DNA of 64,000 nucleotides from Lytechinus pictus. Lineage: Eukaryota. The stretch lies in assembly GCF_037042905.1 (NCBI RefSeq), contig NC_087248.1, positions 6,882,001 to 6,946,000 on the forward strand, written 5' to 3'. Under the pieces are notes generated by a model that ran no database searches, was not told the origin of the DNA, and saw nothing but the letters and a program-made list of their open reading frames with translations. The position numbers were made by a program, and so were the translations under genes. Position 1 is the first letter of the stretch; each line of letters starts with the position of its first letter. This document shows, in pieces, positions 1-64,000 of the stretch.

Positions 1-1760
1 AATGTGGTACGTGTTTCAGTTTCTTGTTTCCAGGAAAAAATGTCGAGGGAATAATTATGAACATGTGGTTAATTCGCGTGAGGCAAAAAATAACCACAAG
101 ATGAAATGCCATATGTGCCATTTGTGTTTATAGAACGTGCAGAATGCCAGTCAGGAAGACAGTACTTAGATAGACAATGGAATCTTGGGAAAACATGGGA
201 TATTAACCTCTTTGATCTATTTGGACATTGTGAACATGTTATCCCATAACAATTTTCACTTTTTTGTTTGGTGGTTATAGTTCTGAAGTAACTTATTAGC
301 ATGTGACCCCAGGCCCTTATATGCACAAAACACACCCCCCCATCTCTCTCTCTCTGTTTCTATCAATCTATCTATCAATATGTCTGTCTTTGTGACTAAA
401 CTGAGTTTATGTGTGTTAGGGTATTTTTTCTTATTCTTTTTTAAAATACTTTTAGTGCAATTGATAAGAAATAAAGGTGACCTATTCTGGGAAATGCGAC
501 CTCCTGCATGCATGCTTACTTTTAATTTCTCTGCAGGCATCTGCGGGTATAACGTCAGCAAACCGACTGCATCGGTTCATTGACATGCCATGATGTCATG
601 CACGAACCGGATTTGATCTTGAATATAAACATGATCATAATTAAAAAGACTAATGATATACATGTACATTATCATCCCACAGAAGCAGGATTAGTTGCAT
701 GATTTTCATTATGCACTGGCGAGTGGCGACCAATTTAGCTTGTTTCTTTGTGATTTGGGCTGAAAATAATTATGATGAAAATCATAAATAAAAAAACAAA
801 ATCCCAACATGAAGTCATTGTGGTTATTGCCCCTTTCTTTCTTTCACTTAAATTAGCCTATTTCCTCCATATCGTGGGGACTTATTTTCATTTATGCTTG
901 CTTTTATCGCTTTAATTATTTTTCCATTTTTTTATGGCTCATTCATTATTTTGTTTATTTATTCTTTACATTTTATTTCATTCACTCATTCATATAGTTC
1001 ATTATTCCTGGACTTCGAAAGAAAGATAATGTCTGTTCCTGAAAGATGAACCATACCAATATTCTAAGCGAAAATATCGCTCTGTGCTTCATGATTCTGA
1101 GAATGAGATGAAGATAGGATTTGTAAACAGTAATTTATCTCTATGTATTTTCTAGCCACAGTGTATTTTTTTATTTCAAAGCGGCTGCGAATCTACTAAT
1201 CGTGGCGTAATGAATAGGGCGTGAAAAAACGTGGATACATGGGCGGAGAAGATGTGAGGGATGATCAGGGTCCCACTGAAAATTGCAATTTACAACGAGC
1301 TTGGTGATCGACTATCTCTGGGTGAATCGAACCATACCTTCATGGAATATCCCGCCTGACTAGGTCTAAGATGTCTCTTTTTGAAAGCATATCAAGAGAC
1401 AGCGATGTCTTCCATTAGTTTTCCCGACCTATCGTTGCTTCATTGTGTAACGTGTCTTGTCAGATGGTAGATCGATCGGTTGGGTTGCAACAAGACAAGA
1501 TATGCAGGTGGTATAGCACCGGTTCGCCGAGTTTCGCTCATGCGGAGTGGGGGCGCCTCGAGGGCGGGGGCGGCAGGGATATAAATAGAAGAGTGTGACT
1601 TAGAATGGGGCTCTGCATGATATATAGCTTTGTTTTACTGCGGAATCTTGCTGAAATCAGGGAGGACACCACACCTCCCTGGACGTAACATGCAGACCTA
1701 CATGTATGGATCTGTAGCCATGCCAGCTGAATTCGGGTTGGCAGAAATTCTGGAGTGGTA

Positions 1761-1940
1761 TAGTCTGCAGGCACAGACCCTGATTGAAAATTTGATCAAC
1801 AAGTGTGTCTCCACGCACAGACTAGCCCATACAAAACTTGTTGTTTCAATTTGGGCCTTCAGTACACAAGTCATGAATAGGCTGCACATTCGGTGCACAT
1901 TCGGACCCTTAACTCGAGTGAAGGGTTTCACTGCAGACTA
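1761..1940. mobile_element. Short TAGTCTGC-ended MITE; second, inverted copy at 26465..26637
   Basis: TAGTCTGCAG...CTGCAGACTA termini; colinear with the reverse complement of 26465..26637. Confidence 0.65.
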
Positions 1941-4417
1941 CAGGAGCTCCCCATAAATATTAAATCCTGAACTTCTTTTTCCCCATCTACGGTACATGTA
2001 GCTGTCAAATCCATTGTTATGTTTGTCATTGAGAATGGTATACCTGTTCGAGTGAACCTTTATGGATTCCCCCAAACTTCCGAATCGCCCCCCCCCCCCA
2101 TCTCCCAACTGCCTCGTCCGCCCCCCCAGCCGTTACCCCCTCCCCCCAGTCTGGCTAACGAGGCGCCCTGATTCAGATTGGCAAAGGAAATAGGCTTATG
2201 CCTAAATGTCAATGAGAAGAGGGGCAGATGGACCGGAGACAGAGATGGAGAGATGTATACAGAAAAGGGAGAAAATGTCTGGGAAGAAGGTCAAATTATC
2301 ACAGAACAGGTTTCTGTATGTGGCATGATGGCTGATGAATCATTATTGAGAATAAAATTGAACAAAATGTTTAAAAAAAATGTTCGTGAAGGAAATGATA
2401 TCTATAGTTGTGAGGGTAACCCGTATAACCTAGAGAATTTATATTTTGTACGTTCTTATTTTGGCAATTGCACTTAAAATGATTGCTAGTTGCTACATCA
2501 TACATGGCGGTGTTATTTCATAATATTTGCCATGTTTGCGTAAATTAATAAAATTCAATTGATGCTGTTCCGTATGGATGATTTTGTGGTGATGATGATG
2601 ATGGTGATGATGAATGATGATGATGATGGTGGTGATGATGATGACGATGACATTGGTGGTGGTAATGATGGGGGTGATGATGGTTGTGCCTGTGTGGTTG
2701 TGATGACGAAAGTTATGGTAATGCATGGGAAGATGTCTTCAATATTTTAATGTTCAGTGACGGCACTCAATAATCTGATAATTATAGTCATTATTTTGAA
2801 GGAATTGAGATAACAACTGTCAATTAAAATCATGATAATGAATGATGTTACATTCTGCTATGCAACAAGCACGCGAGATCGAGGCCGTCCCGTTACACCA
2901 CTTGATGTGTTTAGATAGATATTTCAATCATGTGCCATATCCTGATCTCGTCTCGGGTGTCAAGTGTCCTCTCCTTATTATGATAACATCTGTAGATAAA
3001 GGTTAATAGGGATATGTAGATCATGATGGGTAAATTAATCTCGTCGGTCGCATGATATTCCCCAGCTAATAAAAGTTAGTCTTTGTGCAGAAACCTTAAC
3101 AAGTAACACCAGTGTAGCAAAAGTCGTTGTGAAGAAGCTTCTGTATCGAGTCGGGAGAAGGCTAGGGGTATTATATGGGAACGAGCCAGAATTGACTATT
3201 TATTTCTTCAATCGTTACCTTTTCATAACGAGTCTGCAAATACACACCACTGTCGACAACTATGATTTTCTGTTAGGATCAAGAACAGGATCGTGTATAC
3301 TGTATAGTAACATTGTCCAACAGTTTATCCCTGTTCTCAAGTAGAAACCAGAAGATACCTACCTGCCTACATCTACATGTAGGTTGAAGGTCTATTTAAT
3401 TTAGCCATGGTCCTACTACTCTGACATGATTCAGCCATGCTCCGAGTCTAACCACCCTTACTTGGCGAATCGGACAGCTTTTCAATATACTTCATATTAA
3501 AATTCATGATCTCCCACTTTTGATTCGACTATTATCATATCCTGTTTTGACTCTTCTTTTTTATCGTTTGGTTGTTATGTTTTATTAATTTCCTTTTCCA
3601 ATTTCTTGTCTGTTTGATTCTTTCTTATTTAGCGAGAGGACACTCCTTGTAGCTTTAAAAAGTCATATTACTGTAGTTACTGTTTGAGGTAAAATCATTA
3701 TAAACCCTTTGTGAAACAAAGTGGAGTCTGTACCAGGCTACCAGCATTTGTAACATTGCCCCGGCCCGCCCTTCTCTCTCAAGGTCATTCATTTAACCCA
3801 GGTGTGATATAATCCCTTACACAATATATTAAAGGTCAATAAGAATGATTATTTGTAAGCTAATTTTGTTTAACTTCATGATATTGAGTATTGGAATAGG
3901 TATTGTGTTATATTGATTTAGCAAATCAACAATGCCTGGATTTGATATTCTAGCTGAATAAATTATTGATGAAACAGGAAATAAGCTGACATAATCTCAC
4001 CTGCACTTGGCAGAACTGAGTTTTCCTTACTAGTATAATTATGATAAGCAAGGAACGCATTTACAGTGCTTATTGAGTGGTGACGACTGACGAATTTTAT
4101 CAACATAAATCCCGTAATGTGATGTACGAGAATTGGCCAGACTACAACATGTCAGTTTGGCATTTCAAATTAAACCCACGAGATCACGTGACACGTGTTT
4201 ACCTGCATGGTGAAATTTTGTTATTCTGGAAATAACAAGGGTCTGGAAATCTTGAAAATGTATTGAATAAGATGCATTGTTTGGATGATAATGATTTTGA
4301 CACCTCTTCTCTCTCGCCCACATTCTTCCCCCCCCCCCCCCATACGCCCTCTTGTTCTCTCTCCCATCTCTCCCTTAGGTGCATTGTGTCACGTGATTTC
4401 TATAGTCCCCATCCAAA

Positions 4418-7400
4418 ATGGCGCGTAGACGTCTGATGTGGGCAGTTCTCTCCTTCCTGGTCCTATCCGTCCTCTTTTGGGTCTCCTCCATCATCATCAG
4501 CGACAAAAAGGAGTCCATTACCAGACACATATCCACTCTCGGGCAGACGGCAAGGTAAACCAAAACACACAAATGAAAAATTAAAAAAGAAGACATATAA
4601 AATGTGGTAGTCGTGATATCCAGGCGTTTATAACATTTTCTCTTTGTACACACATTATCTTGCAATGTTCTGTTAATTCTTAAATTATTTTTGATGGAAA
4701 TTTTTGGTGTATAAAATTAAGAAGTCGCTGTGTGACGATTCGATTTTGTAGGTCAAAATCATTTTGACCTTTTTTTGTGTGTGTGTTTTATATAATTCAA
4801 ATATCTCTTTAGGGCTAGATTATGATTGAATTCAAAGTATAAATGGCGATTGAAAAAAAAATGAACAAGTTAATTGTCAATCTTATTTTCTTTAGCTCAT
4901 TTTCACCAAACTGTGTACAAGACAAATGTTTTGATAAAGATGCCTGGACATTAGATTACCACAAATGTTTTCTATTTTCTACTTCCTGGCTTTTACGTTA
5001 CCTGCATGCCCAATCTTCCGTGGTTTGAGAATTTATTGGAAAAAAAAATCAATCATTGCAAATAAATAACCTATTAAATTGACTCCTTTAAAACGTCCTC
5101 TTTTTCAAAAAAAATAAGAGCTGAAAGTATAGCAGGGTTGTACTTCATTTTTCAATTACAATTTCTTAATGCTGAAGAGAATGGAAATATCAGTATTCAT
5201 GAATTTGAAGAATCAGCTACATTTTAAAGTTCCTCTTGAATAAACCCCAAATTCTTGTTTTTTTTCTGCTTCTCTCTCATATAGTTTTCATATTGGACTT
5301 TGTTTGGAGGTTTTGATAAGCCTGTTAGCCAATAATCGAGGCTCTTCAAAAACTTATTTTAAGACAAGTACAGTAGCAGAATGCATTTGCATATCATGCG
5401 ATGCATATATTATTTGGAACTTTATGTCTTAAAAGACTGAAGAGATATAAAGAAGGATTTATGTGAAGATGAGGAGTGGCACTGTCCCATTGTCCATATG
5501 GCAGTCTAGAAACAAAATCGATTAGTCAAGCATTATTGCCCTTTAAAGATGGTGCATGATCAATTCCTTGTATTTTATGCCCTATTTATTTCGTTTTCTG
5601 GATCGTTGGAAATTGAATTTGAATGGTGCAGGGAAGGTTTTTTGTTTGATAGAAATTAAATGTCCCGCATTTATTTCCGGACGATCTGGCATTTCGATTC
5701 TTTTTTATTTTTAGACAAGAACCCAATTCATATATTCCCATCTTGCGACTAATTGAGTCGACATAGCGTAGATTTTTGTTAAACATTTAACTTGCTCCCA
5801 TGTAGAAAGCTTTTTTTATCATTTAGTCCTCCATGTCCATTCCCTTCTCGTTTTGCTGTTGTTGTTTTTTTTTATCAAATTCCACATTTTCTGCATTTTT
5901 CTTTCATTTTAATCATTGCTCTTTTGCTTCGCTTTACATGCTTTTATCCATACATTGGGCGCTGCCCTATGCCATTGCTGTCAAAAGGGAACAGGTTCGG
6001 TTATTATTGCTACCGGGACCCCCTGGTTGATAGGGAGATTCGCCGAAAAACGCATGATACAGCCTTATATATATCCTAAAAAATGTTTATCTCTAAAGAC
6101 CAAATTCACGAATGATAACATTTAAGATAATTATGATTGATAAATGATTCCTTGATTTCTATAAATAATTCGTGAATTAAGAATAAAAGAGCAGTAACGC
6201 AGTCATCATTTATGATTGATTCATTTTGCATGAAATAAGAAGCTTCGCCATTTAAATTCATCAGTTAAAATGGGTGCATCCCCCTAAAAAACCCCGTTAT
6301 ATTGCTGAAATTAGACTCCTTTCGATTCCCACTTTTTTGCACTTCGCCCTCTCTTCGCTGTTTTTCGTGCTTCCCGCATCATCCCTTGCTCATGTAGATC
6401 TATGCTAGATCGCTTTCCCACTAGGGAATGTTATTTTTCGTTCCAACCACGCTTAATTTTAAGAGATAACAGTAGTGATGATGCGAAAACATAATTACCT
6501 ATCCGTTGCATCCCTTCCGGTATATGGAATATGATAACGTGATATTGAGCAACGGTATTTTCCACAACATTCAGAGGGGGTGGGGATGGGGGCCTTTGCG
6601 GTACCCGATGTTTTTGTTATCTCGTATCATGGAGGTAATAGACAAACCACCCATCACTGTCCTGTTTTTGTGAGGAAAAGAACCAATGACAAATATATAA
6701 GAAATTTTCCTACCCCGGCTTAGTGTTATTTGCATTTAATATAAAAAGAATATTAACAATTCACAGTGGTTATTATCTCCCGCGACCTCGTAAAACACAA
6801 GAGCAGCTGCTGATACAAGCCAAGCAACATCGCGAGATGTTCTTGTGTTGTTGTCACAGAATGATCGATGTCCCCCACTTTAGAAAGGTGTTGTCACTAC
6901 GAAATTATTGAAGCAATCTATAATGCATGAAGCTTTCTGATCGTGCAGGGGATGGGAGATGGTGATCAGCATGGGGGAGGCATGGGGTATCACATGATAT
7001 ACTCAATAACATCTTCCGGTTCAACCAGACTCGATGTCCTGTGCATAGTGTGTTTTATTCTTTAAAAAAATCTTCATGCTTCTGAAATTGGTTATATTCA
7101 GCTGGATGAAGTAGGAATTCATACGTACCAAAAAACGTGACGGATTTATGTTTTCACACGCGGGCATGAAACTGTCTCATCCTTGTTTCCTCTGGTGAAA
7201 TGTTAGTAGGTTAGAGCTGTAAAACAAACTACAGCTTGAGGTGCGGCAGTTGAAACCACTTGGGCTCGCGTTAATGTTTATTCACAATAAGTTTCTCGCT
7301 CCAAGTAGCATCGAAGACCGTGTCCCTCGCCGAATCTTGTCTTTCCAGTTGGGGCCAATTTGTCATGCATGCTCTGAAGCAGAGTGCGGCTAATTTTGAC

Positions 7401-8836
7401 GTGAGATGTTGAATTAAAGATAAGCATCTATCTTTTTGAGATGTGACCTGGTACTTCTATACAGGGGGCTGCCTGTAAGGTTGTTTTACTTTGCTGCCTC
7501 GATCGTGCTTGCTGCTCTCTGTAGTTTTTCACGTTTGCACTTTTATTCTTTAACTTTCTTGTTTCTAATTTCTTGAATCTTCTTTACTTGTTGCAGACTT
7601 TGGTTTGTTTCGCCTGCCTTTTTTCTTTTGTCACCTAAACCTCCACACCCCTCCATCTTGTACTCACAATCTTTCTAAAAAATTAATGCCTCTAAAATGC
7701 ATGGATATTTCTATAGTGATATGGACTTACTCACCTAATTGATTTCCGACTCTGAGAATATACTGTTGTTAGTCTTGCGGAATGATGACGACCGTTTTTC
7801 TCTCTATCATTTTTGTATCATCTGCAATTACTTTAGCCGGAAGTACGTATCATCGCAGATATGGAAGAAAGGCGAGGGTGTTTTCCCGATTCGGAAACTG
7901 GGCTGTAGTCCTCAAAACAACATCGTCTTTATCAAGACCCACAAGACAGCCAGCAGCACCACTTCTGGCATCTTTGACCATTACGCGTACTTGAACAACC
8001 TGACGGTGGCTGTACCTCCTGATGGCGCCCCTTACATGGACCGCAAGGAACTCTTTCGAAGGGACATGGTGGCAGAAACTAGGGACGTTGGCGTCGGCTG
8101 GAAGAAAGAGGACGGCTTTAACATGCTAACAGCTCATGCACGGTACCACCGACCGGAAATGGACGCTGTGGTGCACAACGCCAAATACATCACGATTCTC
8201 CGAGATCCTCGAGCTCAGTTCGTGTCTTCGTTTGTGTTCTTTAACTTTGTTGATCGCTTTGAGCGAATCTTTAAATCTCGCGGCGAGAAGTACCCGACTG
8301 TCGTTGAAGGATTCATGAAGGCTCCCAGGGAGAATTACCAGTTAATGAGCCATCGTCAGTACTCACAGGTTCTCTGGAACCAGCAGATGTTTGATCTGGG
8401 TCTCGACACCGCTTACTTCTCCAACCCTGACGTCATTGAGGAGACGATATCAAGGCTAGATTCAGAGCTAGATTTTGTGATGATTACCGAGTACTACGAC
8501 GAATCACTTTTAATCCTGAAGGACATCTTATGCTGGGAGATGGACGACATCCTCTACACACAAAGACTCGTGAGGAACTCTTCAAATGAGTTAGAAATTG
8601 ATAGCTACACTAAGGTCGCCATTAACCAATGGAACGCAGCCGACACGCGGTTATATGATTATTTCAATAAAACATTGTGGCAGCGCATAGCGGCCTATGG
8701 AACAAAGTTCCAGGACGATCTCAATACGTTCCGTCGTAAACTAGCTGTGACGTCATCGAAAAAGACTGGAAAACATTCACGGGACACCAAGAAAATAATT
8801 AAACGAATGAAAGACAGGGGTATACTTATTAGATAG
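4418..8836 (+). CDS. Galactose-3-O-sulfotransferase-like protein, paralog 1; join(4418..4554,7837..8836), 378 aa, type II Golgi membrane protein
   Basis: Exon 1 encodes MARRRLMWAVLSFLVLSVLFWVSSIII (basic N-terminus plus signal anchor) and ends AG|GTAAAC in phase 2. Acceptor ctttag|C at 7837 restores the frame of ORF 7739..8836. That ORF has the Gal-3-O-sulfotransferase motifs IVFIKTHKTASST (5'-PAPS binding), YITILRDP, N.Q.FDLG, VMITEYYDESLLILKDILCW, WNAADTRLYDYFNKTLW. An acceptor at 4377-4378 implies an upstream non-coding exon. Confidence 0.9.
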
Positions 8837-8965
8837 TACAAGTTGATTATTCCGAGTCATTTTATTCCAAACTTATACGCCATTACCCATAGAGCGACCA
8901 TGGCAGGTAATTTGGCATAATTTCTTGCTTCAAGACTATACGCTAAGTCTGTTAAACACTCTTAA

Positions 8966-10078
8966 AGGGGAATCAAACCCAAATGAAAAGTTTTTAAGAG
9001 GAAAAAGAAAAATCGACAAGTTGATACGTGAAAGTTTGAACAATATCGGAAAATTTTAAAGGTTGTAAAAGTCGGTAATCACTACATCCATGGAGACCTC
9101 AAATTGGCCGCACTTGCGATGCCATTGTGATGTAAGGCAAGGACTACCCTTCCAATTACTCCCATATAGCATGACATTATTTTTTTCTTTCATGAGGACA
9201 TAGAGCAATATGCTACCTGAGTTATATTTCGACTACTGCCCCACATGCAGGGAAAAGGTACTTGGGAGGAAATCACAAATCCTGATAATTATAGGACAAG
9301 TCCACCCCAACAAAAAATTATTTAAATAAAACGAGAAAAATCAAACAAGCATAACACTGTAAACTTCATCAAAATCCGATGTAAAATATGAAAGTTATGA
9401 TATTTTGCAGATTCGCTTAATTTCACAAAGGACTTATATGCACATCCTGGTCTGTATGCAAATGAGGGGACTGATGACATCACTATTTCATTTGTGAAAT
9501 ATTCAAGTTTTCACCTCATTGTCCCGAGAAACATTATTTCATTCCTTCTTGAACTTGTGGAATTACCATATGGTTATGTGAAGTTGGTCCTTAAAGTCGA
9601 ACCAGGGAGTTGGGAGAGATGGTCAAACCTGTGAAAAATGAAATATTGTATAATTCAAACAATAAAAAATAAAAGAAATAGTGAGTGAGGGGCATCATCG
9701 ACTCTCTTATTTGATTATCACTGAGTTGTGCATATAGCTGTGTTGTGAAACATAAGCGAATATTTAAGATGTCATAACTTTATTTTACATCCGATTTTGA
9801 TGAAATTTTCAGCGTTATGCTTGCTTGATTTTTCTCTGTCAAATCAACATTTTTGGGGTGAACTTGACCTATAAGTACATAGCCTATGGAAAAGTTATCA
9901 TTGCCTCTTGTAATAATTTTCTCACCCAGTTACTTATACATAATCTCGGGGATCTCAATCTTAAAGCAGCCATAGCTTTCTTATTGCTTGTCCGATTTCT
10001 TTCAAACTTTCACAGTTGTTTTTTCTTATTTTTCTCTTTTGCAACACAACATTTCAATGACCAAGGATGGATTCCCCT
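8966..10078. mobile_element. Kolobok-like non-autonomous element (TTAA target) containing a nested element
   Basis: TTAA-AGGGGAATC ... GATTCCCCT-TTGA termini. Confidence 0.65.
9293..9870. mobile_element. Kolobok-like element nested in 8966..10078
   Basis: Imperfect TIR AGGACAAGTCCACCCCAA / TTGGGGTGAACTTGACCT with long subterminal inverted similarity; degenerate TTAA flanks (TTAT/ATAA). Confidence 0.65.
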
Positions 10079-13000
10079 TTGAACAGTCTTTGAGGTTTTG
10101 TCTTAGCATGGACCTACTTTGCTAGTAGGTCCATTGTCTTAGTCATGACCAGAGCGCCGTTGTATTATGGTAACTTAGCCATCCAATGATAACTTCTATG
10201 GAATCTTTGATTTTGATTGGCTCTTATACATTGTAATAACAGCAAAAATACTACTCTTAATTCAACTCAGAATATTCATTAGATTTAGATTATAGGATTA
10301 AATGCTATGTATCTTTGAAATAGGTTAAAACTTGAAAATTAAATCAGAGAGATTTAGAAACTAATCACATTCGCTTTGACAGATAAACACTTCCTAAATA
10401 AAATTTTGAAAAAAGGTAAGTTCCACTGGCTTCGATTAAACTGATGATAGTTTATGTCGAAAGGTTTTCGACAAAAATGTATCGGTTTGTGTTCCTTCTC
10501 TTATTGACTATCTTAGAAACTGATTTAAATATTAATTTATACATTAAATGTATTAGTTAATTTTTAAATCAGTTACATTTGGTCGTGCTCGAGAGAGAGT
10601 ACCGGTAACAAAAACGTTCAACAAGCGATGTTGTTTTATCCATTACCAAGCCTAGTTGCACATATCCTGTTAGCTGCTGTCGTACCTGGACGTTTTATAT
10701 ATGTTTTTTCTTGATATTTCTAGTTAACAGGAATTGCCACATGTTTAATAACAAACTAAACAAAATTCGATATCAAGAATTGAATTATTATTGAACTGAA
10801 AGAAATATATGATCGATGTTGCGAACTGTGGCTGCAACATCGTGGTATGATGGTCCTTTAAAGGGACATCAGCCCTCCTAAATTAGAAGTGTTAAATGAT
10901 ATCATGGACCTACTACATGTCCATGATGATATCAATCCATCTCTAGATATTCGTCGAAGATCAATTTCTGCCTAAAAGTGATTTTATTATGCTTAAAATG
11001 AATATATACTGAAATAAACGAAAATCAAATGTGCATACTATTATGAACGCTAAAAAGTTACGATTATGCTTTCATTGTAATTCTCGACCATGCATGACGT
11101 GACTGGGTATTTTTTCTAATAAAGCTAGTAAGTAATATTGTGGACCTACTGAAAGATATTTTGCACATCCTACCATTGCACAGTTTAATGTTGGGGATTC
11201 ACTGTCTGTGTTTTGTACGTTTATTATATGTGTAGATGTTAACACAATGTTGCCTATTGCCAAATTACTGTCTCTTGTGCAGATTATTGTAAAATCAAAG
11301 TTTTAATGAACGTAATCGCTATATTTGTCAAATTATACTAAGTGATATTACCAGGTTACTGCTTTCGTCTCATGGGATGACATGGAGTACCATAAAAGTT
11401 ACTGAAATCATAAATTGTCTATTGTTAATGTGTTCTTGTGTTTTCACATATTTATATGTGACTAATTATAGTTTGTTGGCTGTAGAAATATATTGTAGTC
11501 GCGTGGCACGAAAATGTATCTATATTTTTGTTAAAAAGAAAACGCACAATACTTCTGAAATGACAAGACATCCATATTCATCAAAGACTATGTTAATGTG
11601 AGATCGAACCCACTCATATTCGGACTCCTTTTTAAATTTCTGATTTATTTATTTGAAAATGTATGTTATTTATTATCTACTTATACACTCTTGGTTGGTT
11701 TCTTCCATTTTACATATACGTGCATATTTGTTCATTCTTATCAACTCGTAATAGGAACATCTCATTCTTTTTTATTTGTTTTCAAATCAATTTCTGCTTG
11801 TTATCATGGTATTCCAGTGTATTTGGACATTATATCCCGGGTGTTTACAGGGTGATTCATAAAAAAAGAACTTTACAAACAAAATAATGGAAATGTTACT
11901 CTCAAATTTAAGACAATGACGGTTATGCAACTAAAAAAAATATCTTGCCTGTTATACGTTACCGCATTCCTTCAGTACGCTACCGCACTCCTAAGTGCCC
12001 TACCGCACCGCATTCCTGCAGTACGCTACCGCACTCCTAAGTGCCCTTTTCACATTATCATTCAGTCAAATCCACTTCTGTTCCGTTCGCGCTCAATTTG
12101 ATTTGGGTTATTTTCAGAACCATGCACGTCCATTGCTTTGCTAAGACGTTTTCCGCGTAGAGTCGTTCAGTGCTGCGAGGGTAAAGCGCTTCCGTTTTCA
12201 ATGACGGATGTTTCTTGTGCCGTTGGTTCTGACAGCGTTTCCGTCCGTTTTGATTTTTATGACACGTTGATTCACCCCGACAAAACAGTCGTACAAAATT
12301 ATATGAATGTATTTTTATATGCCTTGGTTCCCGTGATGTTATAATTATTATGATCCCGGATTCTTTGAAAATTCATCTAAACACACAGCAACGTTGCCAA
12401 ATCACATGTCATTGTGCCATACGTGTTAAAGAAAGTAATTTCGTAACTTTTTTTTACTCATGATTGCTTCCTCTTTAATTAGATATTTTCACTTATTCGT
12501 TGCGTATTTTATCGTATCAATATTATGTTATGCTTCCTCTGTCCTGAATGACAGACTTGTTTTAATCGATGTTTGTTGACATTCCTGAGACGGGAAAATT
12601 ACCAGAGATAACCAGTGTGTTTGTCAATTATATTAAAATACGTTTCAAATTAGAGCTACGTTTGTATGCAAAATAGAGTCTGTTATACAATTTTTGCAAT
12701 AGTAACGTGTGTGTTAAAGGTCTCGGATGTAGAAAATCGCAGTTTACTCAACATTCTTGCAGCATTTTTTTATCTCTTCTATATGGGACCGTCACGTTAC
12801 CTTAAGGTTTGCATGAAGACTCCTTTGAAAGAACGAATTTGATTGGACAATGTTCAGCATTATAAAGCATAAGTTTGCAACAATCACCTTGATTGGTCAA
12901 CAGCACGCTGTTGCAATAACTGCAACCTTTAATGTCATGTGAACCACCAATTGTTTTCGATTACAGTATGCAGTTCTTATTTATTTTGGATGTTTATGTC

Positions 13001-13689
13001 TTAATGTTTCCTTGTTTATTGGGCTAATGAAATTTTCTTGTATAAGATGCGCGTAAATATTGAATTTGTTGCTGCTTTTCGCGAAGTCTTCTTTTTATGT
13101 TAGGATGAAATTACCGCGGTATTAAAACTTATCATACAAGATGCAAAACCAAAGCATTTAATAAAAGTCTAATAAAACTTTATATTCTCTAAAAATAACA
13201 ACTTTCCTTTTCCCGTGCCATACAGCACCTCAGAATATTTACTCCTTCTCAGAAATATTACCAATTTAAGAGTGTATGGCTTGTTCAACAACTCATTCCC
13301 CCTTTTTGTTTACCGTGTATCAATCCTATTTTAGCGTAATCAAATTATTCTTATCTGATTTTTTTTCACGTGACAACTCAATTTTTAATCTTGACATAGC
13401 TATCAATGAAAAATGTTTATTTTGTTAAAAATGTGTCGTTGATGATTATCAAATTTTCAAAGAAAGCAGAAATGTAACTATTAATATGCAAGTACGCAAT
13501 AAAGCTCAATCAATCACATGCTATTAAATCGCAAATTCTTGTTATCCCTGTGTTTATTTTCTATGACTATTCAGATAAAAACTGATATTGCATGGGTAAT
13601 GACCCTCACCCCGTGGTTGCTCCATCTGTCAGCAATCTGATATCTGTTTTGATCATGTTGATTGCAAGCAATTATGATATGAGAGTATA

Positions 13690-15181
13690 ATGATCATGAT
13701 TTGTGACGATGTGGATGATGGANNNNNNNNNNNNNNNNNNNNNNNNNNNNNNNNNNNNNNNNNNNNNNNNNNNNNNNNNNNNNNNNNNNNNNNNNNNNNN
13801 NNNNNNNNNNNNNNNNNNNNNNNNNNNNNNNNNNNNNNNNNNNNNNNNNNNNNNNNNNNNNNNNNNNNNNNNNNNNNNNNNNNNNNNNNNNNNNNNNNNN
13901 NNNNNNNGGTGATGAGGGTGGTCAGATGATGATGGTGATGATGATTGTGATGATGGTAGTGGTGGTGGTGGTGGCGATGATGATGGTGGTGATGGTGGTG
14001 ATGATGATAGTGATGACGGTGGTGNNNNNNNNNNNNNNNNNNNNNNNNNNNNNNNNNNNNNNNNNNNNNNNNNNNNNNNNNNNNNNNNNNNNNNNNNNNN
14101 NNNNNNNNNNNNNNNNNNNNNNNNNNNNNNNNNNNNNNNNNNNNNNNNNNNNNNNNNNNNNNNNNNNNNNNNNNNNNNNNNNNNNNNNNNNNNNNNNNNN
14201 NNNNNNNNNNNNNNNNNNNNNNNNNNNNNNNNNNNNNNNNNNNNNTGGTGTTGATAATCAGTTGGTGATGATGATGATGAGGGTGATGATGGTGATGATG
14301 ATAATAATGGTAATGATGATGATGGTGGTGGTGATGGTAGTGGTGATTAAGATGATGACGATGATATGATGCTGGTGGTGGTGGTGATTAGGATGAATGT
14401 GATGATAATTATGATGATGATGATGATTATCATGATTATCATGTTGAAACTGATGATCACAGAAATGATTAATAATGTAAGATGAATGACATAAATAAAG
14501 TTTCTTCATGGTAAGATTGTTCTAATAATGCCATATCCTTAACTTGTTATATACAAACTTACTTGATACTTGAGTTTTAAATATCTTCAATCGTGCTTAT
14601 AAATGATGATTGCTACGATGATAATAATGATGTTATTATTAACTGGATAATGTTGGGATTGAGGATAATTGTTACGAGTACAATGGTGGATTATGACGAT
14701 GATTGTAATATTTTCGTTGATGATGACTTATTATAGATGCTAGAGGATGGAATAAAAATGAATGAGTCATGTGAAGAAAGTGACTTACTTCAGTAATCAG
14801 CCGAAAATGATAGGCATGCTTCAACTAAATATAGTCACATACATTTCATTTCTCATTACTACCTCTCTTTTTTTTCTCGAGTAACCCTAATTTTCTAACC
14901 TGGCTCTTTGATGCACTCGTCATGGGTCTAAACTTCATTTCGTGACACGATTAATTTTGACGAGTTAGCGCGTTGACAGATGAGTATGGCATGGTGGTGA
15001 TGGTTAATCTTGTCGCTATGGCAACGATGATGTCCGTGTTGAGAGGAGGACAAGATCAAGATGGTACTAAATTGGATCGTCATGTTGAAAGTGTGAACAC
15101 TGGTGAGGATGGCGTGATTATCTTAAAGGACGATAACGATGGTGATTGTGATGATCAGGATGGTGGTGGTGATGATGATGG

Positions 15182-15212
<31 letters not shown>

Positions 15213-15420
15213 GGTGATAAGGAGGAGGATCATGATGATGATGATAATGAAGGTGATGGTGGTGATGATGGTGGTGGTGGTGGTGGTGATATGGAGGAGG
15301 ATGATGATGATGAAGGTGATGTTGGCGGTGGGGATGATGGTGGTGATGGTGATGATGATGATGATGATGATAATGATTATGATGATCGTGGTGCTGGTGG
15401 TTAGGATGATGGTCAATAAT
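13690..15420. repeat. (GAT/GGT)n trinucleotide microsatellite clusters with assembly gaps (similar tracts at ~2580-2720, ~23590-23935, ~40453-40850, ~41430-41500)
   Basis: Directly visible; source of the poly-M/D/H/I pseudo-ORFs. Confidence 0.95.
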
Positions 15421-15522
15421 GATTATATAAACAATAAAGAACATATAATAGATATGCAATTAGACTGTAATTCTGTAACTTTCTTTGTACAGGAACTAAT
15501 CGCGACACCTTGATGCAGTAGA

Positions 15523-16109
15523 ATGGCGAGGCGAGCTGTGGTTGCATCGACCGTCGTCCTCACTTTGATGACGGTCATTATACTCAGTCTCCTATTCGAC
15601 GGTAGCTATAACCGCAGCGAGGATGCCGCAGTGGTGGTCGGCGATACAGCGTCACATCGGTAATATATAAAAACACATAACACCCCTCTCCTGATCCTCT
15701 CCCCTTCACTAGCTCTTCTCCTTCCCGGTGACATCTTATTCTATTCAACTGGCATCGTTTGATGGAACTTTTCTTGATTATTTCGTCTTTTAAGCATAAA
15801 TCCGTAGATACTGGGCTACATATGAATGGGGTTCTGCCCCCCCCCCCCCCCAAAAAAAAAAAAAAGAATAAATCCATGGCCATAAATGGAGAAGAAAAAA
15901 AGGAAGAGGAAAAGGTGAAATATGTTCGTTGAAGATTATGTAAAAAAAATAGTAGCAGTTTTATTTTATTCAAAGAAAATCAAAATGTTCCGCTGGCTGG
16001 CATCTTTGTAAGAAATTTCCCCACATATACGCCATGTTGTGTCCATCAGAAGTCATTACACCACTGGATTTAGGTATCTGCTTTTGCCAGATGCCCCCCC
16101 CCCCCCCCC

Positions 16110-16154
<45 letters not shown>

Positions 16155-17287
16155 CCAGCAGTTATTTTGTGTGTTACACTAAATGTATCGTATTAATTTG
16201 TATTTTGATCGATTTTGATGTAAGTGTTATGACCAATTTAACAATAACTTCCTATTGAATTCATTTGCAGTATTATTTATTTTTATTATTTTTTATTAAC
16301 AGTATGTACAGCGAAAATAATCTGGATCCGAGTGAACGTATCTTACCAAGAAAAGAAGGGGAGTGTCAACCTGAGAAACAGATAGTGTTTTTGAAGACGC
16401 ACAAGACAGCCAGCAGCACCACAGCCGGTATCATCGACCTCTTTGCTTACAAGAACAACCTGACGGTGGCCGTTCCACCAGACGGTCAGGCCTACATGGA
16501 CCGTACTAAGCTCTTCCAACGGGATATGATTGCCAAATTACGCAAGAGGGCCGTGAAATGGAGAGACACTGTCGGCTTCAATGTCTTCTCCAGCCACGCG
16601 CGTTACAATCGCAAAGAAATGGACGCCGTGGTCCCCAACGCGAAATACATCACCATCTTACGTGATCCCAGCAAGCAGCTACCTTCTGCGTTGGTGTACT
16701 ACAAGTTCGACACACGTCTTGAGCGTAAGTTTAATAGACAGGGCAGGACGTACACGAATGTCCTGGAGGAGTTCATGAGAGACCCGGCTGCAAACATGGA
16801 ACTCATCGAAATGAAACCAATGGCTCATGTTGTGCACAATCAACAGTTCTTTGACCTCGGCTTGGACACCAAGTACTCCACGGACTGGGTCAAAATCGAT
16901 AGAACCATAAGGAAACTCGATAAAGAACTTGACCTCGTAATGATTACGGAATATTACGATGAATCGCTTATTCTGCTGCGTGATTTGCTCTGTTGGACAA
17001 CTGAAGACATTCTCTACACGAAAAGAATGGTTCGCAATACCACGTCATCTCACCAAATCCGCCCTGAAACGCTTACCAAAATCCGCCAATGGAATGGTGC
17101 CGACACACACCTTTATGAACATTATAATAGGACGTTGTGGCAAAAGATAGCTGCATATGGACCAAGATTCGACGACGAACTGCAAAAGTTCAGGGATCGC
17201 TTGAAAAGCGTGACTGAAGATGAAACGGGATCACACCGGAAATTGATTAACAAAATGGCCAAACTTATGAAGAATATATATGCATGA
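15523..17287 (+). CDS. Galactose-3-O-sulfotransferase-like protein, paralog 2; join(15523..15659,16303..17287), 373 aa
   Basis: Exon 1 encodes MARRAVVASTVVLTLMTVIILSLLF (signal anchor), has 137 coding nt and ends CG|GTAATA in phase 2. Acceptor attaacag|T at 16303 is in frame with ORF 16265..17287, which has IVFLKTHKTASST, YITILRDP, NQQFFDLG, LVMITEYYDESLILLRDLLCW. Confidence 0.9.
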
Positions 17288-18047
17288 TTTCCCTTTTCAA
17301 CAGCTCATGAAGACTTACAACACTATGGTAACTTTGACAATGGTCTAACTAATGTGGTAACATGGCTCAGCAGCCAGCCAATCAAAATCAAGTTTTACAT
17401 CGCAGTGCAATAATGGCTAAGTTACCATAGTAGTCAGTCTTATGAAGCAGATCTCTGATATAGGAAAGTAGATGTAAGTTCTGTTTCTTCCCAGTATAAA
17501 TTGGCCATTCTTTGCAAACGGGGATTTCAAGAAAGTTATTTATGCCATTTTGCGTGGATATATAAAATGGCTACCCTCTTTCCTTCCTTCCACCCCACCC
17601 ACACTTTCCCGCTTCCGTTTAGATTCAATGGAAGATCTACTGCATAAAACAATTTCACGTTAATGCATTCCAGTGGTATGGTCGATTCGTGTGACATGAT
17701 TTCTGTATGATGATTCCACTTTTCAAGGAAAATATAAACGAGGGGGTCATAAATGCTATTTTAAAGAAATGTACTCATGGAATTGGACTATATTTTGGCG
17801 AAAGTCAACTTCCCAAAGCGATTATTGCCTAGACATGGAAATAGATTCCAACCATCGATTATATATATACTCTGTACCTGTCTAAAGATGTGTGATAAGA
17901 AAAAGAATTGAGTGAAAGGAATTGAAAGGACCAAAAATTGAAACCTCAGTGATTTTTTTTTCTTCATTAACGACATGACAATATTCACATCATTCCTTCC
18001 CAAGTACTTCATAAAGCGGACTTAGCTATTTTGCTTTAGTTTGTTTC

Positions 18048-18333
18048 CATGGCCCTCGGAAGCGGGGTGCTGCGTTGTATTATTCTCCACAGGCAGCACT
18101 CCCTAGAATTTTGAAAGGTGTGACAAAATGTAACTAAAATGACCTACATTTTTTACAGAACCCCCCCCCCTTTTTTGGGTGGGGGGGGGGCTTGTCAAAT
18201 TCCCAGGACCCAAATGACCTTCATTTTGTAGTGAAATCTTTTTTTTTTTGCTAGTCGTATTTCTCTGGACCAAAATGACCTTCCTTTATGGAGTGAACCC
18301 CCCCCTTTTTTTTTTATCGTTCCCAGGGCCCTG
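18048..18333. mobile_element. hAT-like MITE
   Basis: CATGGCCCTCGGAA / TTCCCAGGGCCCTG termini; 8-bp TSD TTTGTTTC/ATTGTTTC (7/8 match). Related sequence at ~41680-41890. Confidence 0.55.
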
Positions 18334-21300
18334 ATTGTTTCCCATGAAAAATATGTAAACTGGTATATCTGCTCATGAGTTTATAGGAATATGATCACCA
18401 TACATCACCCACCCCCCCCCCCCCTCTTCTGCTTCCGATCCTCTACCCTCTGTCTGCTATTCTATAGTTAATGTCTTGTCCAGAGATGTGTAAATAATGG
18501 TTTTAATAATTACAAACTTGGTGAAAGATTATTTTAAAACTCTCAGGTGTACTATTGTTGCTTCACTACGCATGTACATATCACTTTAAACGCAAGACTT
18601 CGTATGTTGTTTGTATCTAAGAAAAAAAATATGCATCGTCCATTTTCCCAGCGATCTGGTGCTTTATTTTGTCATTTTTCTAACATCGAATATCATCAAA
18701 AACTCTAGAAAATATAATACTATGAATGGATGTTATTGTTGATGTAATATATTGTGTTTCATAAATCAGTTTCTGGCGATATTTTTCGTTTGTGTTTTTA
18801 CTCTGCATCATTTTGAAGGCAAAAGGAATTTTAATCCACTGTTGGCATTTTTTCTTGGACGTCCGTTAAAATTCGTTGTGAATTATCAGTCTCTTTCATT
18901 AGAAATATTCTGAAAAAACGATGAAAGAGAAAATTAAGAAGCAATATGGTTGGACTTTATACTGTATGGAAATATTAATTTATGGAATTTTCTAGTTGAC
19001 ATTTTTTTGTGTATTCCGGTGATTTTTTTCCAAAGATAGCCAGTTTTTGATAGACCAAATGTATTTGATATATTTATTTTAGCTATTTCCCATGCTGTAT
19101 ATCAAAATATTTGTACAGATTGTTTGCACAGATATATCAGTATTAGTTCGTTATCGCTCATAAGTACGAAGTATACATGTTTGATTCAGGGATTATGATT
19201 TGCAAGTATATCCATGGTTCAGTTATTTCCGATGATAGTGTAAAATGAAAGTAACCAATAATTAAGCTCTTCGTCTCATTGTAAGAGTTAATAATTGACC
19301 ATTCAGTATCTTTGATTTATATTTCTGTTAATGGATTGAAGGGAATTGGGGTACTAACTAATGTATATTCATGATGANNNNNNNNNNNNNNNNNNNNNNN
19401 NNNNNNNNNNNNNNNNNNNNNNNNNNNNNNNNNNNNNNNNNNNNNNNNNNNNNNNNNNNNNNNNNNNNNNNNNNNNNNNNNNNNNNNNNNNNNNNNNNNN
19501 NNNNNNNNNNNNNNNNNNNNNNNNNNNNNNNNNNNNNNNNNNNNNNNNNNNNNNNNNNNNNNNNNNNNNNNNNNNNNNNNNNNNNNNNNNNNNNNNNNNN
19601 NNNNNNNNNNNNNNNNNNNNNNNNNNNNNTTTTAATAAACGAGGTGTATCGTCTGATTCAATCCAGTTGGCCTACTCTTGTGCACAAAATGTTGATGATT
19701 ACTTTTGTCTAAGAAGTGTTTTCATTAAAGGTCAAATCCACCATCACAGTATCTTGACTAACCAAGCATATCTCTGAAAGTTTCATTAAAAATAGGATGT
19801 AGAAAAAATATGACATTTTGAAATATTCTTTGATTTCATAAAATAGTAATATGCATAACACATCTATTATTCAATAGAGGGAATCGATAACGTCACCAGT
19901 TTCATGATCTTTTTTTAGAAACTGTTGTTTTATAGATTTCTTTGATAGTGTATCGAATAAGGAGAACTGCTTCATTTTTCCACGCTGTTGGCCCATAATT
20001 TTTGGTCACAATTTTAATCTTGAACGTACTTTAATATTTTTAGATATGGGTAATATGAGGTCAGTAATCAAATAAAACTTTTTCATTTTTTATCATGTTA
20101 TAATATATCGTCCTGTGGTTGTTTATAGGGCTTACGCTTTCCCTGATCATGCTGATAACTAATATTTTCGCTACTTTGTAAGTTTCCTTGCTTTCTTATG
20201 GTTCGTGTATCTGTTAATTTCCGCAATTTAATATATACTTGTATTTATAAAAGCTTTTTATATCTAATAATTTTGGTCTACCTGCCTCTGTTATTTTTTT
20301 TGGTGCGTGTGTCAATGTGTGATTCTGGATCAATTTGGTCATCCATTTGGGTCATTAAAGTGGAGTCCACCTCGACAAAAGTTAATTTGAAGAAAACACC
20401 AAAAAATCAAATAAGCTTAATGACAAATGAGGAAACCAATGACGTCATCCATTCGCTAATCAGCGAATTTATTTTGGAAATTATTTTGTTTGTATGTGTG
20501 CGTGTGTGTGTTTTATGATAAACATTGTTAGACCTTACGAGGGCTGAAAAGAGTAATTAGAGAGAGGGGTGAGATGGGGTAGAGGGAGGGGTAGAGAGAG
20601 AGAAGGGGGTAGAGAGTCGGTTGAAGAGATTGAGCATGTTGAGAGGTAAGCAATTTGCTTCAACTGTCTTTGCCAGCGCGTCGGGATTTGTGTGGGAGAA
20701 ATCCATTATATAGGATTAGAGATGAAATATTTACACGCCATAATGTATATAGCGATAGTGTTGTCAGCTCGAGGAAAGACGAGGGGAATAAGCTTGTTGG
20801 GAATTGAATGCATAATGTATGTGGAAAATCGACTCAGAAACGATCAGGCATGATGTTAAAGAGAAGATCTTGCAATAAAGTTGCGATAAAGCTGTAGGAG
20901 TCAGGATTTTTTTCCTTCGGTTTCTTTTACATGAACATAATGACACAGACTCAAACACATGGCGAAAACAAACTGTTTCGTGAAGATGGAAAGCGTTTCC
21001 ATGTTTTTTTTTTTTCGGTAAAGATCAAAATACATTTTCTTGTATCCTCCAAAACCCAAGCAGCTTTATTTCCGTTAGGAATAGAATTGAGGCGTGACAT
21101 TTTCTTTAAAAGACGATAATCATGCGCTTAAAAAAAAGTCGGGACAAGGTGTTATATTGTGATTTAATATAAAAATGTAATTTTCTTCCTTTTCCTCATT
21201 ATGACGGTGTGACTGTTCTGTTGTAAAGAAAGCTTGATGGCTATCAAGAAAAACTTTCAAAATCACATCGATCAAATTCTTTTGCTTCAACGTCAATATC

Positions 21301-24300
21301 TTTTCAGTCCTTCTATTTTTCAACTCATTTTTTTCTTCTTTTTTTTTAGCTTAAATGTCAAAAAAATTGTGGGGGATGCTCCCCATGTTTTTTTTGTAAT
21401 TTTGCAATTTTCTTGCAATATAAGAATATATATATATATATATTTTTAATAAAAAGGGTATTTTGGATTGATTTGCTAAAATACAAATATCCTTTTTGTC
21501 TCCCTCGTTATTTTGGGGTATGATTTGCGCTTCAGACAGGAAGCTTGTTAGCTTGATAACCACAATGGTTATGGTTAGGATTTGTTGCAAAAAATATGTA
21601 TCATAATTTTTTACTCATTCCTTAGTACCGTAATTTACTTTCCAAAGTTGTTATGGTGGCCCACAAAAAAAATTGTTATCCATATAAATTTATCTTTTAA
21701 AAAATGTTTGTGAATCCCTTTCTGATTTTTAACTTAAAATATACACATTCGATCTTTTTTTTTTATTCAAATCAACTTGTCACGTTCGTTGCTGTATTTG
21801 ACTTGGGCTTGGGAAAATGGTTTGGATGCGGATATCCTTAAGTATGAGATGATGAACTGTAATTTTATCGTTCATAACACTATATCTCATCGATACGGTA
21901 CGTCGCTTGAATGCTTGATATATCCGATTTTGAATGGATATTAAACAAAAAGCACTTCAAAATAGGTAAAGGTGACAAGGGGCGGTGCCAGAATATTTTG
22001 ATAAGGGGGGGGGGGCAAAGTGACCTAATGGTGACGTCACGCTTTTTTCTCAATATTTGTATCAATTAAGAGGCATCATAATAAAGCCCTAAAATGTGTC
22101 TTCTCCCTTTTATACTCTCCTTCTTCCTTCCTTTAATTTTATCTCTCTTCTTTTTTGTCTTCTCCTCTTTTTAAATGTATTCCGTATCTTGAAAATCATA
22201 GAGACAGTCTTTCACATAAGCACCTCCCCCCCCCCCCCCCTCCCCCATGTGGATGACTGCAATGGAGCTTACTCACGCTGGATTTGTTTTTTCATGTGGT
22301 GTTACAAAAAAAACATCGGAAAATACATTTTAATATTTTTGTTGAATGTCGGCCTAGAATAGCGGTGAAGACCCCTCCCAAATTTTAACTACCTTGCTTT
22401 CAAAAGCTTTAAGGGTGATACGCCCCATGCATATTTGGGCATAAATTCCCAAACTCTTATCACTTTTTCATGAATATGGTATCCTGCCAAATATTACTGG
22501 TAATCATCATTATATTACTTTCGTTATTATGGTAATGATATGAGTTCCGGGGCCCCGCCCCCATACCTCCATCAGTTTACTCCACTCATGGACCTACTGC
22601 TTCGCTTGATAGTTTACTTTAGTCGTGTATGAATGAGCAAAGGATCCATCGGATCGAGCGCGATCCATTAAGACAGTGCCCAAATCCCTTGTGATAACGA
22701 CAACTATTCCGTTGTCATGGTAACGATCACTTTCCCTTCACTGTCTGAACGTAAAAAAAGATAATGGATATGAATTTATTCGAGCAACATCAGTTTCGGT
22801 TGTAATATCCAAATGACAGTTAATATTCCAATGACATTTGATAATTTCATTCGAAACTACGTCAGTATTCTGAAAGGAAAACAATGTAGATTGACTATTG
22901 CCTATTTTTCTTTACTTAAACCCAATTTCATTTCAGAATACCGGCAATTTGGTTTATTATGAACGGAATCATCTATGGTAATAAACAAAAAAAAACAACC
23001 AAAGATTGATCAGGGCAACCATGGATAAGTCCATGGGGCAACGTAGTATGACGTGAATTACAAAATTCGTTATCTTACTCTCCGATAATGCAATATGTAC
23101 ATATACATTATAGTTATCAGTGCTATATCTGATGTGCACAAAATCTCAAACAGAAATTATTATTCGTCCGTTGTGCATTTCTTTGCCGATAAAAGATCAG
23201 TGGCCTATATACATGTAAATGCACAAGTTTATCTTGATATCTCTCTCTCTTTATATTTATCATAATGTTACCTGCCAGTTTGGATGCCTCATTATAATTA
23301 ATTCATCAAATTTATTACCGCCCTCGTCAAGGGCAAATCCAGTAATCCGCGAGAGAGGGACAAACAAGTCCCTAAATTTTTTCAAGCAACAGTTTCTAAT
23401 TAGTAAGCATTTATGGGATGGAAAGTTTACCAAATTCTTTGAAATGTAAAATTAAAACGTTTATTTCATGAAAAGAAGTAATTTTCATTTAAAAAATTTG
23501 ATAGGCCTACATTAAAAAGGCTGATGGGACATTTCCATTTATTTTTTTCTCGCAAATTTCGCAAGAGGGATACAATGAGCAATTATGTCATATAATCATT
23601 ATCACATCATCATAATCATTATCATCACCACCACCACCATCATGGTTATCTTCATCATTGCTACAACTACTATCAATCATTATCACTGTCGACACTCGAC
23701 ATCCTTATCATAAATACCAGTCATTATCACCATAAACATGATCACCATCATCATCATCAACATCATCACTATACTAATTATAATCAGTACCATCACCATT
23801 ATCACCATAAACATGATCACCACCATCATCATCATCACCATTGTCATCATCATCATCACCATTGTCATCATCATAATCACCACCAATACCAACAGCATCA
23901 CCACCATCATCACCATGACTACCATCATCAATATCCAAATGGAGGTATAACAGTATGATTCACAAAGTATACAAACATATACAAATACTACATGTCCTTT
24001 AATCAACTGTTTTTACACTGAATTACAGAAAATCGGACATTGGCTGAACACAATTCATATTGTAGAAAAAAAATGATACATACTGTACATTGTATAATCA
24101 ATTCCTTACAAGGAAAATACATGGAAATCATCGAAAAACACTGATAGTAATCATTTGATTTGATCGCTCTTGCTATTACCTACTGATGTTGCAATTAGGT
24201 CGAATACATTTCCCTTTTTCCCCTCTCTCTTTCTTTATAGTGAGGGAGCAGCAGTACTTGGTCTCTTCACTCACTTTTCAAATGAATGCAGACAGCAGAC

Positions 24301-25663
24301 AAAATAACTTATAATCTTCAGTACTTCAGATAAATTAATACAGCATCCGTCGACTGGAAAATTATATAATTAACATAGAATAACCGAAGCAAAGACAACA
24401 ACGATCAAAGAATGAATATTTGCTTTCAAAAAGCAAAATGAAGTGAAACGTACTGCAACAGAATAAATACAGTTAGAGAAGATGCAACATTCTTACACCA
24501 CCAACTTACTTATTTTTATAAGAGTTTGTATTTCCTGCTTTGATATCAAACATACAACCAGGTAAACACTAGGAAACTCCGTACCAATTAGACAGAAATA
24601 ATGCTCTGTTTTAAGCAAACCATCATGAGGTATCACTAATTATTCATCAATTTCATTCAGGTACAACGGAAAAGGACCATTACATTGGAAAATATATAAT
24701 ATTCAGCATAAAACGCTTGTGCACTTATTCTAAAAAATAAGTCCCTTATCCTACCATCCTCCGTTCTAAGATGGAATATTCACAAAAATTTACAAACCGT
24801 TTCTCCACCCTACAAATTTTTTTGGGGAATAGATGCAAATATTGGTGAGGTATACTTGTATGTTTAACACCGTAGTTAAGCTCGAGTACCTACACAGACT
24901 AACATTTATGATTAAACACACATTGTAGCAGCAACAACCTAAGTGTTGGGTGTTTAAATTTATGCTGTCTATAAAAGTATTTTCTCTACATGCAAATAAA
25001 CAGAAAAATCCTCATGAGAAAAGTCTAGGTAGACTTTGCATTTCAGTAACATTAACGGCGAGGCTTGTTGTGCCGTAAATGACTGATGTCACAGGGATTA
25101 TTGCCATGAAGAGTTGTCTCAGTATGTCCCAACAAGCCTTCAGAAACTTATTTTCATTCCATTCCTCAAGAATCAATCCTTCCTTTTCAGCTCTCTGATC
25201 TCCATGACCCTTTATGCTGAAATCTAAGACCTTTTACGCGACTGTACGTCCCTTACAAAGACAATTATCCCCAAGACACCACCCCTGGGCTATATTAACA
25301 ACCGTACTGATCACCTTCAATAAACATACGAAAACTATCAACATTATATAAAAGATATTCAAATGATCCTAGACCAGACAACTACTGAAGGATTCAAATT
25401 GACAGGAATTTATCAGGAATTTTTTTTTTTTTTATGAGTTTACTTTTTTTTATCTTCTGGTTTAGATCTCAGACATACAAGTAGCAAAAAAAAACAAGGA
25501 CATTTTGGGGGTACCAAAGAGGTAATCAGGCAAACACATCGTGAAAAGAGGAAGGAATAAGGAAGTGATGGCACTAGAAATGGGTAGGCTAATGATAGTC
25601 AAGTATAGTTTGAGTCTTTGTTTTTCTTTTGTTGATCCAAATTTGTTTCAAAGAGTGGAGCTT

Positions 25664-38212
<12,549 letters not shown>

Positions 38213-38610
38213 GCTTGTGGGTGTTCTTAGTGTCACAGAAACCAGGAAAGATGAAAATCAATGTACGTTTTCTGCCAAGAACAATAGATTTCCTCCCCGC
38301 CAAACATGCAAAAATGTCGCGCGGAATGGACACGGAAGTGTCAATAGAGGGCCAGAGACAGAAATCGACGGATTATCGAACTGATGCGAAATAAGAATAA
38401 TCCAGGACCAGGGGAAACAATTATTTTTCAAAGTTTAGATCATTCTTTCATATTAACCTTAATATTACTTTACAAGTAAAAATAAAGATACTGAAAAAGT
38501 AACGATCGAAGTACAAAATCTGTTTGAACCGGCTGAATCGGACTGATACCGACAAAGGTGGATGGGGGGGGGGGGGCGGGCGGTGGATTGACATTAAGGC
38601 GGGAATTAAA
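38213..38610 (-). promoter_or_regulatory. Putative RBBP4 promoter/5'UTR
   Basis: Immediately upstream of the ATG: E2F-like TTTGGCGGGG (38295..38304, minus) and TTCCCGCC (38598..38605, minus), ETS core CGGAAGTG (38333..38340), GC boxes near 38574-38584. Motif-level evidence only. Confidence 0.5.
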
Positions 38611-38784
38611 AAAAACAAAAAACTAGTTGGCCTTTTATTTTCCCCCGGTAAAATCATCTATATGAGTAATGTGCCACCCAATCATATGGTATCTGTCATG
38701 GAATCCTTGATTTTGATTGGCTATTGAGCTTGAGACTTGCTACCATTGCAGTGGATGGAAAAGTTACCATATCAGTAACTTTAA

Positions 38785-39367
38785 AGGGATGGTCCAGGCT
38801 GGAAATATTTATACCTCAATGAATAGAGTAAAATTCACAAAGCAAAATGCTGACAATTTGATCAAAATCGGATAACAAATAACAAAGCTATTGAATTTTA
38901 AAGATTTGCATTATTATATGCTGTTCTAGGCATGTCTTTATGAATATTTATATTTCGGTGGGCTGATGATGTCATATCCCCACTTGTTCTTTTGTATTTT
39001 ATTATATGAAATTAGGTTTATTCAAAATTTCTCTACCAAGAACTAAAACAATTGGATAGACAACTGATTAAGTGCATTAGTTATTTGTTTTTCCTCAACA
39101 CATTTCATCATAATGGAGACACATCATGAAAATATGAAGAAAAAAAAAATACATTTCATGTAATAACATAAGAAAAAAAAGGAAAGTGTGATATGGATGT
39201 GACATCATCAGCCCACCTAATGAATATTCATGACGATGTGCATATAACTGTTTTCACAAAATATTGATAAACTTTAAAATTCAATAACTTCGTTATTAGA
39301 TTTTGTTTTCCGGTTTTGATGAAATTTTCAGCATTTTGCATAAAGATTTTCAGCCTGGACCATCCCT
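38785..39367. mobile_element. Kolobok-like non-autonomous element inserted in a Harbinger-like MITE
   Basis: Perfect TTAA TSD (38781..38784, 39368..39371). TIR AGGGATGGTCCAGGCTG / CAGCCTGGACCATCCCT. Subterminal sequence resembles 9293..9870. Confidence 0.8.
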
Positions 39368-41084
39368 TTAACAACGGGACCCAGATCCTTTATGCCCTCT
39401 CAGTCACATAGAATTTAAGGCAACAAGATCTTGTCCCGTGCTGAGTGTTGTAGATCCCAGAGGTGGGTGGCATGGTGATACACCCCGCCCCCCCCCCCCC
39501 CCATGCACCCAGTCCCATATGGAAGAACATTATAATGATTATTATATAATCATATGACAAGGATGATCGTGTGATAATGAGGGGGTAGACTATATTAAGA
39601 ACATCATGATGGATGGTATCTGGTATCATCATTGACCACCATTTTTTCATCGTAATTTTCTTGATTATAGTTCTCGGAGACTAAGCGGATAGACGGAAAC
39701 AAATATTTGTGACAGTGATACCCATATGCTTCGAACACAATCGGTATTCTGGGAGGGGGCGGGTACTGTCACATATATATTAGTTTATTTTCTTCTTCAA
39801 TCTTCTCCTGCTTCATCTTTTTTTTATTGCAATAAGACTTTTTGTGAAGTGACGTTAGTCGGCATAATGTCAATAATTATTCTCGAGAATATGGCTGCGA
39901 CGCCAAAACCAGTATCAACCCCCCCAAAAAGTCCGAAGTGCATGTTATTTCTTTTTAATTAAAATGTACGAAGTAGTTTGTTATATTTTGTAAATATTAA
40001 TCAAGATCTTCTGTTGTCATTAAAAGTCAAACACGTGGAATTGGAGAAGCTGAGTAAATTCTGATCATTCGCATTATTTGTCGTGTAAATGTAAAGTGCA
40101 AATTGAGCGATCCCGGTGTAGACATTAAATGTGCAAATATATGCATCATATATGAACGTTGCAAAAATGAACCCAACATCATGTTTTCAGAAAAGTATTA
40201 GATCTAAAATGCTGTCAATCATTTCAGTTATATCGATGTAATTAACAATCACTATCGTACAAACTGTTTGCTNNNNNNNNNNNNNNNNNNNNNNNNNNNN
40301 NNNNNNNNNNNNNNNNNNNNNNNNNNNNNNNNNNNNNNNNNNNNNNNNNNNNNNNNNNNNNNNNNNNNNNNNNNNNNNNNNNNNNNNNNNNNNNNNNNNN
40401 NNNNNNNNNNNNNNNNNNNNNNNNNNNNNNNNNNNNNNNNNNNNNNNNNNNNTAGTAGTATAGGAGTAGTAATAGTAGAATAGTAGTAGTAGTAGTAGTA
40501 GTATAGTAGTATAACATTGTTGTTGCTGTACATGACTATTTTATTGTACACAATTAATCGCCATCATTATAATCGCACCTCATGCAAAATATCATCAGAG
40601 TTGCTTTTCGCTTACACTGATATCATTGGGGTTGATGATGATGGTGGTTGTAGTGGTATATAGCGATACAGTTGTTATTTTGTTTTATTGTTGGTGGGGA
40701 TTTTGGTGGTATGTTTGTGGCGGTGTATGGTTGTGGTGGTGGCGGCGATGGTGGTGTTGATGAGGTCGTGACAACGTGGTGCATGGTGATGGTGTTGGTA
40801 ATGTTGGCGATACTGCATTTGTTGTTGTTGTTGGTGGTGGTGATATCACCAACGCAGAAAGACACCTCCCAGAATATACTGACTATGTATTCAGAAAGTT
40901 TTTTTTATGTTTTTAATGAAGTTCTTTCAAAAAACTTCATGAGCCGTTGACTATATGCCAATCAACATCCATTTGGATTAACCAAGCCCAAAAAAAATAT
41001 GAAAGATAATAACCAGACTGCATAATATGCATTTGAAGTAAAACTCATTCTACACAGTTCGTTTTGTTTATCTTCTATCGACCA

Positions 41085-41292
41085 GGGCCCTGTCTTACAA
41101 AGATTTACGATTGATTGATCATCTCAATACATGGAAATCCAACAATATGTCTTTTTTTTCTCAGGAAATTTGCATGATGTCTTTGTAAACAAAGAAAAGC
41201 TCACTGAATTTTCAAGAAAACAATGAATGTATGATTTCACATCACATTTAGGAAATATTTTGTTTAAACATGCTATTTGTAAGACGGGGCCC
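41085..41292. mobile_element. Harbinger-like MITE
   Basis: TIR GGGCCCTGTCTTACAAA / TTTGTAAGACGGGGCCC with CWG-type flanks. Confidence 0.65.
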
Positions 41293-43393
41293 TGGCTAGC
41301 TTGCTCGTGGATTGCAGTTTCACTAATAACTTATGGGATGTGATCGGCATGGGCAAAAATCCCGGGGATAGGGGCGGGGGACACGGGGCTGGCAATTTAA
41401 ATTTTGTACATCAAGCCTGAAGTTTGTGATCTTCATCATCATCATCATAATCATCATCGTCACCACCACCACCACCATCATTATTATATTCACCACCATC
41501 ATCTTTTTTATGCAGTGCTTGTTTCGCTCGCTCGCATTCGTTTCTTTAAATTTCGCCCCTTATGTCATGTCTGGCCCCTCATTACCACTGATCATCATCA
41601 TCAGTACTAACCATCCGGTGTATTTTTGAAGGTTATAGAATCACCTTTCTCGTGTTTTTCTTGAGAGGCTTGAAATTATGGCCCTTGCTGTGGAAGCGGG
41701 GGTGCTGGGGTATTAACCCCCAAGATTTGTTTGGAGGGTGGTGTGTGTGTGTTTTGCTCCATAGACAGAGCACTCCTTGGAATCTGGTAGGTAAAAAGAT
41801 CGAAACCTAACCAGAATCACCCACATTTTATTGTGAAACTTTTTTTTTTGGGGGGGGGAGGGGTTGTCAAATTTTTCTTCCAAACCAGCACGTACCCCTA
41901 TAAAAAATAAAAATAAAACAAAGTTTTTACATTATTTACTTCATGCTGTGTATAATTCTTACTGCTTTCTTTTTATTATTTCAAATATATATAAACATCT
42001 GCAAAATAATGTACCCGCTCCTCCTTCAAATGTTCGAAATTCGACGCTCTTTATCAAATACAAAGTTTTCATTTGTTTTTCTTGTAAACACCATGCACTT
42101 ACACAATCTTTCGACAAGATCTGGAACATTGGTATTGTTAATTCGAACTCATGCGCTGTCGGTTAAAATCGATCTCTTCGATCACGTGTTATAATGTGTA
42201 TCGACAATATACAGCAACCAAAATGTTCCAGATCTGCCACATTGATATTGTGTTATATATTCGAGGTAAGCACCCCCTCCCTCCAGTACAAGTAATCCCA
42301 GATAAATACAGCTGGTATTGCTTGAGGATCGTGTGTGATCCCAGGCAGCATCAAAGGGAAAGCACGCAAGAACTGCTCATCTTCATCAGTTCATCGACTT
42401 GTTTAAGGTACCTATATATCTGGTAAGTGTGGAACTCTTATCTTAATCAACGTTAACATGTTAATGTACCATAGTGTAAAAATATTCTTCAGAACATTAA
42501 CAAGAAATCGTAATTTTAGGTTTCGATCTTCCTTCCTTTCTTGTGTCCCAAAAATGGAAGATATCATGCTTCCCGGGTGAGAAAAAGACAAAAGAAGAAT
42601 TTTATCTGTTTTTTAATTTTTTTGCGAACAGGCGAATTTTTATTTCTCAATTAATAATGAGGTTTTATTTTTCGTGTATGAACCATATTAAAAGAGATAA
42701 TTCATATTACCGACGAATTTACAGTAAACTTGCCATAAGAAATTCACATCCAAGACATATTGCCAAAAAATAAAGTATACGTAATTTTGCAAATTTTCGG
42801 TTCTTTCAAAAAAGTTGTTTGCGTTATTTTTTTTTCAACACACAAAATGACATGTTTTTATTACAATTCACATTACTGGTTCCAATAAACGACCGACTCG
42901 AGCATTGATTGATACAATTAAGTGTGCATGTCGTATACCAATAGGGTATAGGAAATATGTTTTTCGGTCACTTTATATTGCATTCCAGGACACAGGTTTT
43001 AATATAACTCGTTCTTGATCATGCCTTATTTGATTACTTTAAACTGATTATCTAAAATGAATCTCGGAAAACTATGGAATTCGTTTCATTCTTACTTTAT
43101 ATACAAAATATTTACAAGGTTAAACTACCGCGGATATATATTTTTAAATACATTGATATATTTGATTGCTTTCCAAAATAATCTGTATCTTTTTACAGAG
43201 CGAGCTAGCAAAAATTACTTACGTTTGTTGGCTAGAAGTAGGCCTATATACGAAACATACGATCAACATATAAAGCAGCATCAGCAACATATTTCCAATT
43301 GCTGTCTCTGCTGATATAAATTCATCATGACATTTTGTTTCATTCAAGAATAATTTTGAATTGGGATCTGATAATTTATTTCCCAGACCTGCG

Positions 43394-48402
<5,009 letters not shown>

Positions 48403-49511
48403 AAAGATCATCTTGCAATGGCACTCCTACAAATCAACAGAATGAAGCGATAAAACGCTATAACAGGATGAAAATGAAAGTTAATTACTAAATGATTGTT
48501 ATATCCTGTAAATTGAATAACATGAATTTCCTTGATTCCTTAACACCTTTTTAAAGTAAAGCATGGTGATGTGCCCTAGGGCTGTGCCTCCTCATATCTG
48601 GTTCTAATCAAATGGCAGACACAAGGGACCCTATTCTGAAGTTGTGGACTGTAAACCCTCTACAGAGACAGATTTTAAATGAAAATCTCAGTACTTTAAT
48701 CATTAAAAGGCTTTTGAAATCATTAACTTCATAATTGACTTAACAGCCTTCAAGTCCAACCAACCACCCCCCCCCAAATGTATCTATTATAATACATGAA
48801 TTATTTTGTTCCTGCATGTTCATAGCCTGCACAGCCAACTTAAAATTGAATGCAAGTTAATCAAGAGTGAAAAATAAGCAAGTAAAGTGATTCAATCGCA
48901 AATTCTTCAATTTTCTATGGCTCATTTATTAGTCATGAAAACAGAGAAGAGAAAGAGAATATTATGAATGTGTGTTGTGATATGTACGGCGGAACATGGA
49001 TTGCCAATAAGGATCATAACCCCTCCCACAATTGGTGCTAATATTTGATTGCCATTGTGTGAAAGCAGAGGTCCCGATTCCTGAAAAAGAGATGGCAAGG
49101 AAATGTATGCACGTACAGTGAAGAGGGTAACAAAATAGCCAGTATCGGGGGAAACTAATGTACCTTACTACAGCTTAATATGTGTAAAGTGTATATATTT
49201 CACCCTATCATGGGAAAAAGAGCATTTGAGGCATTGTTTATGGCAGAGGAAATTTGACAAGTTTTTTTCTCAGGTTTTCTGATGTCAAAAAGTGATTACT
49301 TGCTTAGAGTCTACTTTATATATACAATTATTATAAAATAACTGACTGATTTACAACCTTGATCTCATTCTAGATGGTCTAATACTATTTTCTCTACAAC
49401 CATATGATAAAAAAAACTTTTGGTCTAATTGTCACTTAGTGTATTTACCATTTTGTTTAATTTCGATGTAGGCTATTCCCATTTTGTCTCATACACTTAG
49501 TCTAACATTAT

Positions 49512-50024
49512 ACAAATAGCGAATAGGCATGAGTGCGATGGTGCGAGATTTCGCATGAGGTGAAAGAAAGATGCTCTATTCAACGAGGCGTTAGCCGAGT
49601 TGAATAGAGTGTTTCTTTCTTTCACCGAATGCGAAATCTTGCACCATTGCACGAATAAGCATATTCGCTATTTGTGTTGTACAATGCCTCGGAGTTTAGC
49701 GAAAATATGAAAAAAAGAAGAGTTTTTTCCATGCAGTAATCTATGAATAGGGAGCAAAAATATTGAAAGCAAAATCCCACAAGCGCACATGATCTTGGGC
49801 AGCACTGCGCATTCAGCCAGCAGGCTTATACGCGCATTGCACCTTCATTTTTACTGAGCGAAATGAATTAAATCGTATTGTGACGTCATCTCCTAAAGCC
49901 GTGCAACGGTACATTTTGGACGGTACATTTTGGATGGTACGTCTTTTGTGCAACGGTACGAATGTTTGACATTCAGCCTCCCATTTGCTCGCGTACAACA
50001 AGCTAAGTAGGCGTTGTACAACAC
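49512..50024. mobile_element. Non-autonomous element with split inverted repeats (possibly Crypton/tyrosine-recombinase mobilised)
   Basis: 49512..49675 folds as a long imperfect hairpin. 49674..49689 is the inverted complement of 50009..50024. No conventional TIR pair or TSD is visible. Confidence 0.6.
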
Positions 50025-52524
50025 TATAGGCTTTATGATTATATAAACTGTTTATGGACCATTTTTTACCTTTTTCTTTTGACAAGCTAAAACACAATAA
50101 GTAGAGTGGAAATTATACCAACTGGGCACTAGACTAAATGTCAATTAGACTAAGTGGGTACTGGACTACCTGTAGTGAAGACCCATGTGATCAAATTGAT
50201 AATAGACCAAATGCATTTAGCCTAGTGGTGTTAGACTAACTGATAAAGTAGATCTTCTGCTAGTAGACCAAGTGCCTACAAACAGTACATGATCCTGTTG
50301 CATAAAAGTTTGCCATTATGGTAACTTTACCATCCAATTGCAACTATCATGGAATCCTTGATTCTGATTGGCTGTTGAGCCATGTTACCATGGTAGTTAC
50401 CATTGGATGGCAAAGTTACCAAAATAGTAACTTTTATGCGTTGGGCCCCAGGTTGGTTTGTCTCATATCAAGTTTGGCTAACTCCATTGAGTGCTTTGGT
50501 TAATTCATATTTTGGCTAAGAAATTGCTTGTAGACGGAGATAGGTGGAAAGCTCTTGCAAGTTCCACAGGAGTGAGTATGGGCACAATGTGACGAAAAAG
50601 AGAGAGAGAGTAAAACTGAACTGAAAATAAACCATTCCCTGGCAGACACAATGAATACAGAAATGTACATGATATCCTCAAATGGACAAGCAGCTCAATT
50701 TATTTTCTAAATTTTCAACTTGAACATTTTAAATTTCCATTTGTCTACGGACTTCAGGTTTGTAAAGGATGGTACTATAAAACGGTTCTATGTTGAAGCA
50801 TGGAGTGATTAAGATCACAAATATTATTTTACAAATGAAATGGTATACTAGGCAATAAAAATATCACAGACTTTGACCTTCTTGCCATATGATTATGAAA
50901 TCATCTGAATAGTTGGTGTAAAAATAGGTTTTCATATCTGCCAACCCAGGAAACCAAGAAATAGGACAAATTACTAATAATTTCCAGAAATAAGAGGTAT
51001 CTTCAACTTCCCATTCAAGGTTACATAAATTTGTTCAGAGATAGAAACACAGGAGTTAAAATGGAAATTTTCCTTTCTTCAAAATAATAAGAAAACTAAT
51101 TGGCAGGTTAGACAAATTCAGAAAAATAATTTATCCATGTAACTTCACCTATGAGCTTTTGGGATTTGAAGCGTATGACACTTGTCAACAAACCGCTGCA
51201 TGGGATGTGTGTCTTCCCATGTCTAAATGCAAACCTTAATCATTTCACGTCTGAACATGGCTTAAAAAGTCCTTCAGTTTTCATCAAAATTAAGTAAAAT
51301 AACAAAAGACACAAGTAACTTTACAGAATATTTACACGGACATCCAAAGCCGCTATGAATACATAACATAATAACATGTACATGTACAACATAATAGGCC
51401 TTGAAGCAATTACTAAAATTCTACAAGAGATGAAAAATAACAAAACACAAACCATTAAACTGCCGTAAGTCCCCACCCCCTCCCCCCCAAAAAAAAAAAA
51501 AATCTCAGAAATCTACTACATGATTACAAAGATTTATCAGCACCAGGCATGGTCAGAACCAACTGTCTGTAATGTAATCCCCAACAATGTATCATCAAAT
51601 TGTCCATCTACATTAACATTCCTTCATTCTGCCAATTACTGCAATTAGACATGCATGAATAATTTTTTTTTAGATGACTAAATAGTAAATACAGCTTCCC
51701 GGAGCTTGCTATTGGTCTTAATACTCATTCCAGTATCCTCATCGAATTCGCTTGAAAATTTTTCAACATCAAAATTAATTTCTAGTAAGATTTATTCTTC
51801 ATTTTTAATTTTTCAACCTATTCATTGGACTATCTTTATCGAATTTTGCAGGAAATAAATAAAAGAAAAAATTATCAATCATAATGAATTTTAATCATTA
51901 CTGCCACAGCATGCCAAAGTTGTTTGTTTAATCCCATGTACTACTGAAAGTATATTGGATATTGGCACATTTTTCGCTGATAAATACCAATTTATCAATC
52001 ATATTCAAGGATTTCAGTAGCTTGTAACAGTTATCAAAGAAAGGGAGGGGGGGCACTTGTGTTAAAAAAATCTGACTAGTAAAAAAAAAGAGACCCTCAC
52101 TCCCAAATGAAGGTAAAGGGGACTTATCTTATGTTACAAAACATATTGATAAGCAAAAAAAAGTCTTTGTGTATGCTTTTCCGCTACAAATATTTCATTG
52201 GCTCTAAAGAGGGGGGGGGGGGTTTAGATATGCCCTCATCCTCCCCCCTCCTGGGTATGCTACTGACAACTCATTCGACCATCAATTTATTCCTGGTTTC
52301 ACCAGTGACAGAACATTAAAATTGATGACCTTATAGAACTTAACTTTTGCATTCCACCACAAGTCTGATGTAAGATGACTGTGCAGTAGAGCAATAAGAT
52401 GATAAAAAATAACCTCTTACATCAATTTGGTATGTTAAAAGGAAAATTGTTACCAATATTGAGGAAGGTACAGGGGGAGTCAGGAGCTGGTTTGAACTGA
52501 GCTATATCATATTCATTTGGTCTG

Positions 52525-55500
52525 TTAATGCGTTTCTTGTTCCATCGACGACCCCTGTCCTTCGACCGCTTCGTCTCCTTCACCATCGACCTCCTTCTGT
52601 CGTTCAAGCTCAGCAGTCCGCTCTGCCTCCTCCTCTTCCTCCTTCATCTTCTGCTGCCAGCCTGCCTGGACCTCCTGGATCATGCCGTAGCGAAGGAGCA
52701 TCTTCTCGATCTGCTCATCAGGGAGCTTGGTGGCGGAGTACCAGACGGGACTGTCTGGGATGCAGGCATGCTCCGGAAGTAGGTAGAAGATCTCATTCCG
52801 CATCTTGATGCTCTCAGGGCTACAGGAGAAAGACAAATGAAAATATCAATAATGATTGAATAAAGAACACATCTTCCTTATAAAGGAGAACATATCGTTC
52901 ACAATCTAAGAAATCATCACTCTAAAAACACTATAGTCAGAAAAAAACAATTCCTTTCATGAAACGCTCCCCAGAGGAATTTGTCGGCCATTTTACCAGA
53001 CAGTTACCATAGTAACAGTGCTTATGAGCCAATTAGAATCAAGGAAAGCTGTCAGATCTGACAACTTGTCGGACAAAAAGACTAAGTGTTGATAAAATGT
53101 TGGACCCCATTGCATAAAAGCTACAATTCAGGTAGCTGTGTCATCCAATCATAAATACTGTGGAAACGCTGTTCAACACCCAATCAAAACCAAGGATTCC
53201 CAGGAAGGTACCACTCCATGGCAAAGCTACCAAAATTAATATATGTTGTGTAATTGGGCTGAAATAAAATGCCTCCATTCAATTAAGTATGTACATCCGA
53301 ACCCCTATACATGAAACCTCCCAGAAATGATTTGTCTCTGTTTTATAGAACTTCTTAAATCTCTCATATTATATATCTTGGCTTGAGCAGTCCGTGAAGT
53401 TGTTATAAAGGAGAAACACAAAGCTTAGTAATCATCATTAGGTTTTTTTTCTAATTAATAATAGCTGGATTAATAAAGCGCTTTTTACCAGAGGATACAA
53501 AGCGCTGCTATTATTACCCGGCTTTAGCTCGAGCTACCATCACAGGCGCTCAGCGCATGCAAGGAATTACTCCTGCCGGGTACCCATTCACCTCACCTGG
53601 GTCGAGTGCAGCACAGTGTGAATAAATTTCTTGCTAAAGGAAAATACGCCATGGCTACGATTCGAACCCACGACCCTCTGTTTCAAAGGCGAGAGTCAGA
53701 ACCACTAGACCATGACGCACCCTGATTGATTGTGCTGACTACGATGTACAATTAATCGTGAAATTCAAGAGTACGATTAATCGCTAACCTTTGTGTTACG
53801 GGACCCTGGGCAATCTTCTTCTTCTGTTTGTATTAATTCTTTTCTTTTGAATGATTTGAATGTGCAATAAAATGGTGAAGTTCTAAAAAAATGTTGATCA
53901 CATTATGGAAGCCAAGTGAGCCAAAAAGATGAATATTCTTACCATTTCGAGAGGTAGAATTCATAGAGCTTGACGGGGCAACGCAGCTGGTTCTCTATGT
54001 TTTCACTCTGATCGAGGGTCTCTGGATCATACTCTCGTTTCTTCCCTCTTCCAATGTTCAGCAGCCCAGTCTTTCCTGCTTCAGCAGCATCTGTAAGGAA
54101 AGGGAAAAACATCCATGTCGTTGTGTAATAAGTCAACAACATTCACACATTTCATGTCTTCCTGAAAATAATATTCAAAGCGAAACTCCAATTGTGGGAA
54201 ACATCAGCTTCAATAATCATAATAAATAACTAGAAATGCTCTGCGGGTCGCGCGGCTGAGCACATGTATCCTCCGAACCCACCGCATCATCCATCATTGC
54301 GATATATAGAGCTCACATGGAAATTTGACAAATAAATACAATTATCATGGCAACAATGACCCCACATTTTGCCTCTGGGTACCAAATTTGATGACAATAA
54401 TATGATGCAGCAGCGTGACTCTGCAGAACCTAAAGTATTCTCAAATAGCACCTGTTGGGGAATACAATTAAAGGGTAATAATAATAGTTATTTGTATAGC
54501 TCCATCTATCTAGAAACAATTTAGTCTGAGGCACATTTCTATCATTATTACCCAAGTATTATCTTGAGCTGCTTTCAAGCACTCAGTGCATTCAATGAAT
54601 TAATCCTACTGGGTATCCATTCACAATGTGGGTAAATTTCTTGCTGAAGGAAAACACGCCATGGATAAGGCTCGAACCTACATCCTTCTGATTGAAAGAC
54701 AAGAGTCGTAACCACTAGATCACAATGCCCCACAAAGTTTCATACCATTTCAATAAATGGAAAGAATAATATTGAAAAGGATGGATTTAAAAGATTGACT
54801 TTTAAATTACTTCAGCAGCATCTTATTATAAGGAAGGGAACAACAAAGTGACAAAGTGGAAAAGATGGAAAGAATTGTGAGTTTCCACACAATTCTAATG
54901 TAATTTAGAAAGAATTGTGGGTTTTCAAACCATTTGAATATAATTCAGAGAGAATTTTAGCAAAATAAGTCATTTACTTTATTTTCGATTGCCCTGTTTT
55001 ATGATATGCAACACCCCACAAAGCACAAGACTCACCGTTCTTCTTCTTGGGAGGAAAGTAGCGGAGAAGGGAGACCTTCCCACTGGGAGTGTTGGCCTTC
55101 TTCACCAACTTCTGCATGCGAAAGAAAGCTAGCTTGGAATGCTCCTCCACGTTCCTCATCCTCAGGTTCCGACAGTTGAAGAAAAAGATGGTGCTGAGCA
55201 GAACGTGGGGTGAGTGCGCCCCCAACTGCTGGGACGCCCACATCATCTCCTCGTTGATGCGGGAGTTGAGGAGCAGACCGGTGGTGGGGTGCAAGTTGGG
55301 CACCCAAGGGCTAAGCGCATTGTGGAGGCAAATCCGGAAGTGCTCATAGCTGGGGCCGGCCAGGAAGTTGTCCAGGCGGCCGTTGTCGGTGAGGTGTCTC
55401 TGGATGGAAAGGCACATCAGGAGGATGGTTTCTGGAGAATACGATTCGCCGTCGGGTCGCCGGGCGTCGCGGACAAACTGGATCAAAGCGCGATGGATGA

Positions 55501-58500
55501 TATCAGGACTACACTCCAGGAGATTGGGTTTGATCCTCTGTGATAGAGGCTTGAGACTTTCATCAAGACCCATGACAAACAGCTTATATGCAAGAAGACC
55601 CGCCGTCACCCAGGCATTGTCTGTTGGGGGTAACGTTGGCACACGAGCGATCGGTTGAGGGTCAATGGGCTCTTCAACGGTCTCAACGATCTCCTCTTCC
55701 GATGACGATGAGACCGATGGTTCATACTCCTCTTCATCATCATCCACATCTTCTTGGCTGTCTTCATCCCTGGCAAGTGAAATATTGCATACTCAACTTG
55801 TTAATTATTCATAGTTATTGCAATCTTGATGGCTTATTGTTTTTAAGTAACACCAGAATGAAATATCAAACTAGATGGATTCTCGACTGCTCATAGTCAA
55901 AATTTATGCCTCCACCATTGCCAGATCTAATCTATATTGCATACTTTATTCTGATTTGTGAAAACCATCAAAGTAAGCATATGGCTTCCAATTTTGTAGT
56001 CAATACCTCAAATAGTTAATGAGCTATCATATATAATGATATCTGTGATCTTCAATACTTATCAGATCACCATAACTCCAATATGCATACATGACCCAAG
56101 TTTGAAGTTGATTTGTCAAACAGTTTATTGATAAATTGTGAGAACAAGGCTTTCAAGGTATATAATGACCTTAACTCTTTGACCTCCACACCCCATAACT
56201 AATTAGGTCATTGTCACGCCCATACATATACATGATGATCCAAAAATGGGGTCAATCCATCGGACAGTTCTTGCGTTATCATAAGAACAAAAACAGGATG
56301 GACAGACAACCCAAAAACAAAATGCCTCTGGGCAGTTCCATAAAATGTAAACACATCCAACCCCCTATATGTGGGACCTTCATGACATTTTCTGTCTCTG
56401 ATTTCTTGTTTGTTTTTGACAGTCTGTAATGTTCTCAAAGGACCATGACTTGGTCAGTTTATAAAGTGAAGTAAGGCTTGAGACCATTTTATGGAATTGC
56501 CCCTCTGGCACGACCTAAACTTCTGTAAGGAAAAGAATCATATTCGAGATATTTACATTCCTTTTTCAAATCATTCAGGAACATCACAGAAGAGAGATCC
56601 ATTTTTTAAAAATTGATTTACAAAATGAACTCGCATTGGGAATATTCTGGCAAGGTATCTGAAATGTCTAGGCCTATTCATGCTATATTTGTATAGTCCC
56701 ATGAATTTTTAAATCTATTTGCAGTGACACTATCTCATAGTAAGATCGATTTCTTATAGGATCAATAAGACCTGTAACATAATTCTACATTCGCGTAAAT
56801 TTCCCAGTTGCCCTGAAACAGATTATATAGCATTTACCCCAGCTAATATAGCCTACACACTGATAGCTCATTCAGTTACTTACACATAGACTTTTGTGCG
56901 CTTGGCACGGCTACTGCGTCGGAGTCCCAGACCAGTTACATTCTCCTGTGGTGGAGCAGGGGCCGAGGACGGAGCGGGAGGAGCGGATGCACGCTTACGC
57001 CTCACCCGCCTCTTCCGTTTCTTTGGTTTCTTCTTGAGGGTGATTCTTGTGACCTTCTTTGTGAGTGGCAGCGGAGGAGGAGGGTCTGCTTCTGACTCTG
57101 GGATGTGGCCTAATTTACGACAGAAAGAGATAGAGACTAACTCAACTCAGTTATTAAAATGCCACCCAATTTTCGACCAATCATTAAAAAAATCACAGAT
57201 GAAGGTTAACATTTTATGATTTTCATTTCTTGAATAATTGGAACAGATATATCGCAGAAGAATAAGAATTATTTCAAATACAGTTGAACCTGTCTTTGCA
57301 GCCACCTGTCTGTATCTGTCTTTAGTGGCCATCAAATTGCCTCCAATTTGAAAGGAATATGTGTTACAGAACCTGTCTATACAGGCCATCCTGTATCCAG
57401 TGGCCATCTTTCCCATTATTTCCCTTTGGTAGATTTAATACACAAGTTTGAATGTATATTGGTTTCTGACTTTCTGAATGAAGAATTTTTCAATACTTTT
57501 TATTAATAAACAAACCATTGTCCATGAGGAAAAGGAGGGGGAAATTTGTTAATAAAACAAGCAAATGCAGTAAATCAATATGATAGCTATCCCCATGGTC
57601 TAACCAATGGTTGAAAGCAAACAAGAGAAACGGGTAGTGTTTCATGAAACAAATAGCCAGTGATTTTCACTGACTATTGTAATAAGCCACTGAAATCATT
57701 GCATCTGATTGGCTCAGAATAAATAAGTAGTTGAAAATCACTGACAAAACTTTCCATGAAAGGCATTTCCCTGGAACATAACGTCGAAAGTGGACTGAGG
57801 CCGGCCCGGAGGCAGCTCGACATAATGTGTATCAGCTCATTATTTTTGATTGCCGGACTCAAATGAGTCCCGGACTCAAATGAGTCCACCTAAAGCGCAA
57901 TGTCAGTCTGGCAATTACCCAAAAAGGCAGCTTAACCACTGAAATAGAAATAGCTAATAATAGTTATTCCTAATGAACAATAGAGAATGTTGACGTAGAA
58001 AGACAGGCACACGTGTCACTTGAATAGGCGTCGTGGATAAAGAATCTCAAAACATTTTCAGTCTACTTCTGGCGTACCGTATTTTCCGGTGTATTAACCG
58101 CACCTTTTTTCCCGCTTTGTAATCTTAAAAAATTGGGTGCGGTTTATACAAAGAAACAACAAGATTTCATCAGAAAACTGACTGTGTTTCTTGAGTATTT
58201 TAGATTATCAAATGACCGAGAATTATTTAGAATATTTAATGTATAATTATTTGTTGGTTACTGAAAATAGAGAGTATATTTTGCAAAGTTTTCTTTTAAA
58301 ATCTTCTTTGTAAAGGTTATTTTATATTATTTGTTTAATTACTATCAATTTAATAATGTTTTCCTAAAAATAACCTTTTTTTTTTTTTTTTTATCTTTTT
58401 CCCCTCCACAGGGATTTTATTGGCAATCAAAAATCAATAGGTACAGAGCACAATGAATAATACAATCACTGATATAAACAATGAACTGACAAGTATAACA

Positions 58501-61500
58501 AAATAATTTTACATGTTGAAGTCAAACAGTAAAAAGATTTTTCAACCGATACCATCTTTTGTCAAATCTGCGTTGTTTGAAATTAAGTTGGGCAATGTAT
58601 TTCTCATTTTGATAATAATTGATTATTGAGGATTTAATGATACTGAAAAGAGGAATTGTATTGTTTATTTTACAATCATATACAGTTTTTCTTACTATAA
58701 TAAAAATACAATTAAGTGCACAATTGTTTTTTCCAATAAATCCGAATATTTTATTTTCATCTGAAAAGTGTAACCTGATCGTTTTGTGATGAAAACTTTT
58801 TTTTTCAGCTAAAATTGCATGGAAAATGCGCTTCAATAGGCATGTAATCGTAATCGATCGTAATCGTAATTGGTTATTAAAAAAGGCAATAAATAATGTC
58901 CTTAATTCTTTATTTCTCTCTGTTTTCTCTCAATATTAAAAAAAAAATCCCTTTTTATACCATAATTTTGATATTCAAAAATGCCATTTTATGGTCTCCT
59001 TTTCCTTAAAAAAACCCTGGCTGTTTTGTAATGAAAACTTATTTTTTTACACCTAAAAAATGCATGGAAAATGCTTTACAATAGGCATCTAATCATAATC
59101 GTAATCGGTTAGAAAACAGGCAATAAATAATGTCCTCTATTCTTCGTTTTTTTTACCTCAGTTTCTCTCAACATTTTTTTTTCTTTTTCCGTCTTTAGAC
59201 TATACGTTTGATATACAATACTGCCATTTCATGGTCTTTTTTTTCTTTATTCTACAAAGAAATAGTTTATATTTAAAAAATAAAGTTAAAGAATAAAGTA
59301 ACCATTTTTTTTAATACAAAAATTAGTAATATATGTTTTGGTCTTTTACTTGGTAGGTAGTAATAATACCCCAAATGCCAACATCTCAATATGCCAATTA
59401 ATTTTTTTTTTTTTAGGCTCCCGATTTTGGGGGTGCGGTTAATACACGGTCACGGTTTATGTACCGAAAAATACGGTATGTGTAACACTACCAAATTGCA
59501 GGCTTGAAGCCAGAATTGGAGGCGGCTTCAGACCCGACGTATGTGTATCTCCGGCATTAGATGTGGTTAATGATTATACTAACCTAGGGCATCGAGCCCT
59601 TGAGAAAGCTCAAGTAAAAGATCCTTCTTTTCTCTTTCATCATCATCTTCAAGATCAGCGGTCATCAAGAGGATATCATCAGAAACATCCGGTGAGGAAA
59701 GACTGGCAAGCAGCTCATCAACACCCATATCTGTCACGAATAAACACATTCTACCTTATCACTTTAGAAGATTGAGATTAAGTCACTACAGAAATTTTAA
59801 GCACAGAATTAGGCTAAAGAAGTTATCTGTACCACTATCTATCAGAAAAGCTTACTTCATTATTTGGAAAGATGAGATTAAACTAAGTAAATTAATAAGA
59901 ATGAATTGGATAAAATATATGTTGAAAATTTTTCATTCATAGAAAAAGGCTGACAAGGAGGAGACAATCTAATCTAACATGAAGAAAAAAATTCTTGCTT
60001 ATTTCACCTTCATAAAAAATAAAAATCTATTCCAGAAGAAAAGCTAAGGGTATTATTGAAACAAATTTATATCAGGGAGGAGGCATGAAATATTTCATCA
60101 CTTTAAGAGATGGAAAATGAATCGAACAATATTCCTGATTTTTCATTCCAGTCAAAAAGGAAACTCATCCATGCCGAAGTACATGTGTCTTCCATGGCCA
60201 AAAAAGATGACATCAATACAATATACTTAGAATAAATCAAAGATTTTATGGAATTTCTAATTAATGCAAGGTAAATTAATAAATTTTGACCTCATTTGAC
60301 ATTTGGCCAGAATGAAGAGAAGTCACTTGGATAATATGCCTCATTTGAGCTAAGAAGGGCAGAAACAAGTGAAAGTTTTTCCTCATATCAAGATTTCCTG
60401 AGAAATTGTAGTTTTTCAAATCCTTTTCAGCATAGGCAATCATTCACTTTACTATTCTAAGTAGTCAACTGGTGAATAACATTTTCTAATGCCCTCCCTG
60501 ATATATTGTCCTCTGAATACAATAAACTCAGCTACCCTTATTGTCTATAGACTCATCGATTATACCACCGAGCTGGAGAATAATATTTGCCAATGCCCTT
60601 ACTAATGCCCTCCCTGATGTATTCTCTGAATGCTATTAACTCTTGCACCCTCACCATCTATATGTATGAGTTCATCCATTATAACACAGACTGGGTGAAT
60701 AACATATGCTAATGCCCTAACTAATGACGTCTCTGATATATTTTCTGAATACAATCAAATCTGCCATACTTACCATCTATAGGCTCATCCATTATACCAC
60801 ATTCCACCATGGCCTGGTCAACAAGTGATGCCCTGGTCCTTTGTCCAATACTGGTAATGCTCCCTTCCTTCTCACTGGCACTATCCTTCTTCCTCGACCC
60901 GATCTGCTCCGACCCAAGGTCGCTCACATCGTCCTCGTCACTGGCGACCGCGGCTGCCATCATGAAGAGTTCAGCCTCGAGGGGGTCTGAAGGTACGCGG
61001 TCTTTGATCTCCTGCATGGTCTTGAGGAGTTTGTTGCAGTCGCGTGCCGCCACGGGGACGAACATGGGGGTTGGGACGGGGATTGGAATGGCGATGGGAT
61101 GCGGGATATGGCTGGTGTACATCTGCATAGGCACCGGGATGAAGACGGGGAAGGGTATCGGTACCAAGGCAGGTACCCTTGGGAAGTCTAGAGTAGAGAG
61201 GAAATAAAAACATGAAGCTCAATTTCTTTTCCATATGAAATACATAAAGATTGTTTTTATGTGTTCATATGAATTATATCTGTTGCAAAGACTAAATATA
61301 CATGTTAGTAATCAAACAATAATATGGCGTATACCCCATTCTAGCAGCACAAACACAGTACTTCTTTTCTTCCATGTATCACAAATATAACACATCCCAA
61401 TCAAATTTATAACTCAATCTAAATATTCAAAATGACACACCGCTTATTCAACAAAATTGGTGTGTGTGCAAAATGAAGTCAATTTCCAATTATTTTTACA

Positions 61501-63369
61501 TACAAGGCATTGTCACCTAATTATAGCAAGTAAAAACATACACAGACCCCCACATCTGATTTGAAAACTGAATAAACAACCCAACTGGAGGAGGTCTGGA
61601 TGTGGACAGTGCCAGCCCTTACTAAACATAAACACATCAGATGGGAGAGTGCAGGAATGCCCAGAATGTTCAGTCAACGGTCTTCTAGAATGAGAGCGTT
61701 GATAGCAGTGTCACTCTGGTGGGTCCACTCAAAGATGACAGACAGAAGGGAGTCCTTATTATTTAAGTTGAAGCATTTACGATTAATTGTCACTTGTCAA
61801 TCAATGATGTTTTCAGTTTCACAGTTTTTCTTTCTTTCTATTTTTTTTTTTGGGGGGGGGCATGGATATATCGACTAGATTTTAAAACTGAGCGGATTTT
61901 GAATTGAAAGAGCTGGCACCACTTTGAAGAAGAGGATTAGTTTGAGGGAAAGTTCCAAACAGTGGGTTTACTCCCTCAAAAGACTTACCTGTTTCAACGC
62001 ACATGTCCTTCATGATTGGTCGACACATGGTTGCCTTGGTGATCTGAATAGGGCGGCAAGATGTGATCTTGTTGCGGACCATCTTGGGTGGTGGGGGTAG
62101 ACCCGATGGGGGTGGGGGAGGGGGCTTGATGTAGACTGTGTTGGTTGTAATCTGAGTCTGTTTGTTTGTAAAGGATTTCTTGTTCTCCTTCACAATGGTT
62201 CGTGCTAGAGAAAACAAAATAGCAAAATACAAATTCTATTGTTCTGAAGAGATATGCAGCCTTCATAAGTGATGAAGGAAACAAAAAATAACAGATATAC
62301 AGGCTGAAGATACGATTTTAAAGAATGCTGGAAATAATAGATCACTATCGAAAGTAAACAACTTATCAATCAACTCTTTATTAATGAGTCAAGTGACAAC
62401 AATCTTGTGCAGATTGTACTGTAATAAATTAGTCAAAATTATCAAAAAATAATATGACTTACGTGCACTGAGCCGTTCCATGGGTGCCAGGGACATAACC
62501 TTTGCTATGGTAGGAGTTGCATGTTCTATAGAAAAAAAATTAAATCAATGAGAAGGAAAGAATAATATAAGAAATCAATTATTGTAATACTTCACTGGTC
62601 AATACACTTTCCTAATAGTTGTGTAGACACGGCCCCAAATTACCTTTTTTTCCGTCACCTTACAACAAAAAAGCTGTGCATCAATTAAAGTCTTGAAAAG
62701 CTGGCACAAGTTATTTCGTCAAAACTTGCATCAAAGATACACTAAGCAAAAGAAGCTGATGACACCATGATAAAACACTGAGTTATGTCATGAATTTGTC
62801 ACAGTAGCTTTTTTTCAGTCAATGACTTGGATAAAGTATAATCATTATTAGATTATGAGAAAATGATGCTGAGCTCATTATTTCCATCATCACATCACTT
62901 CTTGCTGAACGAAGCTTGAGGCAGTCAATCTTGAAGATAAACAAAAAAGAAGATTCAGAGGAAAATCACCAGTCTATTTATTTATCTGTCTGTCTCTCTC
63001 TCTCTCTCTCCATCCATCCATCCATCCATTTCTACCTGTCTGTCTGTCTATCCATAATCAATCGATCATCAATCAATCCATTCATCCACCCATCCATCCA
63101 TCAACAATCTACCGATCCATATTTACATCCAGCTTTCAATCTATTAATTTATCTACCCATCTATCTGTTTATCCATCTACATGTATATTCCTATTGACTT
63201 ACGCGCTGTAGATGTAGGGATAGGTTCTGGTAGTTGAGTAGTGACGTTAGGAATGTTCTGTTGGGTGTAGAAGAGTAAGAGGCATTGTTGGTTACAAACT
63301 TGTTTCATCTGCCCTCTCCACGTGAACTTCTCTGTCAGTTCCCGACCTGTGCTCTTACATCCATCACAC
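52525..63369 (-). CDS. ZMYM2/3/4 (Woc)-like MYM-type zinc finger, DUF3504 protein; 5'-partial; complement exons 63203..63369, 62463..62525, 61989..62204, 60774..61187, 59584..59730, 56884..57109, 55036..55769, 53943..54090, 52525..52819
   Basis: MYM/FCS finger CDGCK...VCNQQCLLLF; NKITSCRP..ITKATMCRP; the ZMYM Pro-rich block VPIPFPVFIPVPMQMY...PIPVPTPMFVP and PSDPLEAELFMMA. DUF3504-type motifs [86 protein letters not shown]. All phases are consistent; the gene continues beyond the window. Confidence 0.92.
53457..53722 (-). mobile_element. tRNA-derived SINE
   Basis: Minus-strand head has A-box TGGTCTAGTGG and B-box GGTTCGAATC; central TGCACTCGACCCAGGTGAGGTGAATGGGTACC; AAGCGCT-containing tail ending in (ATT)n. 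Confidence 0.8.
54477..54731 (-). mobile_element. Older diverged copy of the same SINE family
   Basis: Colinear similarity to 53457..53722 (AAATTTCTTGCT.AAGGAAAA.ACGCCATGG, TCGAACC, AACCACTAGA). Confidence 0.7.
58077..59476. mobile_element. Tc1/mariner-superfamily (Tc2/pogo-like CCGTA termini) non-autonomous element in a ZMYM intron
   Basis: TA-CCGTATTTTCCGGT...ACCGAAAAATACGG-TA. Subterminal repeat GGGTGCGGTT(T/A)ATAC; internal ~240-bp duplication. Confidence 0.75.
58376..58770 (-). mobile_element. 5'-truncated L1/Tx1-like LINE 3' fragment nested in 58077..59476
   Basis: Minus-strand ORF end (IFGF...NCIFIIVRKTVYDCK...P.F...EKYIA...FDKRW) resembles L1/Tx1 ORF2 C-termini. It is followed by AATAAA and a poly(A) tract, and flanked by direct repeat TAACC at 58371 and 58771. 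Confidence 0.65.
60486..60815. repeat. Three diverged ~118-bp tandem units spanning a ZMYM exon/intron boundary
   Basis: CTAATG(C/A)C...CTGAT...TCTGAAT...CTATA...TCATC(C/G)ATTATA recurs at 60486, 60602 and 60721. Confidence 0.8.
62970..63180. repeat. (ATCC/ATCT/CT)n microsatellite
   Basis: Directly visible. Confidence 0.85.
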
Positions 63370-64000
63370 CTGTGGGGGTAAAAACAAATGTCATTACTAG
63401 TACGGCGAAATCTGTTTGTAAAGACCATTATATGGATACAAGAAAAGCAGTCTTTAAGAGCAGGGTCCCGCAGCCTAAAGGTTAGCGATTCATCATACAT
63501 TTGATTTTCATGGTTAATTGTACATTGTAGTCAAAGCAGTCAATCATAAAAAAATGTCCAACAATAATTGCTAAGCTTTGTGTTATGGGCCCTAGACAGT
63601 CTTTATGAAAAGGTTCCTGTAATATGTGTTTCAATATGAAATATGATTTAATGGAAATCAAACTTATTGTCAGGTGGTCCTTCAGTAACATATGGCGGCA
63701 GCATACCGAATCATGGCAACCAGTCTGTTTCCGAGAGTCCACTCCTGAAAACAGACAGTCAACCTGCCCGAAACATTGATTCTGCTCTCCTGCTCTGCAA
63801 CTCCACTTGCCGACTAAAGCAAGCCTTCTCCCATCCCTCAAACTACCCCAGCCTCTCAACTTTTCTTATTTACAGTCCTTTTGAGGTCTTCACTTATTTC
63901 AGAAAAGAATTAATATTATTATGGAATATATGTTATACCCCCCGATCCCAAAAGGATTGTCTACCTTTCAACCTTCCACTTTCTCACCTTTCCATTTCAC

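What the first reader, a model, noticed from the sequence alone, without database searches (positions are those of the whole stretch)
49512..50024. Element whose joined ends recreate the complement of an internal site (split inverted repeat), next to a Crypton-derived gene
Seen: right end AGGCGTTGTACAAC(AC) joined to left end ACAAATAGCGAATA gives AGGCGTTGTACAACACAAATAGCGAATA. This is the reverse complement (1 mismatch) of internal 49662..49689, TATTCGCTATTTGTGTTGTACAATGCCT. The element therefore reads as a circle carrying one inverted repeat that was opened within one arm, with at most an AC overlap and no TSD. The 165-nt left hairpin is capped by CGAGGC-GTTA-GCCGAG (49584..49599), with tandem G.A mismatches and a GNNA loop, typical of stable ssDNA hairpins. 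Known: TSD-less integration of circles is tyrosine-recombinase chemistry (Crypton; DIRS with its internal complementary region; folded ssDNA substrates in integron attC and CTXphi). The ZMYM DUF3504 domain derives from a Crypton recombinase. Inference: a non-autonomous recombinase-mobilised element using a folded substrate. Its position 2.5 kb from the ZMYM stop codon may be coincidence.
Basis: partly seen in the sequence, partly recalled or inferred. Interest (0 to 1): 0.7.

Follow-up and report, generated by a model that had tools for sequence, protein, structure and literature searches.

The report
Hairpin-ended non-autonomous Crypton transposon
This is one of roughly two thousand copies of a small non-coding jumping element in the sea urchin Lytechinus pictus; it belongs with the Crypton (tyrosine-recombinase) transposons and shows an end structure, a long hairpin plus an internal inverted copy of the joined ends, that its protein-coding relatives share across echinoderms and bivalves and probably a coral, and that the papers I could search do not describe.

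Summary
Window 49512-50024 is a ~510-bp repeat with 421 exact left ends and 471 exact right ends in the genome. It has a 164-nt hairpin, and next to the hairpin sits an internal site that is the inverted copy of the joined ends.

Copies refine the ends. The unit runs 49509-50021. TAT on the left is invariant (72-76 of 76). The right end stops at ...ACAA. The window's extra CAC is not a family feature. There are no TIRs and no symmetric TSD. The target (A-Y-A-N^T-A...A-A-T) resembles the element's own junction.

By luck, one fetched locus (L097) holds a 2.4-kb element with the same left-end motif, the same hairpin apex and the same split inverted repeat. It encodes an intact 475-aa Crypton-type tyrosine recombinase. 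The same layout occurs around related recombinase genes in eight more species: three other sea urchins, a starfish, a brittle star, a scallop, an oyster and, more weakly, an octocoral. The arm sequences differ between lineages while staying complementary, and the G·A-mismatched apex is invariant in seven of ten hairpins.

The folded-DNA step is plausible but untested. The ZMYM neighbour is coincidence. The master copy of this family was not found. The scan had not noted this element before.

The parts
49509..49511 (+). TAT: the constant trinucleotide at the left boundary. It is the likely crossover core carried by the element.
   Evidence: T 72/76, A 76/76, T 75/76 in aligned copies. TAT also flanks the outer hairpin end in all nine protein-coding relatives except the octocoral (TTA) and L. 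variegatus (ATG).
49512..49675 (+). 164-nt imperfect hairpin (left-end module). It starts ACAAAT and ends ATTTGT.
   Evidence: Inverted-repeat pairs I2, I4, I6. DNA fold -66.7 kcal/mol. Hairpins of 105-184 nt lie 130-530 nt downstream of the recombinase ORF in every relative examined.
49584..49599 (+). Hairpin apex: a 6-bp stem with two tandem G.A mismatches, closed by a 4-nt loop.
   Evidence: The motif CGAGGC-loop-GCCGAG is invariant in 7 lineages while the stem just below it covaries. The loops are GTTA, GCA, GATA, GAA, TTTA. The octocoral has a close variant with a GAA loop.
49662..49689 (+). Internal site: the inverted copy of the joined ends. It consists of the last 14 nt of the hairpin, one spacer base (49676), and 13 nt complementary to the right end.
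   Evidence: Every relative has the same arrangement with its own letters. The spacer is always one base (C or A in junction sense), against TAT in the junction.
49690..49992 (+). Non-coding interior. It includes a TGACGTCA palindrome at 49881-49888 and no ORF.
   Evidence: It has no similarity to the coding relatives beyond the end motifs.
49901..49959 (+). Four subterminal GGTAC motifs. Two of them (breaks after 49909 and after 49956) act as secondary recombination sites.
   Evidence: Direct repeats D5, D6. Copies in L003, L015 and L097 are broken exactly there and joined to TAT-ACAAAT of another element. Partial right ends in L097 start at such motifs.
49993..50019 (+). Small 3' hairpin: a 7-bp stem (49993-49999 with 50013-50019) and a 13-nt loop, overlapping the right arm.
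   Evidence: Read. Its function was not tested.
50009..50021 (+). Right-end arm, ending in the palindrome TTGTACAA. It is complementary to 49677-49689.
   Evidence: Pair I5. All copies end at ...ACAA. The exact 23-mer has 471 hits.
50022..50024 (+). CAC: not part of the family unit. It is either target DNA or an event-specific addition.
   Evidence: 4 of 76 copies carry CAC. Others carry C, CA or nothing before the flank. The +1 base is not linked to any internal variant (best p = 0.06 over 96 columns).

Best explanation
The element is a non-autonomous, MITE-like derivative of a Crypton (CryptonA-type) DNA transposon of Lytechinus pictus. It has no gene of its own and is moved in trans by a Crypton tyrosine recombinase.

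Shown:
- The unit runs from TAT (49509) to ...ACAA (50021).
- It has no terminal inverted repeats and no symmetric target duplication.
- It lands in sites that look like its own joined ends (A-Y-A-N ^ T-A-N-N-N-A-A-T).
- After insertion the left boundary always reads TAT, while the right flank keeps the target's own T-A-like bases. This is the pattern reported for an active Crypton in Chlamydomonas.
- Protein-coding elements with the same architecture encode only a recombinase with the full R..K..HxxR..H..Y catalytic set.

Inferred:
- The element leaves and enters through a circle whose junction ACAA-TAT-ACAAAT is the recombination site.
- The recombinase cuts and rejoins at or beside TAT.
- The long hairpin and the adjacent internal site act in cis. 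In a single strand or an extruded cruciform, the internal site pairs with both ends at once. That lays the two ends side by side on one continuous stem, with TAT as the only bulge, so that one recombinase assembly can join them.
- Head-to-tail dimers, a tail-to-tail dimer and deletions at internal GGTAC motifs are by-products of the same site-specific recombination.
For: Family and ends.

Flank logo over 76 copies, with p between 1e-5 and 1e-39 per position.

Asymmetry of the boundaries: left TAT 95-100%, right T 71% and A 75%. The +1 base is not inherited with any subfamily. Copies are only about 3% from their consensus, so decay cannot explain the asymmetry.

Coding relative in the same genome (L097 503-2892):
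- left end TAT-ACAAAT;
- 167-nt hairpin 506-672;
- internal arm 673-687 complementary to the right end 2880-2892;
- 475-aa ORF 2732..1305 hitting DUF3504 (5e-13), Phage_integrase (2.5e-6) and QRICH1;
- right boundary fixed by a second copy at 99.5% identity.
This hairpin lies next to recombinase hits at five genomic places in the same relative orientation. Finding a recombinase in one of seven fetched 10-kb loci has a chance of about 0.4%.

Same layout, with different arm letters but complementary arms, in:
- S. purpuratus (35-nt arms), Diadema (11 nt);
- Patiria (37 nt, 95%), Pecten (22 nt, 95%);
- Magallana (21 nt, 90%), Amphiura (39 nt, 95%);
- weaker in L. variegatus and Dendronephthya
.

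Apex motif invariant while the stem below it covaries.

Catalytic residues invariant in 7 proteins.

The joined strand folds into one stem through the junction, with a 2-nt bulge.

The strand antisense to the ORF folds at least as well as its complement in 8 of 8 hairpins.

Literature: an active Crypton ends in CACCG and targets CAYCG, and causes inversions and translocations at such sites (PMC9977147).
Against: - No coding element with this family's own hairpin and right-arm sequence was found, so the recombinase that moves it is unidentified. The exact-end lists for contigs C1-C2 showed no 1.5-5 kb pair enclosing a recombinase.
- No empty site, no circle and no polymorphic insertion was seen.
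- The cases I first read as nested insertions (L003, L015) are better read as dimers with deletions, so they do not prove the exact break.
- A classical tyrosine recombinase with a 6-8 bp overlap should leave mixed cores on both sides. The clean left/right asymmetry is not explained in detail.
- The right half of the target logo is one base out of register with the element's left arm.
- Evidence for a single-stranded or cruciform substrate is indirect. The excess of G.T-type mismatches on the favoured strand is 16 against 8, which is not significant.
Confidence: 0.85

Rival explanations
1. Two ordinary cut-and-paste MITEs lie side by side: a 164-bp foldback and a 350-bp TIR element. They are moved by a TA-targeting DDE transposase of the Tc1/mariner type.
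For: Each half has its own inverted ends. TA is frequent on both sides of the unit.
Against: - The two halves travel as one unit in about 50 of 60 unselected copies, and neither half was seen alone with a TSD.
- The outer ends of the unit are not inverted repeats of each other.
- Left TA is 95-100% conserved but right TA only about 57/76, in copies about 3% from their consensus.
- In coding relatives the two 'halves' are separated by a recombinase gene, and no DDE gene is present.
Confidence: 0.03
2. A rolling-circle (Helitron/Helentron-like, HUH nuclease) non-autonomous element. A nick next to a hairpin, a single-strand circle, and read-through would account for the tandem copies.
For: - No TSD, no TIRs, a constant flank on one side only, a ragged 3' end and a small 3' hairpin.
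- Head-to-tail dimers: 8 exact junctions.
- The genome holds at least 35 Helitron Rep matches.
Against: - The ends are not 5'-TC/3'-CTRR, and insertion is not at A^T or T^T (end rules from PMC8969392).
- Every coding element that shares the architecture encodes only a tyrosine recombinase.
- Dimers are about 2% of copies. They are expected from a recombinase whose best target is a resident copy's own boundary.
Confidence: 0.05
3. A non-autonomous DIRS-like retroelement. The internal site would be a true internal complementary region used during reverse transcription to rebuild the ends, and the recombinase would integrate the cDNA circle.
For: The layout, with an internal stretch complementary to the joined termini, is the defining oddity of DIRS elements as summarised in PMC13465315.
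Against: The coding relatives are 2.1-2.4 kb with a single ORF that has no RT, RNase H or methyltransferase domain. Their proteins match DUF3504, which DIRS and Ngaro recombinases do not match according to PMC3212892.
Confidence: 0.03
4. It is a Crypton derivative, but the hairpin and internal site are not recombination substrates. They would serve another purpose, such as a replication origin for the excised circle or a terminator/regulatory structure for the recombinase gene. Recombination would need only the TAT core and the arms next to it in ordinary duplex DNA.
For: - In coding elements the hairpin sits downstream of the ORF, where a terminator or origin could lie.
- Crypton copy number rises despite excision, which suggests replication (PMC9977147).
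- Apex loops of the GAA type are known from my own knowledge to occur at phage single-strand origins.
Against: - The non-coding family keeps the hairpin although it has no gene to regulate.
- The internal arm is complementary to the far end of the element in every lineage, and the break falls exactly at the one bulge of the combined stem. A terminator or origin gives no reason for either feature.
Confidence: 0.25

Closest known systems
CryptonA elements and their non-autonomous derivatives (Crypton-1_SP; CryptonA-1_OL with CryptonA-1N1/N2_OL; Kojima and Jurka 2011, PMC3212892)
   Same: - A single ORF for a tyrosine recombinase that matches DUF3504.
- No TIRs, no RT.
- Non-autonomous copies far outnumber coding ones.
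- The same animal groups, sea urchin included.
   Different: That paper states that no terminal repeats of any kind were found in animal Cryptons. Here a 105-184-nt hairpin, an internal inverted copy of the joined ends and a TAT core define the ends. This family has about 2000 copies, whereas Cryptons are described as generally low in copy number (PMC8969392).
CryptonF-1_cRei, the active Crypton of Chlamydomonas (PMC9977147)
   Same: - One terminus carries a fixed short motif and the target carries a near-identical, slightly variable one.
- There is no true duplication.
- Recombination at copies and at target-like sites produces rearrangements.
   Different: It belongs to a different Crypton group, and its motif is 5 bp (CACCG/CAYCG) against TAT/T-A here. 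No hairpin or internal complementary site is reported for it. Activity there was observed directly; here it is only inferred from copies.
DIRS1-type retrotransposons (inverted terminal repeats plus internal complementary region)
   Same: An internal stretch is complementary to the two termini laid end to end, and a tyrosine recombinase is the integrating enzyme.
   Different: DIRS elements encode RT, RNase H and often a methyltransferase, and are 4-6 kb. Their ICR is thought to work on cDNA. The elements here are DNA-only, and the complementary site abuts a long hairpin.
Folded single-strand substrates of bacterial tyrosine recombinases (integron attC, CTX-phi attP)
   Same: As a working analogy: a recombination site made by intrastrand pairing, with unpaired bases at the crossover that mark the strand.
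   Different: This is an analogy recalled from general knowledge and was not tested. There is no sequence or protein kinship beyond the recombinase fold, and single-strandedness is not shown here.
Helitron / Helentron non-autonomous elements
   Same: No TSD, hairpins near the ends, one-sided flank conservation, tandem copies.
   Different: Different terminal rules and target. The coding partners here have no Rep/helicase gene.

Membership tests
Crypton (tyrosine-recombinase DNA transposon), as a non-autonomous derivative | Mobilised by a Crypton recombinase with the R-H-R-Y catalytic set; coding relatives encode only that protein | tested here: met
   The window copy has no ORF. Elements with the same architecture encode a 440-475-aa protein hitting DUF3504 and Phage_integrase. 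R184/R186, K217, H306xxR309, H332 and Y341 are invariant in 7 species. There are weak matches to XerC-like and XerA structures in the catalytic part.
Crypton (tyrosine-recombinase DNA transposon), as a non-autonomous derivative | No terminal inverted repeats, no long terminal direct repeats, no reverse transcriptase | tested here: met
   The outer ends of the unit are unrelated in inverted orientation. The coding relative is a single ORF of 2.4 kb.
Crypton (tyrosine-recombinase DNA transposon), as a non-autonomous derivative | A short direct repeat at the termini that is similar in all copies and reflects homology with the target, not a duplication | tested here: met
   Left TAT in 72-76 of 76 copies. 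On the right, T-A in 54 and 57 of 76. The target logo resembles the junction.
Crypton (tyrosine-recombinase DNA transposon), as a non-autonomous derivative | Termini shared with a coding Crypton of the same genome | tested here: inconclusive
   It shares the core AA-TAT-ACAAAT, the apex motif, the architecture and the insertion site with the L097 Crypton. The arm and stem sequences differ, and BLAST finds no other similarity. The true master was not found.
Crypton (tyrosine-recombinase DNA transposon), as a non-autonomous derivative | Excision as a circle and reintegration by site-specific recombination | not testable with these tools
The junction sequence also exists in 8 genomic dimers, so reads alone would not prove circles.
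Tc1/mariner-type MITE | Terminal inverted repeats and a TA duplication equal on both sides | tested here: not met
   No TIRs between the unit's ends. Left TA 95-100% against right TA about 71-75% per base.
Helitron / Helentron | 5'-TC and 3'-CTRR ends with insertion at A^T, or 5'-T with insertion before T and short asymmetric TIRs; Rep/helicase partner | tested here: not met
   The ends are TAT-ACAAAT and ...TTGTACAA, and the left flank base before TAT is A/G/T. The partners encode a recombinase.
DIRS-like retrotransposon | RT/RNase H (and methyltransferase) genes with ITRs and an ICR | tested here: not met
   An ICR-like site is present, but no RT domain is found in the coding relatives.

The most novel reading that the evidence does not exclude
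The long hairpin and the internal inverted copy of the joined ends are the working recombination substrate of animal Cryptons. One strand, the one antisense to the recombinase gene and marked by the conserved G.A-mismatched apex, folds so that the internal site splints the two ends into one stem with TAT bulged out. The recombinase then acts on that folded DNA. This would be a eukaryotic counterpart of attC/CTX-phi recombination. It would also be a DNA-only forerunner of the DIRS terminal-repeat/ICR design, old enough to be shared by cnidarians, molluscs and echinoderms.
Probability: 0.3. Interest if true: 0.85.

Novelty: new variant of a known kind. Interest (0 to 1): 0.7.

Why it matters
Cryptons are the least understood class of eukaryotic DNA transposons. 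Reviews say their only structural mark is a few repeated bases at the ends, and that animal Cryptons have no terminal structure at all. That is why they are usually recognised only by their protein, and why their non-coding derivatives go unclassified.

The layout found here has four parts:
- a TAT core;
- a hairpin that starts ACA and ends TGT;
- a conserved apex;
- an internal arm complementary to the far end.

It gives three things. First, it is a sequence signature by which Crypton ends and Crypton-derived MITEs can be annotated. Second, it gives a concrete, mutable set of cis elements for the first biochemical test of animal Crypton transposition. Third, it is a structural bridge to DIRS retroelements, whose internal complementary region has had no counterpart among DNA transposons.

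It also shows that a Crypton lineage can reach MITE-like copy numbers (about 2000) in an animal genome.

Tried and rejected
(1) TA target-site duplication. Rejected because of the left/right asymmetry in young copies and the lack of subfamily linkage.

(2) Helitron/HUH reading, which I rated about 35%. Dropped once the coding relatives proved to be recombinase-only.

(3) L091, a 2.07-kb unit with this family's ends, looked like a longer relative. Its interior is an unrelated abundant tandem-repeat element inserted into a copy.

(4) L003 and L015 as clean nested insertions giving an empty site. On re-reading, the sequence after the inner copy is not the host's continuation, so they are dimers with deletions at internal GGTAC motifs.

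(5) The stretch L097 3030-3111 as the right end of the coding element. It is unique DNA. The true right end is at 2892.

(6) Search for this family's master, in three ways: pairing exact left-end and right-end hits 0.6-8 kb apart on C1-C2, proximity to 91 recombinase matches, and BLAST of the unit against eight Crypton loci. None gave a master.

(8) Strand bias of G.T-type mismatches: 16 against 8, not significant.

(9) Gigantopelta locus L116: the gene model has introns and the layout is unclear, so it was left out.

I recomputed the table from the stored files.

Full report
THE OBSERVATION.
A 164-nt imperfect hairpin (49512-49675) is followed by a 350-nt stretch whose first and last 16 nt are inverted repeats (49674-49689 and 50009-50024). 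Joining the right end to the left end with an AC overlap gives the reverse complement of 49662-49689 with one mismatch. The unit folds as DNA at -117 kcal/mol, z = -12.7. The apex at 49584-49599 has two G.A mismatches and a 4-nt loop.

IT IS A REPEAT FAMILY.
- The genome is Lytechinus pictus.
- It holds 421 exact copies of the left-end 26-mer and 471 of the right-end 23-mer, and at least 1811 candidate matches.
- The best 40 matches are all full length.
- In an unselected sample of 60 left ends, about 50 are full units. The rest are internal deletions that keep both ends (for example L067 and L072), truncations, or copies with insertions.
- Copies are a median 3.1% from their majority consensus. 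The window copy is 3.0% from it.

TRUE ENDS AND TARGET.
Aligning 76 copies with their flanks shows the following.
- The three bases before 49512 are TAT in 72-76 of 76 copies.
- Every copy ends at ...ACAA (50021).
- The next bases are T (54/76) or C (19/76), then A (57/76).
- Further positions are biased: -7 A, -6 C/T, -5 A, +6 A, +7 A, +8 T, each with p from 1e-5 to 1e-18.
- The target therefore looks like the element's own junction: ACAA, then TAT, then ACAAAT.
- The base at +1 is not linked to any internal variant (best p = 0.06 over 96 columns), so it comes from the target.
- The window's CAC (50022-50024) is one of only four such cases.
- A simple TA duplication is excluded, because the left TA is nearly invariant and the right TA is not, in copies too young to have decayed.
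- One fixed terminal motif and one target version is what was reported for an active Crypton of Chlamydomonas, which ends in CACCG and targets CAYCG (PMC9977147).

BY-PRODUCTS.
- Eight exact head-to-tail junctions exist in the genome, about 2% of ends.
- L071 is a tail-to-tail pair sharing the 8-bp palindrome at the right end.
- L003, L015 and L097 show copies broken at internal GGTAC motifs (after 49909 or 49956) and joined to the TAT end of another element.
- L097 also has two partial right ends that start at such motifs.
All of these are what a site-specific recombinase acting on its own site and on look-alike sites would leave.

THE CODING RELATIVE.
I fetched L097 because its copy stops at unit position 400. 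It contains, from 503, the following:
- TAT-ACAAAT and a 167-nt hairpin (506-672), with almost the same apex as the window copy;
- an arm (673-687);
- 21-bp tandem repeats;
- a 475-aa ORF on the other strand (2732..1305);
- a right end at 2892, followed by TA.

The ORF hits DUF3504 (5e-13), Phage_integrase (2.5e-6) and QRICH1. A second copy (L108) is 99.5% identical over 1.9 kb and fixes the right boundary.

The right end of this element is complementary to the arm next to its hairpin. Its joined ends are therefore the inverse of its internal site, apart from TAT against one base. That is the window's architecture in different letters.

This hairpin lies beside recombinase matches at five places in the genome, in the same relative orientation. 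A 94%-identical hairpin family has at least 35 further copies, from 217 candidates. The chance of meeting a recombinase gene in seven fetched 10-kb loci is about 0.4%. The element entered a family copy at the same GGTAC site at which family copies are joined to each other, which points to the same target specificity.

OTHER SPECIES.
Homologues of the protein led to loci in other animals. In each, a hairpin lies 130-530 nt downstream of the ORF. It starts ACA and ends TGT, and is followed by ATA on the coding strand in seven of the nine; the octocoral has TTA and L. variegatus ATG. The stretch just before the hairpin is complementary to the 5' end of the element:
- S. purpuratus: 35 nt
- Diadema: 11 nt
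- Patiria: 37 nt, 95%
- Pecten: 22 nt, 95%
- Magallana: 21 nt, 90%
- Amphiura: 39 nt, 95%
- L. variegatus: weaker, with an indel
- the octocoral Dendronephthya: 13 AT-rich nt

The arms differ between lineages but stay complementary. One example is a C:G to T:A switch between Diadema and L. pictus. The spacer in the internal site is always a single base.

The apex CGAGGC-loop-GCCGAG is invariant in seven hairpins while the stem below it covaries. The coral has a near variant.

The proteins keep R..K..HxxR..H..Y.

HOW IT LIKELY WORKS.
Shown: the ends, the target preference, the asymmetric core, the rearrangement products, and the link to recombinase-only elements.

Inferred: movement through a circle whose junction is the recombination site.

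The role of the hairpin and internal site is the open step. In a joined single strand the stem runs without a break from the right arm through the junction into the hairpin, with only two bases of TAT bulged. So the break point is the one irregularity in a stem of about 95 bp. In the integrated state the same internal site can pair with both ends at once and bring them together.

Three observations fit a folded strand: the conserved G.A apex, loops of a kind stable in single-stranded DNA, and the fact that the strand antisense to the ORF folds at least as well as its complement in 8 of 8 hairpins (the lineages are not fully independent). They do not prove it. The G.T-type mismatch bias (16 against 8) is not significant. 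I put the Crypton assignment at 0.85 and the folded-substrate step at about 0.3-0.4.

WHAT IS KNOWN.
- Kojima and Jurka state that no terminal repeats were found in animal Cryptons, and report the first non-autonomous Cryptons (PMC3212892).
- A 2022 curation guide gives a few-bp terminal repeat as the only mark of Cryptons and calls them low in copy number (PMC8969392).
- A 2026 paper on DUF3504 Cryptons says some families lack any repeat description (PMC13465315).
- Three full-text searches found no paper on a Crypton hairpin or internal complementary site. Repbase entries could not be checked.

The element is therefore a new member of the Cryptons. The architecture is a new structural variant for that class, resembling the DIRS internal complementary region in a DNA-only element.

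LIMITS.
- The master copy of this family is not identified.
- No empty site or circle was seen.
- The ZMYM-like DUF3504 exons at window 52690-55264 are an unrelated neighbour.

Noticed in passing
window 49420-49464 and 50109-50153 (also 49494-49507 / 50229-50242): The element sits inside another repeat. Its flanks are 45-nt inverted repeats (78%) rich in TAGACTAAGTG-like motifs, so the insertion is nested in a foldback-type element. Copies of that host repeat without the insertion would give a true empty site.
   Followed up: no
L091 462-2065 (G000:C1:6506325-6507928): An abundant element of about 1.6 kb (1864 candidate matches) is built around internal tandem repeats of about 155 bp. Here it is inserted into a copy of the family. 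Its copies elsewhere lack this family's ends.
   Followed up: partly
L097 730-900; L110 7585-7733: Between the recombinase ORF and the hairpin, the L. pictus Crypton has eight 21-bp tandem repeats. The Diadema Crypton has inverted and tandem copies of a related motif (core GGACGCATG). These may be accessory binding sites conserved between distant sea urchins.
   Followed up: no
L109 5809-5848, L111 4737-4776, L117 3480-3520: The long 5' arms of the sea urchin, starfish and brittle star Cryptons share a conserved stretch ending in a CCAAT-box-like ATTGG just upstream of the ORF. Its complement is kept before the hairpin. So the arm may double as a promoter element.
   Followed up: no
G000 contigs C10, C12, C11, C14 and others: At least 23 Helitron Rep-domain matches lie in uninterrupted frames of 2200-3500 aa, several clustered on C12 (7.85-8.28 Mb) and C10 (0.04-0.40 Mb). 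These are apparently intact giant Helitron proteins in L. pictus.
   Followed up: no
G000: At least 50 loci match the Crypton recombinase. They fall into several identity classes (100/99%, about 54%, about 50%, 44-47%) with intact frames of 447-497 aa, so several Crypton families may still be active in this genome.
   Followed up: partly
L097 2895-3030 and 3302-3338: Inverted (TAG)n / (CTA)n microsatellites bracket a segment holding unique DNA and two partial right ends of the family. This suggests an inversion next to the Crypton insertion.
   Followed up: no
L108 4925-5117: A perfect 17-nt inverted repeat pair, with a third copy 160 nt away, is embedded in GATA-rich simple sequence beside the second Crypton copy. 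It is probably a small MITE.
   Followed up: no
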